The notes below the pieces were generated by a model. The model was given only the letters and a program-made list of their open reading frames with translations, did not search any database and had not been told where the DNA came from. Shown piece after piece: positions 1-64,000 of a stretch of 64,000 nucleotides of DNA. A program made the translations under genes and the position numbers. Source of the DNA: Microcoleus sp. (GTDB taxonomy: Bacteria > Cyanobacteriota > Cyanobacteriia > Cyanobacteriales > Microcoleaceae); assembly GCA_042408215.1 (NCBI GenBank), contig JAYFMW010000017.1, positions 416,001 through 480,000 of the forward strand, written 5' to 3'. Positions within the stretch are counted from its first letter, which is position 1, and the number at the start of each line of letters is the position of its first letter.

Positions 1-2
1 TA

Positions 3-251
3 CCTCTTTCCCCTTGGATCGATAACTGTAACAGGGTTGGGAGAATAGCGATTTATAATCGCAAGCTCAATGATGCTTTATCCCTTAGCAAAATAGATGA
101 GTATTCCTATCTTCGGCACTGGCCTGTGGGTTCTCGTTATTCTGCTTCTGATGGGTCAGTTCAAACTTGGGATTTAAAACGCTATGTAACTGAGATAAGT
201 AAGCAAAATAATGAATCTAATCCTTTGGAGTTCCTCATTAATTTATCCTGA
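3..251 (+). CDS. 3' end of a hypothetical protein running in from the left edge
   Basis: Open frame from position 3 (PLSPWIDNCNRVGRIAIYNRK...EFLINLS) to TGA at 249-251; start lies outside the window. Confidence 0.6.
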   Translation, partial: PLSPWIDNCNRVGRIAIYNRKLNDALSLSKIDEYSYLRHWPVGSRYSASDGSVQTWDLKRYVTEISKQNNESNPLEFLINLS

Positions 252-445
252 GAAAAGTGGCTAGAAAAACTTTAACGTAAGTAACAAATACGATCGCACT
301 CCTCACCCCTTGCCAAATCGACAATCCATCTGCGTCTATCTGCGTGCATCTGCGGTTAAAAACATCCAATCAATAGCTTGGCAACAAATCAAATTACCTA
401 ATATTGTATAATTGAATAATTTACCGCACGGATCGATCCGCCAGC

Positions 446-667
446 TTATTTCTTGGATACCACGTTTTCTTTCGTAATTCTAATCAGAAATCGCAGGGCT
501 TCATTCACGGCTTCAGAATCGGGAAACATCTCTGCCACATCCGGTTCTAAACGAATATTTACACCACCAAAGGTCTTTCGTCCAGATCCTACCCTTCTTA
601 CACGCAACTTGCTCAAATCATATTCCGATCGCAGTTCATCCTCCATCCCTGTTTCATCCTTCTTCAT
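446..667 (-). CDS. putative antitoxin (BrnA-like partner of BrnT)
   Basis: Overlaps the 3' end of the BrnT gene; DELRSEYDL...RLEPDVAEMFPDSEAVNEALR is typical of BrnT partners. Confidence 0.7.
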   Translation of the reverse strand: MKKDETGMEDELRSEYDLSKLRVRRVGSGRKTFGGVNIRLEPDVAEMFPDSEAVNEALRFLIRITKENVVSKK

Positions 668-926
668 AAACTTCTCGCTCCATTCGTGTTACTTTTCTGG
701 CGCTAATCAAACGAATAATATCTCCTCTTTCAGTATACGACACTATCAATAAATGACCAGGCTGGGACTCTCCAACAATAATATAGCGCTCTTCTTCATC
801 AGAGCGATCTGGATCGTAGAAATCGACATAGAGGGGAGCGTCAAAAACCGTTCTCGCTTCCTCAAATGAGATTCCATGCTTGGAAAAATTTAACGCAGCC
901 TTGTTTTCATCCCACTCGAATTTCAT
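654..926 (-). CDS. BrnT family (DUF497) ribonuclease toxin
   Basis: FEWDENKA..N..KHGISFEEA...IRLISARK signature. Confidence 0.9.
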   Translation of the reverse strand: MKFEWDENKAALNFSKHGISFEEARTVFDAPLYVDFYDPDRSDEEERYIIVGESQPGHLLIVSYTERGDIIRLISARKVTRMEREVYEEG

Positions 927-989
927 AAAGATCCAAAATCAGCATCTTTGATATAATATTACACCTATAAACCAAAACATCAAATTATC

Positions 990-1628
990 ATGGCACAAAC
1001 AGTCTGGATCGCACGACACGGAAACCGCATCGACTTCGTTAACCCCGACTGGTTTCTCACCGCAGAACAACCCTATGACCCCCATCTTTCCGCAGATGGC
1101 CACATTCAAGCAAAACAACTAGCCAATCGCCTTAAAGGTGCAGGAATTTCTCACATTTTCGCCTCCCCTTTTCTGCGAACAGTCCAAACAGCCAACTACG
1201 CAGCCGAAGCTCTGGATTTGCCACTTAAACTAGAGTGGGGATTGTGCGAATGGCTGAATCCTGAATGGATGCCGGCAATGCCAGAAACTATGTCTGTCGA
1301 GGCTTTGTGTCAGCGTTTCCCTCGGATTGACCCCTCCTACACAGGGGCACTCCCTAAGTACCCAGAAACAGCGGAATCTTGCCTCAAAAGGGCCGGGGAT
1401 ACTGCTAAACGTCTGGCGGCTGAGTTTCCACAGGATATACTGTTAGTGGGTCATGGTGCGTCGGTTTTAGGGACTGCGATCGGGCTTTCCGGTGCTGTGG
1501 AAACGGAAATTAATGCTTCTTTGTGTTGTTTGGTGAAAGTGGTGTGGCAAAATGGGGAATGGTCGATCGAACTTAATGGCGATACTTCTCACCTCACGGA
1601 TACTGAAACCACGATCCGGTTTAATTAG
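990..1628 (+). CDS. histidine phosphatase / phosphoglycerate mutase family protein
   Basis: RHG, SPFLRTVQT and VGHG motifs. Confidence 0.9.
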   Translation: MAQTVWIARHGNRIDFVNPDWFLTAEQPYDPHLSADGHIQAKQLANRLKGAGISHIFASPFLRTVQTANYAAEALDLPLKLEWGLCEWLNPEWMPAMPETMSVEALCQRFPRIDPSYTGALPKYPETAESCLKRAGDTAKRLAAEFPQDILLVGHGASVLGTAIGLSGAVETEINASLCCLVKVVWQNGEWSIELNGDTSHLTDTETTIRFN

Positions 1629-1704
1629 AAGTTAGAGTTGAGTAAATCTCAAATCTCCAATCGGCTGACTACTGAATATTGACTATTGACTCAGAACAAT
1701 TGAT

Positions 1705-2475
1705 ATGGCTGGACATAGTAAGTGGGCGAATATTAAGCGCCAAAAAGCTAGAGTTGATGCTGTTAAAGGCAAAGTCTTTACCAAAATATCTCGCGAAATT
1801 ATTGTAGCAGCCCGCAGCGGAGTGCCCGATCCGGCTGGCAATTTTCAACTGCGGACGGCTATTGACAAAGCGAAGGCGGCGGGTATTCCTAATGATAATA
1901 TCGATCGGGCGATCGCCAAAGGTGCCGGCAAATTAGGCGGGTATTCCGAGTTAGAATCTATCCGCTACGAGGGTTACGGAGTTGGGGGCGTAGCTATTCT
2001 GATTGAAGTGCTGACAGACAACCGTAACCGCATGGCGGCTGACTTGCGAGAAGCTTTTACTAAAAATGGCGGCAACCTTGGCGAAACTGGTTGCGTCGGC
2101 TGGATGTTCGACCAAAAAGGGGTTTGTACGGTACGCGGTGCCATCGAGGAAGAACAGTTGTTTGAAGCGTCGCTAGAAGCCGAAGCCGAATCTTATGAAT
2201 TGATCTCAATTGATGAAAATGATGCAGGTGCAGAGGTATTTACAAATGTCGCTAAGTTGGAAAATCTGGCTCAGGTTTTGACAGCTCAAGGTTTTGCAGT
2301 TATCCAGTCAGAAACTCGCTGGATTCCCAGCAATACAGTAGAAATGGACAATCCTGAAAAAGTGCGATCGCTCCTCAAGTTAATGGACGCACTGGAAGAT
2401 TTGGATGATGTGCAAAGTGTGACAGCTAATTTTGAAATGGCAGAGGAATTGATGTTATTAGTCAGTAGTCATTAG
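1705..2475 (+). CDS. yebC: YebC/PmpR family protein
   Basis: MAGHSKWANIK, YEGYG, LTDNRNR and LEDLDDVQ motifs. Confidence 0.95.
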   Translation: MAGHSKWANIKRQKARVDAVKGKVFTKISREIIVAARSGVPDPAGNFQLRTAIDKAKAAGIPNDNIDRAIAKGAGKLGGYSELESIRYEGYGVGGVAILIEVLTDNRNRMAADLREAFTKNGGNLGETGCVGWMFDQKGVCTVRGAIEEEQLFEASLEAEAESYELISIDENDAGAEVFTNVAKLENLAQVLTAQGFAVIQSETRWIPSNTVEMDNPEKVRSLLKLMDALEDLDDVQSVTANFEMAEELMLLVSSH

Positions 2476-2776
2476 TCATTGGTCATTAGTCAGCAGTCAT
2501 TAGTCATTGGTCATTGGTCATTAGTCATTAGTCATTAGTCATTGGTCATTAGTCATTGGTCATTGGTCATTGGTCATTAGTCATTAGTCATTAGTCATTG
2601 GTCATTAGTCATTAGTCGTCATTAGTCATTGGTCATTAGTCATTAGTCATTAGTCGTCATTAGTCATTAGTCATTGGTCATTAGTCATTAGTCAGCAGTC
2701 ATTAGTCATTGGTAATTAGTCATTGGTCATTAGTCATTAGTCATTGGTCATTAGTCAGCAGTCATTAGTCATTAGC
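2460..2776 (+). repeat. heptamer tandem tract (TTAGTCA/TTGGTCA, STRR2-like)
   Basis: Directly visible tandem gtcatta/gtcattg units. Confidence 0.95.
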
Positions 2777-2856
2777 TAAGAGTTAAGGATTGAGAACTAA
2801 GAAATACAGAAGTTATTAGCTTTTAATTAAAACGTTATTTGCTAACAACTCAATAC

Positions 2857-3404
2857 CAATGACCAATTATTAATGCCCAATTATTAATGCCCAATTATTA
2901 ATGCCCAATTATTAATGCCCAATGCCCAATGCCCAATGACCAATGACTACTGACCAATGACTACTGACTAAGGACTACTGACTAAGGACTACTGACTAAG
3001 GACTACTGACTAAGGACTAAGGACTACTGACTAAGGACTACTGACTAAGGACTAAGGACTACTGACTAAGGACTACTGACTAAGGACTACTGACTAATGA
3101 CCAATGACTACTGACTAAGGACTACTGACTAATGACTAATGACCAATGACTACTGACTAAGGACTACTGACTAATGACTACTGACTAAGGACTACTGACT
3201 AAGGACTACTGACTAATGACTAATGACCAATGACTACTGACTAAGGACTACTGACTAATGACTAATGACTACTGACTAAGGACTACTGACTAATGACTAC
3301 TGACTAAGGACTACTGACTAAGGACTACTGACTAAGGACTACTGACTAAGGACTACTGACTAAGGACTACTGACTAAGGACTACTGACTACTGACTACTG
3401 ACTA
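2857..3404 (-). repeat. heptamer/14-mer tandem tract (TGCCCAA, TGACTAA/TGACCAA, GGACTACTGACTAA)
   Basis: Directly visible; units are largely the reverse complement of the 2460-2776 units. Confidence 0.95.
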
Positions 3405-5273
3405 ATCTTTCCGACCAATTAGCAAATAAGTAATCATGTATCCCTTACCCTTAACTTGAATAGCACCTCGCCTCTCAAAATTGTATTTATCCTTTAAGAG
3501 CTCGTAAGTTTCTGTGGTTACTTGAATGCAGCCGGTAATCCCGTGAGATTCCATGCGCGAAGCAATATTTACAGTGTCTCCCCACAAGTCGTAAATAAAC
3601 TTTTTGAGGCCGATGACGCCTGCGACTACTGGGCCTGTGTTAATCCCGATGCGAATGCTGAAAGGTTCCTCATGAGTTACGCTGAGACGGCGAATTTCTA
3701 GCAGCATATCGATCGCCATTGCTGCGATCGCCTCGGCGTGATCCGATCGAGGTGTAGGTAAACCGCCGACAACCATATAAGCATCACCAATAGTTTTAAT
3801 TTTCTCTAAACCGTGGCGATCGGCCAAGTGGTCAAAAGCCGAAAAAATATCGTTGAGCACTTTCACCACCGCAGTAGCTGAAATTCTCGACGAAAGCTCT
3901 GTAAACCCCACAATATCGGCAAACATCACAGTCACTTCGCCAAAACTCTCGGCAATATTGTTTTCGTTGTGCTTCAAACGCAGCGCAATCGCTGCGGGCA
4001 GAACATTTAGCAGCAGTTGTTCCGACTTAGCTTGCTCTGCTTTCAACTGTTGGTAAGCATCCTGCAATTCTTCGGCTTGGCGAGCTCTGTCTCTGGCTAG
4101 CTTTTCGATTTGAGCAGTGCGGCTCAAGGCTGTCAACATATAAGTGACGGGAATCAGAGTCCACAGCATCCCCATCGTGAGAGTTCCCCAAGAGCGCCAG
4201 TGTTTCCGAGTTTTGCGAATTTCCGGCGTTGCTGCGACATAGAGAAACCACTGGCGGCCACTAATTTTGAGGCTCCTCCTACAAGCTGTATACTGCGGGC
4301 CTGGATTCTCTTCAATCGGGCAGTTTGTCCTTGCTTGCTGTTCAACATTAGCTGGAATTGAAAACACTTGTTGGTTGGCGGATTTAAACAGCATCCCAAA
4401 GGGATGAATTTGTCGATCGGCAGCTAGATTTTTGAGAACGGGGTCCCCCATTGGCCGTGAAAGCGGTGATGCTGCTGGGCGCTCTGGTGGCTCGCTGGTG
4501 AGATAAATTTGGAGGTACTCGGTATTGCGCCCTTTTAAAGAGGCTTGAAAAATATCTTTGCCTCGAAATATGCCCAGAACAAATCCTTGGAGTAGTTCCC
4601 GGCGGGATTGTACGGTAATTGGTTGGGCGCTGTTTTCGTAAATCGGGACTATTGCCAACAGACCGGGTGCTATGGGACGATGTTCAATTAAGCCGACGTA
4701 GTCGGTGACAATCATTTCTCCTGTATCGCGGCTGCGATCGAGTGCGGCGCGAAGATCTGGGTGGGAGGCGAGGTCAAAGCCTAACGCTGTCTCGTTTCCG
4801 GCTGTGGGCTCCACGTAGTATGCGGGGAAGTATTCGGAACGCTGGCCGGCTGGGCGTAGTTCTCCTTGGGGGCCGCGTTCTGTAATCTCGAAGCTGGGGT
4901 TAGTTTGGGTTTTGGCTTTGGCTTCGTAGTCTCCGCGTTCGGAAGTGGTGATGCGGGGAACCCAAGCGAGGAGTTGCAGGCTGGGGTGGACGGAGAGGGG
5001 ACGCCCTACGAATCGGGCAAAGGAAGAAGGCTCGACGACGCTGAAGGCTTTCATGTAGTCGCTGAGGGCGAGAACTGTGTCTAAGTCGGAGTTTAGCTGG
5101 CGTTCGATTCCGATCGAAATGTCGTCAATGCGACGGTGCATTTCGTAGTCGCGACGCTTGTCTTCCCAGTCCCATACAACTACGAATGTCAATATAGACA
5201 ACCCGACGCCCAAAGTCAGTGTCAAGCAGGCTGGAATGTAGCGAGACCAGGGTAAAGGTAATTTTTTAAACAT
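3402..5273 (-). CDS. membrane CHASE-domain adenylate/guanylate cyclase (class III)
   Basis: Two TM segments around a CHASE domain (EYFP..YVEP..GNE.ALGFDL); FADIVGFT, KIKTIGDAYM, YDLWGDTVNIASRMES. Confidence 0.92.
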   Translation of the reverse strand: MFKKLPLPWSRYIPACLTLTLGVGLSILTFVVVWDWEDKRRDYEMHRRIDDISIGIERQLNSDLDTVLALSDYMKAFSVVEPSSFARFVGRPLSVHPSLQLLAWVPRITTSERGDYEAKAKTQTNPSFEITERGPQGELRPAGQRSEYFPAYYVEPTAGNETALGFDLASHPDLRAALDRSRDTGEMIVTDYVGLIEHRPIAPGLLAIVPIYENSAQPITVQSRRELLQGFVLGIFRGKDIFQASLKGRNTEYLQIYLTSEPPERPAASPLSRPMGDPVLKNLAADRQIHPFGMLFKSANQQVFSIPANVEQQARTNCPIEENPGPQYTACRRSLKISGRQWFLYVAATPEIRKTRKHWRSWGTLTMGMLWTLIPVTYMLTALSRTAQIEKLARDRARQAEELQDAYQQLKAEQAKSEQLLLNVLPAAIALRLKHNENNIAESFGEVTVMFADIVGFTELSSRISATAVVKVLNDIFSAFDHLADRHGLEKIKTIGDAYMVVGGLPTPRSDHAEAIAAMAIDMLLEIRRLSVTHEEPFSIRIGINTGPVVAGVIGLKKFIYDLWGDTVNIASRMESHGITGCIQVTTETYELLKDKYNFERRGAIQVKGKGYMITYLLIGRKD

Positions 5274-5486
5274 ATAGCAGAAGGCAGAAGTAAGTTCAGC
5301 AACGGATTCTGTAACGGATGTAACGGATTCAAGGAAGAAGTCGATGCGATCGGGTAATTCCCCGCAAACGTTTCAGCCATTGATAACGTCCGGTGGTACC
5401 TGGTTGGTTGCTATAAAAACTCTGATAAATCCACCACAAAGGGCGATCGTCCATTCTTGAATAAACCTCAGTCCGATTTTCCTCTT

Positions 5487-8402
5487 TTATACCGGAATTT
5501 CAATCCAGAACTCAGCTCCCTGTCCGGGTGCTGAGATGCAGCGCAGAGTTCCCTGATGTTTTTCTACCACAATCTGATAGCTGATAGACAATCCCAGGCC
5601 TGTCCCCGATCCTACTGGTTTGGTGGTGAAAAAGGGGTCAAACAGCCGCTTGCGGATGTCTGCTGTCATTCCCGGCCCGCTGTCGGCTATGCAAATAACG
5701 ACCCGATCGCACTGACTGATGGCGCTGTCACTCTTAGCCTTCAACCCTGCTTTTTTTAGTTGGGTGCGAATGGCGATCATCCGAGGTTGCTGTTGGTTTT
5801 GTAGGGCGTCGATCGCATTGCTAAGAATGTTGAGAAATACCTGGTTTAACTGGCCAGCACAGCAATTAACTTTAGATATCTCTCCGTATTCTTTAACTAT
5901 TTCAATCCGGTTTTTTTGACTATCCTGATTCAATCTGTGCTGCAAAATTAACAGGGTGCTTTCAATACCTTCGTGAAGGTCTGCCAACTTCATTTCCGCT
6001 TCATCCAGTCGCGCAAAATTTCGCAGCGATAAAACTATTTTACTAATTCTTTTTACTCCCATCATCATCGAGTCTAGCATCTTTGGCAAGTCAGATTTCA
6101 GATATTCTAACTCTAATTCCTCAATTTTTTCTGTAATCTGAGGTTCTGGGGCTGGGTAACAGCGCTGGTAGAGATTCAAGAGTTCTATTAAGTCACGAAA
6201 GTAGTGTTCTGCGTGAGAAATATTACCCTGAATAAAGGTGGCGGGATTGTTAATTTCGTGGGCAATTCCAGCCACCATCTGACCGAGGCTAGACATTTTT
6301 TCTGAGTGAACTAATTGGGTTTGGGTTTGTTGGAGTTGTTCGTAGGCTTGTTGCAATTGGGCTGCTTGTTTTCTCAATTGAAATGCAGAGGCTTGAAGTG
6401 CGGCTTCTGAAATTTTGCGATGAGTAATATTTTCAATCATCCCTAAGTTGTAAATTGGCTTTCCCTCGCCGTCTCGAATCAGAGTACCTGTCACGTTAGC
6501 CCAGACAATCTTACCTGTTCCTGTGATCAGACGTTTTTCGACCTGATAGCTCCGAATTTCTTGTCGCTCAAGAGCTAAAGCCCCTTGCATATTTTGTTCA
6601 ATATCTTCGGGATGCACTAGGTCTATAAATGTTTTTCCCAACAATTCAGATTCGGTATATCCCAGCATTTCGCAGTAAGCTTTATTCACTTGGACTAGCT
6701 GGCGATTCTCTAAATTGGCTAAGTCAATTCCAATGGGAGCATCTTCAAATATTTTGCGAAACACTTCTTCGCTAGCATGGACTTTTGCTTCGAGAGCAAG
6801 TCGATCTGTGATATCTTCAAAAGTACACAAAATGCCGACAACATTGCCGTGGTTGTCGTGGAGGGGTATTTTATTTTTATCCAGCCAGCGCTGGGTGCCG
6901 TCGGCTTGCAGTTGGGATTCTATGATGTGATATTTTGGGGTATTGGTCTCCATGACCTGACGGTCGCAAGCTCGAATAAATTCTGTTTCTTCTGGCTGCC
7001 AAGGCAGCTCGAAGTCGGTGAGACCAGGGATTTGATTAGGGTGATTTAAACCTGCTACTTTGGCAAAGTTTTGGTTGCCTCCTAAATAAACTAAATCTCG
7101 ATCTTTCCAAGCAATCAACTGAGGGATGTTGTTGATTACTAACCACAGCATTTTTTGGGTTCTTTGCAATGCTTGCGTCCGCTCTAGTACCCGCTTTTCT
7201 AGTTCTTGATTAGCTTGTATTAACGCGGCTTTTGACTCGCCGAGGGCGATTTCTGCTTGTTTGCGATCGCTGATATCTAGGATCATTCCATCCCAAAGTA
7301 TATCGCCGCCTGATTGCTTTTCTGGGCGAGCAATTCCCCGAATCCATTTAATTTTACCTGATTTGGTGACGAGCCGCCCTTCATATTTCCAAGGTTCTAA
7401 AGTTTGGGCTGAAATGGCTACGGATTTTGACAGGAATTTTACGTCATCTGGATGAACTGCCGACCACATTGAATCGGCTTTTTTTTCAATTTCTTCTACT
7501 TCTAATTCGGACAATTCTCTACAGCCAGGACTGACATAAATAAAATTATAGGAACCGTCAGGATGCAGCAATAATTGATAAATCATTCCCGGTACGTTGG
7601 CGGCTAATTTCTGGAATTTAGCTTCGCTGGCCACTCGTGCTGCTTCTGCTTCTACGCGATCGGTGATATCGTAAAATGCCGATAAGATTGCTTCTTTACC
7701 GTTAAAATGAATTAACCGCATCGATATTTTTGCCCAAAACAGACTGCCGTTTGCTTTCTTGAGGCAGATTTGTTCACGATCGCTAAAGCCGTTTTCTTTG
7801 ACTGATGCTAGTAATTGTTGGCGATCGCTGACATTGGCATAAAACTCGATTTTTTTGCAACCGACAAGTTGTTCGGAACTTAAACCGAAAGTTTGGCCAA
7901 GGACGGGATTTGCATACAAAATAACGCTGTCTTCCACCCTGGTGATTAACAAGGGAACGGGAGTCGCGCTGGCGATCGCCCGCAATCGTTCTTCACTTTC
8001 TGCTAGGGCTGTTTCCGCTGCTACTCTTTCGGTGATATCATTTTGAACTCCGATAAAGTGAGTGAGCTGGCCGCTCGCATCTCGCACCGGGGAGACGGTG
8101 AGTTCATTCCAAAAAGGAGTTTTGTCCTTGCGGTAATTTTTGAGAACTACTGTAATTTCTGTGCCTGCTTCCAAGCTGCTGCGGAGTTTGCTTAATTGGG
8201 CGCGATCGGTATCTGGGCCTTGTAAAAATCGGCAGTTGCGCCCAAGGACTTCATCGCGGCTGTAACCGCTGAGTTTCTCAAAACCAGGATTGCAGTAGAT
8301 AATTGGTCGATCGGGATCGCCAGCATCGACAATTATGATGCCGTTACTAGACGCTGCGATCGCTCGTTCTAGGAGAGACAGGTGGAAAGAATCTGTTGTC
8401 AT
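5487..8402 (-). CDS. multi-PAS sensor histidine kinase with N-terminal LOV domain
   Basis: GRNCRFLQG LOV motif; several PAS/PAC repeats; AHEINNP, N, G1, F and G2 boxes. ATG at 8402 preferred because the upstream extension is a translated heptamer repeat. Confidence 0.92.
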   Translation of the reverse strand: MTTDSFHLSLLERAIAASSNGIIIVDAGDPDRPIIYCNPGFEKLSGYSRDEVLGRNCRFLQGPDTDRAQLSKLRSSLEAGTEITVVLKNYRKDKTPFWNELTVSPVRDASGQLTHFIGVQNDITERVAAETALAESEERLRAIASATPVPLLITRVEDSVILYANPVLGQTFGLSSEQLVGCKKIEFYANVSDRQQLLASVKENGFSDREQICLKKANGSLFWAKISMRLIHFNGKEAILSAFYDITDRVEAEAARVASEAKFQKLAANVPGMIYQLLLHPDGSYNFIYVSPGCRELSELEVEEIEKKADSMWSAVHPDDVKFLSKSVAISAQTLEPWKYEGRLVTKSGKIKWIRGIARPEKQSGGDILWDGMILDISDRKQAEIALGESKAALIQANQELEKRVLERTQALQRTQKMLWLVINNIPQLIAWKDRDLVYLGGNQNFAKVAGLNHPNQIPGLTDFELPWQPEETEFIRACDRQVMETNTPKYHIIESQLQADGTQRWLDKNKIPLHDNHGNVVGILCTFEDITDRLALEAKVHASEEVFRKIFEDAPIGIDLANLENRQLVQVNKAYCEMLGYTESELLGKTFIDLVHPEDIEQNMQGALALERQEIRSYQVEKRLITGTGKIVWANVTGTLIRDGEGKPIYNLGMIENITHRKISEAALQASAFQLRKQAAQLQQAYEQLQQTQTQLVHSEKMSSLGQMVAGIAHEINNPATFIQGNISHAEHYFRDLIELLNLYQRCYPAPEPQITEKIEELELEYLKSDLPKMLDSMMMGVKRISKIVLSLRNFARLDEAEMKLADLHEGIESTLLILQHRLNQDSQKNRIEIVKEYGEISKVNCCAGQLNQVFLNILSNAIDALQNQQQPRMIAIRTQLKKAGLKAKSDSAISQCDRVVICIADSGPGMTADIRKRLFDPFFTTKPVGSGTGLGLSISYQIVVEKHQGTLRCISAPGQGAEFWIEIPV

Positions 8403-8520
8403 CCGATTTGAGATTTGAGATTTGAGATTTGAGATTATGGAATTGGTCAAGAGGATAAATATGTTTATTTGAATTTTAACATTGTTAACAAAATCAGTAT
8501 ACCAACCTCAAAAAATAGCT

Positions 8521-8585
8521 GTAGGGTGCGTCGCCCTTGTTTAATCTTAAAAAAAAATCGACTATCTCGCAGCGACGCACCCTAC
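8521..8585. repeat. GTAG-type REP-like inverted repeat
   Basis: gtagggtgcgtcgc ... gcgacgcaccctac, perfect 14-bp arms. Confidence 0.85.
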
Positions 8586-8790
8586 AAACAGGGTTGAGAA
8601 AACAACCCTCCGTTGCACCTCGCCCAACACTCATCATTGTTGCAAAACGAGGCGAGAATTGGTATTACGTTTGATTAGGTTGATTTACTTACATAACAAG
8701 AAAGCGGGGAAACGGCAAAAGTGACGCAGCGAAAAAGCCCCGATTTCGACGCTTTTGTGCTCTCTTGTTCGCTTTTGCTCAACAACGCAT

Positions 8791-11700
8791 CTAAATTGAC
8801 AAGCTGATTTTAGAACCCTGGGCGGTTTTGTTAACTTCGATTCTGGCTTGAAAAGCTTCTTTCAGGTGCGGCATATGGGTGACGGTGAGAATGCAGGCGA
8901 AATCAGAGGCGATCGCATTAATTGCTGAAATCAGCCGCTCGCACCCGACCGCATCTTGAGTGCCGAATCCTTCATCAATAATCAACATTTGCAAAGCCGT
9001 ACCCGCACGCTGAGATAGCAGTCTCGCCAAGGCCAGCCGAATCGCAAAATTAATCCGAAAAGCTTCGCCACCAGAGTAAGTTTCATAGGGACGAGTGCCG
9101 CGGGCGTCGGCAATTAAAATGTCTAAAGTGTCAATCAATTTAGTTGCTTTTTTAGAAGCAGCCGCCCGCTGAGTGATAAATTGAACGTGCAATTGATTGG
9201 CGCTCAATCTCGATAATATCTGATTAGCTTCTGCTTCGAGTTGAGGCAAAACATTTTCAATCATTAAAGCTTGAATACCATTCTTACCAAAGGCTTGACC
9301 TAACTCTTGATAGACTCGCTGCTGGCGTTTAGCAACTTGCATTTGCTCCTTTTGAGCTACTAACTGAACTTGCAAAGCTTCCAGATTTTGCTGCTGCTGC
9401 TGGAGGCTTCCGAGACTTCCCAAATGTTGGTCTAGCTGTTGGCGACGGCGGCTGATTTGCTGTTCGATCGCACTTATGCTCGCCCTAGGATCGGGATGTT
9501 CTTGTAACTGCTTGCTGATGGCGGAAAGTTGAGCGCTGACAGCTTGCAAATCTCGATCGCGCACAGCGATCGAACTGGCGATGTCATTCACCCGCTGCTG
9601 TACTTGCGGGTACTGCTGAATTGCCGATCGCAGTTTTTCGGCCCTAGCGATCCAAAATTGCGTCCGGCGCATTTCGCTCCGCACCTGTTCGTGCTGCTCC
9701 AAATTGTAACCAACTTCCGCAATGTATCTATCTAAAGACAGAATTTGCTGCTGTATTTCTGAACTGTTTTTTTGCTGTTCTAACTGCTGCTGAAATGTGA
9801 CTAATTGAGTTTGCAATTCTGGACGGCTGGCGTTAATTTTATTGAGTTTCTGTTGAGCAGTTTTGATTTGAGCTTGCTGAATTTCCGCCCACCGCAACCG
9901 CTTTTCTTCGCTGCGGGCTAAAGCGTGACTGCGATCGCTATAATTGAGTTGTTGCAGTTGCACTTCGAGTTGCTGGAGTTGCGCGTACTCATCGGATGCG
10001 TAATCCCCGGTACGGAGCGATCGCTCTATTTCCGCAGCATCTTTTCGCATACTTTGCAAGCGGTTTTCATCTTTTCCGAGTGCATCCAATTGAGCCTGCA
10101 AATTGGCGCGCCGTTCCCGCAATTCTTCGTAGGGCGCTAATTCTTCTTCTAGTTTGCGAAATTCCTGTCTGAGGACTTGAATTTCGCGTTCGGAGACGGC
10201 CAACTGTTCGCGCACAACCCAGAGTTGGTTCCAAATTTCCTGCTGTTGGCTGTGATGTTTTTTGACTACCAAATTCCAGTAGTGTTCGTCTAAAGGTCGA
10301 TCGCACAAAGGACAATTGCCAAAATCAGCATCCTGCACAATTAAATGGGAATTAGATTGCTCATTTTCCGCCAAATTCGAGGCTTGACTTTCGCTGCTAA
10401 CTGCTTCCCCTAGACTTTTTTCTGCTTCATCCTTCCGTAACAGTTGCAGTTTTTGGTCTATTTCAGCGAGTCGAGTTTGATAGTCGCGGCTTTTGACTTG
10501 CAGGTTGGCCAGAAAGTTGTGTCTTTCTTGGCCTTTTTCGCGTACACGCTGTTGGTAAACCCGCTTGTTTTCCAACTGCAAAATTTGACTAGCAATTGCC
10601 GAGATTTCCTGCTGCAATTGCGGCTCTCGCTGTTGCTGCTGAACTTGTAACTGTCGGTTGATTTCGTCCAAGCGAGCGCTCAAACCGGCGTGGGCGCGAT
10701 CGAGCCGAGTTTGTGTCTGCTGCTGCTGTTGGAGTAGGGGCGAAACTTGGAGTTGCAGTTGTTCTAGTTGGTTGAGCTGCGATCGGGCTGCTTGCAATTG
10801 TACCAGTCCTTTTTCGACCTCCGGCTGCTGTTTGAGAACTTCTAGAACTTCTTTTTCTTGCTGTTCTAAGACATCTAATTGAGCTTGCAATTGCTGAATT
10901 TTGCCTTGCCAAAGGCTCAGTTCTTGCCGCTGCTGTTCTTGCAATTGCTGGCGCTGATTTTGGGCTTGTTGGTGAGCCTTGAATTTGCCAGCCAGAGTCT
11001 CTTCTGTGGCTTGCAAACTGTGGAAATAGGTAATTCCTTCTGTTATTTCATTTTCTTTTTCTAGGAGGGCTTGCAGTTCGTTTTGTTGCTGTTTAGCTAC
11101 GACGAGTTCTTGCTGCAAGCGGTGGCATTCCTGAGAGATGTTGGTGTGTTGCTGCTGGTAGCCGGCGAGGAGTTGTTGCCAAGTTTGGCGGTTGTGGTGT
11201 TGGAGTTGCAGTTGCTGCAAATGTTCTGTGTCGGCTTGCTGCTGCTGTTGGAGTCGATCGGTTGCTTGCTGCAATTCTACTTGTTCTGTGGCGATCGCAT
11301 CTTTTTGTTGCAGTTGCTCTTGGATAGCGTGCAAACTGTGTTTGATCGCTTCGACTTGAGCTTTAAATTGTTTGGATGTATCCTTAGCTTGTTCGGATAA
11401 ACTATCGTACTGGTCGAGTTTGAGCAGATTGGCTAAAACTTGTTTGCGTTCGATCGACTTTTTGAGCATAAACTCATCAGCTCGCCCTTGTCGCAGGTAC
11501 GCCGAGTTGATGAAAGTATCGTAATCGAGTTTAATGTGTTCGAGGATTTTTTGCTGAGTTGTTCTGAGGCCTTTGTCTGTCAGCGTGCGAAAATTAAGTC
11601 GATCGTCGATCGCATCAGAATTCAAACTGACCTGAAATTCCAAACTCCCCGATTGTCCGCGGCGGCGGTTGCGAATCACCCGGTAAATTTGGCCGCCAGT

Positions 11701-11925
11701 CGAGAAAGTGAAATCAACGCGGACATCAATTTCGCCCATGTGGATGATATCGTCTTCCGAATCGCTGCGACAACAGCCCCAAACTGCCCAGGCTATGGCT
11801 TCTAACAGCGAAGATTTGCCAGCACCGTTAGGCCCGCAAATGCAAGCGGTGTGCAAGCCGCGAAAGTCTAAAGCAGCTTCGCGATAGCTGAGAAAATTTT
11901 TGAGTGTAAGTTGTATAGGAATCAT
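8791..11925 (-). CDS. sbcC: SbcC/Rad50 SMC-like ATPase
   Basis: Walker A GPNGAGKS, long coiled coil, CPLC zinc hook, YSGGE signature, LIIDEGFG Walker B. Confidence 0.93.
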   Translation of the reverse strand: MIPIQLTLKNFLSYREAALDFRGLHTACICGPNGAGKSSLLEAIAWAVWGCCRSDSEDDIIHMGEIDVRVDFTFSTGGQIYRVIRNRRRGQSGSLEFQVSLNSDAIDDRLNFRTLTDKGLRTTQQKILEHIKLDYDTFINSAYLRQGRADEFMLKKSIERKQVLANLLKLDQYDSLSEQAKDTSKQFKAQVEAIKHSLHAIQEQLQQKDAIATEQVELQQATDRLQQQQQADTEHLQQLQLQHHNRQTWQQLLAGYQQQHTNISQECHRLQQELVVAKQQQNELQALLEKENEITEGITYFHSLQATEETLAGKFKAHQQAQNQRQQLQEQQRQELSLWQGKIQQLQAQLDVLEQQEKEVLEVLKQQPEVEKGLVQLQAARSQLNQLEQLQLQVSPLLQQQQQTQTRLDRAHAGLSARLDEINRQLQVQQQQREPQLQQEISAIASQILQLENKRVYQQRVREKGQERHNFLANLQVKSRDYQTRLAEIDQKLQLLRKDEAEKSLGEAVSSESQASNLAENEQSNSHLIVQDADFGNCPLCDRPLDEHYWNLVVKKHHSQQQEIWNQLWVVREQLAVSEREIQVLRQEFRKLEEELAPYEELRERRANLQAQLDALGKDENRLQSMRKDAAEIERSLRTGDYASDEYAQLQQLEVQLQQLNYSDRSHALARSEEKRLRWAEIQQAQIKTAQQKLNKINASRPELQTQLVTFQQQLEQQKNSSEIQQQILSLDRYIAEVGYNLEQHEQVRSEMRRTQFWIARAEKLRSAIQQYPQVQQRVNDIASSIAVRDRDLQAVSAQLSAISKQLQEHPDPRASISAIEQQISRRRQQLDQHLGSLGSLQQQQQNLEALQVQLVAQKEQMQVAKRQQRVYQELGQAFGKNGIQALMIENVLPQLEAEANQILSRLSANQLHVQFITQRAAASKKATKLIDTLDILIADARGTRPYETYSGGEAFRINFAIRLALARLLSQRAGTALQMLIIDEGFGTQDAVGCERLISAINAIASDFACILTVTHMPHLKEAFQARIEVNKTAQGSKISLSI

Positions 11926-11993
11926 TTAAGGCATCGCGCCATAGAATCTATCTCTTTATAAATAACACTATTTGTGCGCTGTTGCCTAGTTAT

Positions 11994-12330
11994 TCAATCC
12001 AGATCCATAACAATTAGTGCTTCTGAAAGATCTTCCATAATTGTATCGGACAGAACTCCGATCTGTCGGACGAACCTTTGTTGCGAGACAGAACGAACTT
12101 GAAAAGTGTCGGCGGCGGAGAGTTTAGCCAAGCCATTTTCGCCACTGGGTTCTAGTCGAACCATCCAATTTCTCTGGGTGTATCGCTGTTTCCAGTCCGT
12201 GATGGGAACAATAACTTCAAGTAGCAAAATTCCAACCGTTTCATCACTGACAATTACTGCTGGACGGGTTTTGCCGATTTCTGCGCCCACAGTAGGTTCA
12301 AGCGCAACCAGCCAGATTTCACCTACGCAT
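11994..12330 (-). pseudogene. PemK/MazF family toxin, frameshifted at codon 3
   Basis: ATG CGT A|GGT GAA ATC TGG: GEIWLVALEPTVGAEIGKTRPAVIVS is out of frame with the ATG that overlaps the antitoxin stop, and the toxin frame has a stop just upstream. Confidence 0.75.
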
Positions 12331-12622
12331 TAGTTTTTATCCCTGCGTTAAGGTATTCTTCCTCAGATTCAAAATAGGGATCGTTGTCAGGCGACCACAG
12401 GTCGTACAGCACACCTCCCGGCATATAATCATTAACGGCGGCTTCTGCTGCGGATCTGAGTTTCTGCTTTCTCTCAGCTTTGCGCTGAACCTTCTCTTCT
12501 ATTTCTTCCCGCATCATCCGCGAAGCTGTTTCGATGATTTCCAGGCGTTCTTCTGCTGTCAGATTTTTGAGTGCTGCTAAGATTTCGGTTTTGGTCATGG
12601 TTTTTTTGGGTTGGTTGGTCAA
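12323..12622 (-). CDS. putative antitoxin of the PemK/MazF module
   Basis: Small protein with acidic tail directly upstream of and overlapping the toxin start; true start probably at MTKTEIL. Confidence 0.7.
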   Translation of the reverse strand: MTNQPKKTMTKTEILAALKNLTAEERLEIIETASRMMREEIEEKVQRKAERKQKLRSAAEAAVNDYMPGGVLYDLWSPDNDPYFESEEEYLNAGIKTNA

Positions 12623-12664
12623 AAAGTGCGATCGAACCCAATCATCATTATATCTATTACAAAA

Positions 12665-12826
12665 CAGTCCTGGACGCAGCTATTGTGTCTGTGATTAGTC
12701 CCATCTGTGATTAGTCGCATCTGTCATTCGGAAACGTAGCGAATAATCTCGGAGATTCTTCGCTACGTTTCCGAATGACATAATTACTCGGAATGACATA
12801 ATTACCTTGAAATGCGTCCAGGAATG
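12665..12826. mobile_element. MITE-like element: CA(G/T)TCCTGGACGCA terminal inverted repeats around a TGTCATTC...GAATGACA hairpin
   Basis: Perfect 11-bp IR at 12668-12678 and 12813-12823; internal hairpin 12722-12780; no clear TSD. Confidence 0.6.
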
Positions 12827-12838
12827 TAAGTTCTCAAT

Positions 12839-12875
12839 CAAAAAAAAGGTTGACCGTATTCCTACAGCCAACCCC
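12839..12875 (-). terminator. intrinsic terminator after the outer-membrane protein gene
   Basis: Minus strand ggttggctgta-ggaa-tacggtcaacc stem followed by a T-run. Confidence 0.7.
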
Positions 12876-12914
12876 ACAGAATTTACTTGCAGTGCAGTTT
12901 TTCAAACAGCAAAA

Positions 12915-14048
12915 CTATCTAACAATATTCGGGAACGTATAGCCAACACCGATTAACAATCCCGCTTCAGCACCGTCGAGAAAACCAATATTCACGCCAG
13001 CCGTTGCTGTAAAATTCTTCGACAGCGGCACATCTACACCGCCGGAAATTAGGAAGCCTAAACTACTGTTGTCGCCTGTAGAAAATGCCACGCCAGCACC
13101 TGCATAAGGAGCCGCAGTAATCACAAAATCATCGCTGACTTCCACTGCATCTTGAGATACAAAATCGTAGGTAACGGGAACCAGAAAAGTTAAGTTGTCG
13201 CGAAACAAAACAGTTGGTCTCACGGAGATATTGCTCGTCAAACCAATTTTGCTAAGAATCGCAAATGAACTGTCGCCCAAGGCGGAATTTCCGCCAAAAC
13301 CGAGGTTGCCGCCAATCCCGACGTAGCTGGGGCCAGAACGGGTAGCTCTTCCGGGTCTGACCTCAACTTGTGCTACTTTTCGATCGGGTGTTTCAGAGGC
13401 GGTTTCCGATTTTTCAGCAACTTGCGGCTGGTTTGTCAGGGCCGATGCTGAAGTGCTGACAGGAGTTTTTAATACTTCCTCTGCTGTTTTGACCTCTTTT
13501 TCATCCTGGGCTGCTGTCAATTCGGAATTTTCGCTGTTCACGATTGAGGTAGGTCGATCGACATTTTTGGCAGTCTCAGCAGATGGCTGAACATTGACGC
13601 TATTATCAGCAATCGTAGCTGTTGCTTCGGAGTTTTTCATGTCAGCAGCAAAGGATGTATTTTCCTGATTTTGCATCTGGGCAATTTCAGATTTTACTGC
13701 TTCGGAATTTTCCTGTGCCGCAGCAGATGCTGGCAAGTTTGCAGTCGGTTGCGAGGCTGCTGCAATAGCTGGTTCTGACTCAGATTTGACTCCGGCATTT
13801 AGTTCGATCGAACTGATAGAATCAATTTTTTTATTAGTAGCAGTTGTTTCGAGATCGGCGGTCACTCCTGAAGTTACCACCGACTCAGACAATTGGTCAA
13901 TATTTTGAGCGGTAAAAGTTGCAGTTGTATCCGCAGCGGGAAAGTTGCCAGTTTCAGCTTTAGCTGAGAGGCCAGTGCAACAAACAGCTAGAGCTGCAAG
14001 ATTTATTAACGCACAAGCCGACTTGGAAAATAGGCTATTCATAAACAC
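12915..14048 (-). CDS. secreted/outer-membrane protein with low-complexity N-terminus and small C-terminal beta-barrel
   Basis: Signal peptide, A/S/T/E-rich linker, alternating beta-strand pattern (SYVGIGGNLG ... IGVGYTF). Confidence 0.7.
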   Translation of the reverse strand: MFMNSLFSKSACALINLAALAVCCTGLSAKAETGNFPAADTTATFTAQNIDQLSESVVTSGVTADLETTATNKKIDSISSIELNAGVKSESEPAIAAASQPTANLPASAAAQENSEAVKSEIAQMQNQENTSFAADMKNSEATATIADNSVNVQPSAETAKNVDRPTSIVNSENSELTAAQDEKEVKTAEEVLKTPVSTSASALTNQPQVAEKSETASETPDRKVAQVEVRPGRATRSGPSYVGIGGNLGFGGNSALGDSSFAILSKIGLTSNISVRPTVLFRDNLTFLVPVTYDFVSQDAVEVSDDFVITAAPYAGAGVAFSTGDNSSLGFLISGGVDVPLSKNFTATAGVNIGFLDGAEAGLLIGVGYTFPNIVR

Positions 14049-14075
14049 TCCTCAATCATCTAGTGTGTTAAAAGT

Positions 14076-14450
14076 TTGACATACTCCCGCCACTAATACC
14101 AATTTAATGGGTCGTTGCATATATCTCGATCCCCCTAAATCCCCCTTAATAAGGGAGTAGGGTGTGAGTAGGGGTTGACGAAAGAGCAGAATCTTGTTCC
14201 CCCCTTATTAAGGGGGGTTAGGGGGGATCAGATTCTACGGGGCCTCATAAAAAACTGGTATAAAGGGCGAAGCAATTAGCTGGGGATTCCCAACCTCCGT
14301 CACATTTGGTCGGTTCTAATGACACAAATATGAGTTGTCTTGTTCCTAGATTGGCACTCAACGGTTTAAGAGTCAACTCTCAAGGCGATTGCTTGAAGAA
14401 CCATCAGCTTATTTAGGGCTGAATTTAAATTTACCGTTCCACGGGCTAAA
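14076..14450 (-). mobile_element. remnant of an IS200/IS605 tnpB element (3' end and right-end hairpin), interrupted by a MITE
   Basis: Minus strand ends GAATCCCCAGCTAAT...TTAGTGGCGGGAGTATGTCAA, same architecture as the two complete elements; left boundary uncertain. Confidence 0.55.
14097..14260 (+). mobile_element. MITE type A (TACCA...TGGTA ends, TAA target duplication) carrying the GC double-hairpin core
   Basis: TAA at 14094-14096 and 14261-14263; reverse-complement relative at 24801-24943. Confidence 0.85.
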
Positions 14451-15004
14451 AATCAATCTTAGGGAGGATTTGATCCAGATGCTGTTGAATTTAGAGTCGG
14501 GCGCGGGGAGATGGGGAGAGCGGGCCCAGGGAGAGCGGGCCCAGGGAAATAGGGAGAATTTATTCACCGAAAGCAATCGCAGGCTGACGGGAGTAATTCT
14601 CAAATCTCAAATCTCAAATCGGCTGACGCAGCAGCCCTAACAAAATTTGAACTAACTAGCGACGCTGCTGCGCTGTCGCCGACAAGTAAGGTAAAATAGG
14701 ACTGATCCGATCGAGGGTGGCGATTCGATCGGGTCAAAATTAGTAAATTTGATTAAAATCGTGTAAAATTTGCTATCCTCTCAGTAAATTTGACCGATCG
14801 CTCTGGTTAAGCCTCCGATCGTCTCACAAAACAAAAGCAAAAAACTCAAGAAGTCATGCTCTCGTCAGAAAGCACTTATGTCTTCGTCATAATTTTCCCC
14901 ATCCATAAATTGAGGTTTTTTTCGCTCCCTCCGATACAGGAGACGCTTGTACCCTTGATTTCCTAGTTAACAAAATAGAAAGCAAATCATTGTAAACTTA
15001 CTGT

Positions 15005-15544
15005 ATGAGCAAAGTTCTAGTTATATTAGGTGAATTGAGCGATCGCGATATAGATTGGATGCTCGCCAACGGTAAGCGCACCAAAGTCCAAGCCGGCACA
15101 ATACTAATCACCGAAGGCCAGCCCTTAGACGCCCTGTACATTCTTCTGGATGGAACTTTAAGCGTTTCTGTATCATCTTTAGGCGACAAAGAAATTGGCA
15201 AAATTATTTGTGGGGAAGTGTTGGGGGAAATGTCTTTTGTAGACGGGAGGCTTCCTTCTGCTACCGTCACCGCCATAGAAGAGTGCCTGATCCTGTCAAT
15301 TCCGAGGCCACTGCTAACAGAAAAACTGGAGCAAGACGTGCTTTTTTCCCTACGGTTTTATCGGGCGATCACCAAATTTCTGTCCTATAGACTGCGAGGT
15401 ACTGTCAAGCGCTTTGGCGAAAAGGGTGATTATTTAATATATGAAGACCCCGATGACGAGGGTCCCACCCAGCAAAATGTTGATGCTCCAGACTTGGCTG
15501 AATCTAGATTTCAATGGCTATTGCAGCGTTTGAAGGGTTCTTGA
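15005..15544 (+). CDS. cyclic nucleotide-binding domain protein
   Basis: ILITEG...LYILLDG...GEVLGEMSF...SATV cNMP-binding pattern; no clear HTH. Confidence 0.85.
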   Translation: MSKVLVILGELSDRDIDWMLANGKRTKVQAGTILITEGQPLDALYILLDGTLSVSVSSLGDKEIGKIICGEVLGEMSFVDGRLPSATVTAIEECLILSIPRPLLTEKLEQDVLFSLRFYRAITKFLSYRLRGTVKRFGEKGDYLIYEDPDDEGPTQQNVDAPDLAESRFQWLLQRLKGS

Positions 15545-15800
15545 AAGAAGGAAGAAGGAAGAAGGAAGAAGGAAGAAGGAAGAAGGAAGAAGGAAGAAGG
15601 AAGAAGGAAGAATTAAAAATTACGAATTACGAATTATTCAATCGTAATTAGGAATTAGGAATTCGTAATTCCCTACTCGTAATTAGGAATTCGTAATTCG
15701 TAATTCGTAATTCCCTACTCGTAGCCCCAGGCCCCATCCGCCATGCCCAATGCCCAATGCCCAATGCCCAATTCCCAATGCCCAATGCCCAATTCCCAAT
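15545..15800. repeat. stacked heptamer tracts (GAAGAAG, AATTACG/CGTAATT, TGCCCAA/TTCCCAA) between convergent genes
   Basis: Directly visible. Confidence 0.9.
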
Positions 15801-16213
15801 TAAAAAACATATTTTTCAGCGACGCGCCAGTAGCGAGAAAAACGCTTCAAATCTATGTAGCCATCATAGCGCACAAACGGTTCTAGGGGCAAAACTTCCA
15901 CAGGGAGCGATCGCTTAATTTCCCGACAAATATCCTGAAATCTCGGACTAGGACTTTCTGCTGTCACCACTTTATTAGCACCGCATTCTTTAGCAAAAGC
16001 AAGAACTTCCGTAGCCACATCACCGCGCCGAATAACTACCGGCAACTCCAGCAAACATTCGTAAATAAACACCATGCGTTTGAGACTCAACTGCCATTCA
16101 TCTATGAGCGCCTCGTCCCAAACCCAGATAGCCTGAGCTTCTGGGTGTGCTTGGAAAGCAGGGCCTTCAGGACTCAGACAGTCGCCATGTAGCCAAATAA
16201 TCTGATTTTGCAT
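15800..16213 (-). CDS. stand-alone photolyase antenna-like (alpha/beta) domain protein
   Basis: [31 protein letters not shown] and KRFSRYW resemble the photolyase N-terminal domain. Confidence 0.75.
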
Positions 16214-16216
16214 AAT

Positions 16217-16400
16217 TGGTCATTGGTCATTGGTCATTGGTCATTGGTCATTGGTCATTGGTCATTGGTCATTGGTCATTGGTCATTGGTCATTGGTCAT
16301 TCGTAATTCCCAATTAGTAAAAAGGGAATTTCAAAAAAGGTAACAGCCAACAGTCAACAGACAACAGACAACAGACAAATCAAAAATCAAAAATCAAAAA
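16217..16400. repeat. (TTGGTCA)n STRR2 tract plus CAACAG(T/A) STRR3-like and AAAAATC units
   Basis: Directly visible. Confidence 0.9.
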
Positions 16401-16421
16401 TAACTAATCACCCATAATTTT

Positions 16422-17282
16422 TTAATTACTGCGGCCTTTTTGAGGACGATCCCAACTCTTAGAACCGCCACTCCGATCGACCTTTTCTCCATTAGGAAAC
16501 AACTGAGCCTCCAAGTATTCGTAACTCCCCTCAAAATCGCATTGGCCATACAGAGGACAATCTCGACAATAAACCGCCTTGCTGTAACGCTCCAAATTCT
16601 CCCGATTAAAAAAATAAGCCTTGTGACTAAAAGTGCTAGCCACCCACTGCCAAGAAAGATTATTACTGGCCGGATCGCCGTCTAGCAAATGTTCCAAAAA
16701 CCAGCGAGCCCCCGCTTGCCACTTCACCCTGCGCCAGTGTACAAGATAAGCGGCCATCCACATCCGCTGGTGATTGTGTAAATAACCAGTTTCCTGCAAC
16801 TCGCGGCTGAAACTGTCGATACAAACCAAACCAGTTATACCCTTGATGATCTCCTCTGGCAGAGTTTCGCTGTAATCTTTAGCAGTGTAACCAGTTTTGT
16901 AGGGTTCCCGGTCTTGCCAAATCCCCTTTCCCAACTCGGCGTATAGCCGCTGCCAATAATCGCGCCACCCCAACTCATCGATCAGTTTCACAGCATCTTC
17001 TGGATGCCGTACCTTTAAGAGCAGGGCATCCCGCACCTCTGCAAGGCTCAAAACGCCGTAGCGCAAATATGGTGACAAGCGCGTTACTGCGCCGTTGAGG
17101 AAATTGCGGGTTGACGCATACTTGCCGACCTCTACTTGTTGCAGTGCTTTGAGCGCAGCTTTGCGCCCGCCTAGGGTTGCGGTTACGTGACTTGCCCGGC
17201 CATCGGCTTGGGGGAAGTGTTCGCGCAGGTAGGCAATTAATTCTTCGCGGCTGGAAAAGTCCCGTTTCATGTCTTGACTCAT
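16422..17282 (-). CDS. short DNA photolyase, FAD-binding catalytic domain only
   Basis: VTRLSPYLRYG, ELGWRDYW, TGYLHNHQRMW, LLDGDPASNNLSWQWVA. Confidence 0.9.
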   Translation of the reverse strand: MSQDMKRDFSSREELIAYLREHFPQADGRASHVTATLGGRKAALKALQQVEVGKYASTRNFLNGAVTRLSPYLRYGVLSLAEVRDALLLKVRHPEDAVKLIDELGWRDYWQRLYAELGKGIWQDREPYKTGYTAKDYSETLPEEIIKGITGLVCIDSFSRELQETGYLHNHQRMWMAAYLVHWRRVKWQAGARWFLEHLLDGDPASNNLSWQWVASTFSHKAYFFNRENLERYSKAVYCRDCPLYGQCDFEGSYEYLEAQLFPNGEKVDRSGGSKSWDRPQKGRSN

Positions 17283-17493
17283 GGTTTTTAGGTGTTATTT
17301 TTTCAGTGCCTGCTATTTTTTTGAAGATTAAAAATATTTGCTTTGGGTGCGATCGAGCCTCGCGCACAAAATTCCTGTTTGATACTCGTACTGTACAATT
17401 TGCTGTCAGCAGCAATTCTTCGGTGGACTTGCAGGCAAAATTAACATCAAACTTATACCATACACTCAGGATTAAATATCATAGCAAAATCTC

Positions 17494-18669
17494 ATGGAAA
17501 CTTTTCAGGCGGACAAAGAAGCGATCGTCACAGAAGCTAAGGAGCAACACCAAGACATCAAAAAACTCGAAAATAGCCAAATTCAAGAGATCGATCGAGC
17601 AATGATGCGCCGCTGCATAGAATTAGCTCGTCGCGCCCTAGGCAAAACAGCTCCCAATCCCCTAGTAGGTTCCGTAGTCGTGCGAGATAGCAAGATTGTC
17701 GGCGAAGGGTTTCATCCCGGCGCCGGTCAACCTCACGCCGAAGTTTTTGCACTCCGAGAAGCGGGGGAACTCGCCGAGGGCGCAACTGTCTACGTGAGCT
17801 TAGAACCCTGCAACCACTACGGGCGGACTCCTCCCTGTACCGAAGCTTTAATCGCGGCCAAGGTGGCAAAAGTAGTGGCTGGGATGGTAGATCCGAATCC
17901 CTTGGTGGCTGGGAGCGGGCTGGCTCGATTGCGGGCAGCTGGCATTGAAGTTGTGGCGGGGGTGGAAGGGGAAGCTTGTCAAAAACTGAACGAGGCTTTT
18001 GTCCACCGGATTTTGTACCATCGGCCTTTAGGAATTTTGAAATATGCGATGACTTTAGACGGTAAAATTGCTACCAGTGCAGGTCATAGCACTTGGGTAA
18101 CAGGCGAGGAGGCTCGGAGCGAAGTACACAAGGTGCGCGTCGGCTGCGATGCTGTGATTGTTGGCGGAAATACGGTGCGTCTGGATAATCCCCAACTGAC
18201 GAGCCACCAGCCAGATAGGAACAATCCTCTGCGAGTGGTGATGAGCCGCACTCTGGATTTGCCGAAGTCGGCTTGGTTGTGGGAAACCTCTGTGGCGCGC
18301 ACTTTGGTGCTGACTGAGCCGGGGGTTAATCGCGAATTTCAGGAATTTTTGATCGCAAAAGGGGTGGAAGTTGTCGAGCTCTCGCCGTTGACGCCGGCTA
18401 AGGTTATGGCTTATTTGTACGATCGATCTTTTATGTCAGTGCTATGGGAGTGTGGCGGCACTTTGGCAGCAAAAGCAATTGCAGAAGGTGCTGTGCAAAA
18501 AATTATGGCTTTTATTGCTCCTAAAATTATCGGGGGTGCGGCGGCTCCAACTCCCGTCGGGGATTTGGGGTTTGCAGCAATGACTGAGGCTCTAACTTTA
18601 GAGCGAGTTTCTTGGCGCACGATTGGTGCAGATTGTTTGGTGGAAGGCTATTTGAAAATTAAAGATTGA
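17494..18669 (+). CDS. ribD: bifunctional riboflavin biosynthesis deaminase/reductase
   Basis: PNPLVG, HAE, LEPCNHYGRTPPC, TLDGKIA, ECGG. Confidence 0.95.
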   Translation: METFQADKEAIVTEAKEQHQDIKKLENSQIQEIDRAMMRRCIELARRALGKTAPNPLVGSVVVRDSKIVGEGFHPGAGQPHAEVFALREAGELAEGATVYVSLEPCNHYGRTPPCTEALIAAKVAKVVAGMVDPNPLVAGSGLARLRAAGIEVVAGVEGEACQKLNEAFVHRILYHRPLGILKYAMTLDGKIATSAGHSTWVTGEEARSEVHKVRVGCDAVIVGGNTVRLDNPQLTSHQPDRNNPLRVVMSRTLDLPKSAWLWETSVARTLVLTEPGVNREFQEFLIAKGVEVVELSPLTPAKVMAYLYDRSFMSVLWECGGTLAAKAIAEGAVQKIMAFIAPKIIGGAAAPTPVGDLGFAAMTEALTLERVSWRTIGADCLVEGYLKIKD

Positions 18670-18732
18670 GAGTTAAAAATTAACAGTCAATGTCTCTGTT
18701 TAGTTTTTAATTTTTCAGTTTGAATTCCTTGT

Positions 18733-19344
18733 ATGGTAGAAATTCTGATTTGGAGTTTGATGGTTGGCAGTCTCGGCTTGGAGGCTGCGCTCGCGGGTGT
18801 ATTTGTGAGCCGGGAGCAATTGGTGACGGGGCAAAAATCTGAGGAGGAGGAGGAAGTTTTGACCAGGTATGAATCTCAAGAAGAAAATGTCTCTGCGCGA
18901 GATAAAGCGCCATTGAAGGGGAATCCTAAACCTGATAGTAACGATTCTAATTTGATGGTTTGGGAGTATAAGATTGTGCGGGCTAGTAGGGATTTATTTC
19001 GCAATCCTGCTATTTTTCATCGGCTGTGCAGAGAAGAGGCGGAAGTTGGCTGGATTTTGCTAGAAAAGCTGGATGACAGGCGGGTGCGGTTCCAGCGTGC
19101 GATCGCACAGCGGGAGACTCAGAGGTCTAATTTGCCAACCTTTGACCCTTATCGCACTCATTATGGCCCGATGTCGAATGCTATGACGTGGGCGGGGGCG
19201 ATCGTGTTTCTGAGTGCGATCGTGCTTCCTGCTGTTTTAGGCTATGCTTTGGTGTCCACTACTCTAATGAGAAGTCGGTCTAATTGGCCGCCAGCTCCTA
19301 TTCAATCTTTACCTTCTCCCTCTGGGCCGGAAACTAATAATTGA
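18733..19344 (+). CDS. conserved hypothetical membrane protein
   Basis: Long ORF, WEYKIVRA core, C-terminal TM helix. Confidence 0.65.
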   Translation: MVEILIWSLMVGSLGLEAALAGVFVSREQLVTGQKSEEEEEVLTRYESQEENVSARDKAPLKGNPKPDSNDSNLMVWEYKIVRASRDLFRNPAIFHRLCREEAEVGWILLEKLDDRRVRFQRAIAQRETQRSNLPTFDPYRTHYGPMSNAMTWAGAIVFLSAIVLPAVLGYALVSTTLMRSRSNWPPAPIQSLPSPSGPETNN

Positions 19345-19369
19345 AATCGGCCCTTTTTGCAGTCGGTTT

Positions 19370-19499
19370 TATGGCAAGTCTAAATCATTGGTGAACTAGC
19401 TTTTTTTAAACGAACCGCGAAGCCGCGAAGGCCGCGAAGGAAGATAGGAGAAGAGCAGAGATGTCTGTGTGTTCGCTAGACTGATTTAGGCTTGCTATA
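19370..19499. mobile_element. MITE-like element with TAT(A/G)GCAAG(C/T)CTAAATCA terminal inverted repeats around a CCGCGAAG repeat core
   Basis: 18-bp IR with 2 mismatches; TA at both ends. Confidence 0.65.
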
Positions 19500-19514
19500 T
19501 ATGTTAGTTCGATT

Positions 19515-20441
19515 TTAAGTTTGGGGCGGTATTTCTGAGGGAGCGGATATCAATCTCAAGTTATAATTTACATCGCCTTGAAATTGAGAAACACGCACAA
19601 AATAAGTACCCGCCGGCAAAGCTCCAGGACTGACAATCTGTTCTGAAGCCGTACCTAAATTATTAGATGAAGCAATAATATCGTCTAATCCAACTGCGCC
19701 ATTACCGTTGAGATCCTGAATTAATTCTACATCAGCATCGGCGCTCAAACCATCGAGTGTTAAGCTGAAAAGGCTCGGAGTATTCAGGATAAAACTGTAA
19801 ATGTCGGCTGGTTCATTAGCGCCCACAAAATCAGTGAAATTTTGAGCTTCTGTCAAAACTCCCAGGTTTTTAGCTCGATTTAAATTATCGTCAGGAGCGG
19901 GGATAGTGCTCAAAAGTCCTTCTGATTGACCAAATTGAATGTAATGGTCGATCGCACTTTTAACGGCTCCGTTTGTGACTGCTGACGCTACCAGCGGGTA
20001 TTTTTCTAGATAAAAACTGGGGTCGAAGAAAGCACTGGGTTTGCGGTTCTCAAATTGACCGTATTTCAGAAAGTGTTGAAAGGCTGTAACTTGATTGGTT
20101 TGGACTGCTATTTGAAGGTCTGGATTGCTGGTTATATAAAAATTAACATCAAATAAAGGGTTGGGGCTGCGAACTTCAAATTGACCGAATTTGATAAAGT
20201 GATCGGCGGCTGAAAAGCCGTTGAGTTTCGCTGATACCGCTACGTCTGTATTTGTTTCTAAATAATAGCTGGCGTCGAACAGGGGATTAGGATCGCGATT
20301 TTCAAATTTGCCAATTTTTTGGTAGTGATCGAAGGGGCTCGATACAGTCCCTCTGGCAACTGCTACGGCGACATCGGGGTTGTTTTCGAGGTAAAATTTG
20401 CTGTCGAATAGTGTTCTGAGGGTTAGCATTATTAAAAACAA
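19515..20441 (-). CDS. protein with four FD..(F/Y)YL..NPD repeats and a C-terminal pre-peptidase (PPC) domain
   Basis: Repeats FDSKFYLENNPDV, FDASYYLETNTDV, FDVNFYITSNPDL, FDPSFYLEKYPLV; DIYSF...LDGLSADADVEL...GTYFVRV. Confidence 0.75.
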   Translation of the reverse strand: MFLIMLTLRTLFDSKFYLENNPDVAVAVARGTVSSPFDHYQKIGKFENRDPNPLFDASYYLETNTDVAVSAKLNGFSAADHFIKFGQFEVRSPNPLFDVNFYITSNPDLQIAVQTNQVTAFQHFLKYGQFENRKPSAFFDPSFYLEKYPLVASAVTNGAVKSAIDHYIQFGQSEGLLSTIPAPDDNLNRAKNLGVLTEAQNFTDFVGANEPADIYSFILNTPSLFSLTLDGLSADADVELIQDLNGNGAVGLDDIIASSNNLGTASEQIVSPGALPAGTYFVRVSQFQGDVNYNLRLISAPSEIPPQT

Positions 20442-20510
20442 TCTCTCTGGACTCAGGCGGGTAAGTGCTCGATCGAGTTCAATCCAGCATACAGTTTACA
20501 TCAAAGTTTC

Positions 20511-22220
20511 GTGAGAGTGTCTAGAATTATGGCTAAATCTGCACTGATGGCAATGCTGCGCCACGCTTCGAGCATTGCCCAGAAATCAATGGAAACGGGC
20601 ATTCCGGCTGACGAAATGCTGGGAATGATATCAGATCGCCCAGCCAATTTTCGCATATCTCGGCGCCACTTGCTGCACGGGGGTTTGGCTGCTGCGGGAG
20701 CAGTCGCTGCTGCGACTTTGACAGGGGAGGGAGAGGGGGCTTTTGCTCAACAGCAAGGTCGATCGCCCATTTTGGTTGTGGGTGGAGGGATTGCTGGTTT
20801 GACGGCGGCCTATCGCTTGCGTCAGGGGGGCGTGCGTGCCGATCTAATCGAGGCAACCAACCGCATAGGGGGGCGGATTCGCACTGTGCCAAAGGTGGCC
20901 CGAACGGAGATTTCGGCGGATGTGGGAGGAGAATTTATTGATAGCGGCCATAGTAATTTGATTTCGCTGGCGACGGAATTGGGCTTGCGGGCGATCGACT
21001 TAGCTCAAGTCCAGAGTGGATTTGTCAAGGATGCTTTTTTCTTGGAAGGACGCCGATTTTCTGTTCAGCAATTAATCGCAGATTTTGCGCCACTAGCTAG
21101 TAAGATTCAAGGAGATTTGCGGGCGGTTGGAGGTAACATTAGCTATCTTGATTTTACAGAAACAGCCGAAAAATTAGACAATATTTCAATTGCTGAATAT
21201 CTAGAAAAAGCTGAGACTAGCACGGCGATCCGACAGTTGCTCCGCATTGCTTACGTGACTGAATATGGTCGAGATGTTGAGGAACAGTCGGCCTTAAATT
21301 TGTTGTTTTTAATTGCTGCTCAAGCTGATAATTTTAGTTTGTACGGCGACAGCGATAAGCGTTATCAAATTGACGGAGGCAATAGTCAAATTGTCAACCG
21401 TTTGGCAAGTCAATTGTCGGGTTCGATCGAAGTGGGAACGGCTTTGGAAGCGATTACTATTTTGCCGGATGGGCGTTATCGAGTCAGTTTGCGATCGGGA
21501 CAAAGTACCTTCGATCGCACTTACGAGCGAGTTTTGTTAACTTTGCCCTTCAGCACTCTGCGAGAGGTTAAGATCAATGTGCCTTTACCGCAACCGAAGC
21601 GACGGGCGATCGAGCAATTGGGTTACGGTACTAATTCTAAATTAGTTACTGGCTACCGCAGCCGCATTTGGCGAGAAGTTTATCAATCCACTGCTTCTGT
21701 GTTTACAGACTTAGGATTTCAAAACACCTGGGAAGCTACACCTTTTGCTCCTACTGCTAACGGTTTAGTAACTAATTTTACCGGAGGCCAACAAGGTTTG
21801 GCAATGGGTAGCGGAGTTCCTGAAGACCAAGCACAAAGATTTTTAGGACAATTTGAAAGAGTCTTTCCCGGCGTGAAAAACTTAAGAACGGGAAAAGCTG
21901 TGCGAGCTTTTTGGCCGGGAGAACGTTTTTCAAAAGGTTCTTATGCTTGCTATTTAGTCGGACAATGGACGCAAATGTACACAGTAGAAGGCGAACAAGT
22001 TGGGAACTTATATTTTGCCGGAGAACACACTTCCCTAGAAAATCAAGGTTACATGGAAGGCGGTTGCGAAACTGGACAAAGGGCGGCTGTGGAAATTTTG
22101 CAAGATTTAGGTTTGACAGTTGCTGCTAATGCTTTGACTGCTAGAAGTGCTAGCAGTTTGAACAGTCGTCGTCCGAGTCGAAAAGTTCCGGGTGCTAAGA
22201 ATTATGGGAACGGCAATTAG
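20511..22220 (+). CDS. flavin monoamine oxidase family protein with twin-arginine motif
   Basis: SRRHLL followed by a hydrophobic stretch; GGGIAGL, EAT.RIGGR, FAGEHT...GYMEG; start possibly ATG 20529. Confidence 0.88.
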   Translation: MRVSRIMAKSALMAMLRHASSIAQKSMETGIPADEMLGMISDRPANFRISRRHLLHGGLAAAGAVAAATLTGEGEGAFAQQQGRSPILVVGGGIAGLTAAYRLRQGGVRADLIEATNRIGGRIRTVPKVARTEISADVGGEFIDSGHSNLISLATELGLRAIDLAQVQSGFVKDAFFLEGRRFSVQQLIADFAPLASKIQGDLRAVGGNISYLDFTETAEKLDNISIAEYLEKAETSTAIRQLLRIAYVTEYGRDVEEQSALNLLFLIAAQADNFSLYGDSDKRYQIDGGNSQIVNRLASQLSGSIEVGTALEAITILPDGRYRVSLRSGQSTFDRTYERVLLTLPFSTLREVKINVPLPQPKRRAIEQLGYGTNSKLVTGYRSRIWREVYQSTASVFTDLGFQNTWEATPFAPTANGLVTNFTGGQQGLAMGSGVPEDQAQRFLGQFERVFPGVKNLRTGKAVRAFWPGERFSKGSYACYLVGQWTQMYTVEGEQVGNLYFAGEHTSLENQGYMEGGCETGQRAAVEILQDLGLTVAANALTARSASSLNSRRPSRKVPGAKNYGNGN

Positions 22221-22320
22221 AGGATTATAAGATAAGTGAGCAACGGCTCAAAAAACAGAAGACCCAGATCCCCGACTTCGCAGAAGTTGTCGGGTATCTC
22301 AAATAATAGCGTTGAAAGTA

Positions 22321-22803
22321 ATGAAAATTTTACATTGGCTCGTGACTTTATCAATTCTACTAACAGCGCTCCTATCAGCTCGCCCTTTGCTGGCAGATAC
22401 TGCCAATCTCCTGGCCCAAAACTCCGAAATTGACGAACCGTTTTGCTACATGAAAACCCCCGACGGGAAAATAGTAAACTTGGGCAATTTGTGCGAAAAA
22501 AAACCAGGCTTAAGAAATTCTCAAACTTGTATTCCAGGTACCAACATTGCCTCCAAAGTTTCAATCACTAACGTAAATTACGACGGCAATTTTTTCAGTG
22601 GCAAAATCATCAATCAAGGCTGTAAAATTGTCAAAAATCTCAAAGTCAACTATGAAGTTTTAGACGAATCAGGGAATCTAATAGACAACGGATTTATCGA
22701 GGCTCAACCAGTTGCTATTGAACCGGGAAAGTCCGCCACCTTTCGGGGAGCAGTTGTCGCGGGGGCTCAGGTACGCGCAACTCATGCAGATGGTCAAGAA
22801 TGA
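22321..22803 (+). CDS. secreted FxLYD-type domain protein
   Basis: Signal peptide, CYM..DG..VNL.NLC motif, Ig-like G.IIN.G...V.V.YEVLD...IEPG.SATF. Confidence 0.65.
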   Translation: MKILHWLVTLSILLTALLSARPLLADTANLLAQNSEIDEPFCYMKTPDGKIVNLGNLCEKKPGLRNSQTCIPGTNIASKVSITNVNYDGNFFSGKIINQGCKIVKNLKVNYEVLDESGNLIDNGFIEAQPVAIEPGKSATFRGAVVAGAQVRATHADGQE

Positions 22804-22851
22804 TTTTTGATATTTGCCCGATCGCTGCTATCATATTCTGGCTGAGAATCT

Positions 22852-22990
22852 CTATGACTTACGCAATGATTTACGCAGAGATCCCCCTAAATCCCCCTTA
22901 AGAAGGGGGACTTTGAATCGGAATCTTGTTCCCCCCTTATTAAGGGGGGTTAGGGGGGATCGAAGTTTGAATATGCTTGCAGAAATCCCC
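22852..22990 (+). repeat. GC double-hairpin core in a degenerate TATGACTTACGCA-type wrapper
   Basis: ccccctaaatcccccttaagaaggggga...ccccccttattaaggggggttagggggga at about 22880-22962. Confidence 0.75.
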
Positions 22991-23001
22991 AAAAACAGAA
23001 C

Positions 23002-24792
23002 TTGCAGAGGCAAAATATCTTGAAAGCTCGATCGACTTATTGGCAAATCTTACCCTACCTCCAGCCGCAAAAACAAACCATTGGTAAAGCATTAGCTTGT
23101 ACCTTAGTGTTTACTGTATTTTGGCCGATAATAGCGTGGCTAGTTGGCGAAACAGCAAAATTTGTAGGTAAAGGAGATTTAAAAGGATTCGCTCAAATTG
23201 CCGCACTCAGTGCGATTATATTTCTGATTCGCGGTATAGTCCAGTACGGCCAAGATACGCTCATGGCAAAAGCTGCTTTGACTATTGCTTTAGAACTCCG
23301 AAAAAAAGTCTATACACACCTGCAACATCTAAATCTAGGCTACTTTGAAACTGCCAAAACAGGAGATTTATCCTATCGTTTAACTGAAGATATTGACCGC
23401 ATTGGCGAAGTCATAAATAAATTTTTTCATCAGTTTATTCCTTGTATTTTACAGCTAATTGTGGTAATGGGATATATGATTTATCTCAACTGGCAATTAA
23501 CTTTAGGTGCATTGATAATTGCACCGCTGATGGCAATATTAATTGGCTGGTTTGGAGAGAGATTGCTGAATTACTCACGGCTAAGTCAAAATCGCATTTC
23601 TGATTTATCAGCTTTACTGACAGAAGTATTCAGCGGCATTCGTTTAATCAAAGCGTTTGTGGCTGAAGAATACGAAATTTCCCGCTTTGCAGAAGAATCG
23701 GAACAAAACCGCCGCGCTAAGTATTTGTCAGAAAGAGTAAAAGCACTCCAGTTTGTCGTAGTTGGCTTTCTAGAAGCAATTAGCGTGATTTTGCTATTTT
23801 TCCTGGGAGGTTGGCAAATTGCTCAAGGTAATCTCACAGGGACTCAATTTATCAGTTACATAGCAGGAGTGGCGCTTTTAATCGATCCGATCGCCATTAC
23901 AACTGCTAATTACGGCGATTTCAAGCAGGGAGAAGCTTCTAGCGATCGCATTTTTGAACTATTAGCAATTCAACCAACAGTAGTCGAAAAGCCAGGGGCG
24001 ATCGAACTTCCCCACGTTACCGGAAAAGTCGAATACCGCAACATTAATTTTGCCTACCCCCCTCAACCCCCCCTCGATCGGGGGGGGCTAGGGGGGGTTC
24101 CGATTTTACAAAACATGAGTTTGCTGGCACTTCCCGGAGAAATGATCGCCCTCGTCGGCGCATCTGGTGCTGGGAAAACTACTTTAGTAAATTTGTTGCC
24201 CAGATTTTACGATCCGCAATCTGGACAGATTATGATTGACGGGATTGATATTCAAGATGTGACATTAAATACGCTGCGCCGACAAATCGGGATTGTGCCG
24301 CAAGAAACTATTTTATTTTCCGGTACAATCGCTCAAAATATTGCTTTTGGGCGATCTTATTACGAACTGAAAGATGTTCAAAAAGCGGCGGAAATTGCCA
24401 ACGCCCATCAATTTATTAGTGGGTTTCCCGACGGTTATCAAACTTGGGTTGGAGAAAGGGGCGTAAATTTATCTGGTGGCCAAAAACAAAGAATTGCGAT
24501 CGCCCGTGCAGTTTTGCTCAATCCTCGAATTTTGATTCTCGATGAAGCGACATCGGCGCTAGATTCGGAATCGGAAGCTTTGGTACAGGAAGCGTTGGAA
24601 AGATTGATGCGCGATCGGACTGTGTTTATTATCGCTCACCGCTTGGCTACTGTGCGAAAAGCCGATCGAATTTTGGTATTGGAAAAAGGGAGAATTATGG
24701 AATCGGGGACTCATGAGGAGTTGCTGGAAAAGGGCGATCGCTATGCTCGTTATTACGCTCAGCAATTTAATCAATCGGGTGTGTTAAGCTAA
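23002..24792 (+). CDS. MsbA-like ABC transporter (permease + ATPase)
   Basis: TM domain; GASGAGKT, LSGGQ, ILDEAT, AHRL; start may be TTG 23020; in-frame hairpin insert at 24057-24097. Confidence 0.93.
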   Translation: MQRQNILKARSTYWQILPYLQPQKQTIGKALACTLVFTVFWPIIAWLVGETAKFVGKGDLKGFAQIAALSAIIFLIRGIVQYGQDTLMAKAALTIALELRKKVYTHLQHLNLGYFETAKTGDLSYRLTEDIDRIGEVINKFFHQFIPCILQLIVVMGYMIYLNWQLTLGALIIAPLMAILIGWFGERLLNYSRLSQNRISDLSALLTEVFSGIRLIKAFVAEEYEISRFAEESEQNRRAKYLSERVKALQFVVVGFLEAISVILLFFLGGWQIAQGNLTGTQFISYIAGVALLIDPIAITTANYGDFKQGEASSDRIFELLAIQPTVVEKPGAIELPHVTGKVEYRNINFAYPPQPPLDRGGLGGVPILQNMSLLALPGEMIALVGASGAGKTTLVNLLPRFYDPQSGQIMIDGIDIQDVTLNTLRRQIGIVPQETILFSGTIAQNIAFGRSYYELKDVQKAAEIANAHQFISGFPDGYQTWVGERGVNLSGGQKQRIAIARAVLLNPRILILDEATSALDSESEALVQEALERLMRDRTVFIIAHRLATVRKADRILVLEKGRIMESGTHEELLEKGDRYARYYAQQFNQSGVLS

Positions 24793-24793
24793 A

Positions 24794-25105
24794 GTGGTAA
24801 TACCAGTTTTTTATGAGGCTGCATAGAATCCGATCCCCCCTAACCCCCCTTAATAAGGGGGGAACAAGATTCTGCTCAAAGTCCCCCTTCTTAAGGGGGA
24901 TTTAGGGGGATCGAGATCTATGCAACGACCCATTAAATTGGTATAATGTGCACACTGCACACCCGACAAGTGGAGTTTTTTTGTAGTAGTAAGGTGCACA
25001 CTGCACACCCGACTATTCGAGTTTTTGCAGAGTAGTAAGGTGCACACTGTACACCCGACTATTCGAGTTTTTGCAGAGTAGTAAGGTGCACAATGCACAC
25101 CCTAC
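24794..25105 (+). repeat. tandem array of four REP-like units (46-bp period); first unit split by the MITE
   Basis: gtagtaaggtgcacactgcacacccgac starts at 24986, 25032 and 25078; unit 0 starts at 24794. Confidence 0.85.
24801..24943 (-). mobile_element. MITE type A, second copy
   Basis: TACCA...TGGTA flanked by TAA at 24798-24800 and 24944-24946. Confidence 0.85.
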
Positions 25106-25794
25106 AAGTCTCGCCCCGTCACCCGCAACATCTTGTTTCCACCTTTCTGAAATTCATAAGATACCTGTTGAATTTCTACACAAAAACCTGTTTTTTCTAA
25201 CTCTTTAATTGTCGGTTCCAACCGCTCGGAAACCTCGCCAGTAAAACTCTGCAACAAAGGAAATATCCGCACTTCCTTAGCAACCCGACACATTTCAGTA
25301 ATGGCCGCGATATGAAATTCTTCGGAAAGCAGGTGAGAATAGGCAAATAAAAAATGGCTGCACAAAGCTAAATCGAACTGGCGATTAGTGAAAGGCAAAA
25401 ACGGCAATTCAGCAGTTATGTAGCGACCTTGCTGAATTCCTAGGGGAAAATCTTTGAAAAATTGCTGCATCGCCCCCATCCGTAACTCGCCTAGTTGTGA
25501 CGGCGATGTGATATTTGTCCAGACGTAGCCATCTAAATTTGCCTGAACTCCGTTAATCACAGTTTGGTAAGTTGCTTGAATGCGATCGCGAATTTCAACC
25601 GCACTAAACTGATACACTGGATCGCAAGAAATTACCTTGTTACCTCGACGAGTCATTTCAGCATTGAAGCTAGCGGGCCCACCAGCACAGTCAAGAATTT
25701 CTAACTCAAAATCAGCAGGTTTCAGATTAAACATTCCCATGTATTCATCCAAACACCGCCCCCAGGGAATTACTTGCTCTAGTTTGATTGACAC
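25102..25794 (-). CDS. SAM-dependent methyltransferase
   Basis: ILDCAGGPASF, FDLALCSHFLF. Confidence 0.8.
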   Translation of the reverse strand: MSIKLEQVIPWGRCLDEYMGMFNLKPADFELEILDCAGGPASFNAEMTRRGNKVISCDPVYQFSAVEIRDRIQATYQTVINGVQANLDGYVWTNITSPSQLGELRMGAMQQFFKDFPLGIQQGRYITAELPFLPFTNRQFDLALCSHFLFAYSHLLSEEFHIAAITEMCRVAKEVRIFPLLQSFTGEVSERLEPTIKELEKTGFCVEIQQVSYEFQKGGNKMLRVTGRDL

Positions 25795-26029
25795 TTGTGT
25801 TTGCCCAGCAGTTAGAATTCTTTGATATTATCAAAAAAATGAGGGTGCATACTTTACAATTCCTTTACAAACCGGGTGCGAGATTGCCAAGTACGATCGC
25901 ACAAATTTTACCATTCCAGCTAGAGATTTTGAATCGCGGCGAGGCTACACTTGACAACAGGGAAAACAAATTAAAATCAATTAACCAAATCGCTCTTAAT
26001 CATGGGCACGCTGCAACCAGGGAAGAAAC

Positions 26030-27910
26030 ATGAAACATACCGTTAAAACCTGCACAAGTCTGAGTTTGTCAGCACTCCTGCTACTGAGCAGTTCCCTGCC
26101 CAGTATAGCTCAGTTGCCCGTCATCAGAACTCCTGCACCCAGTCCGAACCGAAATCGGCCAAGAGTACCACCACCACCACCCCCAGGCTCCGCTCTACCC
26201 AACGGAAATTTTGGTTCACTGACACAAGAAGCAGCTTATATTTTAGGATCGGGCGATCGCATTGCTTTAGATATTTTCGGCGTTCCAGAATTTAGCAAAG
26301 AATACCAAGTATTAGTTGACGGAACGCTGAATTTACCAATCATTCGCAGTGTATCAATTCAAGGGCTGACATTGCAACAAGCCGCCAACGTCATTACCAA
26401 GCGATACGAACCCTTTATTAATGTTCCCGTTGTCACTGTAACTTTGATGGTTGCTAGACCCCTAAATATAGGAGTTGCCGGTGAAGTTACTCGACCGGGT
26501 TCCTACAAAATTAATCCCTCCAGAGAAGGAGGAGGAGTAAAATTTCCGACTTTGATGGAAATGCTGCAACTTGCAAAAGGGGTGACATCAGCAGGAGATA
26601 TGCGAACTGTCCAAATTCGCCGTCCCCGTAGAGGTGGGTCAGAGCAAGTTATTAATGTTAATTTGCAGGATTTTTTAGACACAGGAAATCTGCGGCAAGA
26701 TGTCACTATCCGAGATGGAGATACAATTTTTGTACCGACAGCAAGTGCTCTCAATACTCAAGAAGTACGTCAAAGAGCTAGTGCTAATTTTTCCGCTGAT
26801 ATTACTAAACCAATTGGTGTGGTAATTGTCGGCGAGGTAAGCAGGCCAGGGCCTTATACTGTATCTGCTTCTGATTTGCGATCGACCAACCAACAAACCG
26901 AGCTGGGTTTTGTCAGTATCGAGCAACAGCAAGGAGCAGTTGTGGGGCTACCAACCATAACTAGAGCCCTCAAAATTGCTGGCGGTATCACCACAGAAGC
27001 TGACATTCGCCGCGTGCAAATCCGCCGCCAAATCAAAGGAGGTACTGAACAAACTATCCTGGTAAATCTCTGGGATTTGCTGCAAAAAGGTGATGCTACA
27101 CAAGATGTTTTGCTCCAAGAAGGAGATAGCATTATTATCCCAACAGCAGCTAACGTAGACTTGGCTGAAGTTTCTCAAGTCGCAACTAGCAGTTTTGCTC
27201 CGAACGCAATTCAGATCAATATTGTGGGGGAAGTGATCAGACCTGGGGCTTTGCAGGTTAAACCTAGTACATCCCTCCACCAAGCTCTGCTAACCGCAGG
27301 AAGTTTCAATCAATTGCGGGCGAAAAAAGACAAAGTTGAACTGTTGCGTTTGAACCCAAACGGTACTGTTTCTCGCCGCACTATAGACGTTGATTTTGCT
27401 CAAGGGTTGAATCTAAATAATAACCCAACTCTCCGCAATAATGATGTGATTCTTGTAGCGCGATCGGGCTATACTAGAGTAGCAGATAATATCAACACTT
27501 TCTTGCAGCCAATCACAGGAGTTGCAGGTGTCATCAACACTGTTAGCGGAGTTTTTACTGGGTTTCAAACGACTATCAACGCTTTTCAGAACTTATTTTT
27601 AGGAGGAGATTTCGAGCGCAAAAATCAACTCAGACAGATTCGTCAACAAAATCAAGACAGAGAACAGCAACGTGAAGACAGACAGCTAGAAAGAGAGATA
27701 CAACGTCAAGATAGAGAACAGCAACGTGAAGACAGACTGCTACAATTAGAGCTACAACGTCAAGATAGACTACAGCAAGCAGAAGACAGAAGACTGCTAC
27801 TTGAAGACAGACAGCGGCAAATTGATGTTGAAAATCAGCGACTTCAGATTCAAAATCAGCAACTTGAGCTCCAGCAGCAGCAGCCGCAGCAAATTCAGTC
27901 TACTCCTTGA
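26030..27910 (+). CDS. polysaccharide export (Wza/OPX-like) protein with SLBB domains
   Basis: YILGSGD.I...V.VDGT..LP; repeated GEV.RPG SLBB units; Q/R/E-rich repeat tail. Confidence 0.9.
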   Translation: MKHTVKTCTSLSLSALLLLSSSLPSIAQLPVIRTPAPSPNRNRPRVPPPPPPGSALPNGNFGSLTQEAAYILGSGDRIALDIFGVPEFSKEYQVLVDGTLNLPIIRSVSIQGLTLQQAANVITKRYEPFINVPVVTVTLMVARPLNIGVAGEVTRPGSYKINPSREGGGVKFPTLMEMLQLAKGVTSAGDMRTVQIRRPRRGGSEQVINVNLQDFLDTGNLRQDVTIRDGDTIFVPTASALNTQEVRQRASANFSADITKPIGVVIVGEVSRPGPYTVSASDLRSTNQQTELGFVSIEQQQGAVVGLPTITRALKIAGGITTEADIRRVQIRRQIKGGTEQTILVNLWDLLQKGDATQDVLLQEGDSIIIPTAANVDLAEVSQVATSSFAPNAIQINIVGEVIRPGALQVKPSTSLHQALLTAGSFNQLRAKKDKVELLRLNPNGTVSRRTIDVDFAQGLNLNNNPTLRNNDVILVARSGYTRVADNINTFLQPITGVAGVINTVSGVFTGFQTTINAFQNLFLGGDFERKNQLRQIRQQNQDREQQREDRQLEREIQRQDREQQREDRLLQLELQRQDRLQQAEDRRLLLEDRQRQIDVENQRLQIQNQQLELQQQQPQQIQSTP

Positions 27911-28002
27911 CATAGCGGTTTTCAAAGGTTATGTACAGAGTGTTGGGCCCAGCGATCGCAACCGCAACATCCGATTAAGTGAGTGTTGGGTTCTCAGGTT
28001 GC

Positions 28003-28725
28003 CTACTGATCAGAAGGTGTGCGCGTTTCAGAGGGAGAATTTAAAATATTTAACAAAACTTTCCTGTAGATATCTAAACCTTTTGCATTCAGGTGAACGC
28101 CGTCAATTGTTAAATCTTCGTTGAGTGCTTGTTCCTTAAATAATGCTTGTATTCCTCGATATTCAACAGGAACTTTTTCAGAATTAGCTACTCGATCGAT
28201 CAGAACATTAATTTCGTCAACTCTAGCAATTGTTCCTGCTGATTGAGGATTGTAGCTGGCGGCAACAGTTGAGTAAAAACTAGGAATAAGAATGATTTGT
28301 TTAGTACCAGTCGATCGCATAATTGCGATCGCCTCTTTCAAATTACTGACAAACTGCTCATCGCTAATGCCGTACATAGCATCATTTGTGCCGATCGCAA
28401 TAATAGATTTTTCGCACTGAAAACCCTTTGGTACTACAAGCTTAAGCTGTTCGAGCAGCGAAACTGAGCTCATCCCGCCGATCGCAAAATTAAAATTTTG
28501 TTCACCCAAAGAAGCTCCCAGAGCCGAGGAAATAGAATCGCCCCACACGCACCCTTGATAATGCTGATCTTGAATTTGTTGTACCTGATTGTATACAGCA
28601 ACTTGCCACCACAGGGCCGAGCTCACAGTATCACCCGCAGGTTGCGGATTAGCTAGAGTCCGAAAGGGGATGTACGCACACAACAACGCCAACAAGACGG
28701 AGATTAACCTAAATTTAACTTTCAT
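28003..28725 (-). CDS. secreted SGNH/GDSL hydrolase
   Basis: WGDSIS, IGTNDA, DGVHLN. Confidence 0.88.
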   Translation of the reverse strand: MKVKFRLISVLLALLCAYIPFRTLANPQPAGDTVSSALWWQVAVYNQVQQIQDQHYQGCVWGDSISSALGASLGEQNFNFAIGGMSSVSLLEQLKLVVPKGFQCEKSIIAIGTNDAMYGISDEQFVSNLKEAIAIMRSTGTKQIILIPSFYSTVAASYNPQSAGTIARVDEINVLIDRVANSEKVPVEYRGIQALFKEQALNEDLTIDGVHLNAKGLDIYRKVLLNILNSPSETRTPSDQ

Positions 28726-28866
28726 AAAACTTGCTTCAATTGGCTGCTACTTGAGTTTATGGTATTGCTTTAACAAGCAGTCAGGATTTATGCAAATTTC
28801 AAGAAATTGCGATCGCCAACAACAAGTCAAGTCCGAGTTGTAGTGACATTTTTTCAGGACAATTAA

Positions 28867-29694
28867 TCAACCTTTCGCCCCCAACAATTCCGGCTGCAAA
28901 ACCTGATTTAATTTGCCGCTGCGAAACCCCTCCAAATCCAAAGTCGCGTAAACAAAACCCAACTCCTGAAACGCCCCCACCAATGCAGGCAAATCCGCCT
29001 TTAACACAAACTCCTTAATCTCCTGGGCTGGTAACTCAATGCGCGCCGTGTCTCCATCCGATCGCACTCGCAGATTTTTCAGTCCCAACTGCCGCAAATA
29101 TCGTTCAGCGCGCCCCACTCTTTGCAACTTTCCCACGGTGATTTCTTCACCGTAGGGAAAGCGCGAACTCAAACAAGGCTGAGCCGGTTTGTCCCACCAA
29201 GGCAAACCTAATTCTTTGGCTAATTGCCGCACTTCCAATTTAGTAATTCCTACTTCTGCTAAAGGCGATCGCGCGCCCCGTTCCTTCGCCGCCTGAATCC
29301 CCGGACGATAATCCTTTAAATCATCAGCATTCACCCCATCCACCACATAAGGATAACCCTTTTCGAGTGCTAGCGGTTTCAAAGTATCATGCAGTTCGCT
29401 TTTGCAGAAATAGCAGCGATTAACCGGGTTAGAAGTGTAATTAGGATTTGCCATTTCCTGAGTTTCTACTTCCTCGTGAACAATACCAATTTCTGCTGCT
29501 TGAATCCGCGCATCTTCTAAATCTTCTGGTAATAAAGACGGGGAAACTGCTGTCACGGCCAAAGCGCGATCGCCCAAAACGTCAAAAGCAATTTTTGCCA
29601 CCAAAGTGCTGTCAATGCCGCCAGAGTAGGCAATCAGCGCCCGATCCATCTGTGCGAACAGAGTTTTTAATTTTTCGAGTTTTTCGACTAACAT
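28867..29694 (-). CDS. larE: ATP-dependent sacrificial sulfur transferase
   Basis: YSGGIDS PP-loop, RCYFCK, DYRPG, PCLSSR, LRVR, GFRSG. Confidence 0.92.
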   Translation of the reverse strand: MLVEKLEKLKTLFAQMDRALIAYSGGIDSTLVAKIAFDVLGDRALAVTAVSPSLLPEDLEDARIQAAEIGIVHEEVETQEMANPNYTSNPVNRCYFCKSELHDTLKPLALEKGYPYVVDGVNADDLKDYRPGIQAAKERGARSPLAEVGITKLEVRQLAKELGLPWWDKPAQPCLSSRFPYGEEITVGKLQRVGRAERYLRQLGLKNLRVRSDGDTARIELPAQEIKEFVLKADLPALVGAFQELGFVYATLDLEGFRSGKLNQVLQPELLGAKG

Positions 29695-29714
29695 GATTTC
29701 AACTTTTTTTACTG

Positions 29715-30515
29715 TTATTCTGGATCGATACCGAGGGCGGCCAATCGCGCCAAAAGTTCTTGATTGCGCTGTCTTTCCTGTTCCAGTAGAGTCTGGGCTG
29801 ACTCTTTATCTTGCTGTTCTCGATCGGCCCGCTGGCTTTCTGCTTCAGCCCGCAGGCGTTGATTCTCCGCGCGTTCTTCCGGCCACAAAAGCAACTCCCC
29901 AGCCATATTCCACCAGCGCAGCCAATATCCCGTTCTACCTTCGCGAGTTCCCAGCCAAACTCCCAAAAATAGATCTAATCCAGGTATTAAATAACGCTCG
30001 TTTTCATCAGGGTTTTGATTGTCATAGCGCTCGGATTCTAGCGCATAAACTTCTATTCTGCCTGTATGCGGTCGAAAAATGACATAGCGGGGAACTTTGA
30101 TTACTTGTTCGTAAAAAAACCACTTGCCGATTTCTTCTGTGTGTTCGACAGAGTATTCATCGCCGTAAGTAGCTGACAGAAATTCCATCACTACAAAAGG
30201 CACTGTTCCTTCGGTATGAGGAGTATAACTGCGACGCGGATAGCTGTGAGGCCAAGGTTGAACGGGGCGCACGTACATCCAGTCTGGGGCTTTGCAAATA
30301 GTTCGATCGTCCACAGCCGCGCACAAAGCAAAATTAGAAACGATCAGTGCGTCTTGCATTACTTCGGGGGAAGCAACTAAAGACTGGCGCAAACCATTAG
30401 CGATTAAGGGATGGTCTATATCGTCTACAGGGTCATCTGGTAGGATAAAATCATCTGGTAGCAGTGGCCAAGTAATCTTTAGCTCAGAGAGCGGTTTGTG
30501 AATTATCGTAGTCAT
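29715..30515 (-). CDS. Uma2 family endonuclease-like protein
   Basis: LPDDPVD, APDWMYV, VMEFLS; RAE/QRA coiled tail ending GIDPE. Confidence 0.88.
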   Translation of the reverse strand: MTTIIHKPLSELKITWPLLPDDFILPDDPVDDIDHPLIANGLRQSLVASPEVMQDALIVSNFALCAAVDDRTICKAPDWMYVRPVQPWPHSYPRRSYTPHTEGTVPFVVMEFLSATYGDEYSVEHTEEIGKWFFYEQVIKVPRYVIFRPHTGRIEVYALESERYDNQNPDENERYLIPGLDLFLGVWLGTREGRTGYWLRWWNMAGELLLWPEERAENQRLRAEAESQRADREQQDKESAQTLLEQERQRNQELLARLAALGIDPE

Positions 30516-30571
30516 AAGTCACCTAATTTTACCAATAAAAGTGTAAGTTTTAATCTCGATTGTCGATGGAT

Positions 30572-30716
30572 CAATACGCTTGGGTTAAAACAGTTTATTC
30601 CTCGGAAAACCCCTAAATCCCCCTTAAGAATGGGAGTAGGGGTTGACTTTGAGTAAGTTCTTTTCCCCCCTTGGGAAGGGGGGTTAGGGGGGATCTGGCT
30701 TAACTGAATCCGATTG
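30572..30716 (+). mobile_element. MITE type C (CAATACG...GTTAA ends) carrying the GC double-hairpin core
   Basis: caatacgcttgggttaa / ttaactgaatccgattg imperfect IR; flanks gtcgatggat / ggcgatcgat form a degenerate 10-bp duplication. Confidence 0.7.
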
Positions 30717-30794
30717 GGCGATCGATCGCCTTGTCTATATCTTAGCCTGCTAATTCAATTTTACTGCACTCGTTTAAGGTGCAAAATGCCGATT

Positions 30795-31568
30795 TTAAAA
30801 CTCCCGGCGGGAAAATATAGCGATCGAAATTGACAGCAGCAACACCCCATACAGCAAACCATAGCCAGCATTTGTAATCAGAGCAGCCAAATAAGGCACT
30901 TGTCCGTAAACAGCATCATTTCTCAAATTAAATCGCGCCAAATCGGGCAAAACCAGATAAAGTCCCATCATCAATTGTTCAAGGCCAGGATTTTTAGTTA
31001 ACTTACCCAAAGCCACTAAATCTCGCGTCGAATGTCCCACCAAATAAACGCCAAATGTCAGTAAAGTTGCCAGCAGCGAACTGGTAAACACTCCAAATAA
31101 AATCCCTATAGCAGTCACCAAAGACAGCTCGAACCAGATGAATAATGAAGCTATTAAAATGCTTTGTAAAGGGTAAGGAATGCGACTCAAACTCAAAATC
31201 GCCAGATAAATAACAGTCATTGCCGCGACAAGTACGCCCAGCACTGCCGACAACCCTAAATGCTTGCCAACAATTAACTCAGCGCGACTTATCGGTTTAG
31301 CTACCAACAGGTAAACAGTCCGTTTTTCAATTTCTTTGTTAACCAATCCGGTAGACACAAAGACAGTGACAATTATACCGAGGATGCTAATAGCAGCCAA
31401 ACCGATATCTAAGATAATTTTTTTCTCTGTTGTCGCCGCCAATTCCGGTATCAACCGCACCACAGCTCCCATCAACAGAGCAAAAACAATAATTAAGTAC
31501 AGGATGCGATCGCGAATTACTTCCCAGAATACATTAATCGCAACAGTCAAGATTCTTCTCAAATTCAT
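30795..31568 (-). CDS. fraE: ABC-2-type permease, FraE-like
   Basis: Multi-TM, EIEKRT...KPISR...GK; third gene after fraC and fraD. Confidence 0.75.
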
Positions 31569-31572
31569 TTGG

Positions 31573-31819
31573 TAATTGGGAATGGGGAATGGGGAATGGG
31601 GAATGGGGAATGGGGAATTGGGAATGGGGAATTGGGAATGGGGAATTGGGAATGGGGAATGGGGAATGGGGAATCGGGAATGGGGAATGGGGAATGGGGA
31701 ATGGGGAATGGGGAATCGGGAATTGGGAATTGGGAATGGGGAATGGGGAATTGGGAATGGGGAATGGGGAATGGGGGAATGGGGAATGGGGGAGTTGGGA
31801 ATTGGGAATTGGGAATTGG
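31573..31819 (+). repeat. (GGGGAAT/TGGGAAT)n STRR1-type tract
   Basis: About 35 tandem heptamers, directly visible. Confidence 0.97.
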
Positions 31820-31888
31820 TAAATGACAGAAACTAACAGCAGAATCATTTCCTGCTGTAAGGTTTACATTTAGCAGCCAAAAGCAGAA

Positions 31889-32887
31889 TCAAACTTGAGT
31901 CTCTCCCGGAGTTCCATCTTTTTTCAGCCCTGGCTTAGAGCGTTTGATAGCATTGCAGTCTATAGTAGCTGCATTGCCTATATTGATCACCTCGCAAGAT
32001 TTACTAAACGAATATATTTCCGGTCTGAAAACAAGTCCTAGCCAAGTTGCTTGCATTTCTAATTGATAGCGAGACTGTCCTTGGACGATCGAAGTTTTGA
32101 CATCCCAGCGAGAATCTTCTGGAACTATCCGCATTTTTTTAAAGGATTCATTCTTCAGAAAAAAGCGCTCGTTGTCAATATCTATCAGCATTTGCTCTAT
32201 CTGCGCCCAAGGTTTTGTGCGAGCCTCTTGTTTGAGGTATTTCTCCATTTCATTGAGGATAATAACACCTCGGGAGCGATTAATAGTTGGGCCTTGAAAT
32301 GTCACCACATAATCGCTTCGCTTCAAATTCTCTGATAAAACACTCGGATAGTCTTGCAGCCAACCTTGAATTAAAAAGTGAAAGGCAAACCAACAAGAAA
32401 TCAGCACATGACACAGGGTAAAAATCACAAATTGCGGGCGAACTAACGACCTGACTCTTTCCCATTTTGACTCGCTTTTCCAAATTTCTATGATAGCAGC
32501 AACTACGATGGCGATAATCGGGCCAGCTATCCACGCTATTTCCTTATTTTCTGCCGGCAATCTTACCAACAACCACAAGCCAATTAAGAAACTTGTCACC
32601 CACGGACTGATAATTTTTCCGTAAATAACAAAAGGTTTCTGAGAGGTGAGTGCACCCATTGAAATTGTAAAAAATAACCAGCTCAAATCAGCAATAGTCG
32701 TTCTGGTTGGCGCATCAGCGAAGGCCGCCACCGACAGCAAAGCTAAAAATATGCTAATCAGTAAAGGCGTCTTCCAGTGGACAACTTTAGGCGGAACCAT
32801 CGTCTTTTGGACTTTTTTATTGGTTTCCCAAAGGTTATTTGTTAGCTTCGTCAGTTGCTGGGTGACATCCAAAAATTGTTTCATCAT
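31889..32887 (-). CDS. fraD: septal junction protein FraD (DUF5357)
   Basis: Several N-terminal TMs, SCWF.FHF.IQ.WL.DYPS, periplasmic domain with two Cys; follows fraC; upstream ORF extension is a translated GAAGAAG repeat. Confidence 0.78.
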   Translation of the reverse strand: MMKQFLDVTQQLTKLTNNLWETNKKVQKTMVPPKVVHWKTPLLISIFLALLSVAAFADAPTRTTIADLSWLFFTISMGALTSQKPFVIYGKIISPWVTSFLIGLWLLVRLPAENKEIAWIAGPIIAIVVAAIIEIWKSESKWERVRSLVRPQFVIFTLCHVLISCWFAFHFLIQGWLQDYPSVLSENLKRSDYVVTFQGPTINRSRGVIILNEMEKYLKQEARTKPWAQIEQMLIDIDNERFFLKNESFKKMRIVPEDSRWDVKTSIVQGQSRYQLEMQATWLGLVFRPEIYSFSKSCEVINIGNAATIDCNAIKRSKPGLKKDGTPGETQV

Positions 32888-32892
32888 ATAGC

Positions 32893-32935
32893 AGAAGGAA
32901 GAAGGAAGAAGGAAGAAGGAAGAAGGAAGAAGGAA
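32893..32935 (+). repeat. (GAAGGAA)n tract between fraC and fraD
   Basis: Directly visible. Confidence 0.9.
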
Positions 32936-32995
32936 TAATAGCAAGGATTTCAGCGATTAAAAATTTCCTAATTGCCGAGAAGGTTGCTATATGTT

Positions 32996-33514
32996 TCAAT
33001 TGACGCTTTCCAAAAAAAACACGGTTAAGATCACGAAATTGCTAACAGTGTGGGCGATTAAAACTGCACCAAAAGTAGTAGTTACTTGGAAAGTTTTTTT
33101 AGGAGGGCGCTTGGTGAGGGTGGGCGGCCCTAAGAATTGAGGTTTGGTTGTTTTTTTATTGCCAGATGCCAAATTTTGCACCAGTTCTAATCCCTGCCAC
33201 TTGGCTAAAAAAGTTATTCCTAATACTGCTACTGCTATCAGAGTTATGGGAGCGTAAATATCCTGGTATCCTCCTAATAACATATAACCGATCAGCCGTT
33301 CCCGCAGGTCTTTTGAAAGCACGCTTTCAATGCCGAAGAAAATTAACCAACCTACGCAAGTGCAAGATAGATTGATGATGGTGGTATATTCAACGCTGGT
33401 TTTCGGGCCGAGTTTAAGTAGCTTTTGGAGAAACCACGCTTCGATCGCGATCGCCAAAAACACAATTAAAATTTGCACCAAAACTATCCGAAATGGAAAA
33501 ACACTCGCAATCAT
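32996..33514 (-). CDS. fraC: filament integrity protein FraC
   Basis: VFPFR.VL.QIL...AIAIEA...L.PKTSVEY...INL...VGWLIFF, AVL.AH..S. Confidence 0.82.
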   Translation of the reverse strand: MIASVFPFRIVLVQILIVFLAIAIEAWFLQKLLKLGPKTSVEYTTIINLSCTCVGWLIFFGIESVLSKDLRERLIGYMLLGGYQDIYAPITLIAVAVLGITFLAKWQGLELVQNLASGNKKTTKPQFLGPPTLTKRPPKKTFQVTTTFGAVLIAHTVSNFVILTVFFLESVN

Positions 33515-33708
33515 AAGTTTACAGCTATAAGGGCTGGGTAGAATCTATGTCGCCACCGGGCACAAACAGGACGATCGCGATCGAGCTAATTTGCCGTCTT
33601 GATATTTCAATCCCGGACATTTTCGCCACTCTGTCGGACCTAGCACGATACCGGGTTTTGAGCTTGTTTATAGTATAATCTGTCCAGATCCATTCACAGA
33701 ATGGAAAC

Positions 33709-35053
33709 TTGACACTCCCCAGCCTAAAGGCGTGGGGATTCTTTGTTCATAGAGCTAACGTGCTGCGGACAGGATTTCTCCAACCAGAGTAGAGGTCAAT
33801 TCTCCCAAAGCGTTGCTTGCGTTAAGCGCAAAGGTTCCGGTATGTCCTACCGTACCCAATCCTCGACTCAGGATATTTCTAGCTGCGTTTTCATCCCTAT
33901 CAAGAGTGCATCCACACTTGCAAACGTGCGTCCTCGTGGATAGCGTTTTCTTGACAATTGCACCGCAGCTAGAGCATTCTTGGCTAGTGTATTGTGGATT
34001 TACCGCAACCGTAACTCTTTCAAATACTTTGCCAAAGTATTCCAGCCAGATACGGAACTGATACCAAGAAGCATCGTTAATAGACTTAGCTAAACAATGA
34101 TTTTTCACCAGATTTTTAATTCTCAAATCTTCGTAAGCTATCAAGTCGTTTGACTGAACTACGCACCGCGCTAATTTCACAGCGTGGTCTTTGCGTTGCC
34201 GACTTATTTTGAGATGGCGTTTTCCTAAAATCTGTCTAGCTTTGCCTCTATTTTTTGAACCTTTAACTTTTCTAGAAACGCGACGTTGAGAGCGCTTAAG
34301 AACTTTTTCACCTGTTCGGAGGAATCTCGGATTTTCAACCGTCACTCCATTTGAATCGGTGTAATATTCCTTCAAACCAACGTCTAATCCGATGGTATTT
34401 CCAGAAGGCTCTATGTTTTCCTTTCGAGCGACATCGACACAGAATTGAACGTACACGCCGTCTGCACGTTTTACCAATCTTACCCGTTTGATTTGGGCGA
34501 TTTGATAGAAATGCAAATCCCGTGTTCCCTTTAATTTGAGTTTACCAATCCCTTTTTTGTCGGTGAATTTGATTGATTTTCTGTCATCCGCAAGTTTCCA
34601 TCCAGTTGATTTATACTCAACTGAGCGACAGTCTTTCTGGAATTGTGGATATCCTTTTTTACCAGGAATTGACTTTTTGCAGTTCTCGTAAAATCGGGAG
34701 ATAGCAGACCAGGCTCGTTCAGCACTGGCTTGTCTAGCTTGAGAGTTAAGTTCGTCGGCAAACGGGAAGTTATGAGCCAATACAGCACAATATTTGTTTA
34801 AATCGTACTTATCTATTTTTTTGTTGTCCATCCAATAGCGCAAACAGCTATTGCGGACAAATTGTGCTGTACGAATCGCTTCATTTACTGCTGCAATCTG
34901 ATTTGATTTTCCGTAAGCTTTGAACTCAAAAACTAGCATCGCCTTACCTCCTGCCTTATACTAGATCTTTTAGCACAAGATTTGCTGGTATTGTAACAAA
35001 GGTTTACAATTAAAGCCGTCCTAAAAGGACGGGGTTTTAAACCCAATTTCCTG
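33709..35053 (-). mobile_element. IS200/IS605 family tnpB-only (IS1341-type) element 1
   Basis: Left end after TTTAT (35058-35054) with CCGTCC-TTTTA-GGACGG hairpin; right-end hairpin ending GAGTGTCAA; no tnpA, no TSD. Confidence 0.88.
33755..34939 (-). CDS. tnpB: RNA-guided endonuclease TnpB
   Basis: RuvC residues GLDVG / YEDL / DRDENAA, zinc finger CSSC..CKC, TSQEC. Confidence 0.93.
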   Translation of the reverse strand: MLVFEFKAYGKSNQIAAVNEAIRTAQFVRNSCLRYWMDNKKIDKYDLNKYCAVLAHNFPFADELNSQARQASAERAWSAISRFYENCKKSIPGKKGYPQFQKDCRSVEYKSTGWKLADDRKSIKFTDKKGIGKLKLKGTRDLHFYQIAQIKRVRLVKRADGVYVQFCVDVARKENIEPSGNTIGLDVGLKEYYTDSNGVTVENPRFLRTGEKVLKRSQRRVSRKVKGSKNRGKARQILGKRHLKISRQRKDHAVKLARCVVQSNDLIAYEDLRIKNLVKNHCLAKSINDASWYQFRIWLEYFGKVFERVTVAVNPQYTSQECSSCGAIVKKTLSTRTHVCKCGCTLDRDENAARNILSRGLGTVGHTGTFALNASNALGELTSTLVGEILSAAR

Positions 35054-35112
35054 ATAAAACATTAAATTCCCTTAGCTACCGACCGCAAGACAGACTAAAA
35101 TAACTGCTGATT

Positions 35113-36246
35113 ATGGTAAGGAATGGCATTGGTATTCGGACAGCATCATCCCGATCGGAACGCGACATCGGTCAGATTCACGTCTACGACGGCGCTGGGA
35201 AAGGCAAGTCTCAGGCAGCTTTAGGGGTGGTTTTGCGATCGATCGGGCTGGGAATCGAGTCGGACTCGCCGACACGAGTCTTGCTGTTGCGCTTTCTCAA
35301 AGGCCCCGATCGAGCTTACGATGAAGACGGGGCCATCGAAGCATTGCAGCGAGCATTCCCTCACTTGATCGACCAAGTGCGTACTGGTCGATCGGAATAT
35401 TTTGGGGCCGAAGCAATCACCCGCTTAGATCGCACAGAAGCCCAGCGGGGCTGGGATATAGCAAAAGGGGCGATCGCCTCGGAACTCTATTCCGTGGTGG
35501 TTCTAGACGAACTCAACCCCGTCTTGGACTTAGGTTTGCTCCCAGTCGATGAAGTCGTCCAAACCCTCAAAAACAAACCCGAATATTTAGAAGTAATCGC
35601 CACAGGAAGGGCCGCCCCCCAAGCTTTACTGGATATTGCCGACTTGCATTCAGAAATGAAGCCCCACTACCACCCCGCAGCGGCCGAACACAATATTACG
35701 GGTATCGAAATATACACTGGTGCTGGGAAAGGCAAGTCTACGAGCGCTTTGGGCAAAGCTTTGCAGGCGATCGGCAGAGGTATCAGTTTAGACCAATCTC
35801 ACCGGGTGTTAATTGTGCAGTGGCTGAAAGGTGGCACCGGTTATACGGAAGATGCGGCGATCGCAGCTTTGCGGAAAAGCTACCCGCAGCTAGTCGATCA
35901 CCAGCGGTGCGGCCGGGATGCCATAGTTTGGCGCGGTCAACAGCAGGAGGTAGACTGTACGGAAGCAGAACGCGGCTGGGAAATCGCTAAAGCTGCGATC
36001 GCCAGCGGCTGGTACAAAACAATTATTCTTGACGAACTCAATCCCACCGTAGACTTAGAATTGCTGCCGGTAGAGCCGATCGTCGAAGCCCTGCTACGCA
36101 AACCCCGCGATACAGAAATCATTATCACCGGGCGCTGCCACAAACCCCACGCTTACTTTGATTTAGCAAGCGTACACTCAGAGGTATACTGTCACAAACA
36201 CTACGGCGATCGGGGCGTAGAACTCAAGCGCGGCGTAGACTTTTAA
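35113..36246 (+). CDS. cobO: cob(I)yrinic acid a,c-diamide adenosyltransferase (tandem-domain form)
   Basis: Two G.GKGKS motifs, two LDELNP motifs, TGR, GVDF end. Confidence 0.9.
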   Translation: MVRNGIGIRTASSRSERDIGQIHVYDGAGKGKSQAALGVVLRSIGLGIESDSPTRVLLLRFLKGPDRAYDEDGAIEALQRAFPHLIDQVRTGRSEYFGAEAITRLDRTEAQRGWDIAKGAIASELYSVVVLDELNPVLDLGLLPVDEVVQTLKNKPEYLEVIATGRAAPQALLDIADLHSEMKPHYHPAAAEHNITGIEIYTGAGKGKSTSALGKALQAIGRGISLDQSHRVLIVQWLKGGTGYTEDAAIAALRKSYPQLVDHQRCGRDAIVWRGQQQEVDCTEAERGWEIAKAAIASGWYKTIILDELNPTVDLELLPVEPIVEALLRKPRDTEIIITGRCHKPHAYFDLASVHSEVYCHKHYGDRGVELKRGVDF

Positions 36247-36593
36247 AACCTAAATTCTGATCCCTTTTTTGATCCTTAATCTCAAATTCCCCCTCTGGAT
36301 GCGATCCCGGCTCGCCAATCCAGCATGGAACATTCAGAATATCAACCACGTCTTCGAGAGCGTAAGCACCTCAGACCGTTCAATAAGGATTATAAAAGGG
36401 TGAAGACATTGAAAATAAAAGCTTACAACGAAAAAGTACCCCATCGAGAAAGTCTAGACAGGGTGAATGCAAGTAGGCTAGACTTGCGGCTGGCAAACAA
36501 GTTAAACTACAGCGGCATCCAAACATTCGGTGCTCTAGGCAGTGTCTGTAGTCGCAAAAGCGATGACCAATTAAGTAGAGGAGTGAATCTGTA

Positions 36594-38555
36594 ATGACAA
36601 CGCTAGATGACAATGCTAATCAAATTGATTTAAACATTCCGGGATTAGGCCCGGATACAATTTTTGCCGGAGCCGGGGCTGATTTCGTTAGAACTTCCAC
36701 CCTGGGCGGCAGCTTAATATTTGGCCAAGCCGATAACGATACTCTTATTTCTGTTGGCCCGAACGATACTTTGCATGGCGACAATGACGAAGACTCACTC
36801 AGATCTCAGGGCACACCCGCCTGGCTGTATGGCGAAGCAGGTAATGACACCATAGTCGCTCAAGGCCGCGCTACGATGGAGGGCGGTGATGGAGACGACT
36901 TCATGCAAGCTACTGCCGATGCTAACCGGATGCTTGGCAATGGGGGCAACGATACGATGCTGGGCGGGGCCGTTGGCAGAGACACCCTCTACGGTGGCAA
37001 GGAGAATGACTCCTTGGGGTTCTTCACCGCAAGCGGAGGCAACAACCTCGGTCTTAACCTAACTGGAGGCTCCGGTGGCAATCAAGGAAGCAACTACTTG
37101 CGGGGCGACTCGGGGGACGACTTGGTTGTGGGCATCAATATCAGAGACACCCTCCTAGGCGGTAAAGGCAACGACACGCTGGTGGGTGTGGCGAGCAACA
37201 GCTATCTGTCTGGCGATAATGGCGACGATTCTTTATATATTAAGAATCCTACCCAGATCCAATTCAACTCATTCACTGGTAACAACAACGATACTGTGAC
37301 TGTCGGCGTTGAAAAAATCACTTTGCGGGGCGGTGCGGGCAACGATACTATCACTGGCGGTTACGGCCAGTCGGGTGGTGGCAAAAACTTGTTTGATGGG
37401 GGCGAGGGTAACGACAGGATCACGGTTTTCGCCACGCAAGATACCGCCCTCGGAGGTGCAGGCGACGACTTCATCGAATCGACTACTGCGCCACCCTCAT
37501 TTAACCCATTACCTAACTTAGCGGGCCAGACATATGTAGGCAGTCGGAACTCTCTCGACGGCGAGGCGGGCAACGACACGATCGTCGGTGGCTATGCGTC
37601 TGATACGATACTTGGCGGTGCAGACAGCGACAGCCTGAGCGGTATCTTTAAGCTAGGCTCCGGTGGAGACGGCAACGATACGATCATTGCCAGTGTCGCT
37701 TTTGGTGGTACTACTCCTATTTCTATTACTCTCGAAGGTGGCCTGGGCGACGATTCCTTAGTTGGCAATGTTAATGCCGGCACCGTCACCAACTTCATGA
37801 ACGGTGGCGCAGGGAATGACACAATCATCTTTGGCTCCACGGGCGATAAGTTGATTGGCGACTTTGCGGGTAACGACTTCATCTCCTATTCCAGTGTTAA
37901 CTTTACCGGTTTTACAACGACGAACCTGATTACCGACAACTTAGGCAACAACTTCATCGATGGCGGCAGCGGCACTGATTCCATAACTACTGGTGACGGG
38001 ATTGACGTACTGTTCGGTCGGGCTGGAGACGATACCTTGAATGCCGGTGGCGGGAACGACACGCTGTTCGGCGACGTTGGTAACGACTATTTGCTCGGAG
38101 GTAATGGTAACGACTCTCTCGGCGGCGCGATCGGTGCTGACACGCTGATTGGCGGCGCGGGTAGTGACAGCTTCTACTACAACAACTCCGGCGAGGGCGT
38201 CGCGCTCGACAGCCTCACCGGCTTCCCCGTCACTACCGGCTTTGGTACCAACCCAGACCAAATCGGCGATTTTAACCCCAGTGAAGACAAGTTTATCTTA
38301 CAGTCCAGCCAATTCGGCTTTGGTACAGTTAGTGTGCCAAGTCGCCTAGCTTCTCAGTCATTCTTGACGGTTGACGCTGGGACTTACAACACCACTACGC
38401 CAGCTCCAACAGGATCATCACCGTTAATCGTTTACGAAGCTGCAAATGGCAGGCTGCTGTACGATGCTGACGGCCAGGGTGGTAAAGATCATATTTACCT
38501 TGCACTTCTGGCCGGCACACCGAGGCTTAATGCGGATAACATTACCCTGATTTAA
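36594..38555 (+). CDS. RTX-type (hemolysin-like) calcium-binding protein
   Basis: Many GG.GND.L nonapeptides; C-terminal D.I.DF...DK..L...G.L.YD.DG. Confidence 0.9.
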   Translation: MTTLDDNANQIDLNIPGLGPDTIFAGAGADFVRTSTLGGSLIFGQADNDTLISVGPNDTLHGDNDEDSLRSQGTPAWLYGEAGNDTIVAQGRATMEGGDGDDFMQATADANRMLGNGGNDTMLGGAVGRDTLYGGKENDSLGFFTASGGNNLGLNLTGGSGGNQGSNYLRGDSGDDLVVGINIRDTLLGGKGNDTLVGVASNSYLSGDNGDDSLYIKNPTQIQFNSFTGNNNDTVTVGVEKITLRGGAGNDTITGGYGQSGGGKNLFDGGEGNDRITVFATQDTALGGAGDDFIESTTAPPSFNPLPNLAGQTYVGSRNSLDGEAGNDTIVGGYASDTILGGADSDSLSGIFKLGSGGDGNDTIIASVAFGGTTPISITLEGGLGDDSLVGNVNAGTVTNFMNGGAGNDTIIFGSTGDKLIGDFAGNDFISYSSVNFTGFTTTNLITDNLGNNFIDGGSGTDSITTGDGIDVLFGRAGDDTLNAGGGNDTLFGDVGNDYLLGGNGNDSLGGAIGADTLIGGAGSDSFYYNNSGEGVALDSLTGFPVTTGFGTNPDQIGDFNPSEDKFILQSSQFGFGTVSVPSRLASQSFLTVDAGTYNTTTPAPTGSSPLIVYEAANGRLLYDADGQGGKDHIYLALLAGTPRLNADNITLI

Positions 38556-38629
38556 TTTGGGTAGGAGTAGGTACTCGATTCTGAAAATATCGTCCTACCA
38601 ACTCTAAAAACTAATTGTGCTATGTTTCG

Positions 38630-38658
38630 AGCTGGGGATATGTATCCCTGGCTTTTTT
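38630..38658 (+). terminator. intrinsic terminator
   Basis: agctggggata-tg-tatccctggct stem followed by T-run after the RTX gene. Confidence 0.7.
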
Positions 38659-38686
38659 ATTGGCCTTGGGCCTTGGGCCGGTTCAG

Positions 38687-38802
38687 TGTCATGCTGAGTG
38701 AAACGAAGCATCTCGGAGATTCTTCGCAACGCTTGCGAATGACATTTAACGCTCAGAATGACATTTAACGCTCAGAATGACATTTAATGCTCAGAATGGC
38801 AT
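38687..38802 (+). repeat. TGTCAT...GAATGACA hairpin with trailing 19-bp tandem copies
   Basis: Same family as 12722-12805; tttaacgctcagaatgaca repeated three times. Confidence 0.8.
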
Positions 38803-38910
38803 TTCTGCGGGTAGGGAGGTATTTCGGTAAAAACCCGGTTTCTGACCACTGGTAAAGGGGCGCGTTTTTATAATTAATCGATGGGTATCAGAGATTTAGG
38901 TGAAGCCACC

Positions 38911-39072
38911 CATTGGTGTCAACTTAAGACTGAAACCCATGAAAAATCTCGCTTTTACCTGAGTCTAGATCCCCCTAAATCCCCCTTAAGAAGGGAGTAG
39001 GGTGTGAGTAGGGGGTGACTTTGAGAAGATTCCTGTTCCCCCCTTGTTAAGGGGGGTTAGGGGGGATCTAAG
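38911..39072 (+). mobile_element. MITE type B, right end missing
   Basis: cattggtgtcaacttaag left TIR plus double-hairpin core; homologous to 47172-47366. Confidence 0.75.
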
Positions 39073-39101
39073 TTATCCCGTCAAAAAGTGAGGTGAAAAT
39101 A

Positions 39102-39356
39102 ATGGAAACAATTAAAGACTTAGATATTGTTGCTTTAACAGAAGACTTGGAAGCAACCCATTTTGAAACAAAACAAATCATTAAATTGTCTAAAGGACAA
39201 GTCGGAACAGTTGTGATGGAATTTGATGGCAGTGCTTTTGAGGTAGAATTTTCTCATCAAGATGGCACAACTTATGCAATGGAGACAATTCCCGCCACCA
39301 AATTAATGCTTTTGCATTATGAGTTAGTAGAATCTGTAGGGGCGGTTCGCCGATGA
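39102..39356 (+). CDS. DUF4926 domain protein
   Basis: LDIVALTEDL...KGQVGTVV...AFEVEFS..DG.TYA. Confidence 0.85.
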   Translation: METIKDLDIVALTEDLEATHFETKQIIKLSKGQVGTVVMEFDGSAFEVEFSHQDGTTYAMETIPATKLMLLHYELVESVGAVRR

Positions 39357-39372
39357 ATTTTGCCACTTGACT

Positions 39373-39925
39373 ACTGGTAAACTAAAGAAACCGGGTTTTT
39401 TGCGGTGCTGTGGTTGGTACTGAAACCCATGAAAAATCTCGCTTTTACCTGAGTCTAGATCCCCCTAAATCCCCCTTAAGAAGGGAGTAGGGTGTGAGTA
39501 GGGGGTGACTTTGAGAAGATTCCGGTTTCTGGCCACTGGTAAACTAAAGAAATCGGGTTTTTGGCAGTTCTGTGGTTGGTACTGAAACCCATGAAAAATC
39601 TCGCTTTTATCTGAGTCTAGATCCCCCTAAATCCCCCTTAAGAAGGGAGTAGGGTGTGAGTAGGGGGTGACTTTGAGAAGATTCCGGTTTCTGGCCACTG
39701 GTAAACTAAAGAAACCGGGTTTTTGCAGTGCTGTGGTTGGTACTGAAACCCATGAAAAATCTCGCTTTTACCTGAGTCTAGATCCCCCTAAATCCCCCTT
39801 AAGAAGGGGAGTAGGGGGTGACTTTGAGAAGATTCCGGTTTCTGGCCACTGGTAAACTAAAGAAACCGGGTTTTTGGCAGTGCTGTGGTTGGTAATCAAG
39901 TATTTCGGTAAAAACCCGGTTTCTG
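39373..39925 (+). repeat. tandem array of chimeric 162/162/151-bp units ending in an intact AGAAACCGGG...CCCGGTTTCT element
   Basis: Unit starts at 39373, 39535, 39697 and 39848. Confidence 0.9.
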
Positions 39926-39939
39926 ACTCCTTGCGTGTC

Positions 39940-40164
39940 CTATGTTGGAATTTCCACAAGTTTATTTTTGGAGGAAAGACCACACTTAATTGATATAGAA
40001 GATTTCGGCACTTTAAACTTTTTAGACAATAATACAATTAATTCTTGATTGGCTTTGCCATCGACTGGCGGCGATTTGAGATGTACTATTAAACTGCCGT
40101 CTGGTTGTTCTTCGATGCTTTGATTTTTGGAGTTTGGTTTAACTTTGATTGTTAAAATCATCAA
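39940..40164 (-). CDS. DUF167 (YggU) family protein
   Basis: [23 protein letters not shown]. Confidence 0.9.
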
Positions 40165-40185
40165 ATTGCAGTCCTTGAAATACTA

Positions 40186-40309
40186 AAGAAACCGGGTTTT
40201 TAACCAGTGTTAAAGGCTCAAATGCAGTATTTCTGTAAAAAACCCGGTTTCTGTTTTTAACCAGTGTTAAAGGCTCAAATGCAGTATTTCTGTAAAAAAC
40301 CCGGTTTCT
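40186..40309 (+). repeat. AGAAACCGGGTTTT...AAAACCCGGTTTCT hairpin element with internal tandem duplication
   Basis: ttttaaccagtgttaaaggctcaaatgcagtatttctgtaaaaaacccggtttctg occurs twice. Confidence 0.85.
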
Positions 40310-40455
40310 GCATCCAGGCTAATCTAGAAACCGTTGCGTCCCCAAATTACCATTGAAATTGAGAAGGAGAACAGAACTAGCAACGAAACCCAACCGAGTG
40401 ACAAAATATCCATAGTTATTTAAGAAACTGTACAAATTGACTCCAAACCTTATGA

Positions 40456-40575
40456 TACAGCAGATTGCAGGTTTATGAGATACACCTCATCAACCCCGAA
40501 TCAGGGCGGGCACGGGGGCACCGCCCCTACAAAAAACCGGTTTCTTTGTGCTTCACTTACCTGAAAAGTGCTGTA
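40456..40575. mobile_element. MITE-like element (TACAGCA...TGCTGTA ends) carrying a GTAG REP
   Basis: tacagcagattgcaggt / acctgaaaagtgctgta imperfect IR around agggcgggcacgggggcaccgcccctac. Confidence 0.55.
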
Positions 40576-40579
40576 GTCA

Positions 40580-41050
40580 ATGTCAAGTTTTAGTGCGGCT
40601 GAACGGGTAGAATCTTTGAAAGCAGGGGCTGTTGCTGCTTTTGGGATGTTTTGGGGTTTTGGGGCGATCGCTATTGTTAATAGCTTGATTCTGGCCCGTA
40701 GGTGGGATTTTCTGGCGGGATTGCAGGTAAGGGCGATCGACCTAAATTTTGCTTTCAAAGGGTCGATCGCCCTTTTGGCCGGTTTTCTATTCGGTGTCAC
40801 CTACCGCTATGCGATTCGCCGAGATACTAATCCGCAACTCAAATCGGGTGTGGTGTTGGCTTTTGGGCTGGTGCGGGCTTTTGGACAGTTGGATGCTGGA
40901 TTGTTGTTTGAGGCGGGGAAAATGCCAGCCCTACAAGAGTTATTGCCCTTTGTGGTTCGGAGTGTCGAGAGTGTGTTATTGTTTGCGATCGCCGGTTTTG
41001 TCTTGGATTGGGCGATCGGGCGATCGTGGATTAAGCCTTTTGATTCTTGA
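40580..41050 (+). CDS. conserved cyanobacterial membrane protein
   Basis: ERVESLKAG, GFLFGVTYRYAIR.D.NPQLKSG.V.AFGLVR; about four TMs. Confidence 0.75.
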   Translation: MSSFSAAERVESLKAGAVAAFGMFWGFGAIAIVNSLILARRWDFLAGLQVRAIDLNFAFKGSIALLAGFLFGVTYRYAIRRDTNPQLKSGVVLAFGLVRAFGQLDAGLLFEAGKMPALQELLPFVVRSVESVLLFAIAGFVLDWAIGRSWIKPFDS

Positions 41051-41097
41051 GATTTGCCGTTGGATGGGAGATTTGCGGTTGGGTGGGGCGGGTTTAC

Positions 41098-42437
41098 CGA
41101 AAAACTGGGTCTAAAGCCCCGTCCTTCTAGGACGGCTTTGTAAAGCTTTGCAAACATAGAGAAAAATCTTATATCTGCTGGAGTAATATAAGGTGGGAGG
41201 TCAAACAATGCTAGTTTTTGAGTTTAAGGCCTACGGAAATAAGAGTCAATTTGTAGCAGTAGATGAAGCAATTCGTACAGCACAATTTGTCCGCAATAGC
41301 TGTATTCGGCTGTGGATGGACAACAACAAGATTGGGCAATACGACTTGCAGAAATACTGTGCCGTACTGGCTCATGAATTTCCATTTGCTGACGCACTCA
41401 ACTCTCAAGCAAGACAAGCTAGTGCCGAACGAGCTTGGTCTGCCATCTCTCGATTCTACGACAATTGCAAGAAGAAAAACCCTGGCAAAAAAGGGTATCC
41501 GCAGTTTAAAAAAAACTGTCGTTCTGTCGAGTATAAAACTAGCGGATGGAAACTCGCCGAAGATAGAAAGTCTATAACCTTTAGCGACAAAAAAGGGATA
41601 GGCAAGCTTAAACTAAAAGGTACTCGCGACCTGCATTTTTATCAAATTAGCCAAATCAAACGGGTGAGATTGGTAAAAAAGGCTACGGGAGTATACGTTC
41701 AGTTTTGTATTGACGCTGAGCGAAAAGAGAATACTGAACCAACAGGAAAGACTGTCGGTATAGACATGGGATTGAAGGAATTTTACACCGACTCAAACGG
41801 AGTAATGGTTGAAAATCCCAAGTTCCTCAGAGCAGGCGAAAAAGTTCTAAAGCGGTGTCAGCGCCGCTTATCTAGAAAAGTAAAAGGTTCAAAAAATAGA
41901 GGCAAAGCTAGGCTGATTTTAGGAAAGCGCCATCTCAAAATAAGTAGGAAACGTAAAGACCATGCTGTGAAGTTAGCACGGTGCGTAATTCAGTCAAACG
42001 ACTTGATAGCTTACGAAAATTTGAGGATAAAAAATATGGTGAAAAATCACTGTCTAGCTAAGTCGATTAACGACGCTTCTTGGTATCAGTTCCGTGTCTG
42101 GATTGAATATTTTGGTAAAGTATTTGAGAGAGTCACGGTTGCTGTCAACCCAGCATATACCAGCCAAGAATGCTCTAACTGTGGTGAAATTGTGAAAAAA
42201 ACGCTATCCACTCGCACCCACGTTTGTAAATGTGGTTGTGTGATGGATAGAGATGAAAACGCAGCTAGAAACATCTTAAGTCGAGGATTGAGTACGGTAG
42301 GGCATACCGGAACTTTCGGACGAGATCCGAGCAACGCTTTAGGAGAATTAACCTCTACTTTGATTGGAGAAATCCGGTCATTGCAAGTTAGCTCGTAGAT
42401 TAAAGAATCCCTGCGCGTTTACGCCAGGGAGTGTCAA
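41098..42437 (+). mobile_element. IS200/IS605 family tnpB-only element 2, inserted in a REP-like hairpin
   Basis: Follows TTTAC (41093-41097); left end aligns with element 1; right end ...GGGAGTGTCAA. Confidence 0.9.
41208..42398 (+). CDS. tnpB: RNA-guided endonuclease TnpB
   Basis: GIDMG / YENL / DRDENAA, CSNC..CKC; colinear with the TnpB at 33755-34939; ATG chosen by homology (MLVFEFKAYG). Confidence 0.93.
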   Translation: MLVFEFKAYGNKSQFVAVDEAIRTAQFVRNSCIRLWMDNNKIGQYDLQKYCAVLAHEFPFADALNSQARQASAERAWSAISRFYDNCKKKNPGKKGYPQFKKNCRSVEYKTSGWKLAEDRKSITFSDKKGIGKLKLKGTRDLHFYQISQIKRVRLVKKATGVYVQFCIDAERKENTEPTGKTVGIDMGLKEFYTDSNGVMVENPKFLRAGEKVLKRCQRRLSRKVKGSKNRGKARLILGKRHLKISRKRKDHAVKLARCVIQSNDLIAYENLRIKNMVKNHCLAKSINDASWYQFRVWIEYFGKVFERVTVAVNPAYTSQECSNCGEIVKKTLSTRTHVCKCGCVMDRDENAARNILSRGLSTVGHTGTFGRDPSNALGELTSTLIGEIRSLQVSS

Positions 42438-42565
42438 GAGATTATGCGTTTTCGGCAATTATTGTCTGTGAACCCGCCCCTACGGTATTTTTTCAAGAGG
42501 TAGATTGTGATTGATGGTGGCGCGGGGGCTGGTTAATCAGGAATTATTGCACCTTAAATCCGCCC

Positions 42566-43240
42566 TTAAAAGTTGAACACTTCAAATTCTGGACTACCAT
42601 AAACCATTTGTTTATCTACCGCCGACAAAACCTTATTGTTAGCGACATCAGAAACTAAACATTGGCAAACTAACTGCGCTACATCGGCCCGATGAATTGT
42701 TCCAGCAACTCGACAATCTTCTGTTAAAATACCGTTGCTCGTTGCTGGTTCCGATTTCAGTCCGCCCGGACGAATTACAGTATAAATCATCCCGCTTGCT
42801 ATCAAGTGATTTTCGGCTTTTTCCTTCTCTATTAAAACTGGCCCCAAAGTTTCCAAAACTTGCGGTTGCAAAGCAGCGGCACTGTTACCGCTACCGATGG
42901 ATGACACTAAAATAAACTTCTGCACTCCTGCTTTTACAGCTGCGTCAATCAAGTTTTTGTTGCCTAAATAATCTGCTCTTTCTCCATCTTTTGGTAAGCC
43001 GCCAATGGTGCTGATTACGGCATAAATCGGTTCGCCACCTGTCATCGCTGCGAGCACGGCATCCGCGTCCAAAGCATCGCCCAGAGCGACTTTGATGCCC
43101 ATTGCTGCTAATTCTGGGCTGGTTTCGGGCGATCGCAAAAGTGCTGTTACTTGCATCTGTTGTTCTGTCAAACATTTCGCGATTTCTAAACCAACGCCTC
43201 GGCTAGCACCTGCTAAAAAAATGTGGGTTCTCTCTGTCAT
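42566..43240 (-). CDS. atypical SDR / NAD(P)H-binding oxidoreductase
   Basis: GASRGVG, DYLGNKNLIDAA, IRPGGL, IHRADVA. Confidence 0.88.
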   Translation of the reverse strand: MTERTHIFLAGASRGVGLEIAKCLTEQQMQVTALLRSPETSPELAAMGIKVALGDALDADAVLAAMTGGEPIYAVISTIGGLPKDGERADYLGNKNLIDAAVKAGVQKFILVSSIGSGNSAAALQPQVLETLGPVLIEKEKAENHLIASGMIYTVIRPGGLKSEPATSNGILTEDCRVAGTIHRADVAQLVCQCLVSDVANNKVLSAVDKQMVYGSPEFEVFNF

Positions 43241-43391
43241 ATCAATTTTGTTGTAGTTTGTGCAGAATTTGGTTTTTTTGACTAGGGATCATTATATAAT
43301 AATCTTCTGTCAATTTGTGAATTATTTTTTTTTCTTTAACCGCAGAGGGCGCAGAGAGCACAGAGGAAGAGTGGGGAGTGATTCACAATTC

Positions 43392-44006
43392 CTATGAGAT
43401 TTTTTTCCCTACCATTACTACCCAAGATTGAGCTTCGCGTGGTAAACCGGGTGGGCGATAGTAGTGATTGATAATTGCAAATCCTGCTTGTTCTAAGCAA
43501 GGTCTTAAAGTGTGATATTCCCATCCAGCAGTGTAGCGTTTTCCTGTCGGCCTCTCGTCGTAGCCTTCCCAATTTCCTCGGCACATTGACATCACAATTG
43601 CACCGTTAATAACTAGGGCTTTGTGCAAGTCTTTCAGCACTTTTATCATCTCATCCCTGGGAACATGAATCAGGGAAGCATTGGCAAAAATTCCGTCAAA
43701 CTCTGCATTTGGTAAGTCTAGATTCAGAAAAGATTGGTGTAAAACTTCGCAATCTGACAACTCTTTTGCTATTTCTACAAATGCTGGAGTTGCATCTAAG
43801 CCCACAACTGTGTGTCCTTGGCTCTTGAACGCCACTAAGTCTCGTCCTGGCCCGCACCCTATGTCTAGGATTTTACCGGGGTTGCGGGGCATGGCAGCCG
43901 TCAGTGCGTCCCGATTTTGGGAGACGTCGTGATGCCATGTTCCTGCTCGGAAAGATTCGGCGGTTAGCTGGTATTCTGCGATCGTCACTTCTTCACGTTT
44001 GTCCAC
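43392..44006 (-). CDS. class I SAM-dependent methyltransferase
   Basis: ILDIGCGPGRD, FDGIFANASLIH. Confidence 0.9.
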   Translation of the reverse strand: MDKREEVTIAEYQLTAESFRAGTWHHDVSQNRDALTAAMPRNPGKILDIGCGPGRDLVAFKSQGHTVVGLDATPAFVEIAKELSDCEVLHQSFLNLDLPNAEFDGIFANASLIHVPRDEMIKVLKDLHKALVINGAIVMSMCRGNWEGYDERPTGKRYTAGWEYHTLRPCLEQAGFAIINHYYRPPGLPREAQSWVVMVGKKIS

Positions 44007-44159
44007 AATTCCTCCTTATATGATGTCCGGTTAAATAATACCCCATTCCATCCGATTTTCCATTGCCGAGGGATTTTAGATTAAAATTACTCATCAATTT
44101 AAAATCTCAAATCTCAAATTGCCCCATGCCCTATGCCCTATGCCCCATGCCCAATTTTT

Positions 44160-45573
44160 TTAATATTTTCTGCCGATTAGCAAATAAGTCGTCATGTCTC
44201 CTTTGCCTTTGACATTGATTGTACCGCGCTTTTCCAATAAATACCGATCGCACAGTAACTGATAAGTTGAATCGCTAACTTGAATTTTACCAGAAATTCC
44301 CTGAGATTCCATGCGGCTAGCTGTATTGACAGCATCTCCCCACAAGTCGTAAATAAACTTTTTGGTGCCGATTACACCTGCTACAACAGGCCCAGTATTA
44401 ATCCCAATGCGAATATTAAGTGGTTGGTCACATTCTCCACTCAAGTTTCATAATTTCTTGCTGCATTTCCAGGGCCATTTCGGCAATTGATTCTGCATGA
44501 TTTGTACAGGGCATTGGCAAGCCGCCTGCTACCATATAATTATCGCCGATTGTCTTGATCTTTTCCAGTCCATATTGCTCGCTTAATCGATCGAATGCTG
44601 AAAATATTTTGTTAAGTAATTCCACTAATTCTTGAGGAGATGTGCGGGAAGATATTTCGGTAAAGCCCACAATATCGGCAAAAAGAATCGTGACTTCGGC
44701 AAATCCATCCGCAATGTTGCTGTCACCTTTTTTTAGGCGATCGGCAATCATTGCTGGTAAGATATTTAATAATAAACGTTCGGATTTTTCTTGTTCTGCA
44801 CGCAATATTTCCTCGGCTTTTTTGCGCTGTGCAATTTCGTCATAGACTCGACAAAACATTTGATTGAAAGCAAGCATTACTTCTCCTAATTCATCATCAC
44901 GTTTGACTGAAAGAGAATAAAAATTAGGCTGATCTCGATCTTTGCTCAAAGCATCTCCCGCAGCTATCAAGTCATCGCGCAGTCTCAAGATAGGTGCAAT
45001 TACTGTACCTCCTAAAAATAGCATGGTCACAGAAGTCACAAAGGCTGATATAATGATTACAAGAATAGCAATTCGCCCGATAAATGCGTAAAGTTCAGGT
45101 TGAATTAAGGAAGCATCGTGGCGAACAATTAATATGTAATCACCTCCCAAATGTCGCTCACTCCAAGCAATATCATAGCGTTTCCCATCGAGATTTTTTT
45201 TGCGAACAATACCATCGTTTTTTAGTTCCTCTAAACTGATTTCTGGCGGTTCGCCAACTGTATAGATTAGCCCATCGTCAGCTTGGTAAATAGATAATCC
45301 TAAAATTACTGTAGAATCCTTAGTAATATTTTTAATTTTTGCTTGCAATACATTGCGATCGGACATATCTTGTTTGATCAAAAATATTAGGGAATCAACT
45401 GTGGCGCGAGATACCTGTTCCAGTTGCATTAATAGTTCATCTTCGCGCCGAAAATAAGAGGGAACTAAAATAATGGCCTCTATTACCAGAATGCTAGCAA
45501 ATACCCACAAGGCGATTTGCCTAGACAATCGAGATTTGAAGAAACCTAAGAATGAGAAAATTCGCAGTGACAT
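44160..45573 (-). pseudogene. HAMP-domain adenylate/guanylate cyclase, frameshifted near 44444
   Basis: TM-sensor-TM-HAMP and FADIVGFT/KIKTIGD in one frame; RIGINTG...[16 protein letters not shown] in the overlapping frame. Confidence 0.8.
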
Positions 45574-45811
45574 AAAATTTACTATTTACTATTTGTCAGT
45601 TGTCAGTTGTCAGTTGTCAGTTATCAGTTGTCATTAACTCTTAGTTTTTGACTCACGACTTATGACTACTGATTGATTAGAAGGCCCCTGAATAATATAA
45701 TAAGCAAATTAAACCGACAGTGCACTGACTAATCTGCCCGCCAGCAGAGAAGAAGTCAGAAGTCTTCACGATCTGGGTTAAGATAGTGATTGTAATATAT
45801 GGCTAGCGATC

Positions 45812-46561
45812 GTGAATTCTCATTCTACTGCCTCACTTGTAAACAAGGAAATATTTCCGGGAGAAGTTTTTGTCAATACTGCGGATTTTGATATCGGCAT
45901 TCGGCGACTTTTGCCTAAATATGACGAAATGCTGGATGTATTAGCAGGTTGTATTAGTAGTGCTAACCACCGTATTTTAGAACTGGGTTGCGGTACGGGA
46001 GAACTTAGTTTAAAAGTTCTCCAACGCTACCCATCTGCGGAAATATTTGCTGTAGATTATTCGCCGCGAATGCTTGATTTTGCCCGCAGGAAAATAGAGT
46101 CCGCAGGATATGCTGCTAGGTGGAGTGGAATTGAAATGGATTTCGGAGAATGGGCGAATAATCCCAATTTTTCTGGTTTTGGCGATCAATTTGATGCTTG
46201 TATTTCATCTCTGGCAATTCACCATCTTGATGATGAGATGAAGTTGAAGTTATTTCAACGCATTCGTGAAAGTTTAAATCCTGATGGCTGTTTTTGGAAT
46301 GCCGATCCGATATTAGCAGAATCGGCGGCAATGAGAGATATTTATCAAGCTGCGCGAGAAGAGTGGGCTGCTAATCAGGGGGAAACATTGGCAAAAATTC
46401 GGGGGAATGTGGGAATGAGTGTCTCTTATGGGTATTCCAATCCCGATCGCCTGGCGACACTCTCTGCACATTTGGAAATGCTGGCCTCATCTGGATTTGA
46501 GACGATCGCAGTTCCTTGGAAATATTACGGTATGGCGGTGTTTGGGGGTTTTGTTAATTAA
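45812..46561 (+). CDS. class I SAM-dependent methyltransferase
   Basis: ILELGCGTG, VDYSPRML, SSLAIHHL. Confidence 0.9.
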   Translation: MNSHSTASLVNKEIFPGEVFVNTADFDIGIRRLLPKYDEMLDVLAGCISSANHRILELGCGTGELSLKVLQRYPSAEIFAVDYSPRMLDFARRKIESAGYAARWSGIEMDFGEWANNPNFSGFGDQFDACISSLAIHHLDDEMKLKLFQRIRESLNPDGCFWNADPILAESAAMRDIYQAAREEWAANQGETLAKIRGNVGMSVSYGYSNPDRLATLSAHLEMLASSGFETIAVPWKYYGMAVFGGFVN

Positions 46562-46588
46562 GGAATTCTGGCGAATTACGGTGAATCC

Positions 46589-46641
46589 CGGCGGTTAGAA
46601 ACCGCGTCTACACAAGCAAAGTCCGCCTACGCGGACTAAGA
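46589..46641. repeat. double-hairpin REP-like element (CGGCGG...GGACTAAGA family)
   Basis: Near-identical to 53322-53373 and, inverted, to 54082-54133. Confidence 0.85.
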
Positions 46642-46661
46642 ATCAGAGAGTATTCTGGAAT

Positions 46662-47051
46662 TTAAGGAACAGGTGTGGTAATTTCAGTAGGTGCGATCGC
46701 CCCTGGTGTTGGCACTGCTTCTGCTGGGTTTTGCAGCATTTGGCGCTGTTTGTTCCGAAATTCGGCGGCCGCATCGTTTAAATTTTGACGCTGTTCAGAT
46801 GTAAATTCATCCATACTGCGGCCGCCTCCCAATCTGGATCTATGAATTAAATCAAATAGTCCTGTTCCACTGCTGCGGCCGGAAAAAGGGTCGGGATTGT
46901 CGTTAGTTTGAAAGTCTTGTAGTGGCTGGGAATTGTTTAAACTGCTGGCTTGAGCGAATGTTGCTTGAGGTAAGAAAAGGGTGGAAGATGCGATCGCACT
47001 GACAGCAACCCGCATTATCCAATGACTCGATTTAGAAGTTTTGCTGTTCAT
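46662..47051 (-). CDS. secreted hypothetical protein
   Basis: Signal peptide (TFA-Q), FDLIHR...NLNDAAAEFR. Confidence 0.7.
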   Translation of the reverse strand: MNSKTSKSSHWIMRVAVSAIASSTLFLPQATFAQASSLNNSQPLQDFQTNDNPDPFSGRSSGTGLFDLIHRSRLGGGRSMDEFTSEQRQNLNDAAAEFRNKQRQMLQNPAEAVPTPGAIAPTEITTPVP

Positions 47052-47171
47052 AATTTATTTGTTTAACCTTCAAAAAAAACAATTCTATCTAAACAATATT
47101 CTGAGGGTCAAAAAATATTGTACCACTTCTTAAAAGTTTAGATCCGGGTAGGGACACTCAAGCGTGCCCTT

Positions 47172-47366
47172 CTTAGTGTCAACTTAAGCCTGAAAGCCCT
47201 GATAAATCTCGTTTTTACCTGAGTCTAGATCCCCCTAAATCCCCCTTAAGAAGGGGGACTTTGATCGGACTCTTGTCCCCCCCTTCTTAAGGGGGGCTAG
47301 GGGGGATCTAGACTTCGACTAAAAACCGATATTTATCAAGGGTTTTAGGCTTAAGTTGACACCTAT
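47172..47366 (+). mobile_element. MITE type B (GTGTCAACTTAAG TIR) carrying the GC double-hairpin core, within a GTAGGGACAC REP cluster
   Basis: gtgtcaacttaagcct / aggcttaagttgacac IR; flanked by gtagggacactc and gagtgtccctac. Confidence 0.85.
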
Positions 47367-47461
47367 GGACAGTGGAGTGTCCCTACGATGGACTGCGATC
47401 GGGGTAGGGACTAAGGCCAAGCCGTGTCCCTACAATGGACGGTGCTGGTTAAACGATCGCC

Positions 47462-48352
47462 CTAAGCAAACCTGCGCCGCAACAGGGGCTGAATGCTCAG
47501 CAGCGCCACTAAATCAAACACCAGCAGCACCAACAGCGCTCCTCCAAAGGTGACTGTACCCCAAGGGGCTTGCATGACGACACTGGCTAGCGACCAATCG
47601 CTGTGCAGGTACAAATAGCGAATAGGTTCGATCGCATAACTCAGAGGATTGAGTGTCACCACAACTTGCAACCAGTCTGGCATAAATGACAGCGGCGCGA
47701 GGGCTGTGCTGGCAAATAACAGCGGCAGGTTAGTAACAAAAATTACCGCAATCAATTCTACGTGGCCGGGGAGAGCGAAGGCTAAACCCAGACTCAAACC
47801 AGTGACACCCAAAACTAACAACAGGACTATGAGGGCGATCGCCCCTAGTCCGGCAATTCCGGGGAATCCCGCGCCCAAAAACGCTCCAGCCGTTACAATT
47901 GCGCCTGTTTGGATGAAGCTGAGGGTGACGATGAAAATAGCGGAAGCTAGGACGATCGAAAATCTGGAAGCCAGGGGCGCGACTAATAGGCGGTTGAGAA
48001 ATCCGAATTCGCGATCGAACATAATCGGCAAACCGGCATTCAGCGCCCCGGCAAAGGCAGTAAAAACGATTACACCAGCGCCGAGAAATTGTCCGTAATT
48101 CTGGCTTTCGCCGAACAAGCCAGCGGGAGCATTTTCAAACAGGGCTCCGAACAAAACCAACCACATCAGCGGCTGAATAATGCCTGCAATTAGCGTTGAA
48201 GGGCGGCGCTGCAATTGAATAAACAGGCGCTTGGTTAAGGCGAGTGTTTCTTGGATGAAGTCGCCCAGCAGGGAACTGTTGGAGGCTGTAAGGGCCGTTG
48301 AGGGCGATCGCTGCTGGTTGAGGTTGTTGGTGGATGTAACAGTACCGCTCAT
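47462..48352 (-). CDS. ABC-2 type transporter permease
   Basis: DREFGFLNRLLVAP, NPLSYA; six TMs; ATG 48352 preferred. Confidence 0.9.
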   Translation of the reverse strand: MSGTVTSTNNLNQQRSPSTALTASNSSLLGDFIQETLALTKRLFIQLQRRPSTLIAGIIQPLMWLVLFGALFENAPAGLFGESQNYGQFLGAGVIVFTAFAGALNAGLPIMFDREFGFLNRLLVAPLASRFSIVLASAIFIVTLSFIQTGAIVTAGAFLGAGFPGIAGLGAIALIVLLLVLGVTGLSLGLAFALPGHVELIAVIFVTNLPLLFASTALAPLSFMPDWLQVVVTLNPLSYAIEPIRYLYLHSDWSLASVVMQAPWGTVTFGGALLVLLVFDLVALLSIQPLLRRRFA

Positions 48353-48440
48353 AATTACTTGTTTGCGCTGATTTTGATTAAATCTAACTATCTTTACAGT
48401 AGCAAGTCTGGGGGTATTGGTGGCGATCGGGCGATCGCCC

Positions 48441-49199
48441 TTACAATTGTTGGGGGTCAATGCCTTTTTCTCGCAGCAATTCTATTAAAGCTTGATAGCG
48501 CTGCTGTTCCTGTTGTCGCAGAGTGCGTTCTGCTTCTAGCTGTTGTTGAGCGAGTTGTTTTTCTTGCTGAGCAAGTTCTTTTTCTTGCTGTTCGCGATCG
48601 GCCCGTTGGCTTTCCTGTTCTCGAAGTCGATCTAATTCTACAGAGGTGAGGAATCTGCGATCGTCTGGGCGATAAATTTCGATGGTTTCTGGTGTGAGTT
48701 GAAACCGTATCCCCAAGCGGGGGCTAACCCAACCGTTGATTTCAGCGATTTCTTCTAGGCGATCGCCCACAAGTTGAGAGCCTGTAAATTCTACGGTATC
48801 TGGGTCATAGATGTAATATTCTTCAACTCCATAGTTCTGATAGAAGAATAGTTTTTTGAGCATTTCCGTGTGGGTATTTCCAGGGGATAATATTTCAAAT
48901 ACTACTTGAGGCGGAATATTATCTTCTTCCCATTGTTTGTAATAACCCCTATCTCCTTTTGGTCTGCCAAAAACAGCGAGTATATCTGGTGCTTTGCGAA
49001 TTTTGTTATTGCCTTCGACGGGATACCAGAGTAAGTCACCGGCAATAAATACGTCAGGGGAAGTAGCGAATAATATTTCTAGATTTTCTTTGATTGTGAC
49101 AATCCAGCGGAATTGTTTGGTGTTGTCTGCCATTGGTTGACCGTCGCTGTCCGGGTAGATGATTTGTGGTGTTGTTTGTGGGGCGAGTTGTTGTACCAT
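48441..49199 (-). CDS. Uma2 family endonuclease-like protein
   Basis: YPDSDGQPMADNT, APD, FEILSPGN, YGVEEYYIYDP; coiled tail. Confidence 0.9.
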   Translation of the reverse strand: MVQQLAPQTTPQIIYPDSDGQPMADNTKQFRWIVTIKENLEILFATSPDVFIAGDLLWYPVEGNNKIRKAPDILAVFGRPKGDRGYYKQWEEDNIPPQVVFEILSPGNTHTEMLKKLFFYQNYGVEEYYIYDPDTVEFTGSQLVGDRLEEIAEINGWVSPRLGIRFQLTPETIEIYRPDDRRFLTSVELDRLREQESQRADREQQEKELAQQEKQLAQQQLEAERTLRQQEQQRYQALIELLREKGIDPQQL

Positions 49200-49319
49200 G
49201 CCGTTCACCTTTTGGCTGCAATAGTTTTAATTCTATCACGTAGAGGGGAGTCAAGGGCGATCGCGACTGAAAAACGGTGCTGGATATGCTATATTGAGTA
49301 GGAAGAATTTGGCAGAAAA

Positions 49320-49526
49320 ATGTCTTGTACTTTCACGGCAATTGTTTATTGGGAAGAGGATGTTTATGTAGCCGAGTGTCCTGAAGTGGGAACGGCTAGC
49401 CAAGGAGAAACGATAGAAGAGGCGATCAGCAATCTCAAAGAGGCAACGGAACTTTATTTAGAAGAATTCCCTCTGCCTAAAACTTCCCCCCGTCTGCTAA
49501 CTACATCTAACAGTGCTATCCTATAA
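49320..49526 (+). CDS. HicB family antitoxin, C-terminus apparently replaced, no hicA
   Basis: EEDVYVAECPEVGTASQGETIEEAISNLKEATELYLE. Confidence 0.85.
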   Translation: MSCTFTAIVYWEEDVYVAECPEVGTASQGETIEEAISNLKEATELYLEEFPLPKTSPRLLTTSNSAIL

Positions 49527-49555
49527 GAGAACCAGACATTGGCGAGGAAAAAATC

Positions 49556-50035
49556 TTGTCAACTATCACCGACATAGGGACTTTAATTAGCCGTCAGCCT
49601 GACATACACGGTGGCTGTCCAATTATTGCCGGAACTGGTGTTACAGTGCGGCGCATTGCTATTTGGTACAAGCAAGGTTTGAATGCGGAAGAAATTGCCG
49701 ATCGCATCGGGCATTTAACTCTCACCCAAGTCTATGCAGCTTTGACTTATTATCATGCTAACCGAGAGGAAATTGATGCTGACATTGCAGCGGAAGAAGC
49801 AGAAGGATCTCGAATAGAAGCATTGATTTGCGATCGTCAGATTCAAAAGCAGCCCACCGATATAGATTTAGAAATACCAACAATAGCCAACTATCTCAGT
49901 CGCCGGGAATTTATGCAATTGTCGCTAGAAGAGAGGCGAAATATTTTAGAAAGACAAGCTGAGGTAATGTTGCAGCATTATCAGGAAGATAGAGAATGGC
50001 AAGAATTAGAAGCAGGAGATTTAATTGACTACTAA
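49556..50035 (+). CDS. DUF433 antitoxin fused to a second (MazF-partner-like) antitoxin domain
   Basis: PDIHGG.P.IAGT.VTV...QVYAALTYY, then F..LSLEERR.IL..QAE....HY...EW.EL. Confidence 0.7.
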   Translation: MSTITDIGTLISRQPDIHGGCPIIAGTGVTVRRIAIWYKQGLNAEEIADRIGHLTLTQVYAALTYYHANREEIDADIAAEEAEGSRIEALICDRQIQKQPTDIDLEIPTIANYLSRREFMQLSLEERRNILERQAEVMLQHYQEDREWQELEAGDLIDY

Positions 50036-50138
50036 CTCTCCTTCTCCTAAACGGGGTGATATTTGGTTGGCTAATTTTGACCCAACACTGGGAGCCGAAA
50101 TCAAAAAAATTCGTCCGGCTGTAGTAGAGTATGAGTAG
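50025..50138 (+). pseudogene. truncated PemK/MazF toxin (37 codons)
   Basis: TTG start overlapping the antitoxin end; PKRGDIWLANFDPTLGAEIKKIRPAVV then EYE-stop. Confidence 0.8.
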
Positions 50139-50228
50139 TTACTTATCAAGGGCGATCGCACTTGGTTTAAGTAAGGGCGATCGCAGACTTACAACTTAGC
50201 ATTCCCAGGTTACGCAGTCAGAAGGCAG

Positions 50229-50759
50229 TTATGGTTTAGCAGCTTTAACCACATCCTCAACCATTTTAATCGCCTCTTTGATTGCCATTTTACCGTTTTC
50301 TACGGCCCTAATTAAATCCTGAGCGTCTTTCGGGCTAATTAAATCGAGCCTGACGGGTTCTTTCAAGGAAACAATAAATTTAGTTTTATCGCTGTCTCCC
50401 AGCTTAGAGGCTCTTTCTTTGGCTTCAACATCTCTTAGCTGTTCTTTTAAGTTTTTCAGCATTTCTGCTTGTTTTCCCTCATTAAAAGTGCCATCAAAGA
50501 ACATTCGTTTTGCCCCTACAAGAGCCGCAGCACCTAAAGCTGCACCCCCAACAACTAATCCTACGGGAGGTGCAACGGCTATTAACCCAAATAGAAATGA
50601 TGTACCACCGAAAGCAGCCACCGCCGCACCAGCACCGGCAGCCCCCACCACACCAATGCCAATCTCTCCTAAAATGCCTAATTTATCATGTGGGTTTTTT
50701 TCCAGTTGCTCTATTGACTTCAGAATTTGCTCTTTGGTTGGCGTTTTATTTGCAGACAT
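50229..50759 (-). CDS. hypothetical membrane protein with Gly/Ala-rich hydrophobic hairpin and charged C-terminal domain
   Basis: GIGVVGAAGAGAAVAAFGG...GLVVGGAALGAAALVGA, then coiled/helical region. Confidence 0.7.
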   Translation of the reverse strand: MSANKTPTKEQILKSIEQLEKNPHDKLGILGEIGIGVVGAAGAGAAVAAFGGTSFLFGLIAVAPPVGLVVGGAALGAAALVGAKRMFFDGTFNEGKQAEMLKNLKEQLRDVEAKERASKLGDSDKTKFIVSLKEPVRLDLISPKDAQDLIRAVENGKMAIKEAIKMVEDVVKAAKP

Positions 50760-50792
50760 ATTAGACCTCAATCTTTTTGCTAATTTGGGCAG

Positions 50793-51305
50793 TTAAGCAG
50801 TGATGACGTTGCGGAAAATTGTATTGAAAACGTCTATCAGCAGTTGAAAAAATGCTTTGGCAATCTCAATAATGTTTTGAGCAATTCCAATAATTCCATC
50901 ATCAGACACCTCTTTGCCTTGGGCGCGTTGATCGAGTCGGTGGCCGGCTATTGCACCAATTGGGATACCCAGCGCTGTTGCCAAAGGTGCTAATAACGGG
51001 CCGACAAATGGTATCGAATTTGCCAAAATTCCTACAGCGGCGCCAACAGCAGCCCCTATCGCTAAATTGGAATGCGCTTTGACAAATTCTATGATTTTAA
51101 TCAGGAGAATTTTACCGATGAATAAAACTTTGTTACCAGCTTTTTTCGTGTATGTGGCGAGTTCATGCAGCCGGATCGAGACTTCATGCGGCAAGCCGAT
51201 ATCATTTAACCACACATACAAGTCGCTGCTACTCATTGCATCAGCATCGACTTGCCAGAGAGCCATTTTTAAATTAGCTTGAGGTAGGGATAATGGACTA
51301 GACAT
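50793..51305 (-). CDS. hypothetical membrane protein with glycine-zipper helices
   Basis: GAAVGAAVG...IPFVGPLLAP...GIPIGAIAGHRLD. Confidence 0.72.
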   Translation of the reverse strand: MSSPLSLPQANLKMALWQVDADAMSSSDLYVWLNDIGLPHEVSIRLHELATYTKKAGNKVLFIGKILLIKIIEFVKAHSNLAIGAAVGAAVGILANSIPFVGPLLAPLATALGIPIGAIAGHRLDQRAQGKEVSDDGIIGIAQNIIEIAKAFFQLLIDVFNTIFRNVITA

Positions 51306-51724
51306 GGTTTTTTATCTTCTTGTAAATTACAAAATTTTTACGAACATTTTACGAGGCGAAAAGCCCCTAAACATCGCTCACTGATGCGGCCACATTTTGA
51401 GCAACTTCTTTAACCGCTGGAGTAGCGGATGTAGCCACATTTTGAGCAACTTTTTGAACCGTTAGGGATGCACCCTGATATCTGACATAGTTGCGCCAGT
51501 CAGATTTACATGGTTAAAATCTTTTAGGTTGCCTAAGATTGTTTTAAAGCCCCTGCTTGAATTTTAAGTTAATTTTTCTGTAGTGTAAAGTAGGAGAATG
51601 TCACAATTTGCCAGTAGTTGATAAAATTAGCTAGCCGTTCAAGGTCACATTTTGCCATCCTTAGTCAGAAAAAGTCAGAAAAAGTCTGATACAATAGATA
51701 AAACCTCCTACATTTACCCAATAA

Positions 51725-53304
51725 ATGGATGTTCAAGAACTCTTAAGGTTAGCCAATGGCTTGGTGTTCGCTAAGACCGGCAAACGATTGGACGATCTGC
51801 AACAGGCAGTAGTACGGGGAACGTGGCAAGGTAAAAGATACTCCGAAATTTCTAAAGAGGTTCATTGTACTGAACGCCATGTCAGAAATATTGCCTCAAA
51901 GTTATGGCAAACTCTTTCAGAAATATTAGATGAAGATGTAATGAAATCAAATTTGCGCTCCACAATGGAGAGGTATCAAGTTTCTCACAATTCTAATTTC
52001 CTCAATTATAATTTTTTAGAACAGGGTAACATCAACTTCTGCACAGAAACGCCACACCCTCCAACAACTCCCCAAAACTCACCCCCAACACAAACCTCAA
52101 CTGAAGACGACACCCAACAGAAACCGCGAGTTGATTTAAGAGATGCACCCGATCGCAAAACCTTCTACAACTCCACATCCTCACCCCTCACCACCCTCGA
52201 AAATGCGATCGCACACCAAAACTGCCGCCTCCTCACCATCACAGGCATGACAGGCACCGGTAAAAGCGCGATCGCCCGTAACCTCATCCCCCAAATTCAA
52301 ACTCAGTTCGATCGCATCATCTGGCGCAGTCTCCGCACCTCCCCACCCCTAGAAACAACCCTCAAAAACCTCATTCAATTTCTCTCAAATCAAAACCCCC
52401 CCAACCCCCCCTTACCAAGGGGGGGCGAAGAGCGACAAACCCCCCCCTTACCAAGGGGGGGCGAAGAGCGACAAACCCCCCCCTTACCAAGGGGGGGCGA
52501 AGAGCGACAAACCCCCTCCTTACCAAGGGGGGGCGAAGAGCGACAAACCCCCCCCTTACCAAGGGGGGGCGAAGGGGGGGTTTTCCCCGCCAACACCGAC
52601 GATCAATTATCAATCCTAATAGAAACATTGCGCGAAAATCGCTGTCTCATCATCCTCGATGACGTCCAGCAAATTCTCAGCAGCGGGCAACTTTCCGGCA
52701 ATTATAAACCCGGATATGAAAACTACGGAACCCTATTTAAACTCATCGGCGAAATTCCCCATAATAGCTGCTTAATCCTCAATAGTTGGGAACCTCCCTC
52801 AGACATCCTCACATTCACCGACGATAATTCAGCAGTATGTTTATTACAATTAACCGGTTTAGGTGAAGCCGCCACAGAAATTCTGATAGAAAAAGGTTTA
52901 TTGGATGAAGAACAATGGCCAGAATTGATTGAGCTTTATCAAGGTAATCCCCTCTGGTTAAAATTAGTCGCTCAAACTATTAACAACTTATTTAACGGTA
53001 GAGTATCTCAATATTTAAGTTATCAACCAGTGTTTTTAAGCGACGAATTGACACCGATATTGCAGCAGCACTATCAGCGGTTGTCGGAAATAGAAAAACA
53101 GGCGATTTCGCAACTTAGTAATGAAATCGAACCTGTTTCGTTGACCCAATTATGGCAAAATGTCAAGGCTCGCAGGGCGAATTATTTAAAGCAATTCAAT
53201 CTTTAGACAGACGGGGAATGATCGAAAAATTGAGCTGTGAAACTGAAACGGTTTTCACAATTCCACCTGTGTTAAAACAGTATGTTAAGATGGTTTTAGA
53301 ATAG
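51725..53304 (+). pseudogene. N-terminal HTH + NB-ARC/STAND ATPase without sensor repeats; frameshift near 53151
   Basis: GTWQGKRYSEI HTH-like region; GMTGTGKS, IIWRSL, LIILDD, GNPLWLK; conserved-looking tail AIQSLDRRGMIEK...FTIPPVLKQYV continues in another frame to TAG 53304. Confidence 0.8.
52393..52584 (+). repeat. in-frame 39-bp tandem hairpin repeat (PPLPRGGEERQT) inside the NB-ARC gene
   Basis: Four full units plus a partial one. Confidence 0.95.
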
Positions 53305-53319
53305 CTGCCATCTTGATTA

Positions 53320-54135
53320 TTCGGCGGTTGAAACCGCTACTACACAAACGAAGTCCGCCTTCGCGGACTAAGAAATAAGAGGGATATTTCACCATAACTG
53401 GGTATTAAATATCTAGCTAAATGAGAGCCAACCACGATCGCAACTCCTACCAAACATAAACAAATGCTTACCTTCGATCGATTCATCAAGCAACTTCCCG
53501 ATGAAGACGGACGCTATGAACTTGTTAATGGAGAAATTGTCAAAATCTTGCCAACAATCAGACTGCACGAAAACGTAGCTGATTTTATTCAGAATACGTT
53601 TCATGACGAAGTAAAACGACTCAACCTGAATTACAGAATATCTGGTAGAATTGTAGTCAGGACTTTAACTCAGAATAGTAAAGAACAAGGTCGCCAGCCC
53701 GATGTTACTGTAATAGATCAAACGATTTGGGAATCCAAACCCTTCGACTATTCAGCACTAACTGAACCGCTGCAATTAGTTGTAGAAGTTGTCTCGATAA
53801 ATTGGGAAGATGATTATATCGACAAGCTGGATGAATATCAGCGGCTGGGAATTTCTGAATATTGGATTGTCGATTATTTAGCTTTGGGTAGCAGAAACTA
53901 TTTGGGGAATCCGAAAGAACCGACTGTTTTTGTTTACCTGCTTGATGAAAATGGGGTTTATCAAATGACTGCTTACCGAGGAAATGATCGAATTCTATCC
54001 CGAACTTTCCCAGAATTAGCATTGACAGCAGAGCAAGTGTTGGATGTATGATATCAAATCCAGCTTAAATATCGTTTTATCTCTTAGTCTGCGAAGGCAG
54101 ACTTCGTTTGTGTAGACGCGGTTTCAACCGCCGAA
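53320..54135. repeat. inverted pair of REP-like elements bracketing a Uma2 gene
   Basis: 53322-53373 and 54082-54133 are near reverse complements. Confidence 0.85.
53464..54051 (+). CDS. Uma2 family endonuclease-like protein
   Basis: RYELVNGEI, PDV, LVVEVVS.NWEDDY.DK..EY..LGI.EYWIVD. Confidence 0.92.
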   Translation: MLTFDRFIKQLPDEDGRYELVNGEIVKILPTIRLHENVADFIQNTFHDEVKRLNLNYRISGRIVVRTLTQNSKEQGRQPDVTVIDQTIWESKPFDYSALTEPLQLVVEVVSINWEDDYIDKLDEYQRLGISEYWIVDYLALGSRNYLGNPKEPTVFVYLLDENGVYQMTAYRGNDRILSRTFPELALTAEQVLDV

Positions 54136-54141
54136 ATTTTC

Positions 54142-54381
54142 TCAAGATTTTTTTGGGCTAACAAGCGCGATCGAACAACCGCTGAGATCGGGTTGAATGC
54201 CTAACAAACGCTGACGGACGGACTCTGCTAACTGCTCCCGATAATTGAGATAAGCTTCTACTGTTTCTTGGTGTCGGAGATAATAGCCGATCGCACTATA
54301 GACATCGGACAATGACACTGTTGAATAACGCTGCACAATTGATTCCGGCGACGCACCATCCTGAAAAGCTCGAATCACCAA
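54142..54381 (-). pseudogene. 5'-truncated DUF433 protein
   Basis: VIRAFQDGASPESIVQRY..VSLSDVYSAIGYYL lacks the N-terminal half of DUF433; probable 1-bp indel near the end (RSRLLAQ in another frame). Confidence 0.7.
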
Positions 54382-54400
54382 AAAGCGATTTTCGATGGGG

Positions 54401-54460
54401 GAGGGCGGGTTTATTTGACCTGTCTGTAACCTTTAAGGCTACTCGCGAACCCGCCCCTAC
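54401..54460 (+). repeat. GGGCGGGTTTA(T/C)...AACCCGCCCCTAC REP-like hairpin
   Basis: Same family as 55670-55738 and the copy split at 41078-42483. Confidence 0.85.
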
Positions 54461-54540
54461 AGCTAATTGAGAATGGTGCAACATTTCAGTTACATCCGTT
54501 ACATCCGTTACAAAATCCGTTGCCGAACTTCCCCCTTCCC

Positions 54541-55569
54541 TCAAACTACGATCGCATCGCCTGCCTTTTGCTCAGCCTTCAAATCCCGATTGCTAGCAGC
54601 AGCCAACTCCGCATCCAACAAAGTCTTACCAGTCGCAGCCAAATACACATCATCCAAACTCGGACGAGATTGAGCAATCCCAAAAATAGGAAGTCCCGCA
54701 TTTTTCAACGCTTGCTGAATCGCGATCAATGCGTCGCTTTGTGCACCCACCACCAAATTCAAAGAATTTCCTTGAGCACTGTTGATAATCACTTCTTGCA
54801 CAAAAGGCAGAGATTGCATTAAAGCTTTTGCTGTTTCCGCTTCTGCGATCGGCGAAAACTCCCGAATCCGCAGAGTCACCCGATCGCCCCCAACCCGATT
54901 TTTCAACTCCAGAGGCGTCCCCTCAGCAATCACCGTACCCTTGTCAATAATCGCCACGCGATCGGCCAAAGCATCCACCTCTTCGAGATAATGACTCGTA
55001 ATCAAAACCGTAGTCCCCTCCTCCCGCAAGCGACGCAGGAAATCCCAAACCACCACCCGACTTTCAATGTCGAGCCCGACAGTAGGCTCGTCCAAAACCA
55101 AAACATCCGGCTGGTGTAGCAATCCAGCCGCCAAATCCAAGCGCTTGCGAATACCCCCGGAATAGGTGCCCGTCTGTTTATTTTCCCACTCCTCCAAACC
55201 GAGGAGTTTGACCATTTTGTCAATTTGCCCTTTAATGGTATGGCGGGGCAAATGGTAAAGCGCCGCTTGCAATTGCAGGAGTTCCCGGCCCGTCAACACC
55301 TTATCGAGAGCAACTTCTTGGGCGACGTAGCCCAGTCTCTGTCTAGCAATTCTCGGCTGACTGACAGCAGAAATGCCAGACACTTCAATTCGTCCGCTGT
55401 CTGGCGATGTCAAAGTACAAAGTACCCGCAGGGTTGTGGTTTTACCAGCACCGTTGGGGCCTAGCAAACCAAATATCTCCCCCGGTTCTACCTTGAAGGA
55501 AACATCTTTAACGGCTTCTACATTGCCGTAGCGTTTCTGAAGATTTTCAACTAAAACGGCGGGAGCCAT
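54541..55569 (-). CDS. DrrA-type ABC transporter ATP-binding protein
   Basis: GPNGAGKT, YSGG, LDEPTVGLD, TSHY, PSLDDVY. Confidence 0.93.
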   Translation of the reverse strand: MAPAVLVENLQKRYGNVEAVKDVSFKVEPGEIFGLLGPNGAGKTTTLRVLCTLTSPDSGRIEVSGISAVSQPRIARQRLGYVAQEVALDKVLTGRELLQLQAALYHLPRHTIKGQIDKMVKLLGLEEWENKQTGTYSGGIRKRLDLAAGLLHQPDVLVLDEPTVGLDIESRVVVWDFLRRLREEGTTVLITSHYLEEVDALADRVAIIDKGTVIAEGTPLELKNRVGGDRVTLRIREFSPIAEAETAKALMQSLPFVQEVIINSAQGNSLNLVVGAQSDALIAIQQALKNAGLPIFGIAQSRPSLDDVYLAATGKTLLDAELAAASNRDLKAEQKAGDAIVV

Positions 55570-55669
55570 ATTATTATAGGATGAACAGGTTGTTAATATT
55601 TTGACACTTCCCGGCTCAAATTGCCGAAAAGTTTTGTTGGCGAATGGGAATGGCTTCTCAATTTAACTT

Positions 55670-55738
55670 GTAGGGGCGGGTTTTACCAACCATCAGTGCC
55701 TAAAACCAATAATCTCATAAACCCGCCCTCACCCAACC
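55670..55738 (-). repeat. uninterrupted GGGCGGGTTTAT-GAGATTAT...AACCCGCCCCTAC hairpin
   Basis: Minus strand ggttgggtgagggcgggtttatgagattattggttttaggcactgatggttggtaaaacccgcccctac. Confidence 0.88.
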
Positions 55739-56090
55739 CTAAAATTTGGGGGCTTGTCGATCGGATACCACGTTGTTTTTTATTGATCCACAACCTAATT
55801 TTTGGCAAAAATAATGAGTTTTGAGTTAACTATAACTTCTGGGTTAGCAACTCAAAACTGATCGTTTTTCAAGTAGAGATACACCTGAAACCTGTTATTT
55901 ATAATTATCTCTACCTTAAGGCTGATGTCGATCGCGATTTTAATAATCAACCACCGCTCTAAAATACATCTAATCTCAAACACATCAAACTATCTAACGC
56001 ACAATTTAACCCACAAAAATGCCACATATCAAAATTTTACCGGGCAATTTCTACTTCTAACTCGCCTGTAGGGAGTTGAGGGTGGTACCT

Positions 56091-56279
56091 TTAATCAACA
56101 ATTTTTACCCAGCCACGCCGGACGTTGTACAGGAGTCTGTTGATGATGGCGTACTCATCTTCATTCAGCGTTCTTTCTAAGAGTGCAGATCTAAGCTGCC
56201 TCCGATCGTGGCGAGTAACCACGCTGGAGAACATGACCTGACCAAATAACTCTTCGAGTGTCATTTGGGATACTGACAT
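56091..56279 (-). CDS. small conserved cyanobacterial protein
   Basis: GGAGG RBS; LEELF...T..DR..L..ALL...L.E.E...INRLL..VRRG. Confidence 0.75.
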   Translation of the reverse strand: MSVSQMTLEELFGQVMFSSVVTRHDRRQLRSALLERTLNEDEYAIINRLLYNVRRGWVKIVD

Positions 56280-56604
56280 GATATTTGACCTCCTAATTCC
56301 TTGAGACAGACAACACTTTTACATAGTCACCATCATTCTATTATGGTCTGTTCCATCAGGTCTAAAGGCGATCGAAAACATTGACAAGCTGTGATTTTTG
56401 CGCTAATAATTTGTGACCCATAGCTTGACGCCAAGTGACTTGGATCTTGTGATTTGGTGATCCTGGTCACTTTTTTGCAGGAAGAGGGAAGAAGGAAGAG
56501 GGGAGAGGGCTATGATGGCGATCGCACATCTCAGGAAAGCCCCAACCAGCCTCAAAAGCTCTCTCTCCCGTCTTAACCCATTTTTCACACTGCCAATTTT
56601 CCTG

Positions 56605-57528
56605 CTAATTGAGACATCGATCGATCGTCGCCACTACCGACTCGGCCAAATCTTTCAGCGCGTAACCCCCCTCCAAACCAAAGACAATGCGACGAGTGAT
56701 TTGCAGGCAATATCCCGTGAAAGTACCGTAATCTGAGGGTGCCAGGTTTATACTCGCCAGGGGATCGGCAGCATTAGCGTCGTAGCCGGCGCTGACAATC
56801 AACAAATCCGGCTCAAACTTGGACAAAAACGGCATAACTTGAGATTCAAAGGCGCTCAGGTATTCCGCAATGCCGCTGCCGGGATATAACGGAATGTTCA
56901 GCACATTGTCGTAAGCCCCGTGCTCGTCAGCATCTCCCGTTCCTGGATAGCAGGGAGATTGGTGCAGGGAACAGTAGGCAATTTGTCGGCTGTTTTCCAC
57001 CAAAGATTGAGTGCCGTTACCGTGGTGCACGTCCCAGTCGAGGATGGCGACACGTTTAATTCCCTGGTGTTCGAGGGCGTAATGAGCTGCGATCGCAGCA
57101 TTGGAAAACACACAAAATCCCATCGCCCGATCGCTCTCAGCATGGTGTCCAGGCGGCCTCGCCAGTACAAAAGCCGGCTCACCATTCGCCAAAACTCGAT
57201 CGACCCCATCCAGCCAAGCACTCGCAGCCAGCAGCGCTACATCGTAACTTTCCGCAGAAATCGGCGTGTCACCGTCGAGGTAGCCACCTCCCCCCTTTGC
57301 CAAATGTTCGACTTCCTTGATGTATCTCTGGGCGTGAACTTTTTTGATAGCACAGAACAGTTCCCGATCGCGGCGGGCTACTGGCGTGGGCAGTTGCCAC
57401 TCAATTTGAGCCGCCCAGGGAGCAGCTTTCAGAGCATTGGCGATCGCACTTAAACGTTCTGGTCGCTCTGGGTGAAGCATTCCAGTCTTGTGCAGTAAGA
57501 AATCGTCGGAATAGATGACGGGTAACAT
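56605..57528 (-). CDS. histone deacetylase family protein
   Basis: HPERPER, RPPGHHA, GFC, DWDVHHGNGT, SAGYD, LEGGY. Confidence 0.93.
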   Translation of the reverse strand: MLPVIYSDDFLLHKTGMLHPERPERLSAIANALKAAPWAAQIEWQLPTPVARRDRELFCAIKKVHAQRYIKEVEHLAKGGGGYLDGDTPISAESYDVALLAASAWLDGVDRVLANGEPAFVLARPPGHHAESDRAMGFCVFSNAAIAAHYALEHQGIKRVAILDWDVHHGNGTQSLVENSRQIAYCSLHQSPCYPGTGDADEHGAYDNVLNIPLYPGSGIAEYLSAFESQVMPFLSKFEPDLLIVSAGYDANAADPLASINLAPSDYGTFTGYCLQITRRIVFGLEGGYALKDLAESVVATIDRCLN

Positions 57529-57807
57529 CAGCAGATTTTAGATTTTATATTTTAGATTTTAGATGGTCAATCGATTTTCGATTTTCGATTTTGGATTTTC
57601 GATTGAATAATTAGAGAATTCAAGCACTCATTTTATTTTTTATTTTCTCGCAAGAATTCCTGAGCAATGCCTTCTGCTCTCTGCCTAAAACCAACTTTCT
57701 AGCTTTGGTCAACCGAGCGCAAAATCACCACAGGCTAAATCATCAATTGTCCTTGTTTTGTCACTTAATTTTTCTGGCTACTTTCCCATACTCTCCAAGG
57801 CAAAATG

Positions 57808-57816
57808 TGATATAAT
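57808..57816 (+). promoter_or_regulatory. extended -10 element upstream of gyrA
   Basis: TG-A-TATAAT about 110 bp before the ATG. Confidence 0.5.
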
Positions 57817-57926
57817 TCAAGAGTAATTTGCAATATTTGGCAACTCTACTGAATCCAAACCGATTTTATCGTATTTTTGGGATTTATAGCGGTCAAATTA
57901 AAAGTTTTAACGGAGTTTTTTCACCT

Positions 57927-60650
57927 ATGAGCACCCCTGAGTCGCGGATAATCCCGACGGATCTGGGTAATGAGATGTCCCGATCGTACTTGGAATACGC
58001 CATGAGCGTAATTGTTGGTCGGGCACTACCAGATGCTAGGGACGGTCTCAAGCCCGTTCACCGACGCATTCTCTACGCCATGAACGAATTGGGCTTGACA
58101 CCCGATCGACCCTTCCGCAAGTGCGCCCGCGTCGTGGGGGAGGTGCTGGGCAAGTATCACCCCCACGGAGACACCGCAGTTTACGACGCCTTGGTGCGGA
58201 TGGCTCAAGATTTCTCCATGCGGGAACGCCTGATCAACGGTCACGGTAATTTCGGCTCGGTAGACAACGACCCCGCCGCAGCCATGCGGTACACCGAGTG
58301 TCGCCTCACCGCCCTGACTAGCGACTCGATGCTACGCGACATCGACTGCGAAACAGTTAATTTCGGCGACAACTTCGACGGTTCCCAGCAAGAACCCCTG
58401 GTACTCCCAGCTCGCATCCCCCAAATTTTGCTCAACGGTTCATCGGGAATCGCTGTCGGAATGGCCACCAACATTCCGCCACACAATTTAGGGGAAATAA
58501 TTGACGGTTTCGTAGCCCTGATTCACAATCCAGAAATTACCGACCTGGAATTGATGCAATACATCCCCGGCCCGGACTTTCCCACCGGAGGGCAAATTTT
58601 AGGGAAAGCCACGATTCGGGAAGCCTACACCACCGGTCGCGGCTCAATTACAATGCGGGGCGTCGCCAGCATTGAAACCATCGAACACGTCGGCCGCCCA
58701 GACAAAGAAGCAATTATTATCACCGAATTGCCTTACCAAACAAACAAGGCGGCCCTAATTGAGAAAATTGCCGAACTGGTAAACGACAAAAGATTAGAGG
58801 GAATTTCCGACATTCGCGACGAAAGCGACAGAGACGGAATGCGAATTGTCATCGAGCTCAAACGTGATGCCTATCCCCGCGTAGTTCTGAACAACCTCTA
58901 CAAACAAACACCACTCCAATCCAATTTTGGAGCCAATATGTTAGCGCTAGTAAATGGGGAACCCCAACTACTTTCGCTCTCGCAATTTCTGAATGTTTTC
59001 CTAGACTTTCGGATTGAGACAATTACTCGTCGGACTCAATACGAACTCCGCAAAGCAGAAGAACGGGACCATCTCCTGCAAGGCTTATTAATTGCACTCG
59101 ACAACCTAGATGGAATTATTCAGCTAATTCGTCGCGCTCCTGACTCCGCAGCAGCCAAACAAGAATTGATCGATAACTACGGTCTTTCTGAGCAGCAATC
59201 CGACGCAATTTTGCAAATGCAACTCAGGCGTTTAACAGCCTTGGAAGCGCAAAAAATTCAACAAGAACACGAGGAATTACGAGCTAAAATTTCCGACTTG
59301 GAAGATATTCTAGCGCGCCGGGAACGCATTCTAGAAATCGCCGAATTTGAAGCAGTCGAAATCAAAAACAAAATCGCCACTCCGCGACGTACAGTCATCG
59401 AACACGCCGAAGGAGAAATCGACGAAAGAGATTTGATTGCTAACGAACAAGCAATCATTCTGATCACAGAACAAGGCTACATCAAGCGGATGCCAGTCAG
59501 CACTTTCGAGGCCCAAAGTCGCGCAACTCGCGGCAAAGCAGGCACGAAAATGAAAGAAGACGACGGAGTAGAACATTTCCTTTCCTGTTGCGATCATGAC
59601 AGCGTTTTGTTCTTCAGTGACCGAGGCGTAGTTTACTCGGTCAAAGCTTATCAAATTCCGGTTAGTTCCCGGACAGCGCGCGGAATGCCTGTGCTGCAAC
59701 TGCTGCCGATTCCAATGGAAGAAAAAATCACTTCTATGGTGTCTGTAACAGAATTCAGCAGCGAAGAATACTTGGTAATGCTAACTCGCAACGGCTACAT
59801 CAAGAAAACAGCGCTTGCAGCTTTTTCCCATATCCGAACTAACGGTTTAATCGCTATTTCTCTAGAAGAAGGCGACCAACTGCGGTGGGTGCGGAGAGCA
59901 AAAGTTGGCGACAGCATTATCATCGGAACGCGCCAAGGGATGGCAATTCATTTCCGCACCAATCACGAACAGTTGCGCCCCACTGGGCGGGCAACCAGGG
60001 GTGTGAAATCAATGAAATTGCGATCGGGCGATGAATTGATTAGCATGGACATTTTGCCAAGTTCAATTGTGGCCGAAATTGCCGAATTGGCAACGGAAGA
60101 ATCAGAATTTGAGGCGGCAGATATTCCGCAATTAGAAACGGGCGACACGGAAATTGAGGCCGCAGATATTGCTGAATTGGAAACGGGTGACTCGGAAATT
60201 GAAGAGGAAGAATTAGAACTGGAAACTGAGGAAATTGAAGGCAGCGAAAGCGACGATGCCGAAGAAATTACTACTGTTAGCAGCGAAGTGCCTTCGGTTT
60301 TGGTAATCACAACCAACGGCTACGGGAAGCGCGTTCCAGTTTCTCAATTCCGCCTCCAAAGACGAGCTGGGAAGGGCTTGACTGCTACTAAATTCAAGTC
60401 TAAAAAGGCTCAAGATCATGTAGCGGCGCTGCGTATTGTTAACGACAGCGACGAGTTGATGATCGTTACCAACCGAGGTATTATTATCCGTCAGGCTGTC
60501 AGTGCAATTTCCACGCAATCCCGAACAGCAACGGGGGTGCGGGTGCAGCGGTTGGATGAGGATGATTCGATCGTGGCGGTGGCTTTAGTGCCGCCTGCGG
60601 GTGAAGAGTCGATCGAAGATTCGGAATCAGAGGAAGCGTCAGAGGATTAA
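57927..60650 (+). CDS. gyrA: DNA gyrase subunit A
   Basis: [25 protein letters not shown], GyrA-box-like QSRATRG; ATG 57927 preferred. Confidence 0.95.
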
Positions 60651-60678
60651 TAGGTTCTCATGGGTAAGGTGGCCACTG

Positions 60679-60903
60679 CATTAGTGTCAACTTAAGGTCA
60701 AAACCCTCTGTATATCTCGCTTGTAGCCGAGTCTCGATCCCCCTAAATCCCCCTTAAGAAGGGGGACTTTGAGTGCTCTTCCCCCTTTTTAAGGGAGTAG
60801 GGTGTGAGTAGGGGTTGAAGGGGGCAAGAATGCGGGGGGATCGAGAGGATTGTGACTCAGACAGAATATCGATCCTACGTTTAACCTTAAGTTGACGCCA
60901 ATG
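60679..60903 (+). mobile_element. MITE type B with 5-bp target duplication, inserted into a REP loop
   Basis: cattagtgtcaacttaagg / ccttaagttgacgccaatg; CACTG at 60674-60678 and 60904-60908. Confidence 0.88.
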
Positions 60904-61327
60904 CACTGCCCACCTTACTGCTTTAATGTACAGAATTACAAATGTTGCCATGCTTCATCCTCCTGGGAGATCAACCAGTATTTTTGCAGGGAAGATTCAC
61001 TTAGGATGCTATTTTCTAGCTGGTATTTTTGATATTTAGTTTTGAAAAATAGCAGAAAAACCCCAACCTATTATAACATAAATTATGGAATATTTTCCAT
61101 TGATTGAAGGAGTAGTTATTTAGCACTCATTCCATTTACCTCTCATAATAATCAAGAGAGTAATTAATCGAAAATAATCTCTATCATATCAAATTTTTGG
61201 GTATCGAAATTACTCATCTCTCTCTTCTCTTCCTCTGCGCTCTCTGCGGTCTCTGCGGTTAAATCATTCCGAAAAAACCGTAAACGATATCGCTTACAAT
61301 CCTAGGAGGAAATTAGGCAAGAAAACT

Positions 61328-61795
61328 ATGAATAGGTTTGTAGTGAGGACTTTATTCCTCAGCGTTAGTTTAGCCCTCGCAGCCAGCGGAATGTCACCAA
61401 CAACCGCAGCAGTTGTGCCTGCTCCGATGATTGGTAAATCAATAGCACAAACCACTGAAAATAGCAAGCTAAAACCTCTAACCGAACAGGAAATTTCCCA
61501 GCGCTTGCAAGGTTTACCGAACTGGACTAGAGAGGGTAAAACTATTAAATACACCCACGACTTTAAAAATTTTGTGCAGGCTGTCAGTTTTGTAAATTGC
61601 CTGATTTCACCGTCAGAAAAAGCCGGCCACCATCCCGATATTTTTATTGCTTACAACCGCGTTACAATTAGTCTCACAACCCACGATGCAGGAGGCTTGA
61701 CAAAACCAGACTTCGAGCTAGCCGAGACTATCTCTAAAGTAGTGAGCGAGTGGATGCCGGGAAATGTTTGTTTAGTAGTGGAAGGTTCTGGATGA
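61328..61795 (+). CDS. pterin-4a-carbinolamine dehydratase family protein with N-terminal signal peptide
   Basis: FKNFVQAVSFVN, GHHPDI, LTTHDAGGLT..D..LA. Confidence 0.85.
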   Translation: MNRFVVRTLFLSVSLALAASGMSPTTAAVVPAPMIGKSIAQTTENSKLKPLTEQEISQRLQGLPNWTREGKTIKYTHDFKNFVQAVSFVNCLISPSEKAGHHPDIFIAYNRVTISLTTHDAGGLTKPDFELAETISKVVSEWMPGNVCLVVEGSG

Positions 61796-64000
61796 TAAAT
61801 TTACTGCACCAAACTGCCAAATGTCAAGTTAAAAGACTGTTTTTAGTTTTATCAGTTTGCTTTTTCCTTGGGCCAACTGCTGCTTTTGGGCAATCCATTA
61901 CTCCCGCAACTGACGGCACCGGCACTGTCGTCACCCCTCAAGGAAATCGCATTGATATTAGCGGTGGAAAACTGTCGAGAGATGGGGCTAATCTTTTCCA
62001 CAGTTTTCAGCAATTCGGATTGAGTGAAACTCAAACTGCTAACTTTCTATCTAATCCTGCTATTCAAAATATTTTAGCACGAATAGTCGGGGGAAATGCT
62101 TCAGTAATTAATGGCTTGATTCAAGTGACGGGCGGGAATTCCAATTTATTTTTAATGAATCCTGCGGGGATTGTTTTTGGCGCTAATGCTCAGCTAAACG
62201 TGCCTGCATCCTTTACTGCGACTACTGCGAATAGTATTGGTTTTGGTGATTATTCGTTTAAGGCGATCGGCTATAATAATTATACCACTTTGCTAGGAAC
62301 GCCAAGCAATTTTAATTTTTCGGCAATTGAGTCGGCAAGTATTGTTAATCGCGGAAATTTGGCAGTGAATCCGGGGGAAAGTTTAACTTTACTCGGCGGA
62401 AATGTCACAAATACAGGTAAAGTATCGGCACCAGGAGGTCAAATTAACATTGTTTCTGTACCGGGGGCAAGTTTTGTTCGCATCAGTCAACCGGGACATT
62501 TACTGAGTTTAGAAGTAAGTAGCGAGGCGTTGAATTCTCAGACTCAGGTTGAGAAAGGGGAGAATGGGAAATCGGCTGCGAGTCTGACTGAATTGCTGAC
62601 AGGTAGAGGTGACAAAGTTAATGCTACAGGCGTTGCTGTTAATAGTGACGGCACTGTGCAGTTAACTGATTCTACTATCAGAAATGTTCCCGGAATTGGT
62701 TTGCCAGAAAATAACCGCGAGGCCGTTAAATTTACTCTAGAATCGCCTAATATGGGGAATATAAATTTGCCTCCTAACGGTAGCAATGTGGGAATTGTAC
62801 CTGTTGGGGGCGATCGCATTTCTGTCAATCCCAACATCAATCCTTCTGGCAATTCCCTACCTGCAAGTTTGGCTGGCGGCGATACAATCGTTAAAATTGA
62901 GAATTTTCCGCCACCGGGAGCACATCCCCAAGTTGGTTTGTTTAATGATATTAACCCCGACTCTAATATTAATAGACAGATTAATCTTAACAGTCCGCCA
63001 CCGCCTCATCCTAATAATATGCAGTTATTTTCTGCTCCCGGAATTGCGGGTAATCCCCCGCAGCCAAAACCGGGAAATACCACTATGCTAGCTCCTGGGT
63101 CCAGGGGCAATATTCCGGGTAAAAATGTGGATATTCCCAGAGGGGGGGCGAACCCTCCGGGCAATCTTTCAGCTATTTCTAATATCAATTACTTATTGTC
63201 TGTCGAGCAAAACCGTGCCGATCGATATTCGGCTTATTTTGGCGAGAGTTTTACCAATCAACCAATGGTGACAGAAAATATCCGCGACACTTTGAGTAAA
63301 ATTGCCTCTCAAACAAAATCGCGATCGGCAATTATTTATGTGAACTTATTTTCGGATCGATTAGAACTTTTATTATTCACACCAGATGGTGCTGCGATTA
63401 GAAAGACAGTCCCTCAAGCCGATCGCACCAGCTTGCTCACATTAGCAAAAGAATTCAGACAAGAAATCTCCAATCCTCGGAAGCGGAACACCACCAGCTA
63501 CAAAGAGTCGGCTCAGAAACTTTACGATCGGCTAATTGCACCTTTAGAAGCTGATTTGCAGAGTCAAGACATCAATACGCTGCTTTTTTCACTAGATACA
63601 GGTTTGCGAAGTCTCCCTTTAGCAGCTCTTTACGACGGCAAAAAGTTCCTAGTAGAAAAATATTCGCTCGCTCAGATCCCAACTATTTCTCTCACAGATA
63701 CTCGCTATCAATCGCTCCAAAATGCCTCTGTTTTAGCAATGGGAGCAGCCGAATTTACTAAGCTATCTCCCCTACCTGCCGTACCCGTTGAACTAGCTAA
63801 TATTGTAGATTTGTGGCCGGGAAAATCTTTTTTAAACGAGCAATTTACCCTAAACAATCTTAAATCTCAACGCAATCAACGGCACGATCAAATTATTCAT
63901 TTAGCAACTCACAGTGAATTCCAGCCGGGAGCAGCAAGCGACTCTTATATTCAACTGTGGGACGCAAAGTTGCAATTAAATCAACTCAGGCAGTTAGGAT
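61792..64000 (+). CDS. filamentous-haemagglutinin N-terminal (TPS) domain + CHAT domain protein, 3' end outside the window
   Basis: Open from ATG 61792 to the window end; NLFHSFQQFG, NLFLMNPAGIVFG, P/N-rich linker, LRSLPLAALYDGKKFLVEKYS, IIHLATH. Absent from the ORF track because it has no stop in the window. Confidence 0.9.
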   Translation, partial: MINLLHQTAKCQVKRLFLVLSVCFFLGPTAAFGQSITPATDGTGTVVTPQGNRIDISGGKLSRDGANLFHSFQQFGLSETQTANFLSNPAIQNILARIVGGNASVINGLIQVTGGNSNLFLMNPAGIVFGANAQLNVPASFTATTANSIGFGDYSFKAIGYNNYTTLLGTPSNFNFSAIESASIVNRGNLAVNPGESLTLLGGNVTNTGKVSAPGGQINIVSVPGASFVRISQPGHLLSLEVSSEALNSQTQVEKGENGKSAASLTELLTGRGDKVNATGVAVNSDGTVQLTDSTIRNVPGIGLPENNREAVKFTLESPNMGNINLPPNGSNVGIVPVGGDRISVNPNINPSGNSLPASLAGGDTIVKIENFPPPGAHPQVGLFNDINPDSNINRQINLNSPPPPHPNNMQLFSAPGIAGNPPQPKPGNTTMLAPGSRGNIPGKNVDIPRGGANPPGNLSAISNINYLLSVEQNRADRYSAYFGESFTNQPMVTENIRDTLSKIASQTKSRSAIIYVNLFSDRLELLLFTPDGAAIRKTVPQADRTSLLTLAKEFRQEISNPRKRNTTSYKESAQKLYDRLIAPLEADLQSQDINTLLFSLDTGLRSLPLAALYDGKKFLVEKYSLAQIPTISLTDTRYQSLQNASVLAMGAAEFTKLSPLPAVPVELANIVDLWPGKSFLNEQFTLNNLKSQRNQRHDQIIHLATHSEFQPGAASDSYIQLWDAKLQLNQLRQLG

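Follow-up and report, generated by a model that had tools for sequence, protein, structure and literature searches.

A tnpB-only IS200/IS605 element inside a REP-like repeat of Microcoleus, and a genome-wide guide-side gap of perfect matches

The TnpB-omegaRNA systems of ISDra2, IS608 and ISGst have subterminal hairpins, insertion 3' of a short motif without target duplication, a right end in TCAA and a TnpB with intact RuvC domain in common. In IS608, the left-end guide AAAG goes with the target TTAC. In this family, a left-end DNA guide picks the target by pairing (bioRxiv 2023.03.14.532601), the insertion motif equals the TAM of TnpB, and the right flank of the element acts as the guide (PMC8612924, bioRxiv 2023.03.14.532601). 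The empty donor joint has been proposed as the target of TnpB (PMC8612924), and recombination after the empty site has been cleaved brings the element back. For ISDra2 TnpB, a seed of about 12 bp has been described, and double mismatches within positions 1-12 abolish cleavage (PMC10097598; also PMC13639567). The use of stand-alone omega-RNAs in trans has been reported as well (PMC10691335).

We analysed a stretch of 64,000 nucleotides (the window) from the 7.36-Mb genome of a Microcoleus sp., labelled G000 here, with C-numbers for its contigs. It contains a tnpB element within a copy of a dispersed repeat (Table 1). On every feature tested, the locus by itself is an ordinary member of the tnpB-only IS200/IS605 class. 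The element shares the hairpins, the insertion mode, the right end and the intact nuclease with the three described systems, and a right-flank guide and the empty donor joint as target are predicted for it. Only the landing site differs, a repeat copy instead of unique DNA.

Table 1. Features of the analysed locus and related features in the window (window coordinates)
Feature	Position	Strand	Remarks
Element 1, related tnpB-only element	33709..35053	-	84% protein identity; AAAA left-end guide; TTAT target
Upstream gene, 156 aa	40580..41050	+	no Pfam or NCBIfam match; convergent with downstream gene
Left half of interrupted repeat copy	41077..41097	+	GTGG foot, GGGCGGGTT arm; ends in insertion motif
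TTAC target tetranucleotide, predicted TAM core	41094..41097	+	TTTAC including 41093
tnpB-only (IS1341-type) IS200/IS605 element	41098..42437	+	1,340 bp; no target duplication
Left-end hairpin, AAAG DNA-guide tetramer at foot	41113..41139	+	AAAG covaries with TTAC target
tnpB, 396 aa	41208..42398	+	RuvC D186/E270/D349 and zinc-finger region present
Right end: GAAT, hairpin, TCAA	42405..42437	+	predicted 3' part of omega-RNA scaffold (putative role)
Predicted guide, repeat spacer	42438..42457	+	seed 42438-42449
Right arm of interrupted repeat	42471..42483	+	reverse complement of GTAG foot and GGGCGGGTT
Downstream gene, NAD(P)-binding oxidoreductase	42566..43240	-	PF13460
Third repeat copy	54397..54460	+	TTTAT motif; other spacer subfamily; absent among guide matches listed
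Uninterrupted sibling repeat	55670..55738	-	TTTAT motif; predicted not cleavable

The single long ORF between the ends of the element is tnpB, and no tnpA lies there. Its product scored 268.6 bits against NF040570 (cut-off 100), contains PF01385 and PF07282 and could be aligned to solved TnpB structures (E=3e-35). In this alignment D186, E270 and D349 fall in the catalytic RuvC motifs, which bears out the initial annotation's reading of an intact D/E/D triad. The ends of the element comprise subterminal hairpins and no terminal inverted repeats, and its flanks are rejoined without scar in the empty allele. In a congener (G005, locus L003) the flanks are directly joined, with 97% identity on either side. 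Metagenome contigs from two runs (X1, X2) jump from 41097 to 42438, with exactly 1,340 bases missing, and a third run (X16) contains the same empty allele with one additional G in the left arm. These alleles confirmed that the element splits a repeat copy, with exactly the ends given before; of the annotated repeat span 41078-42483 the end was correct, while the start had to be moved to 41077.

The insertion is recent, and the element is not in the relatives inspected. Precise excision could also give an empty allele but is less likely, since the presence of this allele in another species-level genome and three metagenomes argues against it. The closest sisters of the element, a 99% copy at C30:369609 and a 92% copy at C6:455806, lie at unrelated sites and thus likewise indicate recent mobility. 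In G000, tnpA genes adjoin left ends of the same type at C20:496116 and C3:453599, and a Y1 transposase was presumably supplied in trans, cross-mobilising the element. On the RNA side, the predicted omega-RNA scaffold gave no Rfam match at the gathering score, the fold of 42270-42453 was not significant (z -1.0) and a scan for promoters and terminators performed no better than on shuffled sequence. RNA runs contained related sequence only as contigs, from mixed communities. Element 1, the second tnpB element of the window, is preceded by TTTAT as annotated, and its insertion site is non-repeat DNA. Positions 36594-38555 of the window encode a 653-aa protein with many GG.G.D nonapeptide repeats, which we take to be RTX-like calcium-binding repeats.

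What sets the target of the element? A left-end profile search of G000 gave 166 matches for the family of the window element (family A), of which 151 could be classed by their hairpin-foot tetramer and 139 had a defined junction, with a junction finder that limited motifs to the form [TCG][TCG]A[CT]. The tetramer AAAG went with the target TTAC in 50 of 54 left ends (the other four junctions were unresolved), AAAA with TTAT in 33 of 41, CAAG with TGAC in 20 of 23, GAAA with TCAT in 18 of 21 and GAAG with TCAC in 6 of 7. The TTAC target is dictated by the element's own left-end tetramer, in agreement with the described pairing of a left-end DNA guide (bioRxiv 2023.03.14.532601). The base at -5 was T in 30 of the 50 TTAC-type elements of G000. 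The window element is of the TTAC type and element 1 of the TTAT type, so that TTTAY, previously read as one motif, merges two specificities that go with different left-end variants. In total, at least 225 related left ends occur in G000, and between them they use five target motifs. Five tetramer/motif pairs on one hairpin scaffold amount to natural retargeting, and they predict a panel of TnpB TAMs. At C12:75340-75355, a tnpB element has inserted into, or right against, the left end of a second element that runs in the opposite direction.

The repeat that surrounds the element occurs in 182 copies in G000 under strict and 211 under relaxed pairing of the arms. Its traits are inverted arms, GTAG/GTGG feet, fixed spacing, tandem clusters and an extragenic position (37/39 and 112/115 arm-plus-motif sites are non-coding). 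TTTAY immediately follows the arm in 154 copies. As first noted, the window has an uninterrupted sibling at 55738-55670 and another copy near 54401, both with TTTAT. With the element removed, the interrupted copy folds into a hairpin as single-stranded DNA (z -3.7). Abundance, extragenic position, GT[AG]G-footed inverted doublets and the hairpin are common to the focal repeat and the cyanobacterial GTAG REP/REPIN sequences (PMC3733652, PMC3116915, PMC6006769). Unlike these, the focal repeat comes without a RAYT that we could find: none of the 30 top-ranking RAYT loci in 41 genomes was flanked by it, none lay at its six densest clusters in G000, and the RAYT-like genes of G000 sit in other repeat families. 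With no cognate RAYT found, the repeat is REP-like only. Three Y1-transposase genes (C30:637607-638059, C17:685459-685854 and C20:359230-359574) each lie within their own tandem palindromic-repeat array, resembling REPtrons, and none of these arrays belongs to the focal family. At loci L015-L019, the orthologous intergenic space is occupied by different repeat families across congeners (in L017 by two focal-family copies, head-to-head); repeat turnover at this site is fast.

Insertion sequences that insert specifically into REPs are known (ISPsy8, ISPa11, ISPpu9, ISPpu10, ISRm19 and ISRm22; PMC1525189), and the window element resembles them as an IS in a GT[AG]G-footed, palindromic extragenic repeat. 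The initial annotation had seen a ready-made landing pad in the repeat, and both the 154 copies with TTTAY right after the arm and four independent insertions at this register (the window element, C21:25113 of G000, L021 and L023) speak for it. However, in contrast to the REP-targeting elements, only about 0.2% of the left ends lie in the repeat, which is not above chance. Among 79 congeneric genomes with 6,817 available arm-plus-motif sites, 2 of 1,161 family-A TTAY left ends were found in the repeat versus 1.05-4.9 expected under four null models (the expectation scales the motif densities of G000 to the size of the genomes, and junctions of this kind may be missing from draft assemblies). 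Within G000, the window element is the only one of 166 family-A left ends at the repeat position (0.1-0.46 expected), and C21:25113 the only one of 59 family-B left ends (about 0.5 expected, by hand arithmetic). The 99% and 92% sisters are both in non-repeat TTTAC sites. Under the most permissive null, the focal repeat family by itself showed no significant depletion (P=0.13; 0.064 with G000 left out). When a single genome of each prokaryote species was scanned, two matches came back: one shows the L021 site again, the other (L023) is new.

We then asked where the predicted guide could lead TnpB. The predicted TAM and guide do both derive from the repeat copy, as had been proposed. The window sibling matches the guide over 8 contiguous nt and 17 of 20 positions (mismatches at 9, 10 and 16), and the best TTTAC siblings, three copies at C6:92092-92274, match it to the same extent. 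Hence, the annotated match of a TAM-like motif plus 8 guide nt is present. But the motif of the window sibling is TTTAT and differs from the TTAC target of the element, and an 8-nt match is at chance level, since 47 of 88 elements in G000 have a best self-match of at least 8 nt (none reaches 12 nt). No TTAC or TTAT site in the genome matches the seed, the first 12 nt of the guide, with fewer than two mismatches, and the suggested search for TTTAY followed by the guide with few mismatches returned nothing better than these siblings. The motif plus 12 nt occurs once in the 79 genomes, as the orthologous empty allele of G005. In addition, no two of 163 elements have a guide or an upstream flank in common, and thus nothing has homed between repeat copies. 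The G005 empty allele already has the divergent guide bases, so that, most simply, repeat divergence preceded the insertion instead of being selected by it, and no sibling with a cleavable seed was left. Two of the outcomes that the initial annotation had named as refuting its model, no genomic sibling matching beyond about 8 nt and no enrichment in the repeat, were observed. Taken together, a dedicated TTTAY landing pad from which TnpB homes into or cuts siblings is largely refuted, and we consider it the least probable of all readings. The actual predicted target is the empty donor joint. Of the self-cleavage that had been envisaged, cutting of the siblings falls away, while a genome-wide filter on persisting insertions stays plausible.

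This filter was measured in one genome. The two families comprise 198 left ends with a defined junction. A right end was missing for 28 of them, which left 170, and 7 more with another motif or with a right end in common were set aside, so that the count rests on 163. The right ends come from pattern assignment, which the empty allele verified for the window element only, and the 12-nt cut-off was taken from ISDra2 and not from the window enzyme. The background consisted of non-coding sites that carry these motifs and lie outside both IS605 elements and repeats of at least 200 bp. Across G000, there is a guide-side gap of perfect matches: none of the 163 IS605 elements has a perfect motif-plus-12-nt match elsewhere in the genome. 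By comparison, 28.6 were expected, 22.4 with GC and the -5 base matched, and 17.6 when each context was counted once. The minimum in 20,000 random draws was 12, and the zero holds in each family (0/105 and 0/58). A mostly non-coding background is justified, since 10 of 88 rebuilt empty sites versus 249 of 400 random sites fall in long ORFs; a mix with 50% coding background still predicts 17 matches. Matches of up to 11 nt persist, and seeds with one mismatch are at background (35 versus 36.6 expected). In 24 elements the downstream 14-mer is repeated elsewhere, but never behind the element's own motif. A zero at motif plus 12 nt next to persisting shorter or one-mismatch matches fits the ~12-bp seed of ISDra2 (PMC10097598).

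The upstream flank, from which no guide is taken, served as a mirror control. Sites repeated only upstream were found at nearly the expected number (9 versus 10.8), whereas sites repeated only on the guide side were absent (0 versus 11.1). A one-sided sign test gave p=0.0064, 0.0018 and 0.0033 at 11, 12 and 13 nt (about 0.06 at 14-16 nt), and in permutations the probability was 5e-5 for no guide-side-only site and 0.03 for a difference of at least 9. Counted whole, upstream matches were depleted too (9 versus 28.4); most of the deficit comes from sites repeated on both sides, which a generic loss from repeats would also remove. Repeated 16-mers stayed close to the background both 30-60 nt upstream and from +30 to +38 (21-28 observed, 26-31 expected), and slipped back to 17-22 at +40 to +44. 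They fell to 0 at the motif-plus-12 window and recovered more slowly downstream, with 4 versus 28.9 expected in the window at offset 0 that does not span the junction.

Short elements have no motif-plus-12 match either (0/70 versus 13.0 expected), which fits the use of stand-alone omega-RNAs in trans. In family B, each of the 29 short elements has kept about 140 nt from the right end of a full element. Of the 39 short family-A elements with a match, 17 have less than 60 nt in common with full elements; these may lack an omega-RNA, so that a cause other than TnpB is conceivable. Since the class 'intact tnpB' undercounts family B, we did not use a split into intact and broken copies. A TnpB-free IS as control was not found among the 24 multi-copy families (at least 94% identity) of G000, which by ends and ORFs are mostly IS605, IS607 and IscB types or simple repeats. 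The young mobile DNA of G000 seems to be dominated by elements of RNA-guided nucleases and their short derivatives. By the same inspection of ends and ORFs, no DDE-type IS was apparent among the 24 families.

We infer that TnpB cutting is the cause of the gap. The main alternative is a chance insertion in the absence of any nuclease filter, with insertions scarce in repeated DNA for other reasons: TnpA could be kept from its single-stranded target by hairpins, the element could be deleted as repeat copies recombine or convert each other, and assemblies could break at such places. Such causes would agree with the fold of the empty repeat, which puts TTAC partly in a stem, with the depletion of both flanks close to the junction, with the zero in short elements that may be without guide RNA, and with a permutation P for the asymmetry of only 0.03. 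Yet they are symmetric or centred on the motif, whereas upstream-only sites, including hairpin arms, are filled at the expected rate and guide-side-only sites never. The dip also reaches further downstream, including windows off the junction, and heptamer tandem repeats follow 0 right ends but precede 2 left ends genus-wide (small numbers, denominators not counted; the corresponding pattern controls gave 0, 2 and 3 matches, small numbers as well). We regard a chance insertion without such a filter as unlikely, though as the most probable of the alternatives.

Far less probable is a role of the complex as a roadblock or regulator that binds partly matched siblings at repeat-containing intergenic sites without cutting them. 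ChIP-seq with dead TnpB did reveal many TAM-driven off-target peaks with little need for a seed (bioRxiv 2023.03.14.532601), and at least about 18 TTTAC and about 19 TTTAT sites match the guide with their first 7 or more nt or with at most 5 mismatches in 20. But the nuclease is intact, the insertion recent and the guide not conserved, there is no sign of domestication, and binding of this kind would be incidental.

We thus favour, with some reserve, a young non-autonomous element in a diverged repeat copy: insertions that cut their own genome would be purged, and the present one would owe its survival to siblings that lack the target. A Y1 transposase presumably moved the element in trans and would have pasted it 3' of a TTAC that lay, by chance, within a REP-like repeat copy between two convergent genes. 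TnpB and its omega-RNA would target the empty allele of this single locus, the standard retention mechanism. A second perfect match flanked by the TAM would be cut repeatedly, and siblings could not be filled by recombination, with only ~60 bp of diverged homology in common. Insertions with a perfect TAM-plus-12-nt match elsewhere would consequently kill or burden the cell and vanish. In G000 a perfect sibling exists for 16 of 38 TTAC and 53 of 115 TTAT repeat copies, and about 45% of the focal copies would be such traps. That the siblings of the window element are spared probably reflects survival rather than luck. As a general rule, we lean slightly towards the view that an IS605 element, even a protein-less copy whose guide RNA works in trans, can last only at a site where the TAM and ~12 guide nt occur nowhere else in the genome. 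This footprint of TnpB self-toxicity would imply that the nucleases are active in vivo across many families, that seed length can be read from genomes, and that repeats are forbidden except for diverged copies.

Earlier work suggests that the genome of the host may itself offer TnpB several targets, and that a spread to ectopic sites with a match might occur (PMC10097598, PMC8612924). G000 points the opposite way, as perfect ectopic targets are absent where 18-29 were expected. A TnpB gene drive on multi-copy plasmids (bioRxiv 2025.02.20.638934) resembles our case in that several target copies are met, and conversion of an empty allele of the window locus on a sister chromosome would proceed likewise. 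However, the plasmid copies in that study are fully homologous and can be filled, in contrast to short dispersed repeats, for which the predicted outcome is therefore loss of the insertion and not spread. The genome-wide gap matters more than the locus. If our reading is true, sequence alone would suffice to test which clades of TnpB are active cutters in nature, and how long their seed is. It would further support the use of stand-alone omega-RNAs in trans, and the cost of an RNA-guided nuclease would restrict where such elements can live. We found no description of a guide-side gap in the literature searched (mostly titles and openings of abstracts, few of them from subscription journals), and the accessible part of bioRxiv 2022.10.12.511977 contains nothing on self-targeting.

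Other insertions in or near repeats were inspected for their guides. The four insertions into the focal repeat family with a readable right end are all without a perfect sibling, which is not significant alone (about 0.09, by hand). Among them, the 289-bp protein-less family-B element at C21:25113 occupies the same repeat register behind TTTAT, and its guide has no perfect sibling. At L021, the best guide match comprises 11 contiguous nt at a non-repeat site. The tnpB element at L023 (genome G091) lies in a related repeat with ten identical siblings, each of which departs from the guide by one base, at position 8; they offer a natural experiment on how well a single mismatch is tolerated. Of the five loci behind the genus-wide pattern controls, L059 and L060 apparently go back to one shared event and have no sibling within one mismatch, and at L056 and L058/L063 the right end was not found. 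At L057/L062 an apparent group II intron interrupts tnpB (for L062 judged from the ORF start, not from a family library), and all siblings have one mismatch. The tnpB element of L062 (G073:C29:92000-98500) sits at the end of a heptamer tandem array.

About 20 left ends in G000 (for example at C6:1012547 and C5:339015) carry a small palindromic insert, always at the same position. Metagenome runs X14 and X16 contain tnpB variants with a 24-nt palindromic insert at window position 41461. These inserts look like very small mobile repeats that parasitise the element.
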